Virus record (IMG/VR): IMGVR_UViG_3300005764_001667
Coordinates: 1-56,241 of that record
Length of the DNA stretch: 56,241 bases
Origin: a virus
Lineage: Duplodnaviria > Caudoviricetes
Direction: 5' to 3' (one strand)
The position numbers were made by a program, and so were the translations under genes. Every line of letters begins with the position of its first letter. The stretch's first letter is position 1. The notes beneath the pieces were generated by a model. The model was given only the letters and a program-made list of their open reading frames with translations, was not told the origin of the DNA and made no database searches. Shown one piece after another: positions 1 to 56,241 of the stretch.

Positions 1-647
1 CTGCCCTCGTAGCCGGGGTACTCGAAGCCACCGGCCCCACGCACGGTCTTCTTGACCAGGCGGAAGTCGCGGCCTTCCTTCGGGTCGGTAATATCGCCCT
101 TGCGCTTCTTGCCGGCCTTCACGTCACCCACGATGGCCGTCATTATCATGGCGTGAACCGTCTTGCCGCACGAGAAGATGAGCGGCCCGACGTTCTTCTC
201 CAGCTTGTTGGTCTTGGGGTTGACGTACTCGCGGACGACGACGTTGTAGTAATAGCGCTCGACGGGCTTGATGATGCGGCAGGCGTTCTGGATGGCCTCG
301 CGCACCTTCTCGTCGGTCACCTTCAGCGACTTCTGCCACTGTGCCTTGTAATACTTGCACACCGGGCAGTCCTCGCCCTCGTCCGGCGCGACCCAGAACG
401 GGCCGTTGGGGGTCATCGTCAAGACCCGTGGGCAGTGGTAGGTCTTGTCGGCCAGCTTGTGCGTGCGGGTCGCACAATATAACTTCTTGCCCGACAGGCG
501 CGGCAAGAACCGCATGAGCAGGTAGCCATCGCCCTTCGGCAGACGGACGAAGTTCTCCAAGAAACTGCCGGCACCCGGCTCGCGGGACACCCGCTCGGCT
601 TCGACGCCGATCTCGGAGAGGTCGAGGGGAGCGTACTCAATCGACAT
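1..647 (-). CDS. T4 gp32-like single-stranded DNA-binding protein (3' end outside window)
   Basis: Not in ORF track. Manual translation from ATG 647 (SD AAGGAG): MSIEYAPLDL...LMRFLP...HCP...DCPVCKY...KPVERYYYNVVV...GPLIFSCGK...DITDPKEGRDFRLVKK...EYPGY. The RFLP, CPVC, YYNV, GxDF and YPxY motifs are gp32-like. Confidence 0.85.
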   Translation of the reverse strand, partial: MSIEYAPLDLSEIGVEAERVSREPGAGSFLENFVRLPKGDGYLLMRFLPRLSGKKLYCATRTHKLADKTYHCPRVLTMTPNGPFWVAPDEGEDCPVCKYYKAQWQKSLKVTDEKVREAIQNACRIIKPVERYYYNVVVREYVNPKTNKLEKNVGPLIFSCGKTVHAMIMTAIVGDVKAGKKRKGDITDPKEGRDFRLVKKTVRGAGGFEYPGYEG

Positions 648-772
648 GACGCAACTCCTTTAGAAAGTAAGAGACTGTTGAAGACAGTTGTGCCGGATAT
701 ATCGTTTATAACCGGCGTGTCTCAGTTGTACCTTCTATCGGCAGTGCGTTCCAGTCCGTTAAGTCGATTTTC

Positions 773-810
773 AAAAAATATTGGGAAGCCAGTCTTACCT
801 GGCTTCCCAA
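773..810 (-). terminator. Rho-independent terminator
   Basis: 12-bp IR ttgggaagccag/ctggcttcccaa (781-810) followed by a T-run on the minus strand. Confidence 0.75.
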
Positions 811-876
811 TGTGTAGCGAGAAAGGAGATGCCTGCGATTATCCGCAAGAACTATATCGCTCGCTGGAATATTTTC

Positions 877-1284
877 TCATGCTTCTGGAGTCGATTCAAG
901 TGGAGTTCCCTTGATAACGTTGCCGTCCGCGAGGACCGCAGCCTTCTGCGACAACGCCTCCAGTTTCTCCGGCAGGGTGATATATCCCTGGGCCTCCAGG
1001 TCATCGTTGCGGTCCTTGCGTGTCTCCATCTCCGTTAGATATTCCTGCTCCAGCGCTTCGAGGATTTTCATGTTCTCCTGAAGACGGTTCATTATCGCCG
1101 CGTCCTTCTTCTGGTCGTTGACGATGGGTTTCGGGGGCGACTGGTACTCGCGCTCGTACTGGTCCTCCTTTTCCCGCTCCTCGGCCTTGTGCCGGCGCAG
1201 GGCTTCGCGGCGGTGCAACACTTTCTTGCGCACGGCCCGCTCGCGCTCCTTCTTCTTCTGGAACTTTTTCTGATTATTTGCCAT
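877..1284 (-). CDS. hypothetical charged coiled-coil protein
   Basis: ORF with SD GAGG, co-oriented in operon. Confidence 0.7.
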   Translation of the reverse strand: MANNQKKFQKKKERERAVRKKVLHRREALRRHKAEEREKEDQYEREYQSPPKPIVNDQKKDAAIMNRLQENMKILEALEQEYLTEMETRKDRNDDLEAQGYITLPEKLEALSQKAAVLADGNVIKGTPLESTPEA

Positions 1285-1290
1285 ATTTCC

Positions 1291-1989
1291 TCATCGTAGT
1301 TTGGGCATGTTGGGGTCATCCACCATGCCATCCCAGCGCAACTTGCCGCCCTCGCGCTTCGTCACGTCCTCGCTAAAACCGATCTCCTTGTCCAGCACAA
1401 GATTGACCTCGGCAGGAATGAAATACTTGTCCGATATAAGCTGCTCCCGCCCACTGTCATCCAGGGTCGTCAAGGCCAGGCCGATCCCCGTGGGGTGGGC
1501 CTGCTCCTTGAAGACGGGATATTTCTTGTCCACAGTGAAACGCAGGCCGCGCTGCCTGACTTCCGGCAGCATCGGTAGTTCCGGGGAGAACACCACCCAC
1601 TTGATGGGCCGCAGTTGATTACCGTTGTGGGGGTGGAAGGATTCGGGCGATTGAGAAACGGCCTGGGGCACCAGTTGGTTGGCGGCTTCCAGAATATCCT
1701 GAACCACCACATTGGCGTCCTGGTCCACGAGGAATTTCTTGTTTTTCAGGATGATACCGCCCTTCGTCTCGCGGAACGTCACCTTCTTCTTGCTGTACTC
1801 GAACACTTCCACGTCGGTAATCCACACGTCGCGGCGGCTAAGTTGAGCCATCACGGCTCCGGCCAGCCGTTCCAAGGGAACGTCCTCGAAGGGGTCGCCC
1901 ACCTTCTTCTTGAAGGTCTTCGTCTCCTCCTTGTTGTAGCCCCCTTCCTCAAGGCGATCATGATAGATATACAATACTTCAAATCCCAT
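1291..1989 (-). CDS. hypothetical protein
   Basis: 232-aa ORF, SD AAAGGA, phage-like codon usage. Confidence 0.75.
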   Translation of the reverse strand: MGFEVLYIYHDRLEEGGYNKEETKTFKKKVGDPFEDVPLERLAGAVMAQLSRRDVWITDVEVFEYSKKKVTFRETKGGIILKNKKFLVDQDANVVVQDILEAANQLVPQAVSQSPESFHPHNGNQLRPIKWVVFSPELPMLPEVRQRGLRFTVDKKYPVFKEQAHPTGIGLALTTLDDSGREQLISDKYFIPAEVNLVLDKEIGFSEDVTKREGGKLRWDGMVDDPNMPKLR

Positions 1990-2029
1990 GTTATCCTTTC
2001 TAATTAAGTGGCATCGGTTATTTATTCAC

Positions 2030-2653
2030 TCATCGCTCTATAATCCCGGCCCCGTACCGCGTGTCAAAGGTGACCGGCTCGCGGTTCTTACCCTTGCAAA
2101 AGTCGAAAAACGCCTGCCGCGCCGGTTGGTGCCGGACGATATAATCCATTACGATATATCCGTTTAGCTCCATCTGCGGCCAGACGAAATCGAGATAGGC
2201 CAGGTGCTTGTCATAACCTGTCTCCTCATTAAATATCACCACGTCCCACTTATTTCTCTGGAACAAGTCCGTGAACTCGTCGTCATGAAGGGTGCCGACG
2301 TAGATGTTGACGGGGGTATGCCGGCGGGCGTTCTGGAGGACGTTGGCCCTGCCCAGGCGCGGCGAGTAATATTCCTCGGCCTTCTCCTGAAACCCCAACA
2401 CGTTCTCCACCGTCTTGCACCCCTTCAGGAACGCGGAAGTGAACAGGCCCAGGCGGATGCCGAACTCGGCAACGTTCTTGGCCTGAACACACTGGCCCAG
2501 GTGGAAATAGAAGGGGATGTACAGGGGATCGCTGTATGCCGAAGTCTTTCGAGAGGACTCGTCAATTAGCCGCAGGTTGTCCAACAAAACCCTGGCGCTG
2601 AAGGGTTTAGTGAGTTTGGCGTCCAGCGTTTTCTTGAGGTCCGTCAGTTCCAT
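2030..2653 (-). CDS. class I SAM-dependent methyltransferase (Methyltransf_24-like)
   Basis: VAEFGIRLG motif I; 'WDVVIF...LNGYIVMD' strand pattern. Confidence 0.65.
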   Translation of the reverse strand: MELTDLKKTLDAKLTKPFSARVLLDNLRLIDESSRKTSAYSDPLYIPFYFHLGQCVQAKNVAEFGIRLGLFTSAFLKGCKTVENVLGFQEKAEEYYSPRLGRANVLQNARRHTPVNIYVGTLHDDEFTDLFQRNKWDVVIFNEETGYDKHLAYLDFVWPQMELNGYIVMDYIVRHQPARQAFFDFCKGKNREPVTFDTRYGAGIIER

Positions 2654-2664
2654 TCATTAAAAGA

Positions 2665-2696
2665 GAATGCCCCAGAGGATTCCCTCCGGGGCATTC
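2665..2696. terminator. hairpin terminator after hsp20
   Basis: gaatgcccc/ggggcattc IR flanked by A/T runs. Confidence 0.6.
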
Positions 2697-2713
2697 AAAA
2701 CCGTGGCGGATGT

Positions 2714-3238
2714 TTACTTCTCGTCCAGGTTCTTCACGACGACCTGCTTGGGTTTGGGCCGCTTCAGTTCGGGCACGTCCCAGGTGAGGCGCAGGATTCC
2801 GTCCTTGATGGTCGCCTGGGGTTCGTCCTTGATGAACTCCGGCAACAGAATGCGCCGCTCGAAGCCGGAGCGCTTCAACTCGCGGACGTGCCAGTGCGCG
2901 CCTTCCTTATACTGGTGGTCCTCGCTCATGCGGCCAGAGATGAGCAGGATGTGACGTTGCGGGGCGTCCACTCCGAACTTGCACTCCTGTTCCACCGGCA
3001 GCATCTCCACCCGCAGGTCGGAGAGCTTGACGCCGGGGACCGACGCCTCCACGATCCACTTGCCTTCCTCGGTAATCACGTCAAGGCGCGGGTAGCCCAT
3101 CTTAGACCGCACCGTGTTGGCCGCAGAGTCCGAGAAGAACTCGTCCACTACCTTGTCGAAATACTGCTGGAAGGGATAGAAAAGGTCGTCCCGGCTGGGA
3201 ATGAGGGAAGACCAGTGACTCGGAATTAAAGTACCCAT
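2714..3238 (-). CDS. small heat-shock protein (Hsp20/alpha-crystallin)
   Basis: YPRLDV...VPGV...LLISG...RE...FERRILLPE...ATIKDGILRL; C-terminal VVV (IXI-like); SD GGAGGT. Confidence 0.92.
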   Translation of the reverse strand: MGTLIPSHWSSLIPSRDDLFYPFQQYFDKVVDEFFSDSAANTVRSKMGYPRLDVITEEGKWIVEASVPGVKLSDLRVEMLPVEQECKFGVDAPQRHILLISGRMSEDHQYKEGAHWHVRELKRSGFERRILLPEFIKDEPQATIKDGILRLTWDVPELKRPKPKQVVVKNLDEK

Positions 3239-3338
3239 TGGTGTACCTCCATAATGTAACCACCGCCTTATTGCGTGTGGTGAATTTGGACCGAGCTACG
3301 CCCGTGTCCATACCTATATATTCATCCTAGCATGTTTT

Positions 3339-3452
3339 TCACAACCTGCGGCCCATCATCATCCAGTAAATCAAGGCCCAGGGCACCAGGGCCAGCGCCA
3401 GCAGGAACACCAGAAACAACAAGCCCTCGATCAGTTCTTCGAGAATCTTCAT
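3339..3452 (-). CDS. 37-aa membrane peptide
   Basis: Manual translation MKILEELIEGLLFLVFLLALALVPWALIYWMMMGRRL, SD GGAGGAG. Confidence 0.6.
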   Translation of the reverse strand: MKILEELIEGLLFLVFLLALALVPWALIYWMMMGRRL

Positions 3453-3464
3453 GGCTCCTCCAAT

Positions 3465-3495
3465 AAAAAAGGGAGTATGAAACGATCATACTCCC
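3465..3495 (-). terminator. Rho-independent terminator
   Basis: gggagtatga/tcatactccc 10-bp IR plus T6 on the minus strand. Confidence 0.75.
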
Positions 3496-3640
3496 CGCCG
3501 TGTTTCGGCATTTTGGTTAAGACCCGCCCTTGGCTCGAACCATCAGAGCGCCATGAAGGCCATCGCCTGGCTTGCAAATAGGATGCTGCATCCTCATGGT
3601 CAGCAGCAACGGTACATTGCAATCCGTGAAGACAGGACGT
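3465..3640 (-). ncRNA. candidate ~170-nt structured small RNA
   Basis: TATAAT at 3641-3646 (-), terminator at 3465-3495, nested pairings CCTGTCTT/AGGGCGGG, ACCGTT/GATGGT and CCATGAGG/CCTTCATGG; no convincing ORF. Confidence 0.35.
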
Positions 3641-3729
3641 ATTATATATATCAATGGACACAAAAATCTGCACCATTTGCGTTGAGAAGGCAATTGAACC
3701 TGCCGACCTGGCCAAACACTTGTCCTAAA

Positions 3730-4266
3730 CTACTTGGTGACCAAGTTTTTGACGGGAATCCATTTCACCTGGCCGGGGTCAAAGTCCTCGGCATCCCATT
3801 GGACTGATGTGCTTTCAATCAACACCGTGTAACCGGCTGGTTCCTTGCTCACCAGGAGGGGCCGGTCACTGCTTTTGGGGCCGAGCAGGGCGTGCGGGTG
3901 AAGCCAGACGCGGCGTTTGCCGTCCACCCGGATCGTGTCCGTTGAGACATATGCCTTGGTGCCGTCCTTCATGTTCTCCAGGCGGTTGCGAACTAAATTG
4001 ATAGGGAGGACAGCCACCGAGTCGCTGCCCGCATCGTCCACGCCGACCACCTTGGGCGGGGCGTCGTCCTTTTCTTTCTTATCGTCCTTCTTGTCGTCTT
4101 TTTCCTTGCCGGGTAGGCGGGGGTCGAAGGGCGGCGGCTCTGCTTTCTTTTTGGGCTGGGCCACTGGCTGCGGTTGCTGTCCCTCACTTTGGGCATGGCC
4201 CATATAACAAACCGACATCATTAGGAGCAACATCACGCAGCCATAGGCAATTTTCCGTTTCATCAT
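3730..4266 (-). CDS. exported hypothetical protein
   Basis: N-terminal signal peptide (KRK + hydrophobic + HAQ), K/D/P-rich linker. Confidence 0.7.
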   Translation of the reverse strand: MMKRKIAYGCVMLLLMMSVCYMGHAQSEGQQPQPVAQPKKKAEPPPFDPRLPGKEKDDKKDDKKEKDDAPPKVVGVDDAGSDSVAVLPINLVRNRLENMKDGTKAYVSTDTIRVDGKRRVWLHPHALLGPKSSDRPLLVSKEPAGYTVLIESTSVQWDAEDFDPGQVKWIPVKNLVTK

Positions 4267-4841
4267 CCCGTACTCAAGTAATATTCCGGCAAATATTCGA
4301 TTACCTCCACTCCAGCCTTGGCGAAAAGGAAACGACTGCCGAAGGAGTAATCACGCCCCCAATCTATTATATACACCTTTTTGATGCCGGAGTTGATTAT
4401 CAGCTTGGTGCATTCCTGACACGGGCAGCCACACCAGCAGAACATCTCGGCCCCCAACAGGTCGTCGCTGGCGTTGACGATGGCGTTGGTTTCCGCGTGG
4501 GCACAACTGCACAACTCCAGGCGAGTGCCACTTGGGGCACCGATGGCCTTACGGGGACAAATACGGGCGTTGCCATACTTTTGTATAAACTGCCCGCAGT
4601 TGGCGCAGTCGGAATTCCCCTTTTCTTGCTCGGTCAACTGCGGCCAGACAACCTCAGCCAGATACTCCGGGTCATCGTTATGGGGCACGCCACGCGGCGG
4701 GCCGTTATAGCCCGTGCCCAGGATTTTATTGGCCTGCGGGTCCACAATCACCACGCCGATGGAACGGCTGTAGCAGGGGTTCATGTCCTCGCCAACGTGC
4801 TTCGCCAGACGCATGTATTTGCGAACAAACTTATCCTTCAT
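4263..4841 (-). CDS. dCMP deaminase
   Basis: GYNGPP, HAETNAI and PCxxC zinc motifs. Confidence 0.92.
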   Translation of the reverse strand: MKDKFVRKYMRLAKHVGEDMNPCYSRSIGVVIVDPQANKILGTGYNGPPRGVPHNDDPEYLAEVVWPQLTEQEKGNSDCANCGQFIQKYGNARICPRKAIGAPSGTRLELCSCAHAETNAIVNASDDLLGAEMFCWCGCPCQECTKLIINSGIKKVYIIDWGRDYSFGSRFLFAKAGVEVIEYLPEYYLSTG

Positions 4842-5361
4842 CTTTTACCCTCCGTGGCTTTGGCCTTCCCAAGTGAGCAGCAGCTATTTTCAGCTTTGTT
4901 TCCTGAGAATGCCGATAACCAACACGACCCTTAATTCGTTTGGCAACAAACTCCGCAGTTTGTTTTTTCCCAACCTTGGCGGCTGACATCCTCGCTTTGG
5001 CTTCGTCGGACTTCGGCCTTCCCAACAGGGCCTTACGAATTTTGTCCTTATGCTCCTGGCTGAGCGCTCCGTTCCGACCTCCTTCACGCAAATTATACAC
5101 CTTCCCGCCTTTGGCCCGAAGGGAGGAAATGTGGAACTCCTCACGAGTATTTGCATCCTCAAAACCTTGACATTCCTCGATAACATCGTAAGCAAACGCA
5201 CCTGAACCGTGCTTATTATAGGAACGCTGCAAGTAAGGATTACAATGACATCCATCCCGCAGAGTACGGCGATGGAGCGAAAACCGCTTTCTTGGGCAAT
5301 TCGTTTGCCCAATATAAACCTCAAGGGTTACACGGTTCAGGATGCTGTATATGAAGTTCAT
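4831..5361 (-). mobile_element. GIY-YIG homing endonuclease with NUMOD3-like repeats
   Basis: FIYSI..VYIGQT, YNL..GG, then repeated (H)SxExKxKI/MSxAxxG; lower GC than neighbours. Confidence 0.9.
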
Positions 5362-5367
5362 TTCCGG

Positions 5368-5883
5368 TCATTTCTTCTCCAGAGGGTGGAACCCCTCCTT
5401 GACGAGATGGTTCAACGGCAGGCCGGGGCCACACCGACCCACCGGCGCGGCAGCAACCTCGTCGTGCGTGGAATAACCCTCGATCCAAACCTCGTTGGGT
5501 TTGCCGGGGTCGTAGTAACAGCAAACGTAGTTGTCCACGTCCGCACTAAAATGCTCGACCTCCACACGGAGCCACGCGGGCCGGTAGGTTGTGGTCTTGA
5601 CCCCCACGTTGCCGTAGCCCGGAATGTCGGTCAGGTCCACGCCGTTGTCGCCGCAGTTCTCATGAACGGTGGTGTCGATCATGCGGCCAAAATACTTGGC
5701 AACCGCTCCCTCGCCCAGAATGCCGATGTCGTGAGCTTCCTGTCCGCCGCGCTTGCCGTTATAGGTCATCGCGCCGAATTTCTTCTCCTTGGCGTTGCGG
5801 GCCTTGGAATTCTTCAACAGGAACTCGCGCTCCTCATCGGTCAGGGTCACCAGAATGGCCTGGTGCTTTGAAGCCATTAACAT
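5368..5883 (-). CDS. hypothetical, PD-(D/E)XK nuclease-like
   Basis: GILGEGAVAKY...DNGVDL...VGVKT pattern. Confidence 0.45.
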   Translation of the reverse strand: MLMASKHQAILVTLTDEEREFLLKNSKARNAKEKKFGAMTYNGKRGGQEAHDIGILGEGAVAKYFGRMIDTTVHENCGDNGVDLTDIPGYGNVGVKTTTYRPAWLRVEVEHFSADVDNYVCCYYDPGKPNEVWIEGYSTHDEVAAAPVGRCGPGLPLNHLVKEGFHPLEKK

Positions 5884-5893
5884 AATTATCTCC

Positions 5894-6259
5894 TTATATT
5901 TCTGCCACGATCACGTCGCTGAGCCGGTTGCTCAGGACGTGGTAACGGGCGTTCATTTCCTCGGTTACGCGACCGCCGCCACTGGCGTTGTCCGCGTAGG
6001 TGAGCAGGGCCTCCTCGGCGGCGAACGTGTCCTTGTCCCGCAGGGCCTCCTCGGCGGCGTCGAGCCACACGTTCATGTCCATCTCCGCTTCCAGGCGGCT
6101 GCGCAACGCCTCGTATCGAGGGTCTAAATCGTCAATCGGGTAGTGTTTGTTGAGGCGGGCGCAAAGAAAATGAACCATCCAGTGGTTGGCCTCGATCCAG
6201 TTCTTGGCCTCCATCGCCCCCTCGGCGTTGTCCAGCATCTCCCTGGCGGACTCACTCAT
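5894..6259 (-). CDS. hypothetical protein
   Basis: ORF in operon with SD. Confidence 0.65.
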   Translation of the reverse strand: MSESAREMLDNAEGAMEAKNWIEANHWMVHFLCARLNKHYPIDDLDPRYEALRSRLEAEMDMNVWLDAAEEALRDKDTFAAEEALLTYADNASGGGRVTEEMNARYHVLSNRLSDVIVAEI

Positions 6260-6923
6260 ATTTCACCCCCTCGGTCAAGGGACGTATTTTATCGAGCAGT
6301 ACCTTTTTCCGCTCCTCTGCCTTCTTAGAATAAGCCCGCCAGATGGTCAGATCAAGGTCAGCTATCGACATCCCCGATTTATCGGCCAGGGCAATAAACA
6401 GCCGCTCAACCTTGCGGTACTGCTTCTTGCTGCCGGGGGTGCCCTGGGGCACCGGGTAGCCCAGGTCGCCCAGGAACTTCAAAATATGCGTATCCAGGCA
6501 GGCCACGCGGACATCGGGGCGGGTGTGCAAAATAAAAAACCGTGCGGTCTTCGCGCCGATGCCAAAGACCCGCTCCAGGTCTTCCGCCTCCACCGTCTTC
6601 AGATCGAAATTGCGGCGGATCACGTCATATATCGCCTGGGCCTTCAGGCCGTGACAGCCGACCCCGTGGCGCTTCAACATCTCCTGAAGCTCATCCTTCG
6701 TGTAAAGGGCCAGGGACACGAAGGGACGGAAATCGTTCACCCCGTTGGTGTCGTGGCTCTCCTTGAGAATGTTTTCCAGGGAGCGGGCGATGATCCGCGC
6801 CGTTTTGCCAGCCACCAGGATGGAGAAGATCAGGAACTCCTCCAGGCGGTGTTTGCTGAGATTGAAACGGGTGCAGTCGTCTGGATTGACCATGTTCCAC
6901 CTTGAACTTTTCAGTTCGTCCAT
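6252..6923 (-). CDS. HhH DNA glycosylase (Ogg2/8-oxoguanine glycosylase-like)
   Basis: GIGAKTARFF HhH motif, ACLDTHILKFL, 'DLDLTIW'; start 6923 or 6893. Confidence 0.8.
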   Translation of the reverse strand: MDELKSSRWNMVNPDDCTRFNLSKHRLEEFLIFSILVAGKTARIIARSLENILKESHDTNGVNDFRPFVSLALYTKDELQEMLKRHGVGCHGLKAQAIYDVIRRNFDLKTVEAEDLERVFGIGAKTARFFILHTRPDVRVACLDTHILKFLGDLGYPVPQGTPGSKKQYRKVERLFIALADKSGMSIADLDLTIWRAYSKKAEERKKVLLDKIRPLTEGVKYE

Positions 6924-6932
6924 AAATACGTT

Positions 6933-7439
6933 ATGTCTATGACACTGCCTTTTCCGGTGGCGAAGCAATATCTCAGCGAAGTCTTCGTTGAAACCGGAAC
7001 GTACAACGGGGACGGAGTAGAAAGGGCGTTACAGTCCGGTTATAAAACCGTCTACAGCGTTGAATTATACCCTGAACCCTACGAGTTGGCCAAGCGACGA
7101 TTCGCGGACAACCCCGCCGTCTTCTTGTTTCAAGGATCGTCCGAGGTCATGCTGCCGGAAATCCTTTCGCACATTACCTGCAAGGCGACCTTCTGGCTGG
7201 ATGCCCATGAGATGAACGCCGGCCCCAAATGCCCACTCCCCCTGGAGCTTGACGAAATTAAGAAGCACCACATCAACTATCACACCATCATGGTCGATGA
7301 CCGCCGCGAGTTACCCTGGTGGGGCACCAGCGAGGCCGAAGTCATCCGCAAGCTTTTGGAAATCAACCCCAAGTACAAGATCGTCTTCCACGACAATCTC
7401 TACCGCAAGGAAGACCTCATTGTAGCCGTACTTGATTGA
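6933..7439 (+). CDS. SAM-dependent methyltransferase-like protein
   Basis: FVETGTYNG, SVEL, FWLDAH, IMVDD. Confidence 0.7.
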   Translation: MSMTLPFPVAKQYLSEVFVETGTYNGDGVERALQSGYKTVYSVELYPEPYELAKRRFADNPAVFLFQGSSEVMLPEILSHITCKATFWLDAHEMNAGPKCPLPLELDEIKKHHINYHTIMVDDRRELPWWGTSEAEVIRKLLEINPKYKIVFHDNLYRKEDLIVAVLD

Positions 7440-7650
7440 CCGTCTCGACCCAGCACACCGCCCCACAGGAGAGTGGTTTGTCGGGCCGGTAAACGACACG
7501 AGCAACCTCCACGCCCTGCGAGTCGTAGATCACGACTTCGTGAGCGTAGTGGTTGCTCTTGTAGGTTTTAACGGTAATGACCGGCTCGCGGGCACCCGTC
7601 TTCCGGTTTGATTTAATCCGGTGCTGGTTGACGTGGATTATGGTTTTCAT
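7417..7650 (-). CDS. conserved small phage protein
   Basis: MKTIIHVNQH...PVITVK...PDKPLSCGA.CWVET, a pattern I recall from large-phage hypotheticals. Confidence 0.65.
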   Translation of the reverse strand: MKTIIHVNQHRIKSNRKTGAREPVITVKTYKSNHYAHEVVIYDSQGVEVARVVYRPDKPLSCGAVCWVETVNQVRLQ

Positions 7651-9247
7651 ACCGTTGGAACAATGGGGTGGGGCGTCCCTGGTTCAGAATATCGCGTGCC
7701 ACCCCCAAATCATAATCCAGACGACCCTCCGGCTGGTATAGCAGTTGGCGGAAATATTCCAGGTCCACTTCCTCCCAGGGTTTGCGGAAGGTAAACGACT
7801 CGTATATCTTCCGCGAGGTCTGTGGCAATATCGGTTTGAGCAGGATCGCCACCGCCCGCAGCCCGTTCATCAGGTTGCCGATGACCCCCGCCGCCTTCTC
7901 GCGGTCGGTCTTGATGAGCGCCCAGGGTTTCTGCTCGTCAATAAAACGGTTCATCGCCGCCAGGTCGCGCCAAATGTTCTCCAGCACGGTGCGGTAGAAA
8001 CAGTTCTCGATATTGTCGCAGTACGCCAGGTAGGCGTTGGCACCGAACGGCACGATCCCTTCCGGCTGCTCGGTCACCGACAGGTCGCCGTCGAAATAAC
8101 GGATGGCCATGCTGACGGTGCGGCTCAGCAGGTTGCCCAGGTTGTTGGCCAGGTCGGCGTTATAAACCTCGACAAAGTGATCGAAACTGAATTCACCGTC
8201 GCTGCCGTAGTCGCAGCGACTCAGGAAGTAATAGCGGTAGGCGTCACAGCCGAACTCCTTGACCAGTTCCATCGGGTCGAGGAACTTCCCGCTTTTGCTG
8301 GCCTTTTCGCCGTCGATGTTGATGAAGCCGTGGGCGAAGACCTTCTTTGGAAGCTCCAGTTCGTAGTAAGAACCCTCGTGGCCCTCGTTGTAGGCAATAA
8401 TCATGGCGGGCCAGAGAGCGCAGTGAAACTTGGTAATGTCCTTGCCAATGAAATGCACATCGGCAGGCCACCACGTCATGTCCGGCCCTTCCTTGTCCAT
8501 GCCCACCCCGGTCAGGTAGTTGAGCAGGGCGTCAAACCAAACGTAGATCACCTGGCTGTGGTCCCAGGGGACCGGAATGCCCCAGCCCTCGTTGCGGCGG
8601 CTGATGGAAATATCAAGCGGCTCACCGTCCGGGTCGTCCAGTTCAAAGGACACAAACTTCACGACCTCGTTATATCGGGACTCCGGCTCGATCACCAAAT
8701 CCGGGCCGGCGATGGCTTTCGGAGCCAGCATGTTAATGAGCTTGTTGCGGAACTTGTGAAGAAGGAAAAAGTAGTTCTCCTCCTCGGTCGTGCGAAGCTC
8801 CTGCTTGGGGTGGTTGGGACAGCGCCCGTCCACAACCTCCTTGGTCGTCTTGTAGGCTTCGCAGCCGTCACAATACAGGCCGGAGTATTTGCGCTTCTCG
8901 ATGAAGCCGGCCTTGTTCACCATCTGAATAAAGTGCTGGACGCCCTCGCGGTGGCGCTGTTCGGTGGTCTGGATAAAGCCGTCGTAGGAAATATCGAGGG
9001 CGTCCCACACGGCTTTGAACTCTGCGGCCATGCGGTCGCAGTACGCCTTGGGGTCTTCACCGAGATCGCGGGCACGCTGGGCGACCTTCCAGGTGTTCTC
9101 GTCGTTGCCCATCAAAAAGAAAACATCGTCGCCTTTGAAGCGACGATAGCGGGCCTGCACGTCGGCACCGATCTTCTCGAAGGCCGTCCCGATGTGGGGA
9201 CGGCTGTTGGGGTAGTCAATGGCCGTGGTCAGGAAAAACTTCGCCAT
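7613..9247 (-). CDS. metG: methionyl-tRNA synthetase (544 aa, no C-terminal dimerisation domain)
   Basis: TTAIDYPNSRPHIGT (HIGH variant), CxxC knuckle, ISISR, YVWFDAL, IGKDI, KASKS, NADLANNLGNL; SD GAGGG before ATG 9247. Confidence 0.95.
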   Translation of the reverse strand: MAKFFLTTAIDYPNSRPHIGTAFEKIGADVQARYRRFKGDDVFFLMGNDENTWKVAQRARDLGEDPKAYCDRMAAEFKAVWDALDISYDGFIQTTEQRHREGVQHFIQMVNKAGFIEKRKYSGLYCDGCEAYKTTKEVVDGRCPNHPKQELRTTEEENYFFLLHKFRNKLINMLAPKAIAGPDLVIEPESRYNEVVKFVSFELDDPDGEPLDISISRRNEGWGIPVPWDHSQVIYVWFDALLNYLTGVGMDKEGPDMTWWPADVHFIGKDITKFHCALWPAMIIAYNEGHEGSYYELELPKKVFAHGFINIDGEKASKSGKFLDPMELVKEFGCDAYRYYFLSRCDYGSDGEFSFDHFVEVYNADLANNLGNLLSRTVSMAIRYFDGDLSVTEQPEGIVPFGANAYLAYCDNIENCFYRTVLENIWRDLAAMNRFIDEQKPWALIKTDREKAAGVIGNLMNGLRAVAILLKPILPQTSRKIYESFTFRKPWEEVDLEYFRQLLYQPEGRLDYDLGVARDILNQGRPTPLFQRYENHNPRQPAPD

Positions 9248-9827
9248 AGTAGCCCTCCTCTTCCAGACCGCATTGCTCACAGTGGTTGGTGGGGCACAGA
9301 CCAAGCATGACCGGGCAATCTTCCAGCCCGTACTTGCACCCATGCTTGGTGCAGCAGTGCGTGGTGCAGCACAGGTTCCGCTCCAGTACATCCTTCTCCC
9401 AATCGGCCTCCAGGTCTGTTTTCGCGTCCGCCATCATTGTAGATGGCTTCGGGTCCGTAAAGAACGCCTGCGGTTCCTTCAACTTGCTCGTTTTTGGCCA
9501 GGGGCAGGGCACACGCTGGTTTTGCTGGTTAAAAAAGACCCGCTCCTTCACCCGCTTGTTCCCATCGCAGACCTTACACACGCCATTCTGCTGGAACCCG
9601 AAGGCAAATCCAGTGGCCTGACAGGACCGACAGGGGAACCCTTTCTCCTCGATCTCGTTCTCCTTGAGCCAGGCAAACAGGCACGCCAAGTTACAAAAGA
9701 AGTATTCCCACTTGGGCTGGTCGTAGTGGTGACAAGCCGGGCAAACGCGGTTCTCGTACTCGAAGGACAACTGCAAGTCAAACGACCCCTCGGCACCGCA
9801 GTGGGAACAGTGGATGACGCAAATCAT
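9216..9827 (-). CDS. Cys-rich zinc-finger protein
   Basis: Multiple CxxC pairs, including DnaJ-like CxxCxxxG. Confidence 0.6.
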   Translation of the reverse strand: MICVIHCSHCGAEGSFDLQLSFEYENRVCPACHHYDQPKWEYFFCNLACLFAWLKENEIEEKGFPCRSCQATGFAFGFQQNGVCKVCDGNKRVKERVFFNQQNQRVPCPWPKTSKLKEPQAFFTDPKPSTMMADAKTDLEADWEKDVLERNLCCTTHCCTKHGCKYGLEDCPVMLGLCPTNHCEQCGLEEEGYYGEVFPDHGH

Positions 9828-10333
9828 GACTTCTCTCCCGTCTGGTACGCCGCCGCGTCCTTCACGATCTCGTCCACCCGCTCGTCCAGATCGTGCGAGT
9901 AAAACCCCAGGTTCAGCTTCTCCATCTCCTTGCGCATGAAGTGGCCCCGGTTGTTGGCCTGTTCGCGGGCGGCGTGGAGCGCCTGTAAGTGATTGTACAG
10001 CAAGGACTTATTGTTGCGAGCGGCAATGGCAATCTCTCTGGCCTGGTGGTATTCCAGTTCGCCTTTCGCCCACATTTCGGCGCTTTTGTCGCTTTTGCCT
10101 TCTTCCTTCCAGTAGCGGAATTTTTGGGCATACATAGATTCTACTTCGCGCTCCCGCAGTAAGTAAAGTGCTTCGGCGTCAGCGAGTGCGCGACCGATGT
10201 AGTCGATGCGTCCCGACACCCGCTCGAAGAACTCATGCAGGTTCCGGTCGTTGAACTTCAGGTCCGCCGGGTCCATGACCACCGTTTCGTCACCCAGCTT
10301 GATTTCCCGTTTGTCAGAAAGCTTGCTCATCAC
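9824..10333 (-). CDS. UvsY-like recombination mediator
   Basis: Helical ~170 aa, 'KSDKSAE...EY' pattern, adjacent to helicase. Confidence 0.5.
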   Translation of the reverse strand: MMSKLSDKREIKLGDETVVMDPADLKFNDRNLHEFFERVSGRIDYIGRALADAEALYLLREREVESMYAQKFRYWKEEGKSDKSAEMWAKGELEYHQAREIAIAARNNKSLLYNHLQALHAAREQANNRGHFMRKEMEKLNLGFYSHDLDERVDEIVKDAAAYQTGEKS

Positions 10334-11841
10334 ATCCCCTCCCCGTAGGCCGGCGTTTCTTCGCCGTCGCCGCCCTTGAACTTCGGCTTCACCCGGTCGA
10401 TGGGCACGTCTTCCGCCGTCTTGCCCATCATGTCGTGGTATTTACAACGCCAGTTGTGTTCCTTGATCTGGAACATATCCAAAATATCATAGTTGAAGGC
10501 AACCCAGAACGGGAAACGACTTTTGCCCCGCCGGTGCTTGATGACAAAACCCCGCCCGATGCCGGCCTTCTTCTCGTCCGTCAACTGGTTGATACTCCAG
10601 AATCCGTCCAGAGGTTTGTACTGGTCGAAACTGGCACCGATGTTGCCCTCGTCAATATATTCGGTGATGGTCAGTTCGGCGGCGGTCTTGTTGGGCTGGA
10701 CGCAGGTAAACGTGCAGTGGTTGTCCTCCACACCGAAGCCGCGCAGGTCGCGGAGGATTTCGTAACGGCTCTGCCAGGTCGGCTTGCCGGGAGCGTCCCG
10801 CATCTCCCCGATGTAGTCAATGATGAGCAGGTCCGGCTTGAAACCGTACAGTTGAAGCTGGGCGCAATAGGCACGGATCATATTCACGTCCATGCTCCCG
10901 CCTGGGAACTGCCGAATTATAAGGCGGTTGGGGTTTTCATATGCCTTCATCCAGTCATGAACGTGTTCAACAATATCGTCCTTGTGCTGAAACAGGTGGT
11001 TGATGGGCTTGAACGCGAACTGCGCGGTGAACCGCTCGCCAATGCCAACCTCGTCCATTTCCAGGGTGATATAGAGAACCTTGTGCCCGTTGAGAACATT
11101 CTGGACTGCGGCTTTTACGAGGGCCAGCGATTTGCCGACGCCCGGCATACCGATCCACGAGTAAATTTCGCCGCGCTTGGCACCGCCCCCGGCGATGGCG
11201 TCGTCAATGGCCTGGAACCCGGAAGTGAAACGCTCCTTGCCGTCCTCGTCAGCCTTCATCCGCTCGAACATTTCCTCGATCTTGGGGAAATACTCCAGAC
11301 CGACCTCGAAGGAGCGGTCCACCAACATGGCCTCACGGACCATCTCGTAGACCTTGCTCCAGGTGGCATCTTCTTCGGGGGCCTTTTTGATTTCCTCCAG
11401 GGAATTGGCGAAGGCGACCTTTAGGGCCTGGGCCTTGGCGAAGACCGTGAGCTTGTCCAGCAGTACGTCGCGGGTAGCCAAGCCGGGAACGAAGAACTCG
11501 TAGACCGAGTTGAGTTCGGAAATAAAGTACAGCTTAACCGCGTCGTCCTTCTCCCGTATTTCCGACTTCAACTCCTCCATCATGATAAAACGTTCGGGCA
11601 GGCTGCGGTACTTCTGGAACAGGCGGAAAAGAATGCGGCAGACCAGGGCATGGACTTCGTTGGAGAAGTAGTCGGGTTTGACGAGGCTCTGGCTTTGCAA
11701 CAGGAAGAAACGGTCGGTGAGGAGCATTCCGAGGAGCCGGCGCTGGAAATTGTCGTCCCAGGCGTAGCGAGGCTTTTTGAGAACGTCGGGGTCGATGAGC
11801 GTGTCCAGAATCGCTTGTTGTTTATCGTTCAGTTCCCTCAT
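10330..11841 (-). CDS. replicative DNA helicase (DnaB/T4 gp41-like)
   Basis: GMPGVGKS Walker A, YITLEM, LLIIDY, KHRRG. Confidence 0.92.
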   Translation of the reverse strand: MRELNDKQQAILDTLIDPDVLKKPRYAWDDNFQRRLLGMLLTDRFFLLQSQSLVKPDYFSNEVHALVCRILFRLFQKYRSLPERFIMMEELKSEIREKDDAVKLYFISELNSVYEFFVPGLATRDVLLDKLTVFAKAQALKVAFANSLEEIKKAPEEDATWSKVYEMVREAMLVDRSFEVGLEYFPKIEEMFERMKADEDGKERFTSGFQAIDDAIAGGGAKRGEIYSWIGMPGVGKSLALVKAAVQNVLNGHKVLYITLEMDEVGIGERFTAQFAFKPINHLFQHKDDIVEHVHDWMKAYENPNRLIIRQFPGGSMDVNMIRAYCAQLQLYGFKPDLLIIDYIGEMRDAPGKPTWQSRYEILRDLRGFGVEDNHCTFTCVQPNKTAAELTITEYIDEGNIGASFDQYKPLDGFWSINQLTDEKKAGIGRGFVIKHRRGKSRFPFWVAFNYDILDMFQIKEHNWRCKYHDMMGKTAEDVPIDRVKPKFKGGDGEETPAYGEGM

Positions 11842-12373
11842 AGATGTCCTCCATAAAAGGTTGTTTCATTCCAATCCGCACCCCGACTTGATGCCGTTGC
11901 CGGCCACGGCTGGGGCCGTGATCGCGGACCACCCACCGGCGCACGTCGCCCATCATGAGCGGGATGATGAGGCGAAGGTTGGGCATCAGCCGCTTGTCGT
12001 CCTGCACCGTCATCCAGTCGTACCAGCCGATCTGTTCGCACTCGCCGTCGCGGGGCTGGATTTTCTGGGCGTAATAAACGTCCTCCTTGACGCAGTACAC
12101 AGTGCAGTCGTCACAGTCGATCTTGCCCATCAGCTTGGTGTCGATATAGGCAATGGCCGGGTCATATTCACAGATCGGCTCCAGGCCCGCCTCCTCCTTC
12201 AACTCCCGCACGGCGGCATCCAGTATAGATTCACCCGGCTCCACTTTTCCGCCGGGGAGGTTGAGGCACCCCTTCTGCCAGGCGGGCTTCTGCTTCTCGA
12301 TGAGCAGGACGTTGCGCCAGTAGGGGTCGTTGATGGGGTTGGCGTACACCACGACATATTCAGGCTTATTCAT
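11822..12373 (-). CDS. NUDIX hydrolase
   Basis: Nudix box GGKVEPGE...AAVRELKEEAGL. Confidence 0.92.
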   Translation of the reverse strand: MNKPEYVVVYANPINDPYWRNVLLIEKQKPAWQKGCLNLPGGKVEPGESILDAAVRELKEEAGLEPICEYDPAIAYIDTKLMGKIDCDDCTVYCVKEDVYYAQKIQPRDGECEQIGWYDWMTVQDDKRLMPNLRLIIPLMMGDVRRWVVRDHGPSRGRQRHQVGVRIGMKQPFMEDIYEGTER

Positions 12374-12442
12374 TTCACTACCTTTATTTCAAGGTGCCGG
12401 GCACTTGGGTTTATGGTGACATTATGTCGTAAGCCTCGGCAC

Positions 12443-12817
12443 CTATATTTCAATTTCAATAACTTTCTTCTGAGCTTGGTACTGCACGATCTTGGGCGGC
12501 TTGCGGCGCATGGGCGGGATGTTCACCCACCACTGCTCGGACAGCCAGCAGAAGTCTTCCTGGCCGAACCCCTCCTCCGGCGCATCGACGTGTTCGATCA
12601 GGTCGCCGTGGACCACGCCCACGAAATAAGCCCCTTTGGGCACTTCCGGGTTGGACGAAGCCGACGTGCAGGCCAGGAAGCCGCCCTTGTGGTTTTGGAA
12701 CACGTCAAAGCCACGAGTGTCCGCCTCAAAATTCGACCAGAACGCAAATTGCTGGGACATATTCCCTCCGTGGAAATAAAAGGCGGTGGTGACCGTGCCC
12801 ACATCCAATTCCCCCAC
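12443..12817 (-). CDS. hypothetical protein
   Basis: ORF; true start probably MSQQFAF after GGAGG. Confidence 0.5.
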   Translation of the reverse strand: MGELDVGTVTTAFYFHGGNMSQQFAFWSNFEADTRGFDVFQNHKGGFLACTSASSNPEVPKGAYFVGVVHGDLIEHVDAPEEGFGQEDFCWLSEQWWVNIPPMRRKPPKIVQYQAQKKVIEIEI

Positions 12818-12843
12818 ACGGCCACCACCGCACTTTTAGCATT

Positions 12844-13542
12844 TTATTCGATAACGGGACGTGACTCAAGGCGGTTTGCGGCGACCTTGCAGCACAGATC
12901 AATAAAGTAGTCCAACCCGAACTTATACTTCATCATGTTGATGTGCTTGTGGACCCAATGGATATTGGTCGGGGTATACCCCTTCCTGCTGTCGATGCGG
13001 TCCAACGAGGCTGTCTGCGGTTTGGAAAACGAGAGCGGGAGTCCACTGATCTGGCACCGGCCACCCTGCTTCTCAAATAAGGCCAAAGCCTGCTCCTCGG
13101 AAATCTCCCAGGAAATATCCCTTGCTTCCGCTTGGCGTATGGTTTTATACCACCAGACTTCGGGGATAACCTTTGTCTGCATCTTCTTTTTATGGCCACA
13201 GTCGAAGCAACACCGGGACGCACCTTTGATGAGGTTGCCCCCGGAGACAGTACACTCCTTTCCGCACTGGCATCGACAAAGCCAGATCGTGTGATGATGG
13301 GCGTCCACACCCAACGGTTCTAAGACTTCCCACTGGTAAAAGTGCCGACCCTTCAGCTTAGACCGTTTGCATTTCGTGCATTGTTTGGTCCGGCCCGCAG
13401 CCACCGCCGATGCTGCCAGACTCTTTTCAGCACCGCATTGGCACTGGCACCAATACCGCCTGCGCCGCCGCTCATCCACTCGGTCAAACCGCAGCACCGT
13501 CCAACAATGATACTCCCGACCAATTTCCAAAATCGTCTTCAT
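12844..13542 (-). mobile_element. HNH-type homing endonuclease
   Basis: Two tandem WxCxCxCG repeats plus SLDRIDS.KGY...N..WV...IN.MK. Confidence 0.85.
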
Positions 13543-13576
13543 AATAACCTCCGTGTCATTATATATGAGTACGACA

Positions 13577-14158
13577 TCAGGAACCAGTGGAAACTAGGTA
13601 GTCATATTCACTCAAAGACACCTGCCCGCTTCTAAGCGGTTTTTCGCGGGTGATGCGCTTGCCCATGCTGCGCTGGGCATTCCAGATAATCTGTTTGCAG
13701 TAGGTTGCGAACTTGGGATCGAGACGGAGGCGTTGGCGGCGGGAGGGTCGGAAGGGCTTGGGAACGACGGTTCGCATTATCAGCCTGAGCAGCCGCTCCT
13801 GATGACCGCCGTATTTCTGGCGGTTGGCACCGTGACGGGTGCGGTTGTTCCAGAGTTCTTGCAGTTCGGAGAGCAGGTGGACCAGGAAGGGGTCTATAGC
13901 GAACCGCTTACACACTTCCAAGGACCGCTCGATATAGACCTGGCGCTTGTAGTAGGAGCCGGCCCGAATTACCGAGAACAGGAGTTCCTGCTGGAAGTCG
14001 TCTATGTCGTTCTGGTGGTTGTTTTTGGTGTTCTTGCGGGAGAGTTGCCAAGCGGCGTAGTAGCAAAGTTGACCGAAAGCCTTCTCCAGTTCCGCGAATT
14101 CTTCCTCAAGAATCGGGAACGCTTCTAATACTGTCTTCATTCGTTGCCTTTCTTCCAA
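13577..14158 (-). CDS. sigma-70 region-2-like protein
   Basis: DDFQQELLFSVIRA...KFATYCKQIIWN resembles D.xQE...A / F.TYA...I; no region 4. Confidence 0.5.
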   Translation of the reverse strand: MEERQRMKTVLEAFPILEEEFAELEKAFGQLCYYAAWQLSRKNTKNNHQNDIDDFQQELLFSVIRAGSYYKRQVYIERSLEVCKRFAIDPFLVHLLSELQELWNNRTRHGANRQKYGGHQERLLRLIMRTVVPKPFRPSRRQRLRLDPKFATYCKQIIWNAQRSMGKRITREKPLRSGQVSLSEYDYLVSTGS

Positions 14159-15437
14159 TTGATTTCAGTTTGTTGAGGGAACGCCCCGCCTTGCAGTTCA
14201 CCTTCAAGCCCAAACCAGGGCACAGTTCGCTCTCCGATTCCAATATCCCCTTGGCCGTCTTGTAGACCGACTGCCAGGTGCCTTTGGTCGCCAGAACAAC
14301 GTAGCCGTCGTGTATGTGGAAAGCCACGGTTACACTCCTGTGAAGTTGAATCAGCTTATCGAGACAGATGGTCGATGCAGGTGCTTGCACCACAAAGTTG
14401 CGCACCAGATATGCCTTGTCCGGGAACTCCCGGCGTCGGCCAAAGTAATCCTTGGCGGTTCGGTGGACCTCAACCTCCCCCTGGATGTTGTCCACCCACC
14501 CCGTCGCCTGCGGAAATAAATCGTACACGCGGCTGACAATTGCCTGGGCGGTGTCGAACGCGATATTCAATTTTTCCGCGAGGGCGTTGGGCGACTGTCC
14601 GTATATAGTCGGCAGAAAGAACTTTTTCGCAATGTCGCGGTCCTCGCACTTCTTCCCAACGACGATCTCGAAAACGGCGGTGTAGAAGTCCGGCGCAGAT
14701 TTCAATATTTCGCCCAGCCGCTCGTCGCCGGAGAGCCACTGGAGCATCGCCACTTCCATGTTCTTGAAATCGAAATACAGGAATATTTCGTCCAGCCCCG
14801 GCGGCGTGATATTCTCGCGGTCCTCGGCGCTCAGGGCGTGGGGCACGAACCCCAGGGCGAACGCCTTGTCGCACTTCAGGCGACCGTTCTCCTGGCCGTC
14901 GATCTGGTAGTGGGCATGAACGGGACTCTGAAGGCGCAGGTCAAGCAGTCGCCGCGTCTCCAGGGCGGGAATAACCGTGGTCAACAGAGGCAGGTGGATT
15001 CGTTTATAGACCTTCTGCACGCCGTCCCAGAGGCCGCTATTGAAGATGGCCCGCACGCGGCCTAGAGCCTGGGCCAGTGAGTCCGGTGCCAGCTTGGCGA
15101 TGCCCAGGTAGCTCTCGATGATCTTCAGGTCGATGAGCGCACCCTCGGCCTTGAAGTCCTTGCCGCCGTAGTAGCGGAGGTAGCTGAACAGACTTTTCAA
15201 ATTCCAGCCGATCACCTTGCGCCCGGCACCGAAGATCGAGAACTGGAGGATGCTCCACAACACCAGCACGTTTTCCTTGTCCAGACTGACCCGGACCTCG
15301 TTGCCTTCTTGACCGCAGACCACTACTTCAGCCTTACCAGAAGTCGTGAAGTCCAAGACCTCCGGCTTCTGATAAATGAAGACGGTCTGCCCCTTGGCAA
15401 CATCTGCCAACATCGCCGCTACTGACATAAAGCTCAT
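14106..15437 (-). CDS. family A DNA polymerase (compact, no clear exonuclease)
   Basis: GRL, motif A DFKNMEV, motif B RDIAKKFFLPTIYG, FGRRR, N..VQ, motif C HD. Confidence 0.88.
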   Translation of the reverse strand: MSFMSVAAMLADVAKGQTVFIYQKPEVLDFTTSGKAEVVVCGQEGNEVRVSLDKENVLVLWSILQFSIFGAGRKVIGWNLKSLFSYLRYYGGKDFKAEGALIDLKIIESYLGIAKLAPDSLAQALGRVRAIFNSGLWDGVQKVYKRIHLPLLTTVIPALETRRLLDLRLQSPVHAHYQIDGQENGRLKCDKAFALGFVPHALSAEDRENITPPGLDEIFLYFDFKNMEVAMLQWLSGDERLGEILKSAPDFYTAVFEIVVGKKCEDRDIAKKFFLPTIYGQSPNALAEKLNIAFDTAQAIVSRVYDLFPQATGWVDNIQGEVEVHRTAKDYFGRRREFPDKAYLVRNFVVQAPASTICLDKLIQLHRSVTVAFHIHDGYVVLATKGTWQSVYKTAKGILESESELCPGLGLKVNCKAGRSLNKLKSIGRKATNEDSIRSVPDS

Positions 15438-15566
15438 GATCGGAACCAGGCGGAATGATGTACCCAGCCCCAATGTAAACATTCTACTCAGCCGACACAA
15501 TGCAGGTATTATACGCGCTTCTTAATGCGCAGACCGGGGGGCGGACTTAATGGGATGCCACTGATG

Positions 15567-15600
15567 TGAAGGGAGAAGAATATCAGTTCTTCTCCCTTCA
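15567..15600. repeat. perfect 14-bp inverted repeat
   Basis: tgaagggagaagaa-N6-ttcttctcccttca. Confidence 0.9.
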
Positions 15601-16040
15601 ACTAGGGGTCCATTAAGCTTAGCCCACGAGATGGGGCTGGACTGAACGAAGCACTCAGATCATTCGCTTCGAGAAGCAAAAGATATGGCAGCTTGCTAAA
15701 ATCAACTCCCTCTGGCTGTCCGTTAGGAACTGCGCCCTCGTCCGCTTTTTGAGGGCGGAAGGAGTGATAACTTACACTGCCTCGCCGGAAGTACCAGCGC
15801 CCCGTAGCCTGGGTGACTTTACACACCGTTATTGCGCGCCGAAGGATAAACCTCCGGGTGCATGGTTCAACATGCACCGTGCCGGCGTAGTTTCTTGAAG
15901 GCCGTTGCAGGAGTGCATCTGCGCAGGCCAACCGGACGGTGGGAGTTGCTGGTGCCCGTTGAGAAACATGGGCGTCGCGCCAAAAGGCGGAAAGGTAGTT
16001 AAAGGCTGTTCGGGCACCACTTGATCCCCCACTTGGTCAT
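15567..16040 (-). ncRNA. candidate ~470-nt structured non-coding element
   Basis: Largest stretch without a credible gene; TATAAT at 16046-16051 (-); multiple hairpins (ggtgcatg/catgcacc, tggtgcccg/cgggcacca). Confidence 0.35.
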
Positions 16041-16227
16041 CGGCTATTATAGCAGGTCTGGAGGCCGGCGCAAGGGGAATATCATGAATTGGCGACGATT
16101 TAATGCCCGTCGAAAAGAAGAACGCGCTGCCCGTCGCAAGGAAAAGGTGCGTGAGATCAACGCGGTGGCTGCCAAAGAAAAGCGCCTGTTGCCGGAGAAC
16201 GAGGTCGAAACGATCTTCAAACTGCTG

Positions 16228-16731
16228 CTAAACATACCCAGCCAAGGCCGCGACCTTCCCGAACCGCCGCCGTAATTCGCTCTGGGTGCTTAGGTGATAC
16301 TCGTGGCTGTGCAGGGTACGACGCCCACTGAGCCAATATGCAAGAAGGCGGTGGTGGCCATCACGGACCTGAAACGCACCGTCTGGGCAACGAGCGAGGG
16401 CGATCTGGGGTAATGGGTCGCCACGGGCGATGGAATCCATCATCCCCGGAATCTGGTGCCGGCGGAACAGGTGGTCCTGGGACACCCAAATATCGGCAAT
16501 GATAATCGACTCAACGGGATCGAACAAGTCCTGTTCGATCCTGCCGAAGCGTTTGACAGGCCGACCCGACGATTGAATGACGATGCTGGGCGTTATCAGC
16601 GCCGGCACCGGGGTGGTGGGTGGTAAGGGTAATGGCAAGGGCGGGAGCTTGATCGGCGGCGCAGGCGATAGGACGCGGCCCCAGACATCCTGGCGACGAA
16701 GGGTGCTGCGGATGACCCTGGTGGTTTGCAT
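16228..16731 (-). CDS. ParB/Srx-like domain protein
   Basis: P.I.L...FQVRDGHHRLLAY. Confidence 0.6.
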   Translation of the reverse strand: MQTTRVIRSTLRRQDVWGRVLSPAPPIKLPPLPLPLPPTTPVPALITPSIVIQSSGRPVKRFGRIEQDLFDPVESIIIADIWVSQDHLFRRHQIPGMMDSIARGDPLPQIALARCPDGAFQVRDGHHRLLAYWLSGRRTLHSHEYHLSTQSELRRRFGKVAALAGYV

Positions 16732-16758
16732 AAGTTCCTCCGGGTGTATATATACACC

Positions 16759-16989
16759 ATGCAGTCCTTCGAGCAGTTCACCGAGGCCAAAGACTCCAGT
16801 TCAAAAATCAAGGCAATGACCACGCTGGTCCACGCCCTCAAGGACGTTTTTGGAAAATATGACCTGCCGACGCGGCGGCACATCTGGGAGAAGCTGACTA
16901 GCAAACGCGGCCAGGAACTCGTGCATAAAATCCTCCGCTATCCCGGCACCTACTTGTCGGACAGCGAGTTCAGGAAGCTGGTTGATTGA
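16759..16989 (+). CDS. small protein with CTS-like N terminus
   Basis: MQSFEQFTEA, preceded by TATATA. Confidence 0.55.
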   Translation: MQSFEQFTEAKDSSSKIKAMTTLVHALKDVFGKYDLPTRRHIWEKLTSKRGQELVHKILRYPGTYLSDSEFRKLVD

Positions 16990-17012
16990 TGGGTCATTTA
17001 TAAACAAATCCT

Positions 17013-17020
17013 TATAAATA
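17013..17020 (+). promoter_or_regulatory. T4-type late promoter consensus TATAAATA
   Basis: Exact match in an AT-rich intergenic region upstream of ORF 17075. Confidence 0.45.
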
Positions 17021-17074
17021 TTCCCGAAATCTTTTCGCAAAAGATTTGGGTGTCAAACTGGCAGGGTGGGCAAA

Positions 17075-17749
17075 ATGGACAACAACATTCTTGACGTGGC
17101 CGAGTATTATGGCATGGACGCCGACCAGGCCAAGGCGTTCCAACTGTGCCACATCTGGCTGGAAACCTCCCGCAAAGTGTTCCCGGATTATAAACACTAC
17201 CGGATGCCCAAGAAGGGCGACCCGCGTAAGTCCATGCTCTGGAAGCTCTGCTATAAACTCGTCCGCGAAACCAAGGGCCTCATTGAAGACCAGGATTACC
17301 AACTTTATATTCGGGCGCAACTCGATATTCTGAAAGCAATTACGGACGGCAAGGAGCATCCCCTCGTGGACCCGCAGATATTAGTGGGGAACAAGGCGTG
17401 GGTGCGCTGGCGCATTTGGAAAAAGAAGTACGATGCCAAGGTGAAGGTCTTGGCCAACGAGTCGGCACCGGCGGTCAGCAAGATCAAGGAGGCGATGGAG
17501 CGGACCAAGGCGTTCCTGTTCAAGCATTTCCGAGGGCAGCCGACTTTGCAGATGATGCAGGAGGCGGCGGGCAACAAGAACCTGCTTCGGTGGGCGAGCG
17601 ATAAGCGTTTAAGCGCATATTATTTGGCCAATAGCGAATATATTTCAAAAATATTTCCCAACGGTATGGGGATAAATGTGGATTTTGACGTGTACCGGAC
17701 GCCGGAGGCGGCGGCGATATACGGCGAGGTCTTTGGGTACGAGAAATAA
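17075..17749 (+). CDS. hypothetical protein
   Basis: 224-aa ORF ending at a terminator. Confidence 0.75.
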   Translation: MDNNILDVAEYYGMDADQAKAFQLCHIWLETSRKVFPDYKHYRMPKKGDPRKSMLWKLCYKLVRETKGLIEDQDYQLYIRAQLDILKAITDGKEHPLVDPQILVGNKAWVRWRIWKKKYDAKVKVLANESAPAVSKIKEAMERTKAFLFKHFRGQPTLQMMQEAAGNKNLLRWASDKRLSAYYLANSEYISKIFPNGMGINVDFDVYRTPEAAAIYGEVFGYEK

Positions 17750-17781
17750 AAAGGCCGGCGGAACAAGTCCGCCGGCCTTTT
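17749..17781. terminator. bidirectional terminator
   Basis: aaaaggccggcgga/tccgccggcctttt between convergent genes. Confidence 0.85.
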
Positions 17782-17805
17782 GGCAGTTGGGATATTGCGG
17801 GGCGG

Positions 17806-18996
17806 TTAGCTCAGGTCGATGTCGCCCTGCTTGGCCTTGGCCACGAGTTCCTTGTGGAGATCGACGTACAGCTTGTTCATCTGCTCGTCGTTCTTCACGG
17901 CCACCAAGTCGCGCACCTTGCACTCGCGGACGGCCTTGAGCGCCGAGTTGAGGATGCTGGCGAACGACTTGTGCTTCATCTCCGGGTGCTTCTTGGTGAC
18001 CTTCTCGGTCACGGTCTTGAGGGTGGCGTCCGGCTTCTTCAGGTCTTCAAGCACGTCCTTACCGGCGTGCTGGACGAGCTTGGCGATGTCACGGACCCCA
18101 CGGGTCTTGTCCGTGACCTTCTCGGCTTTCTTGCCGTTGTCCGACTCGACCTGGCCCGCCATGATGGACACGAAGTCCGCCTCGCGGCCCTCGTCCACGA
18201 TCTTGCGGAGCTTGGGCTTGCGCTCCAGTTCCTCGAAGCTGGGCAACAGCTTGTCGGGGTTGGTCAGGCGGTCCTTGGCCGGCTTGTCCTTCTCGTCGGC
18301 CTTGAGCTTGCGGAGGCGGTCGTAGGCGCGGAGCTTCTGCTTCACCAGGGTCTTGCTCAGGCCCAGGAACTCCGCGATCCACTCGGCGCTGCGGCGGTAC
18401 TCGTTGTGGAGGCGGGACAGGTAGCGGGCGTTGCTGGACGGCGACCAGCCCTTCATGCCCGCGCCGCCGCCCTCGTGGCGGATCGTGCCGTGGCCGATGG
18501 AGCCGATGAAGTAATCCCACTCCTCGCGGGTGGTGTCGTCAGGCAGTTCGATGCAGGTCATCTTGGCGAACTTGGCCCGCTCCGACTCGTTCTCGCTTTT
18601 GTTGAGGACGCCGTACACGGCCCACCGGCGGTTGCCCTCCCACACCGTCCAGAACCCCGGACGGTTGCGGATGCGCTGGACGTAGATGGGGACAGTGTGA
18701 CCGCCCGCCGTGCGGATCGCGTCGTAGAGTTTCTTGCCTTCCTCGTCCTCCATGAACACGTCCTGATACCAGTCCGTCTCGTGGGCCTTGGGCGGGCCAC
18801 CGTTCTCCTCGATCTTGTCGAGGATGCGGTCGTTCAGGGCGTTGGGAACGAGATTCGCCCAGGGAATCTCCTTCACCGTGCTGGGCTGAACGCGGAGGAT
18901 GACGTTGACGGGGAGGGTCGCGCCAACGGTCAGTTCGTTGACTTTGACCTGGGGCACCCCGTCGTTGCCCTGCCGATTGCGTTTCTTGGTACTCAT
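17806..18996 (-). CDS. ParB/Srx N-terminal domain protein with HTH
   Basis: PIYV...VWEGNRRWA; HTH-like 'AEWIAEFLGLSKTLV'; SD GGAGG; strong GC3 bias. Confidence 0.7.
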   Translation of the reverse strand: MSTKKRNRQGNDGVPQVKVNELTVGATLPVNVILRVQPSTVKEIPWANLVPNALNDRILDKIEENGGPPKAHETDWYQDVFMEDEEGKKLYDAIRTAGGHTVPIYVQRIRNRPGFWTVWEGNRRWAVYGVLNKSENESERAKFAKMTCIELPDDTTREEWDYFIGSIGHGTIRHEGGGAGMKGWSPSSNARYLSRLHNEYRRSAEWIAEFLGLSKTLVKQKLRAYDRLRKLKADEKDKPAKDRLTNPDKLLPSFEELERKPKLRKIVDEGREADFVSIMAGQVESDNGKKAEKVTDKTRGVRDIAKLVQHAGKDVLEDLKKPDATLKTVTEKVTKKHPEMKHKSFASILNSALKAVRECKVRDLVAVKNDEQMNKLYVDLHKELVAKAKQGDIDLS

Positions 18997-19115
18997 CGCT
19001 GAGCCTCCAGAAATTGGGAAAAGTGTGGCTAATGCTGATCCGATAGTACGTCGCAGCCGGAAGTTCGTCAACCCAATTTTCCCCAATTTTTGTGGAAGTA
19101 TGGACAATTTTCTAG

Positions 19116-20120
19116 TCAGAGGGGTGCCCCGCCGGGTGAATCCTCCCCAATTTTTTCGCCGCGCACCCATGTCTTCCCAATTTTTTTGGGCCGGAATTCG
19201 GGCTTCAACATCAGCCTGCCACGATCTAAGTCCTTGCGATCTTTGGGGATAGAGAAATACTGCTCCAGGTCAGGCCAGTCCTGCTCGCGTATGGTCAAAG
19301 GTTCACCACGGAAGAAGCCCACCCAACTGTTCCCGACCTTACCGGAAAAGTTGTCCTGCTTTAGCTGGCCCTCGGCAGTTTTTTGGTAAGGCTGGCTTAG
19401 CTCGAAGCCGATGTACTTACGGCCCAGGTGCTTTGCGGCGAGGGCGGTCGTCCCCGTGCCCATGAAGGGGTCGAGGATGATGTCGCCCTCGTCGCTGCTC
19501 ATCAGGATGAGGCGCTCCATGAGATGCACCGGCAGGATGCAGGGGTGGTGTAGCTTCTCGTGCTGGCCGTGCTTGATGCGGTGGATGTCGGTCCAGCAGT
19601 CGCCGGTCAGGGAGCCGAACAGGGGGATGCGGTCCTTTTTGCCGCCCCAATCTTTTGCAATTCGCTTGCAGCGTATGCAGTATTTATGGGCGTGGCGTAG
19701 CTGATAAAACTTGGGTTTCTCCGTGACGCCGTAATATAAGATGCCGTAGTGCCGGGGTTGAAGGCCCTTGCCCATCGGCCCGGCGGGCGCGTCCCAGGCG
19801 ATCCAGTTTTTGAAGACGGCCTTGGGGTTTAAGTGAGCCGCGTACTCGATAAGATATTTCGGAATATGATGGACGAATATAGAACCGTCGTCTTTGGTCA
19901 CTCGCACCATTTCGCCCAGCCAGAGCTTGGACCACTCGATATATTCTTCGTGTTTCTTGCGGTCGATAATGCCGCCCTCGTACTTCTTGTCGAGGTTAAA
20001 AGGCGGGTCGGCAAAGGAAACCTGGGAACTCTTGGCGGGGATGGCCTTGAACAGATCGAGGCAATCACCGAAGGTGATTTCGTCAACGTATTGTGCCAGG
20101 CTGATTTTATCTTGGAACAT
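19116..20120 (-). CDS. N4-C/N6-A DNA methyltransferase (beta class)
   Basis: DPPF precedes LDPFMGTGTT; HPC..P; TATAAT-N6-ATG at 20120. Confidence 0.92.
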   Translation of the reverse strand: MFQDKISLAQYVDEITFGDCLDLFKAIPAKSSQVSFADPPFNLDKKYEGGIIDRKKHEEYIEWSKLWLGEMVRVTKDDGSIFVHHIPKYLIEYAAHLNPKAVFKNWIAWDAPAGPMGKGLQPRHYGILYYGVTEKPKFYQLRHAHKYCIRCKRIAKDWGGKKDRIPLFGSLTGDCWTDIHRIKHGQHEKLHHPCILPVHLMERLILMSSDEGDIILDPFMGTGTTALAAKHLGRKYIGFELSQPYQKTAEGQLKQDNFSGKVGNSWVGFFRGEPLTIREQDWPDLEQYFSIPKDRKDLDRGRLMLKPEFRPKKIGKTWVRGEKIGEDSPGGAPL

Positions 20121-20184
20121 AGGGGTATTATAAAATGCCTCCGGGACCGGCACCAGCCCAGATTTGCAAATCTATAATTTTGGT

Positions 20185-20730
20185 ATGTACATCGAAGAAG
20201 CACGTCATCAGTATCGCAATGTTCTTTATCCGTTCGTGGTTCAGACCACACCTGCGTTACTTGCCACCGATTTTGATACAAAGGGACTGATCGCCCCAAA
20301 GCATTGGGAGTGCCTGGCGGCGATCTTGCGTGGTGACCGCAAGTCAAGAAGTCGATATGGTATCGACCTCTGCCACGCCGAAGTGAAAACGGCGCTAGAT
20401 ATGAATGGCAAGTTCGATTACCAATGGCACCGAAAGAACTGGCGCAAGACCTTTTGGCAGCAGATGCAGAACGATCACGTTTTCGTCACGTTCCCGGAAG
20501 ATTATTCGTGGATCGTGGTGCGGGTTTTGACCCCGGAATATATGCAGCCGCGATTGTTGGAATGGAGGCCGAGAATTTATCAGGCATATGTCATCCCCGA
20601 AAAGCCGGAGAAACGATGCCGTGCAACTTTGGACCTGGGGTATGTCAAAAAGTACGGCACCGTTATTTTTGAGGACCGTATCGAGGCCCCGGTCGCTTCA
20701 CCGAAAGCGATCCAGTTGTGGGCCTCCTGA
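20185..20730 (+). CDS. hypothetical protein
   Basis: TATAAT-N6-ATG leaderless start. Confidence 0.6.
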   Translation: MYIEEARHQYRNVLYPFVVQTTPALLATDFDTKGLIAPKHWECLAAILRGDRKSRSRYGIDLCHAEVKTALDMNGKFDYQWHRKNWRKTFWQQMQNDHVFVTFPEDYSWIVVRVLTPEYMQPRLLEWRPRIYQAYVIPEKPEKRCRATLDLGYVKKYGTVIFEDRIEAPVASPKAIQLWAS

Positions 20731-20816
20731 GACTGGTCTTTCACTTTAGCGATTGAATGTATACCATAACTCGATTCTGAGGAGGCTTATTATGAAACAC
20801 GGAGGTTACGAAAGTC

Positions 20817-21641
20817 ATGGGTTCATCGGATGAGTGTCAGCGTATGCAGGTGATTCGCCTGATGGAGAAGAAGCCTGGTTTGGCGGCAACGATCTTGAAA
20901 CTGTACGACAAGTGCGAGGATGATTACGGCATTCCCCTTTCGGACCTGCCCCTGATGCTGGAGATGAAGAAGGTCGATTCCATGATGCGGGGTAGTGCGA
21001 ATGAATTTCGTCACTACCACGCCCTGGAAGGCATGGTCAAGGGTCAGGAGGGCTGCGAGGTTATAAAGGGTGACAGTGTAGACGCGGACATTTTCTTTGG
21101 CCGTCCGGGTTGCGAGGTCGTGAGCGCCACCAAGGATGGAAAATTAAAAGTAGAGGACAAGCTGGCAGCAGACCGGCCATTCAAGGCCAAGGACGGGTAC
21201 GCTCGCGTTCCCATGAAGGTGATGCGATCCCGGACTGCCGGGAAAAAAGTTTGCCAAAAACGGTCTGCCAAGACGGGGGTGGCCTGGCAGATACATCGAA
21301 AACATTCGGACAGCTACCGCCTTTCGGACTTCGACGTGGTGTTTACCTCAATAGAGGAGAACATCTTCGTTGCCGAGCCGGGGACCAAGGAGTGGGATAA
21401 AGAAGAAGAATTTCTGAACGGCTTCGGTTTGACTCACCGCATCGCCCGGAAGATGCGCGAGTTCGTCTTCTGGGCTTATGCGAAAGACCTGATCTCGACG
21501 GAAACGAACCCGGTGTGCCGCCGGAGGAAGTGTGACAAGAACTGCGGGTTTATTTACAACCACCCGATAGCGACAATCGAGATGGGCAGCAGGAAGGTTC
21601 TCCACCCCTGGCACCTACTCACCCCCTCGTGCTATCCATAA
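20817..21641 (+). CDS. hypothetical, possible restriction endonuclease-like
   Basis: RG.A.E...AD...Y..SDFDVV; near a DNA MTase. Confidence 0.4.
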   Translation: MGSSDECQRMQVIRLMEKKPGLAATILKLYDKCEDDYGIPLSDLPLMLEMKKVDSMMRGSANEFRHYHALEGMVKGQEGCEVIKGDSVDADIFFGRPGCEVVSATKDGKLKVEDKLAADRPFKAKDGYARVPMKVMRSRTAGKKVCQKRSAKTGVAWQIHRKHSDSYRLSDFDVVFTSIEENIFVAEPGTKEWDKEEEFLNGFGLTHRIARKMREFVFWAYAKDLISTETNPVCRRRKCDKNCGFIYNHPIATIEMGSRKVLHPWHLLTPSCYP

Positions 21642-22547
21642 ATCCAGCACCTTGGGCAGTAGGGCCATGCGGGTATAAACTCCGTTCTTTACCTGACGCC
21701 AGATTGCGCAACGCGGGTCGGCCTCCAGCCACTCCGGTATCTCGTTGTTACGCGGGAGCGGGTGCAATATAATTGCATTCCTTTTCATGTGGTGAAGAAT
21801 ATTGCTATCCACCGGCCACTGCCAGCACTTCTTTTCAAATTCTTCCTGGGCCTCCACCGGCCAGCGTTCCTTCTGTGGCCGAATCAAATAAAACACGTCG
21901 ATCTCGTGGGCTACCTCCAGCCGGTTTACGTTTTCGTGCATTATATTGTTGCCGCTCCATTTGAAATTTTCCTCCAACTCCAACCCCTTCGGGTGCGCGA
22001 GGTACGCGGTCACATCAAATTGCTGGAGGAGGTTGAGCAGCGAGTGGGCGGTGCGGCTGTGCTTGAGATCGCCCAGGAACATGACGTTCAGCCCATCCAC
22101 GGTGCCCAACTCGTTTTGGATGGTGAAAAGGTCGAGGAGGGCTTGTGTCGGGTGTTCGCCGTCGCCGTTGCCCGCGTTTATGATGGGACAATCACTGACG
22201 GTGGCTGCCTGATCCATCGCCGTGCGGTCGGCGTGCCGAATCACGATCACGTCGGCGTACTGGCTGACCGTCTTCACGTTGTCCTCCAGGGACTCGCCCT
22301 TCCGCAAGGACGTGGTGTCGGCCTCCGTGACGCTGAGGACGGAGCCGCCCAACCGTTTCATGGCCGTCTCGAAGGAAAGGCGCGTGCGGGTGGATGGCTC
22401 GAAGAACATGGTCGCCAGGATGTGATCGCGGAGGATTTGTACTTCCTGCCACATTCCGGTTTCTGCCAGGTGTTTCATGCTGCCGGCAGACGCCAGCACG
22501 TCAAGAACAAAAAAGCGGTCCAAGCCGCGCGTAGAAAGGACGTGCAT
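21615..22547 (-). CDS. pyrB: aspartate carbamoyltransferase catalytic subunit
   Basis: FFEPSTRTRLSF, INAG.G..EHPTQ, GDLKHSRT, HPLPR. Confidence 0.96.
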   Translation of the reverse strand: MHVLSTRGLDRFFVLDVLASAGSMKHLAETGMWQEVQILRDHILATMFFEPSTRTRLSFETAMKRLGGSVLSVTEADTTSLRKGESLEDNVKTVSQYADVIVIRHADRTAMDQAATVSDCPIINAGNGDGEHPTQALLDLFTIQNELGTVDGLNVMFLGDLKHSRTAHSLLNLLQQFDVTAYLAHPKGLELEENFKWSGNNIMHENVNRLEVAHEIDVFYLIRPQKERWPVEAQEEFEKKCWQWPVDSNILHHMKRNAIILHPLPRNNEIPEWLEADPRCAIWRQVKNGVYTRMALLPKVLDLWIARGGE

Positions 22548-22583
22548 TCCGTTATACCTCCCAGGCTCAGTATAACGGCTACG

Positions 22584-23396
22584 TCAGTAGGAGGCCATCA
22601 TTTTTACGATGCAGTCGGTAATTTCTTCCTGCGATTGGGTCGGCATGAACACTTCGTCCCATCGGGATACCCGCGACTTCCACTCGTGCTGGCGGGTGCG
22701 CGAGACGATCTCACAGCCCCAGCAATGCAGGATGCCCCGCTCTGGTTGGAAGACCATGTTGATGTCGAACTGTTCGCAGCGTAGCTGGGTGGGAAGTTCA
22801 ACACCGTGGCCTCGGTAGGAAAGGTAAACGATGTAATACTGGTCGTTGACCTTTTTGATGCCTTCATTCACCATGACGAGGGGGTGGTCGCGGCGAATGG
22901 CGTCGGACACGCGAATGACCAGGCGTTGGAACTCCGGGAAGTAGTCCTTGGGGGCCTCCAGCATGGCTGTGCGGTCGAGGTTGTTCAGTTCAGTATATAT
23001 CGTGTGCGCCAGGTTGACTTCCTTAGCTTTGCCTTCCGCGAACTCCTGCCCGGCCAGGGGCAAGACCTTTTTGCATATCCAGTGGGGGTCGCCCTGAATA
23101 TCGGTGACGAGCTTGCGCAACGTGACCCGCAACGACCCCAGGGGCGATACGTCCATCGTCCAGGCACCGGGTTGATCGCCCCACTCGATATGGTCGCTGA
23201 AGGTGCGGCGGGGCGATTTTGTGCCCACGTTGCCCAAATGCACCAATTCCCGCAGTAGAATATCAAATGAGAGTGGTTTCAACACGTCCTCGGATCGGTC
23301 GGTGGGGCGGTTCGCGTTGAGGCCCGCTTTGGTGTCGAAGCCGAACATTTCGTCCGCGCTCTTGGTAAACCACTCTCGGAAATGCAAAGATTTCAT
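22584..23396 (-). CDS. hypothetical protein, CTS-like N terminus
   Basis: MKSLHFREWF, preceded by TATATA. Confidence 0.65.
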   Translation of the reverse strand: MKSLHFREWFTKSADEMFGFDTKAGLNANRPTDRSEDVLKPLSFDILLRELVHLGNVGTKSPRRTFSDHIEWGDQPGAWTMDVSPLGSLRVTLRKLVTDIQGDPHWICKKVLPLAGQEFAEGKAKEVNLAHTIYTELNNLDRTAMLEAPKDYFPEFQRLVIRVSDAIRRDHPLVMVNEGIKKVNDQYYIVYLSYRGHGVELPTQLRCEQFDINMVFQPERGILHCWGCEIVSRTRQHEWKSRVSRWDEVFMPTQSQEEITDCIVKMMASY

Positions 23397-23427
23397 ACCT
23401 ATGCTATATATGAGCAAAGGAGGCTTT

Positions 23428-23619
23428 ATGATGCGATTTCTCGGTTGGCTGTTGGTCGTATTGCTTCTGTTGGGCGTTTTTGGGTTTTTCATGGATTGGG
23501 TGGACCTGAGCAAGCATAATACGCCCGGCAGGTGTGAGATCACCTTGGGGGTCAACGGCGGCAAGGTGAAATCCGATTTCAGTGATGCTTACCATACCGT
23601 GGAGGGGTGGTTCAAATAA
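23428..23619 (+). CDS. small membrane protein
   Basis: SD AGGAGG, one TM helix. Confidence 0.6.
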   Translation: MMRFLGWLLVVLLLLGVFGFFMDWVDLSKHNTPGRCEITLGVNGGKVKSDFSDAYHTVEGWFK

Positions 23620-23942
23620 TGAAGAAGTTCGCCGTCTGGTTGGAGGCGCGGCTCGGCAACGATCCGCAGGAGTTGCGGCGGATGATGATGGACTATCTGG
23701 GCCTCAAGTTCGATCCCAAGAAGGGCATGGCCATCACGATGGACACCTTCGACACCCGCACTATCCATCAGATGGCCGACAAGATAAAGGGCTGGACGGC
23801 ACTTTCGTCGGACCAAAAGGTAGCGGCCTTGGACGTATTATACAACAAGCCGGGCGCGAACCTGGGTGACCTGGCCGATGCCCTCGCGGGCGGTCCCCAA
23901 CCGTTGCCTGCCCCGGAAAAACCGGCAGAGGAGGGTCTGTGA
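23619..23942 (+). CDS. hypothetical protein, CTS-like N terminus
   Basis: MKKFAVWLEA; TAATG coupling. Confidence 0.65.
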   Translation: MKKFAVWLEARLGNDPQELRRMMMDYLGLKFDPKKGMAITMDTFDTRTIHQMADKIKGWTALSSDQKVAALDVLYNKPGANLGDLADALAGGPQPLPAPEKPAEEGL

Positions 23943-24340
23943 AATCGTTTCAGGAATGGGTCGAAGCACGCATGTTTGGCCGCGAGGACTGGCCGGTAGC
24001 TCTGGATTATTACGGCGAGAAGGGTGGGGCCGGTCTGGGGGCATGGCTTCGGCCCGCGTATTCTCGAATGATCGCCATTCTCCGGCGCTCCATTTACCCG
24101 GCGATGGAAGGGGACGCCGAGCCGGACGAAATCGAGGAATACCGCCGGCAAAATCAGCAGTGGGCGATGACATTGCAGGCGATGAGCAGGAACGCGGCGA
24201 TCAACGGGGCCAGGGACCGGCAACACCAGTTGGAGTTTCTGCGCGAGCTTCAGAGCAGTCCCCATGACCCGGCGATCAACCGCCACCTGGCGTATCTCAT
24301 TCAAATCTGGCAACAAATCTCGCAAAGGGTGGAGTTCTGA
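23939..24340 (+). CDS. hypothetical protein, CTS-like N terminus
   Basis: MKSFQEWVEA; GTGA coupling. Confidence 0.65.
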   Translation: MKSFQEWVEARMFGREDWPVALDYYGEKGGAGLGAWLRPAYSRMIAILRRSIYPAMEGDAEPDEIEEYRRQNQQWAMTLQAMSRNAAINGARDRQHQLEFLRELQSSPHDPAINRHLAYLIQIWQQISQRVEF

Positions 24341-24355
24341 CGCTAAAATACAGAC

Positions 24356-25183
24356 ATGGGACTGCCACCTTTATTTTCGCAGCGTATGCTGATGTGCTGG
24401 CCCAGGCACTATCAAGTTTGCTATAAGATCAACCCCTGGATGAAGCCCGACGAGCCGGACCAGGCGGTTAAAAGGTCGCTCGCCGTCAAGCAGTGGATCA
24501 ATCTTCATCATACCCTCATTCGCCTTGGCGTCTTTGTGGAATACATCGACGCCACCCCCGCTATACCCGATCACGTCTTTACCGCCAACGCCGGATTGAT
24601 TTATGGCGAAAAGGTGGTATTATCCAATTTCAAATACAAGGAGCGGCAGAAGGAACGCCGTAAATACCATCGCTGGTTCGAGGACCATTGCCTTGAAGTC
24701 AAGACCCTTCCCGCCAAGCTTCACTTCGAGGGGGCTGGTGACGCACTGTTTGTTGGTGATACCTTATACGGTGGTTTTGGTTTTCGCTCTGATTATCTCG
24801 CTCATATTCAGGTCGCTGATACGCTGGGAATCAAGAAGTTCCATCTTCTCAAGCTTGTCGATCCTCGTTTTTATCATCTGGATACCTGTTTTTGTCCTCT
24901 GCGGAGCAATACGGCTCTTGTATTCCCGGACGCCTTCGACCCCGAATCCCTGGCTGTGATGGACTCGCACCTGAACATGGTGCCGGTCCCGCCCCAGGAG
25001 GCCGAAAGATTTGCTTGCAACGCCGTCGTCCTCAACAACGACATCGTGATTCCGAAAGGCTGTCCGTTGACGCGGGAGCGACTGATCGGGGAGAACTTTC
25101 GCGTATATGAAGTCGAGATGGGGGAGTTCATCAAGGCCGGCGGTGCCTGCAAGTGTTTGACCCTGAATTTAGGTGTAATATGA
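24356..25183 (+). CDS. amidinotransferase/dimethylargininase family protein
   Basis: INPWM, PD.VFTANAG, FEGAGD, FYHLDTCF, FIKAGGACKCL. Confidence 0.9.
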   Translation: MGLPPLFSQRMLMCWPRHYQVCYKINPWMKPDEPDQAVKRSLAVKQWINLHHTLIRLGVFVEYIDATPAIPDHVFTANAGLIYGEKVVLSNFKYKERQKERRKYHRWFEDHCLEVKTLPAKLHFEGAGDALFVGDTLYGGFGFRSDYLAHIQVADTLGIKKFHLLKLVDPRFYHLDTCFCPLRSNTALVFPDAFDPESLAVMDSHLNMVPVPPQEAERFACNAVVLNNDIVIPKGCPLTRERLIGENFRVYEVEMGEFIKAGGACKCLTLNLGVI

Positions 25184-26121
25184 AACAGATTAGCATGGAC
25201 TTGGTTCGCGTCACGGAGGCGGCGGCGATTTCCGCGTCGGCCTGGGTTGGGAGCGGCAATAAGGAGGAGGCGGATCGGGCGGCGACAGACGCGATGCGGG
25301 ACCGTCTGAACCAGCTTCCCATGCACGGTGTCATTCGTATTGGCGAGGGCAAGAAGGACGGGGCACCGGGATTGTTTCGCGGCGAAATCGTCGGGGGTCT
25401 GCGCGACATGGCGGTAGACCTTCATGTTCCTTCGCTCGATATTGCGGTGGACCCCATCGACGGCACCCGGCAGACCACCATCGCCGGCCCGGAAGCCATC
25501 AGCGTACTGGCGGTCGCGGACCACAACACCATGTTCCATACCGACGATTTCTACATGCTGAAATTGGCCTACGGCCCGGAGATCGCCACCCGGACCACCC
25601 TGAACGTGGACGCCCCGCTCAAAGACACCCTGGGGCGGGTTGCCAAGGCCATTTATAAACAGATCGAGAAGTTGACCGTCTGCATTTTAGACCGTCCGCG
25701 TCACGCGGAATATATTGATGAAATGCGGCGCTGTGGTTGCCGCATCAAACTCATTCAGGACTGCGATATTTCCGGGGCCATCGCCACCTGCCTGCCCGAT
25801 AGCGGCGTGGACCTGCTGTTCGGCATCGGCGGTGCCCCGGAGGCGGTTATCACGGCCTGCGCCATGAAATGCTTGGGCGGCAACATGGACTGCCTTATTT
25901 GGGACCAGAAAAGCGGCGAACAAACGGGCTATGCTCGCGGCCAGCCCTATACCCTAAAGCATTTGGTGGACGGCAATTGCTGCTTTGCGGCCACCGGCGT
26001 GACCAACGGCAGCTTGCTCAAGGGGGTACGCTGGACGCAGCACGGCCCGATCACCAACAGCGTCTTCATGCGGTCGGAGAGCGGCACAGTGCGTTGGCTA
26101 ATCACGGAGCATGGGAACTAA
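25180..26121 (+). CDS. glpX: fructose-1,6-bisphosphatase class II
   Basis: RVTEAAA, IGEG, DIAVDPIDGT, LDRPRH, GIGGAPE, AATGVT.G. Confidence 0.95.
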   Translation: MKQISMDLVRVTEAAAISASAWVGSGNKEEADRAATDAMRDRLNQLPMHGVIRIGEGKKDGAPGLFRGEIVGGLRDMAVDLHVPSLDIAVDPIDGTRQTTIAGPEAISVLAVADHNTMFHTDDFYMLKLAYGPEIATRTTLNVDAPLKDTLGRVAKAIYKQIEKLTVCILDRPRHAEYIDEMRRCGCRIKLIQDCDISGAIATCLPDSGVDLLFGIGGAPEAVITACAMKCLGGNMDCLIWDQKSGEQTGYARGQPYTLKHLVDGNCCFAATGVTNGSLLKGVRWTQHGPITNSVFMRSESGTVRWLITEHGN

Positions 26122-26534
26122 TGCTTTGGGAAATAAAACCGATTGTTGAGCAAGTCGCGGTGGACTCGGCGGAGGCATCGGCGTCTGAACTTCCGCCGGT
26201 CGCCGGTGTGCGTGCCGACTCCCAGGCCGTCCGCCGCCAACCAGATGTCGTTGGCCGGGGTGCCCGCGTCCCTGACGACAGCATCCAGAGGGTGCCAGAG
26301 ACTTTGGTGGAGACGGGCGCGCTCCACCAGGACCGCAACCTTCTCCGGCGTGCCCGGAAGGGCCGCAGTCGGCGGTGGCAACGGGGAGCGCCCATTGAAG
26401 TTCGCGGCGATGCCTCGGACGGCGTACTTGCTGGTGGAGGGATACAGGGTGCGAATGCCGGGAGTGTAGTAGCAAGTCCAGCACAAACCCTTGGGGCGGC
26501 TGGGTTTACGGTTGTTGCAGTGGCGGCAGAGCAT
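26118..26534 (-). CDS. Zn-finger protein of planctomycete-type hypothetical family
   Basis: CRHC...RP.GLCW.CYY...PT.A.PG.PEK..VL..RA...LWHP.D. Confidence 0.65.
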   Translation of the reverse strand: MLCRHCNNRKPSRPKGLCWTCYYTPGIRTLYPSTSKYAVRGIAANFNGRSPLPPPTAALPGTPEKVAVLVERARLHQSLWHPLDAVVRDAGTPANDIWLAADGLGVGTHTGDRRKFRRRCLRRVHRDLLNNRFYFPKH

Positions 26535-26608
26535 GGTCGCTTCCTCCCACGGTCAACGTAGCAAAATCGAGCAACTTTACAAGTGTCCTTATTGGGAGTA
26601 CCATAGCG

Positions 26609-27310
26609 GTGGAGTTCGTCTTTATCAGGCACGCGGAAAGCCAGTACAACGTCCGCCTTACTGAAAATCTGGACAGCCGGCTCACAGATGCAGGGTACTG
26701 GCAGGTGAAGTCTTTGGCAACCTGGCTGAAGCAGAATTGGCCCTCGATCAGCAGTTATGAGGGGCTGGTTTCGCCTTACTGGCGCTGTCTGGAGACGGCG
26801 CGGTTGCTGCGGGAGGAGTGCGGGATCAACTTCACGGTCGATCCGGGGCCGATGGAGATTCGCATATATCGCTACCACCCCTTGGTGCCGCGACGGGCCG
26901 ACGAATTTCCCATGTTCAATTGGGATTTGTACCCGGAGGATATGGCACTCAAACGGGAGACGATAGACGAGTACATGGGGCGGATGGAGGGTTTTCTGGC
27001 GACTTTCGGTCAGGAGGGACCGCATCCGGGCAAGAAGTGGTGGGAGCGATGGTTGGTCATTAGCCACGGCACCCCCTGTCAGACGATGGCGGAAATGGCG
27101 GCGGGAATACACGAAATCCCCACCGACTTCGATAAGGTCAAGAACTGCTCGATCTCCTGGGTGGACCAGGGTGAGATGATCTACTTTAACAAGGTGGTTT
27201 ATGGAGATTTCGGAGGAGCTTCTGGGCCGCTATGTGAACGGTCAGTTGGAGTGGCAACACCCGGAGGAAGGTTGGATGTACCGGGGCCAGATAACGGCCA
27301 TCAAATTTGA
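26609..27310 (+). CDS. histidine phosphatase family protein
   Basis: FIRHAES, SP..RC.ETA, VISHG, NCSI. Confidence 0.88.
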   Translation: MEFVFIRHAESQYNVRLTENLDSRLTDAGYWQVKSLATWLKQNWPSISSYEGLVSPYWRCLETARLLREECGINFTVDPGPMEIRIYRYHPLVPRRADEFPMFNWDLYPEDMALKRETIDEYMGRMEGFLATFGQEGPHPGKKWWERWLVISHGTPCQTMAEMAAGIHEIPTDFDKVKNCSISWVDQGEMIYFNKVVYGDFGGASGPLCERSVGVATPGGRLDVPGPDNGHQI

Positions 27311-27617
27311 GAAAAACCCCCGCCCCGGTGACATCTGGTTTAATTACAAGGTGACCATCGACTTCGAGTGGGTGGCCGAACTGGATAAAGAGCGGGCGTG
27401 CTGGGTCGAAGTACCTGACAGGAGCATCAGCTTCGACACGATGCTTTACAGCTTCAACTTCCTGGGGGAAGGTTTGCATCACCCTGGCGAGCGCCTGGGG
27501 ATGGCCTCGCATATTACCGGCGAACTGGCCGTCTTTTTCCCGCCCGGAGGGAGTATACTAGATCGTGGGAAGGTTGTCCCGCGAGAGAAGCAAAAACATG
27601 ATGACCCAGAAACTTGA
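27201..27617 (+). CDS. hypothetical protein
   Basis: ORF overlapping the previous gene. Confidence 0.55.
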   Translation: MEISEELLGRYVNGQLEWQHPEEGWMYRGQITAIKFEKNPRPGDIWFNYKVTIDFEWVAELDKERACWVEVPDRSISFDTMLYSFNFLGEGLHHPGERLGMASHITGELAVFFPPGGSILDRGKVVPREKQKHDDPET

Positions 27618-28158
27618 CCCGGAATTGTTGAATATGACCAAAACACCCGACGCCTTATACCAGGAGCAGCGCCGCCTGGCTCTGTCGAAGGCCAAGGAAG
27701 TCCTCCAGGGTTTGATGGTTAAGCTCCAGATGAAGTACGACGGCAAGCCCTTCAAGTGGGTTTTCCCGGACAACGTGTATTCCTATACCGACGCGGTGAA
27801 GGAACTGGTGGTCGAGGCGATGCAGGCGCAGGGCTGGAGGATGAAGAAGGATCGAGGCCGCAGCTATACCATCACCAAGGGTTCCGCGATCCAGCCGGGC
27901 GAAGCCTGGTACGGGACGCTCAAGATCGCCGGGGAGGGCACGCAGGGTTTATTGGTGGTGAAGACCAACCCAGAGATGGAGACAGGTTACGACATCCTTA
28001 ACAGCCACCTTGAGGGTTCCCTCAAGGAAGGAGACGACGTTCATTTGCTGGACGAGGACGATGGGTGGAGTTGGATAGGTCGCCTGCACGAAAACGGCGT
28101 GCCCGTGGAAATCCAGGCGTTGGAATTGCTCAAGTTGCATCACGAGGGCGGTAAGTGA
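27598..28158 (+). CDS. hypothetical protein
   Basis: ORF in operon. Confidence 0.6.
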   Translation: MMTQKLDPELLNMTKTPDALYQEQRRLALSKAKEVLQGLMVKLQMKYDGKPFKWVFPDNVYSYTDAVKELVVEAMQAQGWRMKKDRGRSYTITKGSAIQPGEAWYGTLKIAGEGTQGLLVVKTNPEMETGYDILNSHLEGSLKEGDDVHLLDEDDGWSWIGRLHENGVPVEIQALELLKLHHEGGK

Positions 28159-28712
28159 ACGACTTCTTCTTGGAGTGGCATCTGGACGCGGAAAACAACC
28201 CATTCGTTCTCTACGTCATGCGGGGCGTTCCGGGGTCCGGGAAAAGCCATGAGGCCAAGAAACTTGCGCCGCCGGAGCAGATTTTTTCTGCCGACGACTT
28301 CTTCGGCACTACCCGCGAGGAATATATCGCCGCCTGGAAGCAGGACAAACTTGGCGCTGCGCACAGCCAGTGTCAGCAGAAGGTGCGCATGGCGATGCAG
28401 TGCCGCCTGATGCCGCTCGTGGTGGATAACACCAACACCTTGCGGTGCGACGTTTTCCCCTACCTGGAAATGGCCCTGCGTTACGGCTACCGGCCTGAGA
28501 TAAAGGAGCCGACCTCGGAATGGTGGTTGACCCTGGTGGTTCCTTACCTGGGGAAGTTCGGGGCTTATCCTGACGAATTGGATGTGGCGGTCAAGGCGCT
28601 TTTCGACAAGTGCCAGCACGGTGTCCCCGAATCGACAATTCGTAAGATGTTGGTCAGGTGGCAGACCGTCTCTGCCGCCGACATGATGAAGTCCATCCTG
28701 CGGAGCAAATGA
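28155..28712 (+). CDS. P-loop kinase, AAA_33/N4BP2-like (polynucleotide kinase-like)
   Basis: MRGVPGSGKS, SADDFF, AH..CQ, VVDNTN, HGVP...I.KM. Confidence 0.8.
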   Translation: MNDFFLEWHLDAENNPFVLYVMRGVPGSGKSHEAKKLAPPEQIFSADDFFGTTREEYIAAWKQDKLGAAHSQCQQKVRMAMQCRLMPLVVDNTNTLRCDVFPYLEMALRYGYRPEIKEPTSEWWLTLVVPYLGKFGAYPDELDVAVKALFDKCQHGVPESTIRKMLVRWQTVSAADMMKSILRSK

Positions 28713-29254
28713 TGTACACCCTGGAGGTTGGTAAGCCGTATAACCCCGGCGTCAAGGTCTATCCTGAAGGCGGGGAGTACGGGTTTCGTTGTGGCGTCCA
28801 CGAGTTGTTGCTGCGATTCGGCAAGCCCACGGCCCAGGAAATTCGGGACGTGGCACGGGGGGAGAGTGAGTTCGCGGTGACGAGCGCCGAGGGCATCCTG
28901 TTCTTCCTGTACCGATTTGGTCAGGCGATCAAGTGGAGCGATGCCCCGTACACCTGGCATCTCGTGCCGGAGGATAACCGGGTGCCACCCGAACCGCCTG
29001 CGACCCCCAACACGCGGGCGGTCCTGCATGTCGTGCTGCTCGATGCCAACACCGGCATCGTGCGGGCGTTGCGGCTGGTCACCCTGTCGCCGGACATCAC
29101 CCGCACCCTTTATGAAGCCATCAAATCCCAGACGGAGACGCCGTGGACCGGCTGGAAGGAATATGACCGGCACCTGGCGGCGGCGTACCGGACCTATGGG
29201 AAAAGTACCGACCTGCTGAAACTCGCCATCGCTCGCGCCACAGGAGGCGTCTAG
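28709..29254 (+). CDS. hypothetical protein
   Basis: ATGA-coupled ORF. Confidence 0.65.
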   Translation: MMYTLEVGKPYNPGVKVYPEGGEYGFRCGVHELLLRFGKPTAQEIRDVARGESEFAVTSAEGILFFLYRFGQAIKWSDAPYTWHLVPEDNRVPPEPPATPNTRAVLHVVLLDANTGIVRALRLVTLSPDITRTLYEAIKSQTETPWTGWKEYDRHLAAAYRTYGKSTDLLKLAIARATGGV

Positions 29255-29278
29255 TTTTTATTTTCCGAAAGGATACAC

Positions 29279-29494
29279 ATGAGCGTCCGCATTCAGCTTC
29301 GCCAGGGGGAGCCGGTTCAGGTAGCCGTGCGCCGTTTCAAAAAGGCCATCGAGCGTAGCGGCATTCTGCGCGACGCCCGGCGCAAGGAGCATTTTCAAAA
29401 ACCCTCGCTGCTGCGGCGGATCGCCAAGGCCCGGAAGCGGAAGGCGGCGCAACGCGCTAAAGAAGATGCCTTCGGTACAAAGGACCGTAAATAG
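29279..29494 (+). CDS. rpsU: 30S ribosomal protein bS21
   Basis: GEP...A.RRFKK....GIL...R.KEHF.KPS..RR; SD AAAGGA. Confidence 0.9.
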   Translation: MSVRIQLRQGEPVQVAVRRFKKAIERSGILRDARRKEHFQKPSLLRRIAKARKRKAAQRAKEDAFGTKDRK

Positions 29495-30464
29495 GGTGGG
29501 CGTCGATCTCCCGCTCCAGGTCCGCGACAATATCACCGCAGGCATCGAGTCGCTGCTGTTTTCGTTCCCAGGGGATGTCCCAACTCATCATCTTGATGTG
29601 GTGGACCATCCCCGGACTTAGCGGGACAAACTTGAGGCCGGCGGCTCTGCCGTCGTGGAATATCCAAGCCCCGATGTCGTAGCTGATGTAGCGATATGCC
29701 TCGTCCTTGATGGGCCGGGTCGATACCGTCTCTACCACTCCCTGCTCCCGCCACCAGGCGAGCCAGGAGTCATAATCCACGCAGTCGGGCAGCATGAAGT
29801 CTTCGCAGCAAAGGTGAAAGGCGTCCCAACGACTGCCAATCCGGTGCATGAGGCCCTTCCGGCAAATGTTGAAGTTTCCGGCCATGTTCGGGAAAAGGAG
29901 CAAAGGCGCGTCCCCCCGCCAGCCGTGATGGTTGTAGGAGGTCAGGTCGCAGCACAGAAGTGCGGGACTGTAGGCCATGAGAACGTCGGGGTCGGCAAAG
30001 AATTTGCTGTCTACCTCATCGGTCCAGTTGGCGTTGAGGAGGATGTTGTCGTCGTGGACCGTGAGGTAGGCTTCGGTCATGACGAGGTTGGTGGACATCT
30101 CGACGGCCATCGCCTCGGTGACGTAGGACGGGTACGGACTGCCGGGGTACTTGTGCCAACTGCGGATGAAAGAAAGGGGCATGTCGCGGCGGTTGTCGGG
30201 GTCGTCCGCATGAAACCAGGGGGCGTAGTAGAGTTCTTCCAGAAGTCGCTGCTTGCGGTCGATCTCCTCTTGGCGGTAGCCGCTCATGCAAACGATGATG
30301 TGTTCGAGTTGACGGTTGGGCCTTGTTCGCAGTAAAAGAGATAGGAGGGACCACAGCAGGCACCGAATCGGGGCCTGACCCGTGGCGATGATGGCGGTGA
30401 TCTTGCCGGGGATGTGAGTTCGGGTGACGCACTCCTCCTTGCTGCAAATCATTTGCGGGTGCAT
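29457..30464 (-). CDS. glycosyltransferase-like (GT-A) protein
   Basis: ITAIIAT...TEAYLTVHDD...YDIG; upstream TAAATA. Confidence 0.6.
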   Translation of the reverse strand: MHPQMICSKEECVTRTHIPGKITAIIATGQAPIRCLLWSLLSLLLRTRPNRQLEHIIVCMSGYRQEEIDRKQRLLEELYYAPWFHADDPDNRRDMPLSFIRSWHKYPGSPYPSYVTEAMAVEMSTNLVMTEAYLTVHDDNILLNANWTDEVDSKFFADPDVLMAYSPALLCCDLTSYNHHGWRGDAPLLLFPNMAGNFNICRKGLMHRIGSRWDAFHLCCEDFMLPDCVDYDSWLAWWREQGVVETVSTRPIKDEAYRYISYDIGAWIFHDGRAAGLKFVPLSPGMVHHIKMMSWDIPWERKQQRLDACGDIVADLEREIDAHPIYGPLYRRHLL

Positions 30465-30481
30465 GGGACTATTTAGGAGAC

Positions 30482-33400
30482 GTGATGGATACTCTCAAGA
30501 AAAACGCCCACGGCGGCTACATGAAGATCGCCAGCCTGGAAGACTACCTGGGGCACGAGCGGTACACCCGCGAGTGGATCGAGAAAAACCGACCGGCGGA
30601 AGAACTGCCGGCCCACGATAAACGTAGTGCCGAGGCCGAGGAGCGGCGGATGAAGGTGCTGGAACGTTTCCGCCACACCCTGGTTTGTGAGGGTTCATAT
30701 CCAGAGCATGACGTGGCGCAACGTTGGTGCTGGCGGCGTTTCGGGCCGGTCGATACCAAGAAGTGCTACGAATACCACTCGGAGTATCCGGGATGTTCCC
30801 TGGTGCTGGAAACCAAGGTGCTGGCCACGGGCGGGAACAAGGACGGCTCCCGGTGGGCCGAGTGGCGGTACAAAGACCCAGGTGAACATTCCCACGAAGG
30901 AACCTGGACCACGATCTGGCACGGCAAGACCGGCTACGACTACGGGTTTGCGGAATATTGTTTCCAGCACGAAGCTGACCGCGATGCCTTCGGGGAAATC
31001 GTGGAAAAGTTGGGCATGGGCGAACTGTATGACGCACATGATAAACCGGGGAGCGATCCGAGCATGGTGCCCCAATGCGAATCTACCCGTCCGACTTGAT
31101 GCCTGTCGCCCACGGGACATACTGCATCTTTTGCAAGAAGGAGAACGGCTACGAGTTAATGGTCCGGGCAGACATGGACCTAACCTGCCCCGACCAGGAA
31201 GACTTCGTAATTGCTCAGTGGGACGACGCGGAGGATGCGCTGGACGCCGCCGAGTGGTACAAACGCTCGATGAAGAAGTTGGGTGTGGTGGTCGAGGAAG
31301 TGCGGGTCTTCCACAAGGACTCCATCGGGCGGATTTACGAGGTTTACTACAACGACTACGGTGAGGTAAACTTTAACCCGGAGAAATTCTGATGCTTCCG
31401 CTCGGCAACATCGTGCGCAAGTTCAACTTCCACGCCCGGAAGTTGGAAATAACGTCTACTTTTTACGCCCCGGCGGAAGACCTGACCATGCACACCTTCG
31501 TGGGCGGCGAGGTTTATAACGTGGCCTACCAGGGGAACAACATCTGGCTGCTCACGGATTTAGGGAAGAAGGTCCACATCACGGACTGGCAACTACTGAG
31601 TGTCGAACCGCGAGGTTGAAATGGACGAAGAACAAGCCCTCCTGGCCATCGGCAAGGAGGGGGATTGGGAAATGAACCTGTGCGAGACGGGAACTTCCTT
31701 CCTGTCTTTGACCATCGAGTACGCCCCGCGCCACAACAACGGGGAAGTGGATTCCCAATGGTATTGGGACATCCTGGTTCACAGCGAGGACTCCCTGAGT
31801 CGGCTGATGAAAATGGTGAACAGCCCGGTGGAGGAACGCCCGGCCCATGCTATGATGAGCTTCGGGGTGTTCGGCGGCATGGCGGTGGAGTTTGTCTGGG
31901 ATGACGAGTTCACCGACCGGGTGTTTCTCAAGGCACCCAGCGTGGGCAACGGGACGTTTATCTGGACCATCGCAGGCCAGGCGTTGGCCGACTTCGCGGC
32001 CTGCCTCAAGAACTTGTTGGAGGACTTGAACAAATGAAGCCGAAGGAAGTGTTCGAGAAGTTGAAATCGGTCAACGTCCGCATCTTCGCCCTGCGCCTGA
32101 GCGGCCATCGGCGGGAGACGTTGCTGTACATCCACCCAGACAAGACCACGCCCCAATGGCGCGAGGATGTGAGCCGCTTCCGCGACCGTAGCGAGCGTGA
32201 AACCAACGATTGGGCGGATGATCGAGTCTGGAACGACCTGACCAACTACCTGGCGGGCCTGGGCTACTGCCAGGTGGAGGACGTGGCGGCAGACGTGTTC
32301 GAGGGCCGGGTTTCCGCGACGGTTGCCAAACTGGTGGACGACCCAGACCATGACGACATCCAGAAGGATGGCTTCGGCCATTTTGGGTGGGAGAGCAAAG
32401 ATGCCAAGGAAAAAGCGTAGCGCCGACGACTACAAGAAGGCGGCGGAAGACTCGCTGATTCTGGCGGAAACCCTGGCCGGTCAGAAACCGATGACCGACC
32501 AGGAATTCCTCCAGCGCATGGGCCGCAGTGACGAGATGGTGGAGCATGATGGCAAGAAGTGCGGCCTCTGCTATAACATCATCCTCGGTGCCCAAGTCGC
32601 CCGCGACATGCTGAAGGCCGGCGAGACGGAAGATGTCATTAGCAAATGGGCGGAAGAGGCCCGCCGCCGTTGGCAGGAAAGCAAGTTTTTCAAGCTCTGG
32701 CAGAAGGAAAAAGCTGCCGGACGCGACCCTCACGAGGCGTTCAAGAAGCGAGGCTGGGAGCCATGAAAGACATCTTCCCGCTCGGTAAGGACGCGGTGGC
32801 CGTTATCCCCACGGTCATCAAGGAAATTGATGACATGGAGAAGGTCGCCGCCGAGATGAAGGACTTCGCCCGCACGCACCCGCACGACTACAAGGCGACC
32901 ACGGAGGCCGTCCTCAAGGCCCCGCACCTGGAGGCCGAAAAAGACGCCACGGGCCTGCTGCACGTCCGTGGTTACGACGACCTGCTCCAGAAATATAACC
33001 GCTTCATCATCTTCCCCGGCTGGTTGCGTCCCATCCAGTTGACCTGGGTGGAAAACGTTGTGCCGGAGGGTATGATCCAGCAGTTAACCATCTTGGACTA
33101 CAGCCACCAGCCGTTGGAGTCCGAGATGATCCGGTGTTTGACATCGTTCTTCTGGGACTTCGACAACAAACCGGAGTGGAGGAGCGTGAAGCAGATTCCC
33201 GGAACACCACTCTACGCTGCGGTCTTGGCCCGCCTGGTGCCCCATGACGCCTAAAGAAGCAATGACCCGCATCGAGAGCATGGAGTTCTCGGTCGAATAT
33301 AATGTGTGCAGTGGCCTGGATCACCTGCTGCGGTGCATTGAGGAGGATGAAGGCTTCAAGGTACTTGACGCCCTAGAGGCGGTCGGCAATCCCATTACCA

Positions 33401-33636
33401 ATGAAGGCGAGCCGACCAAGAAGGCAGTGCTTTGTTCGCGCGTCCTTGAACTGGTGTGCGAGGCGGCGGACCCGCAGTACGAACACCCACGCGACATGGC
33501 GGTGGCGGCGTATTTGTGGGTGTTGCGGGACGCCCCTTTCTGGCGGAAGAGCGCGGCGGACTTTATTCTTTCCGGCACTTGCTGCAACTGGAACTGGTTC
33601 TGGGCAAGGAGGGTAGCCGAGAAATATCGAGGTTGA
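30482..33636 (+). CDS. run of coupled hypothetical ORFs (30482-31099, 31075-31392, 31392-31619, 31600-32037, 32034-32420, ~32401-32766, ~32763-33254, 33244-33636)
   Basis: Tightly overlapping co-oriented ORFs, no recognisable motifs. Confidence 0.6.
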
Positions 33637-33717
33637 CATGGAAGTTATTGGGGTTCTCCTCATTATATTGATCGTGTGGTGGTTCTGGCACATGCTCTCC
33701 GATGGTGAGGACGACTG

Positions 33718-33969
33718 ATGCCAAAACTTGGCTTTTGGTGGTGGGTCAGGGCGTATTTCAAAGTCTGTTTCAGCCGTGAAATGTGGCTGAACTGGCTTTT
33801 CGTCATCTTCTACGTTCTGATGCTGGCCACCCACCTGGAACGCGGCTCTTTCGACCCCTGGTTGCTAGTCAAACAAGGGCTTCTTTTGGTTGTCATGGCT
33901 CTGGTGTTCGGGGCGATGGGTGTCATCGGGGCGATGATAAAACTGCGAGATCAAAATGGACCATCGTGA
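33718..33969 (+). CDS. small membrane protein
   Basis: Two hydrophobic segments, TGATG coupling. Confidence 0.55.
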   Translation: MPKLGFWWWVRAYFKVCFSREMWLNWLFVIFYVLMLATHLERGSFDPWLLVKQGLLLVVMALVFGAMGVIGAMIKLRDQNGPS

Positions 33970-35158
33970 AATCGGGCGGCGGTTGGACCTGTTCATGCAG
34001 CACGAGCTTGCGCCGGGCTGCCCAATCTGGCTGCCCAACGGCACCTTGATTTACAACCTGTTGGCGGACAGAATCCGCAAGTTCAACGCCCAGCACGGCT
34101 ACCACGAGGTCCGCACGCCGGTCCTGTGGAACCACGAGCTTTATAAACTGTCCGGGCATTGGGACCACTACCAGGACTTCATGTATGGCGTCCACGGGCG
34201 GGAGGAGGACAAACTCTATAACCTCAAGCCCATGAACTGCCCTGGGCACATGCTGATCTTCAAAAGCAAGCAGTGGTCGTACCAGGACTTGCCCTACCGT
34301 CTCCATGACCAGGGGATATTGCACCGCGATGAAACCTCCGGGGCCGTAGGGGGTCTGACCCGGTGCCGGGCCTTCTGCCAGGACGACGGCCATGTGTTCC
34401 TGCGACCCGACCAGATCGCTCAGGAAGTCGAGGACATGATAAAGATGGTGGAAACCATCTACGTCGAGCGCTTTGCCATGCACGACTTCCGCATGGCTCT
34501 GTCTACCCGCCCCGAAGACTTCATGGGCGATCCCGGCGAGTGGGACCACGCCGAGGCCCAGCTTCGGCTGGCCATCAATCGCCCCGGTGCGAAGTTCACC
34601 ATCGAGGGAGGCGGTGGCGCGTTCTACGGACCCAAAATCGACTTCTTCGTTAAGGACAGCCAGAACAAGGAGTGGCAGACCGCCACCATCCAGCTTGACT
34701 TCCAGTTGCCGCAGCGATTCCAGTTGGAATACACGGACGAGGAGGGCGTGCGTCGGACGCCCGTGGTCATCCACCGGGCCTATTACGGCAGTTTCGAGCG
34801 CTTTATCGCCATTCTGCTGGAACATTACCAGGGCAACCTGCCGTTGTGGTTGTCCCCGGTCCAGGCAGTCTTCTTGCCGATCAGCGAGAAGCAGAACGGC
34901 TACTGCGGCACCCTCAACGCGGAGTTCAAGGCGCGGGGTCTGCGTACCGAGGTCGATACGTCCAACACTCGCATCAACGCCAAGATCGTCCACGCCAGCG
35001 AGCGGATGGTGCCGTTTATGCTGGTGGTGGGTGACCGGGAAGTGCAGAGCAGCCGCGTTAACGTGCGCCACTTCCACGACAAGGCCGAGGAGGGGGAGAA
35101 GCCCTGGCAACGAGTCATGGAGCATTTAAGCAAACTGGACCGGGAGTCCTTCTACTAA
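33956..35158 (+). CDS. thrS: threonyl-tRNA synthetase lacking N1/N2 (editing) domains
   Basis: Starts at DHREIG; SGHW.HY, KPMNCPGH, HR.E.SG..GLTR.R.F.QDD.H, AFYGPKID, TIQLDF, IHRA..GS.ERF, anticodon-binding domain. Confidence 0.96.
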   Translation: MDHREIGRRLDLFMQHELAPGCPIWLPNGTLIYNLLADRIRKFNAQHGYHEVRTPVLWNHELYKLSGHWDHYQDFMYGVHGREEDKLYNLKPMNCPGHMLIFKSKQWSYQDLPYRLHDQGILHRDETSGAVGGLTRCRAFCQDDGHVFLRPDQIAQEVEDMIKMVETIYVERFAMHDFRMALSTRPEDFMGDPGEWDHAEAQLRLAINRPGAKFTIEGGGGAFYGPKIDFFVKDSQNKEWQTATIQLDFQLPQRFQLEYTDEEGVRRTPVVIHRAYYGSFERFIAILLEHYQGNLPLWLSPVQAVFLPISEKQNGYCGTLNAEFKARGLRTEVDTSNTRINAKIVHASERMVPFMLVVGDREVQSSRVNVRHFHDKAEEGEKPWQRVMEHLSKLDRESFY

Positions 35159-35371
35159 GTGCGGAAATACTACAAGTTCTACCTGTATTTCTCCTCCCGC
35201 AGCCAGGACACGATGTACTGGTATTGCGACGATTTGCGATTTAAGAACAAGGACGAAGTGGTGGCCGAATGCGTTCGCCAGGGTTTCCTGTGCGACGTGT
35301 TCGCGCCGTTCGTAACGGCGGTATGGGAAGTCAGCCAGGCGGAATATCTGGAGACGATGTACGAGGATTAG
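35159..35371 (+). CDS. hypothetical protein
   Basis: ORF abutting thrS. Confidence 0.5.
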   Translation: MRKYYKFYLYFSSRSQDTMYWYCDDLRFKNKDEVVAECVRQGFLCDVFAPFVTAVWEVSQAEYLETMYED

Positions 35372-35631
35372 TGGACGCTGGCAAACAGGAACAGGATGAA
35401 AAGGAAGGCCAAGACCACGGCGATGTTCCAGACGCCGATGACCCACCACAACGGTAGGGTGACGACGGCAACGACCACGAACCACCCTCCTGCGATGCGG
35501 AGGAGGTTGTAGGGCACCATGTCCAGGTTGGGGGAGCGGATGGCGGTCAGGTAGAACAGGATCGGCCAGTGGAACAAGCCGCCGATCAGGTAGGCAATGC
35601 CGCCCAGGCGACCGTCGATGGGGTCGAACAT
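35368..35631 (-). CDS. membrane protein
   Basis: Hydrophobic ORF, SD GGAGGAG. Confidence 0.55.
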   Translation of the reverse strand: MFDPIDGRLGGIAYLIGGLFHWPILFYLTAIRSPNLDMVPYNLLRIAGGWFVVVAVVTLPLWWVIGVWNIAVVLAFLFILFLFASVH

Positions 35632-35672
35632 CGGTTTCTCCTCCCTACCCATAATACGTCGGGACGTTACGA

Positions 35673-35948
35673 ATGACAATGACAAAAACGCAGGCCCGCC
35701 AGTGGCGGTTCCTGGCGAAGAACGGTGCCCGACCCGCGATCCCGGAGTCCGTTTCCTGGTTGTTCGGCAAACCGGGGGACGAGATCAAGGCGGACATCGA
35801 ACACGCCCGCACCTGGGATTACGGCACAACCACGCACACCTGCGCCCGCCGCCTGGTGCAGATGGGTTTGCTCGACAATGATTTTAACCTGACTGAGTTG
35901 GGGCAGCAATACATGGACCGAGGCCCGCCGGAAAAACCCCTCCGTTAA
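35673..35948 (+). CDS. hypothetical (winged-helix-like) protein
   Basis: L.QMGLL...LTELG motif. Confidence 0.45.
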   Translation: MTMTKTQARQWRFLAKNGARPAIPESVSWLFGKPGDEIKADIEHARTWDYGTTTHTCARRLVQMGLLDNDFNLTELGQQYMDRGPPEKPLR

Positions 35949-35959
35949 ATAGATAAGGC

Positions 35960-37264
35960 ATGGGATTCAAGCACTGGCTGGAGAACTTGGAGGGCGAATC
36001 CGTTCGGGCCGAATTGGAACAGTTCTTCGGGCAGATCAAACAGCACGTCCTTCGCTCCTTCCGCCCCTCTCGCGGCTACGCCAGTTTCAGTTTTCCTGAT
36101 TATTCGAGTTTGTCCAGGCCGCTCATGCGCCTGGCCGCTTCCACTTTCTACCCCGGCGACCTCGTTGAAGCAAAATCAGGTGGCTGGGCTAAGGAGGGCG
36201 GTAAGGGCCAGGTCGCGCTTGGCAAGTTAGGCAGCACCCTCGCCTGGAATCCGCAGCAGCGAACCATGTTCCAGAAAGCAATGGACGCTCCCAAAGGGCG
36301 GTCGCTGCCGGCTACAGTTGGCCGGGAGATGGGCCTTCTGTTCGAGCTTGAGGCATTCATATATCTGGTACAAAATCGTGGCTTGAAGCCAATAACCGGC
36401 AAGGACTTGGCGTTCGCCCAGACCGAGCAGCAGAAATTGCAGGCGGGGCTGGTCGCCAAGTTAGGCCAGGATTTGACCGATCTGGTCATGGAATTCGTGC
36501 AAGTCCATGCCGCCGGCCCGCCGCACGGCATGGGGGAGATGATGTATCAGAAGACGTTGCAGTTGATCGGCAAGGGCTGCAACGTTGACGCCATCGAGTT
36601 CATGGGCGGACATGGTGGCACGTCCTACGATCCACTGCGCGGCGACACCGCAGACATTCGCATCGGTTGCGAGCAGTTTATGCCAGGGCAAAGGAGCGAT
36701 GTGGGCTATTCATTAAAAGCCGGCACCGAGCCGGAGATGCAGATTCGGAGCCTCACGCTGGGCAAGACGGTGCGCTTGTTTGGTGGCGATAACTGGAAAC
36801 TGGCTGCCCGGAGAATAAAGGCGCTGTTTAGCAACCCGTTGCTGGATGATAAGGAACGCCGCTCCGAGGTCATGCAAATCCTCCTCGACCTGGCGCGGAA
36901 ACGATTTAACACGCCTGGCAAGTTCGTGCGCTTGTTGGAATTGTTGCTGACCGGCGGTGCCGACACGCTCCCTGCTGCTCGACAGATGGTACGCAATCTG
37001 GGTGGGCCGGGCTGGTCACGGGCGTTTCAGATGTGTTTTGCCACCAGCGAAGAGCCTGGACGAAAGCTGGGGCCGAAGGCCGGTGCCACGTTGACGGTGG
37101 ACGCGAACCAGACCTATATTTCCCTGGCCTATATCGTCCGTGAGCCGAAGGCCAATTGTCGCACGACCCTGAAGTTCGAGCCGGAATATCAATTGACGGG
37201 TTTTCGGTCTGGGGTCGATGTAAGTGTGAACAACCTGACGGCGCTGGGTGGTCGGGGATACTAA
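35960..37264 (+). CDS. hypothetical protein, CTS-like N terminus, possible nuclease fold
   Basis: MGFKHWLE; FE...TADI...GYSLK. Confidence 0.65.
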   Translation: MGFKHWLENLEGESVRAELEQFFGQIKQHVLRSFRPSRGYASFSFPDYSSLSRPLMRLAASTFYPGDLVEAKSGGWAKEGGKGQVALGKLGSTLAWNPQQRTMFQKAMDAPKGRSLPATVGREMGLLFELEAFIYLVQNRGLKPITGKDLAFAQTEQQKLQAGLVAKLGQDLTDLVMEFVQVHAAGPPHGMGEMMYQKTLQLIGKGCNVDAIEFMGGHGGTSYDPLRGDTADIRIGCEQFMPGQRSDVGYSLKAGTEPEMQIRSLTLGKTVRLFGGDNWKLAARRIKALFSNPLLDDKERRSEVMQILLDLARKRFNTPGKFVRLLELLLTGGADTLPAARQMVRNLGGPGWSRAFQMCFATSEEPGRKLGPKAGATLTVDANQTYISLAYIVREPKANCRTTLKFEPEYQLTGFRSGVDVSVNNLTALGGRGY

Positions 37265-37418
37265 TACCTCGGCCCGTTATTCCTCCCGTCCCTCCACAGT
37301 ATGTAGATCAGTAGGGCAAGCAGGACCAGGAAGAACGTGCTGTAGCAGTCGAAGAAAATAGTCGTGTGCGCAAACATCATTGCGTCCTTGTTCTTTGCCG
37401 CACTGGTGGCAGATATGT

Positions 37419-38897
37419 TTAGAAATCAATCTCGCGGACGCTGACATTATGACCTCCATTACCTAATATACGCATCCGTTTGCGAGAATGTTCCAATAAA
37501 TAAGGATTTATGTCAAAGATAAAGTCATAATAGTTGAGCATTTCTTTGTCGTCCGCCTGGCGCAGCCCGCGCCCAATGCGTTGTTCGATCTGGTGTTCGG
37601 CCTGACCGCCTGCGGCATTGATGAGATTGTGAATAAAAACATTGATGCCGGTGTTGAAGATGCCTTGAGTGGCGATGGCGACGACGTTCCCCTTGGCTCG
37701 CTGGAGCTTCTTGATGACCTCCTGGCGGGTGTCCGCGTCGTCTTTGCCCTGGACCCAGAGTGCCCCTGGGATCATGCCGTAGAGGGCATCGCCGTGGGCC
37801 AGACGTTCCACGAGGATGAGGGTGCGACCCTGGAGGCGTTTGGCGAGGCGGCTAACGACCTGATGAAAATGATAGCTCTCTGCGATGCCGTGGGTGACGG
37901 CATCCATGTAAATGTCAAAGGGAATGGCCGGCTCAGTGATCGGGTAGAAGAAGCACCGCGACTTGGCAAGGATGTCACGGGCCTGGAGTTCCTTGGTGGT
38001 GATCTTGCCGTCGAAGGTGGCGTGAGTCTTGAGGGGCGGGCCGAAGAAACCCTTGACGAAATACTTCTGGACCCGATCCGTTTCCCCGAACTTGAAAGGG
38101 GTCGCGGACAGAGCCACCCGGACGCAGCATTCTTTCAGCATCCGGTACGCGGCCTTCGTCTTGACAGTCATCATGTCGTGGATTTCGTCCACGATCAGGC
38201 ACCGAATCTTGGGCAGCAGCCGTTTTATTTTGCCGATGCTCTGGATGGTGGAGCAGGTGATGATGTTAGGGTTGTTGCAACCGCCGCCCAACATCCCGCA
38301 GTAGGGGAAGCCCCAATTGGTGATTTCTTCGTAGTTCTGCTTGGCCAGGCTGATGCGGTTCTGGAGGACCAGGGTGGGGGTGCCGGGCGGCAGCGCCTTC
38401 AGGATGCCCACCATGATATATGTCTTGCCACTAGCGGTCGGGGCGTAGATCACTCCCCGCTTGTTCTTGATGACTTGGTTGATTAGGTCCACTTGATAGT
38501 CGTGTAACGTGACCGGCGAAGCCTGCTCGCCGTTGGTCCACGTCTTGGGCAGCCATTTGTTGAGAAACTGGTCGTCAACGGCGTCGAAGCGGAAGTCGAG
38601 TGGCTGGCGTTCGTCCACGATCTGGTAGCGGACGCCCCGGCGGTCCAGGGCCATGCACACTTCAGGAAGGAGGCCAGTCAGGAACTTACCGGGTTCGCGT
38701 TTGAAGAACTCAGTATAGCCGTCCCATATTTTTTGTTTGTAGGCGCGGTTGTGGAAATAATTGCGCTCGCGGAAGCGCAAGCTGGTCCACAGCAGGTTTT
38801 TGATCGAGTCGTTGTTGGTGACGAGCCAGGAGTAGTCGTTTTGAATGCGCAGGATCGCCATGTCCATATTTACGACCTCCATCCCTGAAAGTCGCAT
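37419..38897 (-). CDS. UvsW-like SF2 helicase
   Basis: DYQ, PTASGKT, DEIH, SAT, TGIN, QRIGRGLR. Confidence 0.9.
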   Translation of the reverse strand: MRLSGMEVVNMDMAILRIQNDYSWLVTNNDSIKNLLWTSLRFRERNYFHNRAYKQKIWDGYTEFFKREPGKFLTGLLPEVCMALDRRGVRYQIVDERQPLDFRFDAVDDQFLNKWLPKTWTNGEQASPVTLHDYQVDLINQVIKNKRGVIYAPTASGKTYIMVGILKALPPGTPTLVLQNRISLAKQNYEEITNWGFPYCGMLGGGCNNPNIITCSTIQSIGKIKRLLPKIRCLIVDEIHDMMTVKTKAAYRMLKECCVRVALSATPFKFGETDRVQKYFVKGFFGPPLKTHATFDGKITTKELQARDILAKSRCFFYPITEPAIPFDIYMDAVTHGIAESYHFHQVVSRLAKRLQGRTLILVERLAHGDALYGMIPGALWVQGKDDADTRQEVIKKLQRAKGNVVAIATQGIFNTGINVFIHNLINAAGGQAEHQIEQRIGRGLRQADDKEMLNYYDFIFDINPYLLEHSRKRMRILGNGGHNVSVREIDF

Positions 38898-38925
38898 TAT
38901 AACATACGGCCACGATCAACTCCAG

Positions 38926-39162
38926 TCATTGGCGGGGTATGTAACCCAACATCCTGCGTAATTTCTCGTCTACAAAATCTCGTGGGGTTTTACCGGCGCG
39001 GTGATTGGGCACCAAAAACTCGTCGCGGTTGGTTCGCCGCATCCTTCGTAGCCGCCGCAATGCGTAATACCAGTCCGCTTGGGGGTCACCCGGAATCCCC
39101 CTCCTTAGACGGCTCAGGTAGCGGTAGTAAGCCGCTACCTGGATTTGCTCCTGAGTTATCAA
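38926..39162 (-). CDS. DUF2934-like protein
   Basis: EQI..AAYY.Y..R...G....DW..A. Confidence 0.6.
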   Translation of the reverse strand: MITQEQIQVAAYYRYLSRLRRGIPGDPQADWYYALRRLRRMRRTNRDEFLVPNHRAGKTPRDFVDEKLRRMLGYIPRQ

Positions 39163-39234
39163 CCCCCACTCGCTGGCGGTCTGGAGGCTGGCTTTTCATC
39201 AGATTTAGCTGGTTGGACATGCACCGGCTGCTGG

Positions 39235-39591
39235 CTAGGGGTCAGCACCGGGAGATAACGGGGTATCGGGCCGCTTTTGCCCTTCCGCCTTGGTTGCCTC
39301 CTTTTGCCTCCGCAACATGCCATGTTTACCTCCTTTGAGTACGCGACTCGGATAGTTTATATAGCCGTCCATGCCTTCATCTTCCTTTTTCTTCTCGTCG
39401 TATTCATAAAACGACGAGTAGTCGTCGGTGATTACCACCTGCAAGTCGTGGTGGTGAATCAAGTAGTCCTTGTACTGCGAGCGGTCGGCTTCGTTGTAAA
39501 CCCGGAAGAACAGTTCCCCGTTCACGCCGCGTAGCAAGTAGCCCTTGACGTTGTGGGCCGAGGTTTCATTGGCTTGGAAGGTTCGTTCCAT
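39235..39591 (-). CDS. hypothetical protein
   Basis: ORF downstream of valS. Confidence 0.6.
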   Translation of the reverse strand: MERTFQANETSAHNVKGYLLRGVNGELFFRVYNEADRSQYKDYLIHHHDLQVVITDDYSSFYEYDEKKKEDEGMDGYINYPSRVLKGGKHGMLRRQKEATKAEGQKRPDTPLSPGADP

Positions 39592-40957
39592 GTTGCACCT
39601 TGGGTTTGAGTTTGATGAGGGTGCCTGGCATGAACACCCCCATGTATTCGCGCATGTCGTCGTAGATGGCCCGTAATGTGCCGTTCATGGGCTGGCGCTT
39701 GGATTCTTCAATCCGAATGGCGCAGAAACGGTGCCAGAAGTATTCAAAGAACAACTCGCCGGCCTCCGGCCAGTCATAGTCCTCGAAGGCGGCATTGATG
39801 CCCGCTTTGCGGTCCAGCCACTCCTTCCAGACTGCCTCGTTGGTGGTCTGGTCCGCGTGCATTTCCAAGAAACGCTCCGCGTTGCGCCACTTGGTAACAC
39901 ACCGTTTCCCGTATTCCATGCACACAGGGTTGATGCGGGTGTCGGAGCCGATGGTGGACTGTGCGGCCCAATAGCGAACGCCATCGGACGTGTGCTGGTC
40001 GAAGTATTCATTCGGCGGCTTGTAGTTTCCCTCCGTCTTGGAGATTTTCTTCCCTTTGGGGTCCAGGGCGTGACCACTGATGACGATGGTGCGCCAGGGA
40101 ATCTGATCGTTGTGGAGGACGCTTTTAATGATGGTGAATAGCGCCCAGGTGCGGATGATGTCGTGGGCCTGGAACCGAACGTCAAATATCGGACACTTGA
40201 GCGTGTTCTGGTATTTCCCTTCCTCATGCCAGGCTAGTTGCGGTGATAAACTGGACGTGTGCCAGGTGTCGAAGACGATGCCGGGCGGTTCTCCGGGGAT
40301 GGGGATGCCGTAGTTTCGCTCGCGGCTGATCGACCAGTCCTGGTTGCACTGGTCCAGCCAGGCCAGCAGGCGGTCTTTATATTTCTGCGGCTTCCAAACG
40401 ATCTGGTTGATGGCGGCGCGGATGCGTGGCAGGTTGTCGAGGACTTTTATGAACCAGCCCTCGCCCCGCCGGATTTCGACCTTTTCGCCGCTTCGCTCGT
40501 ACCGCCCGTCCTCGGTCAGTTCGTTTTGGGAGACGGAAACCTTGGTGACCGGGCAGAAGAAATAGTCCCGCTCGGCTTTGTACGCCTGGCCCTTGGCCAC
40601 CAAGTCGTGGAACGAGAGTTCGGCCAGGCGGACGGCGAAGGGGCTGAAAGTGCTATAGTGATGCCACGAGTAGGCCATCGCCAGGCGCATGAACAGGATG
40701 TGGTAGGCGAGGGCTTCGCCGTGGGAGAACCCGATGATTTGGTCTTGCTGCATAATGCCCGCAGCGTGGGCCAGTTTCTCCGTTGGGAGGCCGTTGTTGT
40801 CGTAACAGTACGGGTAGACGAGGTATTCGTCTTTTATGTGTCTGTGGTATCGGGCAATGAAGTCCATCTGGGCGTAGCTGAAAACATGGCCCATGTGGAG
40901 GGTGCCGCTAACGGTAGGCGGCGGAACGTCGATGAGGAATTTTCTGTCCTTGTTCAT
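39566..40957 (-). CDS. valS: minimal valyl-tRNA synthetase (463 aa; CP1 editing, CP2 and coiled-coil absent)
   Basis: ID.PPPTVSG.LHMGH, DNNGLPTE, DWSISR, FDTW..SS, QAHDIIRTW, KISKT. Confidence 0.92.
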   Translation of the reverse strand: MNKDRKFLIDVPPPTVSGTLHMGHVFSYAQMDFIARYHRHIKDEYLVYPYCYDNNGLPTEKLAHAAGIMQQDQIIGFSHGEALAYHILFMRLAMAYSWHHYSTFSPFAVRLAELSFHDLVAKGQAYKAERDYFFCPVTKVSVSQNELTEDGRYERSGEKVEIRRGEGWFIKVLDNLPRIRAAINQIVWKPQKYKDRLLAWLDQCNQDWSISRERNYGIPIPGEPPGIVFDTWHTSSLSPQLAWHEEGKYQNTLKCPIFDVRFQAHDIIRTWALFTIIKSVLHNDQIPWRTIVISGHALDPKGKKISKTEGNYKPPNEYFDQHTSDGVRYWAAQSTIGSDTRINPVCMEYGKRCVTKWRNAERFLEMHADQTTNEAVWKEWLDRKAGINAAFEDYDWPEAGELFFEYFWHRFCAIRIEESKRQPMNGTLRAIYDDMREYMGVFMPGTLIKLKPKVQHGTNLPSQ

Positions 40958-41063
40958 GGCGCAGTTGTCGGTTAGGGTGCGTGAAACGGCTGGGGTTGCG
41001 ATCCCACAAGGACTCGCAACCCTGACGCACGCCGACAACAAACCTGACTGCAACAAGGTGCAT
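40908..41063 (-). promoter_or_regulatory. Val-rich leader peptide/attenuator of valS
   Basis: TATAAT(41070-41075)-N6-ATG; MHLVAVRFVVGVR... has 5 Val in the first 12 codons, the last three lying in a long hairpin that ends a few nt before the valS ATG. Confidence 0.65.
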
Positions 41064-41106
41064 GGAGGTATTATACTCCCCCGGCCCAGAAAACGCTACC
41101 GAAAAT

Positions 41107-41202
41107 TAGCCGAGGCGGGACTCGAACCCGCAAGCCCTAACGGGCAGAGGATTTTAAGTTGCCTGGCTTAATCCTCAGCGTATACCTTTCCGCCACTCGG
41201 CC
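41107..41202 (-). tRNA. tRNA-Leu (UAA-like) with 13-nt insertion in anticodon loop
   Basis: Acceptor GGCCGAG/CTCGGCT+A73, D arm, stem GAGGA/TCCTC closing a 20-nt loop, long variable arm, GGTTCGAGTCC; no encoded CCA. Confidence 0.85.
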
Positions 41203-41888
41203 TAAACCTGCCAGTCCGCGTCCAGGCTGCGGTAGATCGGCTTCTTTTTGGGCCTTGGGGCACCGACGCCCGTGTGCTGCTGGATGACCTTCTGCACGGT
41301 GGCTTGGTCCTCCAGTCGGACCATACCACTCAGATCGTGCAGGGAGGCGATCCAGAAATCCCACTCGTGCCGGCTGCCAGCAACGGAAGGCTGGAGGAAC
41401 CGGGAATCGTCGTAGCTGGGGTACATCATGCCGCCGCCGGCCTGTTGCATTTTACGAACCACCAGCAGGTCGCGTCCAGTTTTATACGCCGTCACGTCGC
41501 CCAGCGCGGGGCTGTCGATGTCGCCCGCGACGGCCCGCATAACAACGGTGTGCAACATCTTGCCCATCGAAAAGACCATCGGCCCCTGGTTCTTGGAGAA
41601 AATGCCGCCCCGGTGGATGACGTTGTAAAAGTAGCGCTCTATCGGTTTGACCTCGCGGGCTTCTTGCACCTGATGTGGCCAAAGCGACTGGTAGAGGGCG
41701 CAGTAGTCGCACTGCCCTTGCCACCTGCCGTTCACCAGGATGCGGTGGCAGGTGTGGTTGGTCTGGCAGAGCCGATGCTGGCAGAAGCCGTGGAAAAGGC
41801 CCTTGCCCTTCCCAGGGGGCAGGATACGCAGCGTCACGGGGTCCGTCCCGGTCGGCAACGTGAAGAAGATGTTGCTGAGGTTTCCCAT
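41202..41888 (-). CDS. second gp32-like SSB paralog
   Basis: LRILP, CDYC, KPIERYFYNV, GP..FS.GK, GRDL, YPSYDDSRF; collinear with the gene at 1-647. Confidence 0.8.
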   Translation of the reverse strand: MGNLSNIFFTLPTGTDPVTLRILPPGKGKGLFHGFCQHRLCQTNHTCHRILVNGRWQGQCDYCALYQSLWPHQVQEAREVKPIERYFYNVIHRGGIFSKNQGPMVFSMGKMLHTVVMRAVAGDIDSPALGDVTAYKTGRDLLVVRKMQQAGGGMMYPSYDDSRFLQPSVAGSRHEWDFWIASLHDLSGMVRLEDQATVQKVIQQHTGVGAPRPKKKPIYRSLDADWQV

Positions 41889-42009
41889 ACGGGCCGATCT
41901 TATCCTGTTTTTTTCGCCGTGTAAAGCCTTGAAACTTTCATCCTTGACAGTACAATCAGACTGGAGGAAGTGCGCGACGAAACTAGACGGAAGTTCACCT
42001 ATATACGGC

Positions 42010-42723
42010 ATGGGTGAATTCGCAAACTTCTTCCGGCTACAGGAGATGGCTGCCCGGCGGTCCTTCACGCGGACGATGGGCAAGTACGAGCCGGAAGACA
42101 TCGAGAAGCCGGTAGCTACCCTGACCGCCTGGCGGGCGGAACTGAAGAACCCCGCCGGCCAACTCTACCCCGAAGAAGTGCGGCGGCGACGGAACGACGC
42201 TGCCAACGAGAAATTAAAACGCAATATTGAAAAACGCGGACTGTCGCATTACCCGGTGGTCGGTGCCGGCCAGGAGATGAAGAAGGGCGTGCTGACGGTG
42301 AACAAGGAAAACAGCTTTATAATCCAGCCGATTGGCACGATGTCGAACGACGAATTCATGCAGCATGTCCGCGAACTGTTATGGAACCCGACCGAGGAGG
42401 AAGGGCGCGGCCCGTTCCCGCATACGCAGTGGGGTGCCAGCATCAAGCTCCCCGGCAGGAAGCAGTCGTTCCTGAGTTACCATCCTGGTGACGTTCCGAC
42501 CGGCCCTGAAAGTTACACCGAGAAGGATGACATTGGTGCGAGGGCAGAACCCAGACGGGGGCAGGAGCGATATTACACTCAGATGAAATATGGGCCACGA
42601 GCCGAGCCGGCGATGATGGACCCATTGGACCAGCCCAGCGACGTAGGCAACCCGCCGCCGGGCAAAAGGGGTGAGGGGTTGCCTGGTCAACGTTTCACGA
42701 TCAAAGACAGAGAAGTGCCATGA
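42010..42723 (+). CDS. hypothetical (DUF3293-like) protein
   Basis: LTAWR...N..AN..L...GL...V.G...E.SF; upstream TATATA. Confidence 0.55.
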   Translation: MGEFANFFRLQEMAARRSFTRTMGKYEPEDIEKPVATLTAWRAELKNPAGQLYPEEVRRRRNDAANEKLKRNIEKRGLSHYPVVGAGQEMKKGVLTVNKENSFIIQPIGTMSNDEFMQHVRELLWNPTEEEGRGPFPHTQWGASIKLPGRKQSFLSYHPGDVPTGPESYTEKDDIGARAEPRRGQERYYTQMKYGPRAEPAMMDPLDQPSDVGNPPPGKRGEGLPGQRFTIKDREVP

Positions 42724-42983
42724 AGCAAGTTTGCATGAACTGTGGGTGGGAAGAAGAAGGCAGCCAGCATAAGGTCTGCCCTTCCTGCCAGAGCTTCGTT
42801 TATAACCACCACGATGTTCCGGTCTGCAAGGTCTGCGGCGACAAGACGGTGGCCACGTCTGGTTCGGGCCAGGGTGCGACCTGGGAATGCAAGAAAGGCC
42901 ACTACCAGGAGGGCCTGTCCCAATCTGGGCGGTGGTGCTACATGAACGGGGAGTACCAAGTTCTCGAAAGCTGGCAGAGCTAA
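42720..42983 (+). CDS. Zn-ribbon protein
   Basis: Three CxxC plus CxxGH. Confidence 0.55.
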   Translation: MKQVCMNCGWEEEGSQHKVCPSCQSFVYNHHDVPVCKVCGDKTVATSGSGQGATWECKKGHYQEGLSQSGRWCYMNGEYQVLESWQS

Positions 42984-43705
42984 TTGGCCTGGGGGTCGGG
43001 CTGTTCTTCCTCGTCCTCGTCATCAAGGCCGAGGTCTTCCCAGGGCACGCACTTCAATTCGCCGGTTTTTATCTTCTCGGTGGTGTCCTTCATTTCTTCG
43101 AGGAAGGCGGCGTTGTCCGCCGGCCCACCCATGAAGGAAATATCATCGTAGATGGCGTCGAGGATGTCGAGCAGCGAGAAGTCGCGCTCGCCCACGAACA
43201 GCAGCTTGGGTGGCCCCGTGTGGGGACGGTAAATCTCGACCGTGGTGTTCAGCTTCACCGGCAGGTGCGCCAGTTCCCACATTGGAGAATAAGAAACGCT
43301 GTAGCAAGTGAAGCCGTGGTCATCGGCCCTGCCGATGCCGTGGAAGTCTGGGTTCAGGTCGATGCTGTTCTTGCCCTTGTAGTGGTGGGTGCTGGCGTGC
43401 CAGTGGATTTCCAGGTAGTCGAGCGGTGCCTCCTGGTCGGGCAGCTTGAAGATAGACTTGCGGGCGTCCTCGTGGAAGTCGTCAATGTGGCCGCACCAGG
43501 AATACTGCGAAATGAACTCCTTGAGTTCAGGGAAGCCTTCGACGGCCTCGAAGATGTCCCGGAGCGTCACGCCTTCCTCGATCTCGCAGGAGCAGCGCAG
43601 GAGGGTCCAGACGTACTTGGGCTTGCGTTTTTTATATTCGCGGGCGTCTCTGTCCCACTTGTAGGACCAGATGCCGTCCTTTTCGATTTTGGCATGTTCT
43701 GACAT
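42980..43705 (-). CDS. hypothetical protein
   Basis: 241-aa ORF, acidic tail. Confidence 0.7.
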   Translation of the reverse strand: MSEHAKIEKDGIWSYKWDRDAREYKKRKPKYVWTLLRCSCEIEEGVTLRDIFEAVEGFPELKEFISQYSWCGHIDDFHEDARKSIFKLPDQEAPLDYLEIHWHASTHHYKGKNSIDLNPDFHGIGRADDHGFTCYSVSYSPMWELAHLPVKLNTTVEIYRPHTGPPKLLFVGERDFSLLDILDAIYDDISFMGGPADNAAFLEEMKDTTEKIKTGELKCVPWEDLGLDDEDEEEQPDPQAN

Positions 43706-43848
43706 GATTCTTTGCAGCCTTGGCAGTACCAGTAGTGCGGCTTCGACAGGTACTCATTTGCCATTTCAAGGTTTACTTTGCCGCTCTCAATATTGTCCAG
43801 TAGCCTCAAAAGGCAGGACCGACCCAAAGCCCTTCCGGTTGGACACAA

Positions 43849-44095
43849 GGCAGTACACCCCCATAAGCGGGATTCTGTTCTATGCCATCATTTATCTCAC
43901 AGGCCGTGGTGGGCCTGCGGCCTTGCGGCTGCACCTACCAGACCGTCGCCCTGCTCACCGGCATGGGTCTATTTGGCTTGCACCCTCCGAGGTAACTCGA
44001 TACTGAGCCTTGCGGCTGTTCTCTCCCTCGTTAAGCAGTGGTGTCCCGACTTTCCTCTACGGCTTGCGCCGCAGCGATGGCTCGGAGTGACTGCC
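43849..44095 (-). ncRNA. rnpB: minimal RNase P RNA (~247 nt)
   Basis: GAGGAAAGTCGGG (CR I) and ACAGAATCCCGCTTA (CR V) with compensatory P4; P1 GGCAGT-CACTCC/GGGGTG-T-ACTGCC; P2 GCCATCG/TGATGGC; P3 with GCAA loop; TACAAT -10 at 44101-44106. Confidence 0.9.
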
Positions 44096-44107
44096 CGCTT
44101 ATTGTAT

Positions 44108-45403
44108 CTATTCATCGGGCAGTTGTAAAGGTGACAGCCACACCCGCCGCCACTTCTTGTTAAACTTCTCTTTTTGCTGCCAGGTGATCTGGTTGATGGC
44201 CGTGGGCGACAGACCGTTCAGCGTTTTGCAGCCCCCTTCCGCATGGTCCACAACCGCGCTGGTGACCAGGCAGTGGGCCAGGTGGTGTTTTTGCAATCGC
44301 AGTGCATAATCATTGTCTACGAACCAGAACCCAAATTGCGGGTCGTAGGGGCCGATGATGTCGAAGACCTCACGGCGATGCAGAATGCACCAGCCGGTGA
44401 CTACCTTGATGACCTCGTAGCCAAATACCAGCCCGGAGTTAAATTCGATTTTGAATTTTGGGCTTTGGGCGGGGCAAAACGCGGACGTACTCATGATGTC
44501 CGGGCACTCCTCCATGACCGCGATTTGTTCGGTGGCCCAATGCGCGTAGAAGGACACGTCGTTGTTGCAGATGCAGACATATCTTTTGTTAGTCATGCCC
44601 AGACCGATGTTGCTGTACGTCGAGTAATTGAAATCTTCATCGGGATAGTGGGTCCGGCACCCACGGTAACCGAAAGGCTTCAGTTCCCTGTTGGACTCCA
44701 ACACGAGCGGGTGGAAGGTTACCCCCTGTTGCTCGGATTGGTGGAGCGAATCCAGGCACGCCTGCGTTAAGTCTTGCAGTTCTTGGGTCTTGCCGTAGGA
44801 CAAGATAATCACATCCACGTCGCGGGTTGGCGAGAGCGGCCTGGGCGGCTCGAAGGGCATCCCCCTGGGCGCACGGAGGTTCCTGAAATAGATCGGGTTG
44901 TTGATCGTAGTCTCGCTTTTCAGAAACCTCATCACCCTCCAGGGCCAAAAGGAATCTTCGCCCTTGCTGAATTTCCAGAACGGCACCTGGCGGGCAAGTT
45001 CCAGGCGGTAGCACATGAACAGGTCGGGCGGGCCGTAGAAGTTGCATTCGGTATCAACCTCGTCGTAGCGAATGCTACAGAACTTGTTCTTGTGCCCTTC
45101 CTCGTAGTCGATCTGGTAGTGGAAGTTGATGAGGTCCACTCCGGGGTTATTTCTGATTGCCGCCAGGAGGCAGTCGATGTAGTTGTGGTTGATGTGATCG
45201 CCGGCCTCCACGAATGTAATGTACTTGCCCTGGGCATGGTTGAGGCAATCATTGCGCCGCTCGCTCACGCTGCGGGCCTCGTTGTCGAGGATGCAAAAGA
45301 CCTCGACCGGCACGCCCACCGTCTGGGCGTTTAATTCGTGGAGCAGTGGTCGGAGCCTGTTTAAGTCCTTGGTGGACCCTAGCACGGCAACTGTGAGTTC
45401 CAT
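44108..45403 (-). CDS. two-domain GT2 glycosyltransferase
   Basis: Domain 1 GKYITFVEAGD..GED; domain 2 ICNNDV..F.DND. Confidence 0.85.
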   Translation of the reverse strand: MELTVAVLGSTKDLNRLRPLLHELNAQTVGVPVEVFCILDNEARSVSERRNDCLNHAQGKYITFVEAGDHINHNYIDCLLAAIRNNPGVDLINFHYQIDYEEGHKNKFCSIRYDEVDTECNFYGPPDLFMCYRLELARQVPFWKFSKGEDSFWPWRVMRFLKSETTINNPIYFRNLRAPRGMPFEPPRPLSPTRDVDVIILSYGKTQELQDLTQACLDSLHQSEQQGVTFHPLVLESNRELKPFGYRGCRTHYPDEDFNYSTYSNIGLGMTNKRYVCICNNDVSFYAHWATEQIAVMEECPDIMSTSAFCPAQSPKFKIEFNSGLVFGYEVIKVVTGWCILHRREVFDIIGPYDPQFGFWFVDNDYALRLQKHHLAHCLVTSAVVDHAEGGCKTLNGLSPTAINQITWQQKEKFNKKWRRVWLSPLQLPDE

Positions 45404-46671
45404 TTTCGTATAAACCTGTCTTCCTGTTCGCGTAAAATTCTCGAATCCAGGGGCTTGGCCAAATGTGTCTTGCCGCCCTGGTCGATGTGGTTTACTACCC
45501 CGTTGGTGACCAGGACGTGCTTCAAGCCGCGTTCGCGGAGGCGGTACTGCATGTCCTTGGTGGCGTGCCACCAGATGAACTGCTCGTCCCAGGCCCCAAT
45601 GAGGTCGTAAAGACTGCGGCGGTGGAAAAAGCACCAGGGCGTGAAATACTTCATGCCTTCATGGGTGCCACTGTCCTGGGTGATCGCCAAGTGCGGGTGG
45701 GTGTACATGCAGAACGCGGACGCCGTGTAAACATCCGGGTTCTCCCGCAGGAATTTGATAATGCGTGCCGCCCAACCGGGGTGGAAGTGGGCGTCGTTGT
45801 GGGCGATGCACACGAATTCACTGTAGGTCTGCTTCACCACCGGGTTGACGTAGCGACTGTAGGAGAATGGGCCGTCCGGGTATATTGTCTGGCAGTTGTC
45901 GTATGGACGCTGCTCGCGGTTGCTTTCCAGCACGATGATGTTGCAATTTACGGACTTGTCCAGGTGTGACGTGTAGCAGGAATTAACCGCGTAATTCTGG
46001 GTCAGACTCCACAGGTCGTGGTTCAGGCAGTGGGACAATATAATCACGTCCACGACCGGCGTGGCCGGTGCCGGCGGACGGGCACGCTGGGCGACTATTT
46101 CCCTCTGCGTCTCGGTGGTCTGGCTATTGAACGTGTAGATGTACAGCGTTTTGTCAATGCGGGCCTGGCTTTTGATGTGCTTCGCCATCTCCCTGGCCCA
46201 ACGGGTATCTTCTTCCAGGTTGATCGGCTCGAAGCGAACCTGCCGGGCGTTGTCAGTGCGATGGCAACAGAAGTGCGAGGGGTAGCACTTCTTGTCGTAA
46301 ACGGTGTATTGGCTGGGGTTGTCTGTGTGGTACTGGAGGACGAACGGTTCGGGGAGGTCATCCAGGCGGCGTTCCAGGTCGAAGGCGATCACATCAACGC
46401 CCCGGTTTTGCCGGATGGATTCCAGCAGGGTGTCGATATAATCGTCGGCCACGTCGTCGTCGTCGTCAACGCAGGTGATATACTGTCCCTTGGCCATATC
46501 GAGGAGGGTCTGCCGTTTCTCGCCCACGGTTCTAGCCCGGTTGTCGAGAAAGCAGAGGATTTCCACCGGCTTTCCCGCCGCCTGCTCGTTCAGGCGGGTG
46601 AGGATGTTGGGGAGAAAAGTGTCAAGCCGGCTTGACAGGGACAGAACAGCTACGGTAAGGTCTATGCCCAT
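45379..46671 (-). CDS. two-domain GT2 glycosyltransferase (paralog of neighbour)
   Basis: GQYITCVDDDD..EED; second domain IAHNDA. Confidence 0.87.
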   Translation of the reverse strand: MGIDLTVAVLSLSSRLDTFLPNILTRLNEQAAGKPVEILCFLDNRARTVGEKRQTLLDMAKGQYITCVDDDDDVADDYIDTLLESIRQNRGVDVIAFDLERRLDDLPEPFVLQYHTDNPSQYTVYDKKCYPSHFCCHRTDNARQVRFEPINLEEDTRWAREMAKHIKSQARIDKTLYIYTFNSQTTETQREIVAQRARPPAPATPVVDVIILSHCLNHDLWSLTQNYAVNSCYTSHLDKSVNCNIIVLESNREQRPYDNCQTIYPDGPFSYSRYVNPVVKQTYSEFVCIAHNDAHFHPGWAARIIKFLRENPDVYTASAFCMYTHPHLAITQDSGTHEGMKYFTPWCFFHRRSLYDLIGAWDEQFIWWHATKDMQYRLRERGLKHVLVTNGVVNHIDQGGKTHLAKPLDSRILREQEDRFIRKWNSQLPC

Positions 46672-46699
46672 TCCGTAAAGGAGTATGCCAAGTTGAAAA

Positions 46700-46784
46700 T
46701 GCCCCCGCCAGGACTCGAACCCGGACACCCGTTACAGGTACTTGGGCCTAAGCCAAGCGCGTCTACCTTTTCCGCCACGGGGGC
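46700..46784 (-). tRNA. tRNA-Leu(UAG)
   Basis: GCCCCCG/CGGGGGC+A73, loop CT-TAG-GC, long variable arm, GGTTCGAGTCC; no encoded CCA. Confidence 0.95.
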
Positions 46785-46788
46785 AATG

Positions 46789-47073
46789 TCACCGGGCACC
46801 CACCTGGGGCGCTTGTTTCTCGGCAACCTCGGCACGTCGTTCGAGAAGCGTTCGGAGTGAATCCGACAACGCCTGCTCGTCTGGGAATTCCTTCTTCTCC
46901 AGCTTGGAAAATACAAGCTGGCCGTCGTAAGTGACCTCAAAACAGCCCTTGTCGCCGGGGATGAGGGTCAGTGACGTAATGTTGCGCTTGTGGGTCGTCA
47001 GCAGCAGGACCGCCAGACTAGCGGCCTTCGGCTCGTACCCTCACATGCTGCAATATTTAATCTCGATCTTCAT
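46789..47073 (-). CDS. Rdx/SelW-family selenoprotein (in-frame UGA = Sec)
   Basis: MKIEIKYCSM[TGA]GYEPKAASLA...LIPGDKGCFEV..DGQLVFSK....FP, 94 aa; hairpin 14 nt after the UGA. Confidence 0.88.
47008..47026 (-). promoter_or_regulatory. bacterial SECIS-like hairpin
   Basis: GGCCGCTA-GTC-TGGCGGTC, apical GU 23-24 nt after the UGA. Confidence 0.7.
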
Positions 47074-47081
47074 GATTTTTC

Positions 47082-48137
47082 CTATCGTCTGGATGCCACC
47101 CATATAACAGAGTGCTTGGCCCGCGAAGCGGCGGTGTAGGCCCAGCGTTTGTGGTCCCACCTGTCGCAAATCTGCTCGTATACCAGGATGTTGTCCCACT
47201 CGTCCCCCTGGCTTTTATGGCAGGTGACGCAGTATCCGTAGTCGAAAGGATTGGGCGGGTCGAAGCCCGGTTTGAGTTCGGTCTTTTCCTTGCCGAATTG
47301 CTCGCGGTCGTAGGTTATATAGTAAAACATCTGCCCGTTGGCCTCGAAGTCGAACATATCGGCCCGGTGCAGCTTCTTCACCACCCCCTGCATCCCGTTA
47401 AAGATGCCGAGGCGCTTGTTGTTCTTCAGGCACATGACCCGCTCGTTGATCTCCACCAGGGCCTTCTTGCCGAGGGCGTGGCGGATGCGCTCGTTGGTGT
47501 TGACCCGGAACTTGTTGTAAGCGCAGATTATCTGGTCCGTGTGGGTCAGGTGTTCATCTTTGATGACGTGGACCGTGCCGATCTGGACCTTCTGGCGGTC
47601 GGTGAACGTCCAGGGGGAGCGGCCCATGCGCAAGTGTTCGGCAAAGTGGGCGATCTCCCCGGCGTTTCGATGCACCGTCTCCAGCTTGTACATCGGGTTG
47701 CCCATGAGGTTGAAATCGCTGCCGACCGGCTCAAGCTGCCCGTGGTCCCCGACGTAGATGATGGGCAGGCCGAAGGACCGCAGGTCGGTGTCCAGTTCCT
47801 TGCTGACCATCGACCCTTCGTCCACGATGAAGCCCCGCTTGGTGAAATCGAGCGGGTGGATCAAGTCGAAGTAGATGTGGCCGTCTTCGCCCTCGAAGGC
47901 CCGGTAGATCGTGCTGTGGATGGTCTGGGCGTTGTGGATGCCCTTGCGCCGCAGGACGTTCGCGGCCTTGCCGGTGAAGGCGCACACGGCCCAATCCGGG
48001 AGTTTCTGGATCAGAACCGAGATGAGCGTGGTCTTGCCGGTGCCGGCGTAACCGCCCACGGTCTGGATTTGCTCCTGCTCCTTATTCTGGAGGAGGGACT
48101 TGATGATCGTCTTCTGTTCGTCGCTGAGCGTTGGCAT
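47082..48137 (-). CDS. Dda/RecD-like SF1B helicase
   Basis: GYAGTGKT, AFTGKAA, DEGSMV, GD.GQL.PV, TCHKSQG.EW, YTA.SRA. Confidence 0.9.
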   Translation of the reverse strand: MPTLSDEQKTIIKSLLQNKEQEQIQTVGGYAGTGKTTLISVLIQKLPDWAVCAFTGKAANVLRRKGIHNAQTIHSTIYRAFEGEDGHIYFDLIHPLDFTKRGFIVDEGSMVSKELDTDLRSFGLPIIYVGDHGQLEPVGSDFNLMGNPMYKLETVHRNAGEIAHFAEHLRMGRSPWTFTDRQKVQIGTVHVIKDEHLTHTDQIICAYNKFRVNTNERIRHALGKKALVEINERVMCLKNNKRLGIFNGMQGVVKKLHRADMFDFEANGQMFYYITYDREQFGKEKTELKPGFDPPNPFDYGYCVTCHKSQGDEWDNILVYEQICDRWDHKRWAYTAASRAKHSVIWVASRR

Positions 48138-48326
48138 CTGCTTCTTTCTTTCTGAACTTCCAGCACTTGAGGCAGTATTCGTATTGGGGCCAGTCCGGTT
48201 CGTCCAGACCAGCCCAATAGAATATACTCCAAATGTGGCCGAACGTCAGTCCGCAAAGCCACCGCCGCCACCAACCAGGATGGGGGACGAGCGACCTGGG
48301 CCAGCGATCCTTCGGCCAGAACTCGC

Positions 48327-48722
48327 TCATCGCAGTGCCTTCGGGGACCAGAACTTAACTTCGATATGGCCGTTGCATCGCCCTTTCACGGGTTTGGCCA
48401 GCAGCCGGCCCTTGCGGTCGATCTGAAACTTCACCGCGTAGTCATAGTCGCTGAAATTCGTGCCGTTCAAAGTTTCCTTGGTCCGAAGCACGCCGTCCTT
48501 ATATTCCCAGGTGCCGTAGTACCGGGTGGCTCCCAGCGTGCAGTAAAACTGGTTCCCGGTTTGGAGGACGTAAACCCCGTCCTGGCCGGAGTAGGTCCAT
48601 TGGAATTCGTGACCGGCCAGGTGTTTTTCCTCGACCTTGGGTATTGGTTTGGGCAGGGGGGCGGGAGCCGCCTGGCAGAGTCCCGCGAGTAACAGGCCGA
48701 ATCCGATCAGCAGGCGCTTCAT
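48327..48722 (-). CDS. exported protein with APAP motif
   Basis: Signal peptide then AAPAPLPKP. Confidence 0.65.
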   Translation of the reverse strand: MKRLLIGFGLLLAGLCQAAPAPLPKPIPKVEEKHLAGHEFQWTYSGQDGVYVLQTGNQFYCTLGATRYYGTWEYKDGVLRTKETLNGTNFSDYDYAVKFQIDRKGRLLAKPVKGRCNGHIEVKFWSPKALR

Positions 48723-48737
48723 GCGCTCCTCCGTGAG

Positions 48738-49220
48738 TTAAATCTCGTCTCGATACTTCTCCCCGACCTCTCGGACAATTTCCCCATCCGGGCCTTTTTT
48801 GAAAGTCGTCACCCGCAGGGGCCGCTCGCCCTTGGCCCATTGAAGACTTTCTTGCAGTCCCCGCACGATCCTCTGGCCCACCGTCTGCGGCTCGCCCAAC
48901 TTCTCACTCGCTTTCCAGGCTTGCTCAATGCTGGAGCCGATCCGGGCAAACAGATCGTCCGGGGCGTAGCCGGGAAACGCGGTGCCGGTGGCGTGATATT
49001 GCTCGGCCTTCCAGTGGCAGTTGTCCTGGTCGTCACCCGCGCAGAGGGTGATGCCGTTCTCCGCGACATAGCCGCCGTTGGGCATGGCGTGGCGGTCTTC
49101 GATGTGGTGTGCGTCCAGTTTACAGCCCTTGCGCCCGCACATGACGCACTGGTGGCCGTCCCGCTCGAAGCAGGCGGTGCGGAAGGCTTCGCGGACGGCT
49201 TTTTTGTCGGCCTTAGCCAT
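48738..49220 (-). CDS. HNH endonuclease
   Basis: RDGHQCVMCG...LDAHHI...NGITLC...CH. Confidence 0.8.
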   Translation of the reverse strand: MAKADKKAVREAFRTACFERDGHQCVMCGRKGCKLDAHHIEDRHAMPNGGYVAENGITLCAGDDQDNCHWKAEQYHATGTAFPGYAPDDLFARIGSSIEQAWKASEKLGEPQTVGQRIVRGLQESLQWAKGERPLRVTTFKKGPDGEIVREVGEKYRDEI

Positions 49221-50553
49221 GCAAGTACACCACGACTTTCTGTAGCTCGCACAGGGCGTCCCGCAACTCGTTGGCGCTGCACCGTACTTTAGCGCCGGAC
49301 CTGCCCAGGGGGCACCAGTCGGTGTCGGCACAGGAACAGTGGCCGGGCAGTGCGATATTCTGCCCCTTATTTTGCGGGCTAAAACGTTTGTAGGGCTGTT
49401 CCTCAAAGCTCTCCAGTTCCCGGAGGAATTCCTTGTCCGTCATCCTTACCCTCCTTGGTCTTTTTCATCGCTGGCAAACCGGGAATGGCACCGGGTTTGA
49501 CGTGATGGCAAACCTCCGGCGGCGGGTCGGCGGGCGTCAGGCCGCAACTCGGCATGTGTTTCACTTCGCCGCAGCCAAACCAGACACGATACCACCCTGG
49601 CCAGTCCCCTTTCCCCACCACCAATCCCAGGGCGTCCCGATTCCACACCCAGGACAGAATGTCAAAATCGGGGTACTCCGGCTCTTGGAGGACGATCTTG
49701 CGGCGCTTGCCTTTCTCATCGAACATGCTCGGCCCGGCGTGCCCAGAGAATTTCAGGTCTGCGAAATAAGAACCGACCTCCTGCTCATTGCGCACCCGCA
49801 TGAAGGTTCGCAGGGCTGCTTCAAGGTCCGGCGTTTGATTCATGACCTTGCCGTTATAAACCACTTCCCAACCCTTCGTGTGGCCCGGCCCGCCGTAGCC
49901 GATCTCCCGCAGTTCCAGGGTGGAGTCGTGGTCCAGGCAGCCCTTTTCCGCAAAGGCCGGGCCGACGATGCGGATAACGAAGTCGCGCTGGCTGGCGAGC
50001 AGAGTCAGGATCGCCACTTCCAACCTTTCCTCGTCGCCCGTGGACCAGTAGTAGCGGCGGATTTCCTGGTCACCCTGTTTATAGACCACCAGTTCTCCGG
50101 CCCGCCAGGGGTGACGGACGGTTTCGTGGGTGGCGCGAAGCGGCTCTCCTTGCGGTTTCATTGGCATTCCTCCGGCCATTCGATGACGTTGGTGGTCGCT
50201 TCCTTCAGTGTAGCGTAGTCGATGATCCCGTGGTAGCTGAAATGCGGCTCTCCGGCTGCCTTGCAAAACGCCCGCAGGGTTTCATCCGACTCCATCATCT
50301 GGAGAACCATGTCAAGCTTCATGCCGCTTTGGTACATCCGCTCGTAATACTCGACCTCCTCCGGCGGGTCGTCGCGCAACTGCTCTCCGAAGATTACCTC
50401 CTCGCCCAACATCACCCGCAGGTAACCCCAACGATACCGTGCGTAGACCTCCTGGCCGTCCGCCGTCTTGCCCACCCAGGAAGACGGGCAGCCGAAGCAG
50501 GTCTGTTCGACCGTCACCACGGTTACTTTGCTGACTTCTCGGTATTCCTTCAT
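49213..50553 (-). CDS. three hypothetical ORFs (49213-49443, 49403-50161, 50158-50553)
   Basis: Coupled co-oriented ORFs. Confidence 0.55.
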
Positions 50554-50554
50554 C

Positions 50555-51094
50555 CTACCACTCAATATACTGCGCCGGAACGTGATCTGTTAACCAGACT
50601 CCGTTCTCGGACTGGTAGAATTTGTAGCCGGCGTCGTGCATGTCGCCGGCACGCACACGCAGAATCACGGGTCTTCCGCGCCGCAGGGCGACCTTGCGGG
50701 CCGTTTCCTGGTCCGGGGACAGGTGAACGTGATGCCGCCGCATCTTGTGCAGCCCTTTTTCCCTTATGGTGGGGGCAAACCGATCCACGGTGCCGTGAAA
50801 CAGATGGTTGGGAGGTCGTTTTTCAACAAGCTGGAGATCAACCGGAGTGGAGTGACCCTGGTTGGCGCGGATGAGGGTTTGCGTCTCGTCCAGCGAGAAG
50901 CGTTTCTTGTCGTTGTTATCCACGCATTCTTTTATTTCCTCCGGCGTGACCGGGAATCCTTGTTGACGAGCGCCCTCGATGACGCTGGCCAGAGAAACCC
51001 AGCCGCCGGGCATCAACGTCAGGCCCAGGGCCTCCGGCTCGTGCCGCAGGTACTTGGCGAGGAACTTGCTCACGCGAATATGTCGGGGTGTCAT
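50555..51094 (-). CDS. kptA: RNA 2'-phosphotransferase (Tpt1/KptA)
   Basis: SKFL...LRH, K.RF, IRANQGHS, FHGT, RHHVHLS, SENGVWL. Confidence 0.95.
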   Translation of the reverse strand: MTPRHIRVSKFLAKYLRHEPEALGLTLMPGGWVSLASVIEGARQQGFPVTPEEIKECVDNNDKKRFSLDETQTLIRANQGHSTPVDLQLVEKRPPNHLFHGTVDRFAPTIREKGLHKMRRHHVHLSPDQETARKVALRRGRPVILRVRAGDMHDAGYKFYQSENGVWLTDHVPAQYIEW

Positions 51095-51663
51095 GATGAA
51101 TACTGCTTTACGGCGATTCGGGAATAGCGGAGAACGTCGTCCAGGGTTCCGTAGCGCGGCCACGGGATGGTGGTGATGAAGTCGGGGTCTTCTTTTGAGT
51201 TAGCCTCCCACGTTTTCCAGTCCGGGCCGTTGGCATCACTAACCCGGTCGTCATTGACATACGCATGTGCCTTCAGGTAACCGCCGTGCAGGCTGGCGCT
51301 CTGGGTCCAAATGCTGCTCCAGAACGAGGAGATGACCGCCTTGAAGAAACTTTCCTCCTCCGGGTAGCCGTTTTTCACGCTCTCCATGCAAATACGCAAG
51401 TCCTGGTTATAGACGTTCCACAAGTTCGGGTAGAAAAGGCATTGGTCCCGTTGACGCAGGGATTCGTTGCGGAACGCCAGGTGCAAGGTGATGTGGTGGT
51501 GCCTGGTATATGCAATAATAAATACCAGCCAAGGAAAGGCCAGGAAGTGGGTATAGTGTTTAGCAGCGCGATCATGCTCCGATACGCGGACGGAGATTAC
51601 TCGACAACACGGCGGCGTTTCGAGGACCGCGATCCCGTCCTCAGCATAGCGAAGCCTCAACAT
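51091..51663 (-). CDS. possible prokaryotic E2 family D-like protein
   Basis: FP.LVF...L.NVY...IC...FW.S pattern. Confidence 0.4.
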   Translation of the reverse strand: MLRLRYAEDGIAVLETPPCCRVISVRVSEHDRAAKHYTHFLAFPWLVFIIAYTRHHHITLHLAFRNESLRQRDQCLFYPNLWNVYNQDLRICMESVKNGYPEEESFFKAVISSFWSSIWTQSASLHGGYLKAHAYVNDDRVSDANGPDWKTWEANSKEDPDFITTIPWPRYGTLDDVLRYSRIAVKQYSS

Positions 51664-51678
51664 ACATCGCGGCTCCTT

Positions 51679-52011
51679 TTATTTGCAGCACCATGCGATG
51701 AGGCACGCGACCCCAAGCACGCAGAGGCCGATAGCGACCCAATACCACCAGGCCGATCCGTGACGGGCGCGTGGCACCCACATCGTTATGTGCGGCTTGT
51801 GGTGCTGGGCGGCGTCCTGGCGTGTGAGCTTATCGAGGAACAGGTGGCAGTTGCCGCAGTAGTGCTGTTGAATATCGTCCCGGTTGTAGCTGGTCATGCC
51901 GCACAGGTGGCAGGTTATGCCGCCGTCGCGGACGGTGTAATTTTTACCCTGGTGTTCTTTCTTGGCCTGCTCCAAGTGCTGTTGGATAAGCCGGCGATTA
52001 CTTTGAGTCAT
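51679..52011 (-). CDS. Zn-finger membrane-anchored protein
   Basis: CHLCG..S....D....YCGNCH; C-terminal TM. Confidence 0.55.
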   Translation of the reverse strand: MTQSNRRLIQQHLEQAKKEHQGKNYTVRDGGITCHLCGMTSYNRDDIQQHYCGNCHLFLDKLTRQDAAQHHKPHITMWVPRARHGSAWWYWVAIGLCVLGVACLIAWCCK

Positions 52012-53179
52012 AATGCACCCGCTCCCCGAAAATGTGCGGCACGAAGCGGCTCATGTTCTGGGTGATCCGGCCCCCGTCCTCGCGGACGCCCATGCCGCAA
52101 GCCCAGCCGTTGACGATCCAGCTTCCGATCACCGGGAAGTGGCCGTCGAAATTTGGAAGTTCCCAAAGTTCTTGGTATATTGCAGGGCCGTCGTATGGCC
52201 CCTCCGTCTCCTCCACCTTCTCGCCATGCTCGAAGATGGCGATGTTGGCACCCTCCCGTGACAAGATCGGTTTCTTCACATAATCCTTGATGTCGTGGAT
52301 TTCCAGGTCCACCGGGTCGAAGTAGCACGCCAGCAAGTAAGTGTTGTTCGGATACAACTCCCACAACGTCGGCAGTAGTGCCTTGTTGCTTAACAGGGAC
52401 TTCCAGGGCGGCTCCCACCACTTGGTCCGGGCCTGGCGCAGATACGGGCCAAACTGCTCGCGCATCAGCCATTCCCAGGGGTAGAGTTTGAAGATTTGTT
52501 TGATCTCCCGCTCTTGCAAGTCGGTGAAGATGCCGCTCGCCTGGTTCCAGCCCACGTCGTCTATGTCCAGGTACTCCACCCCCGCCAACGGCCCGAAGCC
52601 CGCCTGCACGGCCACGTCCTTGAGGTAGTTGACGGTCATGTAGTCTTCGACGCTGCCCTTGAGCGCTGCGAAATAAAAACGCTCATCCCCGACCTGTTCG
52701 CGGATGACTTTGAAGACTTCGAGGAGGCGGTCGTGGATGCTGTTGAACTGGTCGCCGCCCGGATGCACGTCTTTCAACCAGAACCACTGGATCACCGAGG
52801 CTTCGAGCAGGGACGTTGGCGTGTCGGCGTTGTACTCAAAAAGCATCGGGTCGTGGCCGGGCTGGAAGCAGAAGTCGAAGCGACCGTAGATGGTGTGGTC
52901 ATCTTCTTCCCAGGAGCGCACGATGTAGTCGTCGTAACCGGGCGGGATTTGGAAGCGGTCGAAAAGATCGTGGTCGATGATGTGCTGCACCGCCGCCAGG
53001 CACATCTCGTTGAGGGCGTAAGTGGCCTTCTCGATCTGGTCCACTTCTGCGCGGCTGAATTCGTAGTAGGCAGACTCGTTCCAGTAGGGCGCACCGTCCT
53101 CGCTGGTGTGGAAATAGAGTCCCTGGCCTTCCACTATTTTCTGCCAGTTCTCACGAGGTTCCACCGTGAGCCTTCGCAT
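51998..53179 (-). CDS. glutathionylspermidine synthase family ATP-grasp ligase (YgiC/YjfC-like)
   Basis: YW.E.AYY, YGRFD, EYNADTPTSLLEA, FKLYPWEW, EPPWK..LSNK, KP..SREGAN, RED. Confidence 0.93.
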   Translation of the reverse strand: MRRLTVEPRENWQKIVEGQGLYFHTSEDGAPYWNESAYYEFSRAEVDQIEKATYALNEMCLAAVQHIIDHDLFDRFQIPPGYDDYIVRSWEEDDHTIYGRFDFCFQPGHDPMLFEYNADTPTSLLEASVIQWFWLKDVHPGGDQFNSIHDRLLEVFKVIREQVGDERFYFAALKGSVEDYMTVNYLKDVAVQAGFGPLAGVEYLDIDDVGWNQASGIFTDLQEREIKQIFKLYPWEWLMREQFGPYLRQARTKWWEPPWKSLLSNKALLPTLWELYPNNTYLLACYFDPVDLEIHDIKDYVKKPILSREGANIAIFEHGEKVEETEGPYDGPAIYQELWELPNFDGHFPVIGSWIVNGWACGMGVREDGGRITQNMSRFVPHIFGERVHYDSK

Positions 53180-53480
53180 CTCGCTTCTCCAACTCGTCCG
53201 CGATGTCGAACATGGTTCGCTCGTCGCCGCAGTACAAGGTCCGCAGACCGTCCGCTAGTTCCTGGGAAGTCATGGGGACTGTCTTGACCACCACACCCAG
53301 CAGTGCCTCCATGTCCCGGACGGCGTTGTGGTCACCCGCCGGGCCAATGCCGATTTTCAGTACCCCGTCCTTGTAGCTGAGCGGAAGGACGTGGTAAAGC
53401 ATCGTCAGAGTTTCGGGGATGAGATGTGCCGCGCCACGCTGGTCGTCGTGCGGCACGGCCCATTCATGGTAGGTCTTCAT
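53151..53480 (-). CDS. stand-alone GspE/PilB N-terminal domain
   Basis: LIPE......VLPL...G.L.I......A..D....LG..V........L...L..LY. Confidence 0.6.
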   Translation of the reverse strand: MKTYHEWAVPHDDQRGAAHLIPETLTMLYHVLPLSYKDGVLKIGIGPAGDHNAVRDMEALLGVVVKTVPMTSQELADGLRTLYCGDERTMFDIADELEKRDAKAHGGTS

Positions 53481-53482
53481 GC

Positions 53483-53797
53483 CTAGCTCCCCGCAGCCGC
53501 ATGACCCATGCCGCCGAAACCGCCCCGCACGGAAATCGAAGGGGACTTCGCGCCGCCCGATGCCATCCCGTGCCCGCTAAAAACTGCCGCACCACCGGCG
53601 TGCGGGAAAATAACGCTGCCGGCGGTGTCAGGCATGGGCGCGGCGTGGGGATAAATGATGTAGCCACCGCCCCGCACTACGGGCCGATCCCGGTCGTCGT
53701 GATCCGGCGGGCCGTGACCGGCACAACCGGCCAGGATCAGCGACGACGAGATCAGCCACAGGTTTATTTTCTTTGAGAGTCTGCTGTAAAGCCACAC
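53483..53797 (-). CDS. YgiB/DUF1190-like lipoprotein
   Basis: Lipobox LAGC; C-terminal RGGFG; operon position. Confidence 0.65.
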   Translation of the reverse strand: MWLYSRLSKKINLWLISSSLILAGCAGHGPPDHDDRDRPVVRGGGYIIYPHAAPMPDTAGSVIFPHAGGAAVFSGHGMASGGAKSPSISVRGGFGGMGHAAAGS

Positions 53798-53803
53798 GGT
53801 TGC

Positions 53804-54046
53804 TCACCGTACCACTTGACCCACGAGGTAGGCGATTCCCAGGAGGATCGCAGCAATAACGATGGCGACGGCGGTGTTTTTGTGTTCGGAGAGTTCGCGC
53901 TGGAAGTGGACGCTGGGGAACAGCCAGTCGAACAGCTTGAATCCGAACAACATCAGCGCGATGCCGATGAGGCCGAAGATGAGCGATCCTGCCATTCCCT
54001 CCCCGATTTTCTCCCAGGAGAGTTCAGCAAAGAGCAACATTACCAA
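53804..54046 (-). CDS. DUF350 membrane protein
   Basis: Two TMs, 'FD...P.....EL...N.AVAIV'. Confidence 0.8.
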   Translation of the reverse strand: MVMLLFAELSWEKIGEGMAGSLIFGLIGIALMLFGFKLFDWLFPSVHFQRELSEHKNTAVAIVIAAILLGIAYLVGQVVR

Positions 54047-54086
54047 CTCCTTTTTGAAATGTGGACACCTTGCACCCAGGGCTGGA

Positions 54087-55370
54087 TTATACCGGGTGGT
54101 CCAAAGGTTGTAAAGCCAAACCAGGGGCGAAGCAGTGGAGCATCGGGAGCAGCGCCGCCACCGTCGCGGGGGAAGGCTTTTTCTCCCGATTCTTGTTGTA
54201 AAACCCCATCAGGGTGGAGACGACCTTGTTGACCTTCCAGCTTTGTAAGTAGTGGTGGACCTGGGCGTGGAGATCGGTCAGGTCGATGTCGTTTTCACCG
54301 GGCTGGGACAGCCAGCGCCGCAGCCGGCCCAGGAACCGGCGAATACCCGTGATGGCTTTGTCGTCCCAATCACCCCCTTCCTGATACGGTCCCAGGAACA
54401 TTAGATAAAGGCGCAGTTCGTCGGGGTCGTAATCGTCGGGGTTGACGGCGTTGCCTTTGCTTTTTCCCATCTTGGCACCGCCCGCCGTTATCATGCCCTG
54501 GTGGACGACGTGTTTGAAGGGTTCCTCCTGCGTGACGATGCCCAAGTCGTAGAGGAACATATTGATAAAGCGGGCGTAGATCAGGTGCATACACGCATGT
54601 TCCGGCCCGCCAACGTACAGGTCCACCGGCTGATAGTTGTGGGCGTGCAGGAAAACCTCCGGGTCATTTTCCAGGTAGCGGAGGAAATAAAAGCTGGAAT
54701 CCACGAACGTGTCCAGCGTGTCCGTGTCGCCCTCGATGGGGATGGGGCAACCCCACTTGCGTTGGCGGGACACGCACCAGTCACGCAGGCCCTCCAGCCA
54801 GACCCTCTGCTGCTTGCGGGTGCCTTCGGGGTAGTCGATCCGGTCCAGGTTGTCGATGAGCCGGTCCTTGTAGGCGGTGATTTTGAAATACCACTGGTTG
54901 AGTTGGCGGACCTCCGGCTTGGCGCTACAACGATTGCAGTAGCCACCGCTCACCTGCTCGTTCGCCAGCACGGTGTCGCAGGAGGGGCAGTAGTTGACCG
55001 GGCCGAAGGCTTTGTACGCCAGCCCCTTGTTCTTCAGCAGGGTGAAGAGCCACTGCGTCCATTTGTAGTAGGAAGGGTCACAAGTCACCAGCTTTTCTTC
55101 GTACTGCGTGTTCATGCGGGCCATCTGCGCCCGGAACCGTTCGATGTTGCCCCAGGTGACGGTCTTGGGGTCGCCGCCGATGGAGCGGGCGTAGTTCTCC
55201 GCAGGCAGGCCGAAGGCGTCGTAGCCGAAGGGCTGGAAGACTTCGGTGCCGAGGTAACGCAGCCACCGGCAGTAGGAGTCCACGATTGCGTAGTTGTAGC
55301 AGTGCCCCAGGTGCAGGCCCGCGCCGGACGGGTAGGGAAACATCACGCAGCAATAGAATGGTTTACTCAT
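54087..55370 (-). CDS. leuS: minimal leucyl-tRNA synthetase (427 aa; CP1, CP2, Leu-specific and C-terminal domains absent)
   Basis: MFPYPSGAGLHLGH, DAFGLPAEN, YYKWTQW.F, TVLANEQV, LRDW..SRQR.WG.PIP, DTFVDSS, YVGG.EHA..HL.YARF, KMGKSKGN. Confidence 0.95.
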   Translation of the reverse strand: MSKPFYCCVMFPYPSGAGLHLGHCYNYAIVDSYCRWLRYLGTEVFQPFGYDAFGLPAENYARSIGGDPKTVTWGNIERFRAQMARMNTQYEEKLVTCDPSYYKWTQWLFTLLKNKGLAYKAFGPVNYCPSCDTVLANEQVSGGYCNRCSAKPEVRQLNQWYFKITAYKDRLIDNLDRIDYPEGTRKQQRVWLEGLRDWCVSRQRKWGCPIPIEGDTDTLDTFVDSSFYFLRYLENDPEVFLHAHNYQPVDLYVGGPEHACMHLIYARFINMFLYDLGIVTQEEPFKHVVHQGMITAGGAKMGKSKGNAVNPDDYDPDELRLYLMFLGPYQEGGDWDDKAITGIRRFLGRLRRWLSQPGENDIDLTDLHAQVHHYLQSWKVNKVVSTLMGFYNKNREKKPSPATVAALLPMLHCFAPGLALQPLDHPV

Positions 55371-55518
55371 TCTTACGGACTCCAGGCCACCACGTTCGCA
55401 GGTTCGCTTCCGCCGCCTCCGCTTTATATTTCAAAAACAGGGCAATTAGAAACTCCCGGCGCACTTCGTCCGGGAGTTGTTCGATTTTGTCGAGGATGTT
55501 CTTTTCGTCTTCGCTCAT
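55363..55518 (-). CDS. 51-aa hypothetical protein
   Basis: Manual translation MSEDEKNILDKIEQLPDEVRREFL..., coupled to both neighbours. Confidence 0.5.
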   Translation of the reverse strand: MSEDEKNILDKIEQLPDEVRREFLIALFLKYKAEAAEANLRTWWPGVRKNE

Positions 55519-56192
55519 TTTTTCGCTCGTACAAACTTCTGGGTGTCTTTATTGTACGAGGCGAAAAGCCTGAATTCCTTGACGCAGTTAATGTCCCACA
55601 GTACGCCGCTCGCGCAGTCCCAGCCGTAATACCATTGGGACAGCAGCCGCTTCTGGTAGAGGTAGGGGGCGATCTCCACGCCCGCATATTTCTCAGCCAC
55701 CGCCGGCCAGTCGATATAATCCATCCGCAGGCCACCGTCCCGGCGGCGCAGGGGTTTCAGGATCGCCTTCAGGCGTTCGTCCCGTTCCCAGGGCGGGCCG
55801 CAGGAGAACTCGTCCTCGAAGTCTTCAAACTCCTTAATGGTAGCAATGACACGCAGGGCGCTGGTGTCCACAACCAGTTCGTAGAAGTAGCGTTCACTGC
55901 CTCGGAAACGCTCACATAGGCACCAGTCAGCCCAGGAGCCGTCGATCCCCCACCAAAAGCCGGTTGGGACTGGTTCCGGCTGTTCCAGCGAGTACGTCGC
56001 CGGCTTATAGTCCAATTGGTCCGGCGGGTATTCAATCTCCAGCTTCTTGATCTTCTTCTTCGACAAGTGCAGGCGGCGGTCCCCTTTGAGGCGGTCGATA
56101 AATTTCCGCATCGCCGTGTTGACCGGGCTGGCTTCGTGGCGGCGATGGTGCGCCCGCGTCTTCTTGATGCGTTCCTTGAGAGACTTGTCCAT
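55515..56192 (-). CDS. hypothetical protein
   Basis: IDW..V...YAG.EI...WYYGWDCASG motif; upstream TAAATA. Confidence 0.7.
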   Translation of the reverse strand: MDKSLKERIKKTRAHHRRHEASPVNTAMRKFIDRLKGDRRLHLSKKKIKKLEIEYPPDQLDYKPATYSLEQPEPVPTGFWWGIDGSWADWCLCERFRGSERYFYELVVDTSALRVIATIKEFEDFEDEFSCGPPWERDERLKAILKPLRRRDGGLRMDYIDWPAVAEKYAGVEIAPYLYQKRLLSQWYYGWDCASGVLWDINCVKEFRLFASYNKDTQKFVRAKK

Positions 56193-56241
56193 AAGTCATT
56201 CTATTTACGCCATGAATTCCGAAATGGCGCATCCCAATGTG

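What the first reader, a model, noticed from the sequence alone, without database searches (positions are those of the whole stretch)
54087..55370. Natural 'urzyme-like' LeuRS
Seen: QQRVW-LEG-LRDW joins the flanks of CP1. PIP-IEG-DTDTLDT removes the CP2 insertion. QGMI-TAGGA-KMGKS removes the Leu-specific domain. The protein ends just after the anticodon-bundle 'FAP' helix, so there is no C-terminal tRNA-binding domain. Catalytic motifs are intact (HLGH, KMGKS). Inference: close to a minimal class Ia core; how it recognises tRNA is unclear.
Basis: partly seen in the sequence, partly recalled or inferred. Interest (0 to 1): 0.85.

Follow-up and report, generated by a model that had tools for sequence, protein, structure and literature searches.

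The report
Stripped-down LeuRS of huge phages
A huge soil phage encodes a half-sized leucyl-tRNA synthetase that keeps the catalytic core but lacks the proofreading domain and the tRNA-gripping tail, and this form is conserved in many huge phages, so it is a natural test of how little protein is needed to charge tRNA-Leu.

Summary
Window 54087-55370 (-) is an intact 427-aa bacterial-type LeuRS (TIGR00396 E 1e-117). Compared with solved and full-length LeuRSs it lacks the N-terminal helix, the CP1 editing domain, the ~50-residue Zn2 module, the leucine-specific domain, the last anticodon-domain helix and the C-terminal tRNA-binding domain. HIGH, KMSKS, the zinc CP1 hairpin and the leucine-pocket residues are kept. 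It is not a fragment. More than 100 homologues of 409-458 aa (64-81% identical) lie on phage contigs up to 634 kb. All 19 related loci have intact ORFs, dN/dS is 0.15, and the AlphaFold model is confident (pLDDT 93). The same window also holds a CP1-less ValRS, a ThrRS without its editing half, and a MetRS. tRNA-Leu genes often lie next to the gene. "Urzyme-like" overstates it: at 427 aa it keeps the CP1 hairpin, CP2 and most of the anticodon-binding domain. Its nearest solved structure is Mycoplasma mobile LeuRS. The most likely role is an editing-free phage LeuRS. How it binds tRNA without the C-terminal domain is open, because deleting that domain abolishes aminoacylation in E. coli and T. 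thermophilus LeuRS. I found no published description. I rate it a new variant of a known kind.

The parts
54087..55370 (-). mini-LeuRS coding sequence, 427 aa plus stop
   Evidence: ORF. TIGR00396 E 9.9e-118. PDB LeuRS hits. AF2 pLDDT 93.3. Foldseek top 50 are all LeuRS.
55302..55313 (-). HIGH signature HLGH (residues 20-23)
   Evidence: Translation. H20 and H23 are invariant in the 119-sequence alignment.
54927..54989 (-). CP1 hairpin / ZN1 zinc knuckle, C128-x2-C131 ... C145-x2-C148 (retained)
   Evidence: Aligned to Tt 'CPKC...CWRH'. C128, C131 and C145 are invariant and C148 nearly so.
54777..54800 (-). junction WLEG|LRDW (residues 191-198), where the CP1 editing domain (188-269 aa in full-length relatives) is absent
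54717..54746 (-). junction PIPIEG|DTDT (residues 209-218), where the 45-70-residue Zn2 module is absent
   Evidence: The module name comes from PMC9424281.
54474..54500 (-). QGMITAGGA (residues 291-299), a short linker in place of the leucine-specific domain
   Evidence: Tt 580-635 unmatched. The 13 longer relatives have the same short linker.
54459..54473 (-). KMSKS signature KMGKS (residues 300-304)
   Evidence: M301 and K303 are invariant.
54123..54362 (-). truncated anticodon-binding helical domain (residues 337-416, four helices, ends at FAP)
   Evidence: DSSP of the model. Alignment. Net charge is +4.3 in minis against -0.3 in full-length relatives.
46699..46785 (-). tRNA-Leu(UAG), long variable arm, A73 in the Rfam frame, no encoded CCA. 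It is the only tRNA in the window, 7.3 kb from the LeuRS gene.
39566..41056 (-). mini-ValRS, 496 aa, without the CP1 editing domain and the C-terminal parts
   Evidence: NF009687 332 bits against a cut-off of 738. Alignment to Tt ValRS 1gax in three blocks. Family of forms <=499 aa.
33956..35158 (+). ThrRS of 400 aa: catalytic plus anticodon-binding domains only (E. coli ThrRS 243-626), with no N1/N2 editing half
7613..9391 (-). MetRS, 592 aa

Best explanation
The gene encodes a working, editing-free leucyl-tRNA synthetase of a huge (about 0.5 Mb) soil phage. The catalytic core activates leucine with ATP, as canonical bacterial LeuRS does, using the Rossmann fold, the zinc CP1 hairpin and the CP2 helices. 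It then transfers leucine to tRNA-Leu, from the phage and probably also the host, recognised mainly through the acceptor end and A73. The shortened, unusually basic helical domain would give backbone contacts in place of the lost C-terminal domain. Without CP1 it cannot clear mischarged tRNA, so accuracy rests on the synthetic site alone. With the editing-less ValRS and ThrRS, the MetRS and the phage tRNAs, it would keep translation supplied during infection. Shown: the homology, the domain losses, conservation of the catalytic residues, purifying selection, the fold, spread in huge phages, and linkage to tRNA-Leu genes. Inferred: leucine activation, tRNA charging without a partner, and the role in infection.
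For: The identity as LeuRS is clear. TIGR00396 scores 394.5 bits against 137.6 for the next family (ValRS), and the Foldseek top 50 are all LeuRS. The mini forms sit inside bacterial LeuRS as one clade (SH-like 100; FastTree, 113 rows).

The catalytic machinery is kept. M10, Y13, D51, E257, H258, H262, H20, H23 and K303 are invariant, and F11 is nearly invariant (>=90%), in 119 family members. They align to Tt M40, F41, Y43, D80, E540, H541, H545, HMGH and VMSKS; the roles of these residues are recalled, not tested here. By motif position, E138, R147, W191, Y265 and GPEHA correspond to the N. gonorrhoeae residues E169, R178, W223, Y554 and GIEHA, which drive adenylate formation (PMC9424281, passages).

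The gene is real and under selection. All 19 related loci carry an intact ORF; 18 are 410-432 aa and L009's ORF is 510 aa only because of an upstream start. dN/dS is 0.148 against L007. The 120 best homologues have a median length of 421 aa. The model has pLDDT 93.3 and pTM 0.92.

The setting is phage. The window is an IMG/VR record estimated 11% complete. Relatives lie in complete 452- and 519-kb phage records with terminal repeats and in GenBank LR745206.1, 634,780 bp.

There is a link to tRNA-Leu. 8 of 19 related loci have at least one tRNA-Leu in the flank, and 6 of these have 4-7. 34 of 124 flank tRNAs are Leu, against 6 of 41 in the whole genome G002. 37 of 39 phage tRNA-Leu carry A73 (with the Rfam frame for the window's tRNA).

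There are precedents. M. mobile LeuRS, which lacks CP1 and the LSD, charges tRNA and mischarges Ile (PMC3643597, passages). The same window has a ThrRS equal to the active truncated E. coli form and a CP1-less ValRS, and each belongs to its own huge-phage family.

The retained anticodon-domain columns carry +4.3 net charge in 60 minis, against -0.3 in 60 full-length LeuRSs.
Against: Deleting the C-terminal domain abolishes aminoacylation in T. thermophilus and E. coli LeuRS, and that domain holds the G19:C56 elbow (PMC3561953, introduction passage). This protein lacks it, plus the last anticodon-domain helix and Zn2. The HMM score is below NCBI's curated cut-off (394.5 < 548.4). There are no biochemical data and no expression data. 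11 of 19 related loci have no tRNA-Leu in the fetched flank. The enrichment of tRNA-Leu is only about twofold, and the loci are related to each other. The charge contrast compares one clade with many, so it is not a set of independent observations. Amino-acid specificity could have drifted.
Confidence: 0.6

Rival explanations
1. It is the catalytic subunit of a two-part enzyme. A separate phage or host protein supplies tRNA binding in trans, as Arc1p/Trbp111-type domains and the split Aquifex LeuRS do. Alone it would charge tRNA poorly.
For: The C-terminal domain is essential in E. coli and T. thermophilus LeuRS (PMC3561953, passage). One complete relative (G005) encodes a stand-alone tRNA_bind (PF01588) protein, E 2.5e-20, in a 118-aa frame about 10 kb upstream of its mini-LeuRS.
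Against: PF01588 is found in only 1 of 5 related phage records. No piece of the LeuRS C-terminal domain or editing domain turns up elsewhere in the window or in the 5 records. No flanking gene is shared beyond the closest relative L007 (1 of 19 loci).
Confidence: 0.15
2. It is a leucine-activating enzyme that no longer serves translation. It would make Leu-AMP for transfer to another acceptor (a small molecule, protein or nucleic-acid modification), or bind tRNA-Leu without charging it, like Sulfolobus LeuRS-I.
For: It has lost every accessory tRNA-binding module. LeuRS-I binds tRNA and makes the adenylate but does not aminoacylate (PMC9437257, passage). Neighbouring genes include a glutathionylspermidine synthase and glycosyltransferases.
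Against: The anticodon-binding helices are conserved and basic. tRNA-Leu arrays abut the gene in 6 loci. ValRS and ThrRS are reduced in the same way in the same genome. The neighbours are not conserved across the family.
Confidence: 0.12
3. It is a decaying remnant or an assembly or gene-calling artefact.
For: The score is below the curated family cut-off, and the length is half the normal one.
Against: 19 of 19 loci are intact with the same architecture. dN/dS is 0.148. There are 84 invariant columns across 119 sequences. The fold is confident. The stretch is held by soil DNA runs from several studies (5 runs hold at least half of the sampled words, and 3 of these may be the source).
Confidence: 0.03

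Closest known systems
Mycoplasma mobile LeuRS (PDB 3ziu; PMC3643597)
   Same: Both are bacterial-type LeuRS that naturally lack the CP1 editing domain and the leucine-specific domain, each replaced by a short linker. It is the best structural match (TM 0.89-0.90 on the query, 33% identity). It is known to charge tRNA-Leu and to mischarge Ile.
   Different: M. mobile LeuRS (637-residue chain) keeps the N-terminal helix, the Zn2-site insertion, the full anticodon-binding domain and the C-terminal tRNA-binding domain. The phage protein lacks all four and is about 210 residues shorter. M. mobile's is a cellular housekeeping enzyme, whereas this is a phage accessory gene.
Canonical bacterial LeuRS (T. 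thermophilus 1h3n, E. coli 4aq7, N. gonorrhoeae 6q89; TIGR00396)
   Same: The catalytic core, HIGH/KMSKS, the zinc CP1 hairpin, the CP2 helices and the leucine-pocket residues are shared, with 45-52% identity over the shared core to full-length representatives.
   Different: There is no editing domain, Zn2, LSD or C-terminal domain, and the N terminus and the anticodon-binding domain are truncated. The score is below the curated cut-off.
LeuRS urzyme LeuAC (PMC10450160)
   Same: Both are LeuRS forms without the editing domain and the C-terminal domain.
   Different: LeuAC is a designed 129-residue construct from archaeal LeuRS with no connecting peptide and no anticodon-binding domain. The phage protein is natural, has 427 residues and keeps the CP1 hairpin, CP2 and most of the anticodon-binding domain.
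Editing-less natural synthetases: yeast mitochondrial 'minimalist' ThrRS (PMC4267643, abstract seen in the search listing) and the truncated E. coli ThrRS of PDB 1evk
   Same: The design is the same: catalytic core plus tRNA-binding domain without the editing module. The window's own 400-aa ThrRS matches E. coli ThrRS 243-626.
   Different: These are a different synthetase class, and they keep their complete tRNA-binding domain.
Non-charging LeuRS paralogues (Sulfolobus LeuRS-I, haloarchaeal LeuRS2; PMC9437257)
   Same: They are extra LeuRS copies with a damaged or missing editing function and a changed C terminus.
   Different: They are archaeal-type, full-sized and cellular. They have no relation in sequence beyond the LeuRS family.

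Membership tests
Bacterial-type leucyl-tRNA synthetase (TIGR00396 / LeuRS-B) | Class I Rossmann catalytic domain with HIGH and KMSKS signatures | tested here: met
   HLGH 20-23 and KMGKS 300-304. PF00133 E 7.5e-39. H20, H23 and K303 are invariant in 119 sequences.
Bacterial-type leucyl-tRNA synthetase (TIGR00396 / LeuRS-B) | Closest to LeuRS rather than to ValRS, IleRS or MetRS | tested here: met
   TIGR00396 scores 394.5 bits against 137.6 for ValRS, 127.8 for MetRS and 126.8 for IleRS. The PDB and Foldseek top hits are all LeuRS. It is nested in the LeuRS tree.
Bacterial-type leucyl-tRNA synthetase (TIGR00396 / LeuRS-B) | Leucine and adenylate pocket residues (Tt M40, F41, Y43, D80, E540, H541, H545; roles recalled) | tested here: met
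   They align to M10, F11, Y13, D51, E257, H258 and H262. All are invariant or nearly invariant in the family.
Bacterial-type leucyl-tRNA synthetase (TIGR00396 / LeuRS-B) | Zinc CP1 hairpin, with the editing domain inserted after it (bacterial arrangement) | tested here: met
   The hairpin with 4 Cys is present. The gap for the editing domain lies after it, at residues 194/195.
Bacterial-type leucyl-tRNA synthetase (TIGR00396 / LeuRS-B) | CP1 editing domain (PF13603) | tested here: not met
   Tt 225-417 has no counterpart. There is a 188-269-residue gap against the full-length relatives. PF13603 is over its cut-off in 0 of 5 related phage records.
Bacterial-type leucyl-tRNA synthetase (TIGR00396 / LeuRS-B) | C-terminal tRNA-binding domain | tested here: not met
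   The protein ends 11 residues after FAP, whereas relatives have 76-103 more residues. No match to model positions beyond 762 was found in the window or in the 5 records.
Bacterial-type leucyl-tRNA synthetase (TIGR00396 / LeuRS-B) | Score above NCBIfam's curated cut-off | tested here: not met
   394.5 bits against a cut-off of 548.4, as expected for a protein that covers half of the model.
Bacterial-type leucyl-tRNA synthetase (TIGR00396 / LeuRS-B) | Leucylation of tRNA-Leu | not testable with these tools
   This needs ATP-PPi exchange and aminoacylation assays.
Class I aaRS urzyme (about 130 residues) | Only the two halves of the Rossmann core, with no connecting peptide and no anticodon-binding domain | tested here: not met
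   It has 427 residues. The CP1 hairpin, the CP2 helices and four anticodon-domain helices are present. The urzyme is defined in PMC10450160.
M. mobile-type minimal LeuRS | CP1 and LSD replaced by short peptides while the Zn2-site insertion and the C-terminal domain are kept | tested here: not met
   The first half is met. The second half is not, because both the Zn2 module and the C-terminal domain are absent.

The most novel reading that the evidence does not exclude
The mini-LeuRS is a self-sufficient enzyme, the smallest natural LeuRS by about 200 residues. It would leucylate tRNA-Leu with no C-terminal domain, no editing and no partner. It may also have co-evolved with the phages' own tRNA-Leu set, which includes short-variable-loop (type I) tRNA-Leu, so that huge phages would run a private, proofreading-free leucine (and Val, Thr) charging system alongside the host's.
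Probability: 0.3. Interest if true: 0.85.

Novelty: new variant of a known kind. Interest (0 to 1): 0.68.

Why it matters
LeuRS is one of the best-studied multi-domain synthetases. The editing domain, the leucine-specific domain and above all the C-terminal domain have each been assigned roles in tRNA binding, and removing the C-terminal domain abolishes aminoacylation in the E. coli and T. thermophilus enzymes. A conserved natural family that lacks all of them would show what the catalytic core plus a four-helix stub can do. It would therefore give a direct experimental handle on the minimal requirements for tRNA-Leu recognition. That speaks to models of synthetase evolution by domain accretion, and it offers a compact scaffold for engineering.

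For phage biology, LeuRS, ValRS and ThrRS have all lost their proofreading modules in the same genomes. This suggests that huge phages accept, or exploit, lower translational accuracy during infection.

Tried and rejected
1. Artefact or fragment: rejected.

2. A longer protein through another start or read-through: rejected. An in-frame stop lies 20 codons upstream with no start codon between. The six-frame search with TIGR00396 finds no C-terminal-domain piece downstream.

3. A conserved neighbouring partner gene: none found. Flanking ORFs match only the closest relative L007.

4. Editing or tRNA-binding modules in trans. PF13603 is over its cut-off in 0 of 5 records; the one weak 22-bit match lies inside a 749-aa class Ia ORF of G003. 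PF01588 is found in 1 of 5 records.

5. A cellular origin of the family. The genome-contig scan returned 29 loci. Only L024 and L025 are true mini forms (64% and 60%), and both are MAG contigs (16.5 and 375 kb). The other 27 are lower-identity matches (28-51% in the best segment), mostly canonical LeuRS. The scan finds close relatives only.

7. Cluster look-up for the origin of the 530-611-aa intermediates: uninformative, giving short contigs without names.

9. Literature. Searches (terms combining LeuRS or leucyl-tRNA synthetase, editing domain, CP1, huge/jumbo/mega phage, phage-encoded, viral aaRS) listed no paper describing a truncated phage LeuRS. In passages, Al-Shayeb 2020 (PMC7162821) reports up to 15 synthetases per huge phage but nothing on domain loss. 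PMC7824862 and PMC13282480 say nothing relevant. Supplementary tables and information of PMC7162821 could not be opened and may list these genes.

10. I did not run complex prediction, because no specific partner is claimed.

Full report
**What is there.** Window 54087-55370 (-) is one open reading frame of 427 codons with an ATG start. A GGAG lies about 10 nt upstream, and an in-frame stop lies 20 codons upstream with no alternative start between. Third-position GC is 0.82. The 472-codon frame on the opposite strand has GC3 0.54 and is a by-product of the high G+C content. The protein is a bacterial-type LeuRS. NCBIfam TIGR00396 gives E 9.9e-118 and 394.5 bits, against 137.6 bits for the next family, ValRS. 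The score stays under the curated cut-off of 548.4 because only half of the model is covered. Pfam finds the class I catalytic domain.

**Domain accounting.** phmmer against PDB sequences aligns the protein to T. thermophilus LeuRS (1h3n, E 8.7e-86) in four blocks: q6-192=Tt36-224, q194-212=Tt418-436, q208-296=Tt487-579 and q299-360=Tt636-701. I aligned it with 8 other family members and 13 longer relatives. The query has no counterpart for five segments:
- 27-46 N-terminal residues (in 11 of the 13 longer relatives).
- 188-269 residues at W191-L195, the CP1 editing domain (in the 7 full-length rows).
- 45-70 residues at I212-D215.
- 6-19 residues inside the helical domain.
- 76-103 residues after its last residue, which are the last helix of the anticodon-binding domain and the C-terminal domain.

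In the nomenclature of the N. gonorrhoeae LeuRS paper (PMC9424281, passages) the second lost module is 'Zn2'. The leucine-specific domain of E. coli and T. thermophilus is indeed missing. It is also missing from all 13 longer relatives in the alignment, so it was probably never present in this lineage. The following are retained: HLGH; KMGKS; the four-Cys CP1 hairpin; the GYDAFGLPAEN, RDWxVSRQRxWG and GGxEHAxxHLxYxRF motifs; and four helices after the KMSKS loop.

**Fold.** AlphaFold2 was run on a 119-sequence family alignment and gave pLDDT 93.3 and pTM 0.92. Only the last four residues are disordered. In Foldseek against the PDB, the 50 best hits are all LeuRS. The best is Mycoplasma mobile LeuRS (3ziu), with TM 0.89-0.90 normalised on the query and 33% identity. 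[quoted passage not shown]

**It is a family, not an accident.**
- The word-indexed search returned 7,999 proteins. The best 120 are 383-541 aa long (median 421) and 64-100% identical, and they lie on contigs of up to 634 kb.
- At 50% clustering only one other representative has the mini length (P0121, 429 aa). The next are forms of 530-640 aa, and then full-length enzymes at 41-52% identity.
- Seventeen loci came from viral contigs of 13-519 kb. Two of those records have terminal repeats and are rated 100% complete, at 452 and 519 kb.
- GenBank's uncultured phage LR745206.1 (634,780 bp) carries a copy with 60% identity.
- Among one genome per species of 185,579 prokaryotes, only two MAG contigs carry a true member, with the caveat that this scan finds close relatives only.
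- All 19 related loci have an intact ORF. 18 of them are 410-432 aa, and L009's is longer only because of an upstream start.
- dN/dS against the closest relative is 0.148.
- In a FastTree of 113 LeuRS rows, the mini forms plus one 530-aa form make a clade with SH-like support of 100. Two CP1-less forms of 569-580 aa are the nearest neighbours, at weaker support (69 and 88).
- The window itself is an IMG/VR virus record estimated 11% complete, which implies a genome near 0.5 Mb. It is held by soil metagenome runs.

**Context in the window.** The 56 kb hold four synthetases.
- A MetRS (7613-9391, 592 aa).
- A ValRS of 496 aa. Its alignment to T. thermophilus ValRS skips the editing domain and stops before the C-terminal parts.
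- A ThrRS of 400 aa that equals E. coli ThrRS residues 243-626, so it lacks the N-terminal editing half.
- The mini-LeuRS.

Both short forms are themselves families on huge contigs. For ValRS, 106 of the 120 listed homologues are 499 aa or shorter, and the 13 full-length ones are at most 37% identical. For ThrRS, the 42 best homologues are 385-413 aa and carry no TGS or second-additional-domain hit. So every synthetase in the window that normally proofreads has lost its proofreading module. Other genes include a Tpt1/KptA RNA 2'-phosphotransferase, a glutathionylspermidine synthase, GlpX, a DNA methylase, a family A polymerase and helicases.

**tRNAs.** The window has one tRNA, not two. It is a class II tRNA-Leu(UAG) with A73, 7.3 kb from the gene. 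In the 19 related loci, 8 have at least one tRNA-Leu in the fetched flank, and 6 of these have four to seven. 34 of the 124 flank tRNAs are Leu, compared with 6 of 41 in the complete relative G002. Of 39 phage tRNA-Leu genes collected, 37 have A73. Eight are only 74-75 nt long, with a five-base variable loop. In the copies whose folds or sequences I examined (L009 and G002), the D arm is Leu-like, with a three-pair stem. Type I tRNA-Leu is known from Streptomyces coelicolor, where the normal LeuRS charges it (PMC6614811, abstract in the search listing).

**Mechanism.** The residues that hold leucine and the adenylate in T. thermophilus LeuRS align to invariant or nearly invariant positions of the family (their roles are recalled). 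The same holds, by motif position, for the CP1-hairpin Glu and Arg, the CP2 Trp and the GxEHA loop, which drive adenylate formation in N. gonorrhoeae LeuRS (PMC9424281). Leucine activation is therefore very likely. Charging without CP1 and the LSD has a natural precedent in M. mobile.

The real difficulty is the missing C-terminal domain. Its deletion abolished aminoacylation in the T. thermophilus and E. coli enzymes, and it holds the G19:C56 elbow (PMC3561953, passage). No substitute was found in cis or in trans:
- No LeuRS C-terminal or editing piece lies elsewhere in the window or in five related records.
- A Trbp111-like protein is present in only one of the five.
- There is no conserved neighbour gene.

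One hint of compensation exists. The retained anticodon-domain columns carry a net charge of +4.3 (sd 2.1) in 60 mini forms, against -0.3 (sd 2.4) in 60 full-length LeuRSs. This compares one clade with many, so it is only a hint.

I put 0.6 on an autonomous, editing-free LeuRS. I put 0.15 on a catalytic subunit that needs a partner, 0.12 on a leucine-activating enzyme outside translation, and 0.03 on a dead gene.

**Comparison and novelty.** It works like, and descends from, bacterial LeuRS. It fails two defining features of the curated family (editing domain and C-terminal domain) and the curated score. It is not an urzyme, since LeuAC has 129 residues and no connecting peptide or anticodon-binding domain (PMC10450160). 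It goes well beyond M. mobile LeuRS. Five literature searches, and passages of the huge-phage and jumbo-phage papers, gave no description of such a LeuRS. I rate it a new variant of a known kind, with interest 0.68.

Noticed in passing
L009:9761-9835 and 11873-11947; L010:3395-3468 (= G002 83561-83634); G002 40849-40922; L012:8800-8873; L016:8785-8859, 9001-9075, 9085-9159: Eight phage tRNA genes with Leu anticodons are only 74-75 nt long, with a five-base variable loop. Seven of the eight have A73. In the copies whose folds or sequences were examined (L009, G002) the D arm is Leu-like with a three-pair stem. They look like type I tRNA-Leu derived from class II ones, and they sit beside normal long-arm tRNA-Leu genes and near the mini-LeuRS.
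   Followed up: partly
window 39566-41056 (-): A ValRS of 496 aa lacks the CP1 editing domain and the C-terminal parts. 106 of 120 listed homologues are 499 aa or shorter, on contigs up to 673 kb.
   Followed up: partly
window 33956-35158 (+): A ThrRS of 400 aa equals E. coli ThrRS 243-626, so it has no TGS or editing half. The 42 best homologues are all 385-413 aa.
   Followed up: partly
window 50555-51163 (-), 51998-53179 (-), 25153-26121 (+): A Tpt1/KptA RNA 2'-phosphotransferase (E 1.2e-49), a glutathionylspermidine synthase (E 3.3e-140) and a GlpX fructose-1,6-bisphosphatase (E 1.5e-108) are encoded by the phage fragment.
   Followed up: no
L011:3528-3600; G002 80119-80195: tRNAs with anticodon CUA (amber-suppressor type, called 'Pyl' by ARAGORN) occur in two related huge-phage records. 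This may point to stop-codon recoding in part of the clade. The window itself reads well with code 11.
   Followed up: no
G005:C1:102849-103121 (+): A stand-alone tRNA_bind (Trbp111-like, PF01588, E 2.5e-20) frame of 118 aa lies about 10 kb upstream of that phage's mini-LeuRS. It is present in only 1 of 5 records searched.
   Followed up: partly
protein P0005 (541 aa): One family member, 72% identical, is 541 aa long and carries a precomputed reverse-transcriptase (PF00078) hit. This may be a gene call merged with a retroelement ORF.
   Followed up: no
window 54501-55919 (+): A 472-codon open frame lies antisense to the LeuRS gene. Its GC3 is 0.54, and its matches in other loci only mirror the LeuRS on the other strand. 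It is an artefact of high G+C, not a gene.
   Followed up: yes
window 55363-55518 (-): A 51-codon ORF overlaps the LeuRS start by 8 nt. It is 74% identical in the closest relative L007 and is not found in the other 18 loci.
   Followed up: partly
protein P0122 (530 aa): A 530-aa relative (54% identical) shares the Zn2 and C-terminal truncations but keeps about 115 residues at the CP1 site. It groups with the mini forms (SH-like 100), so it may be an intermediate. It is known only from contigs of 5.6 kb or less.
   Followed up: partly
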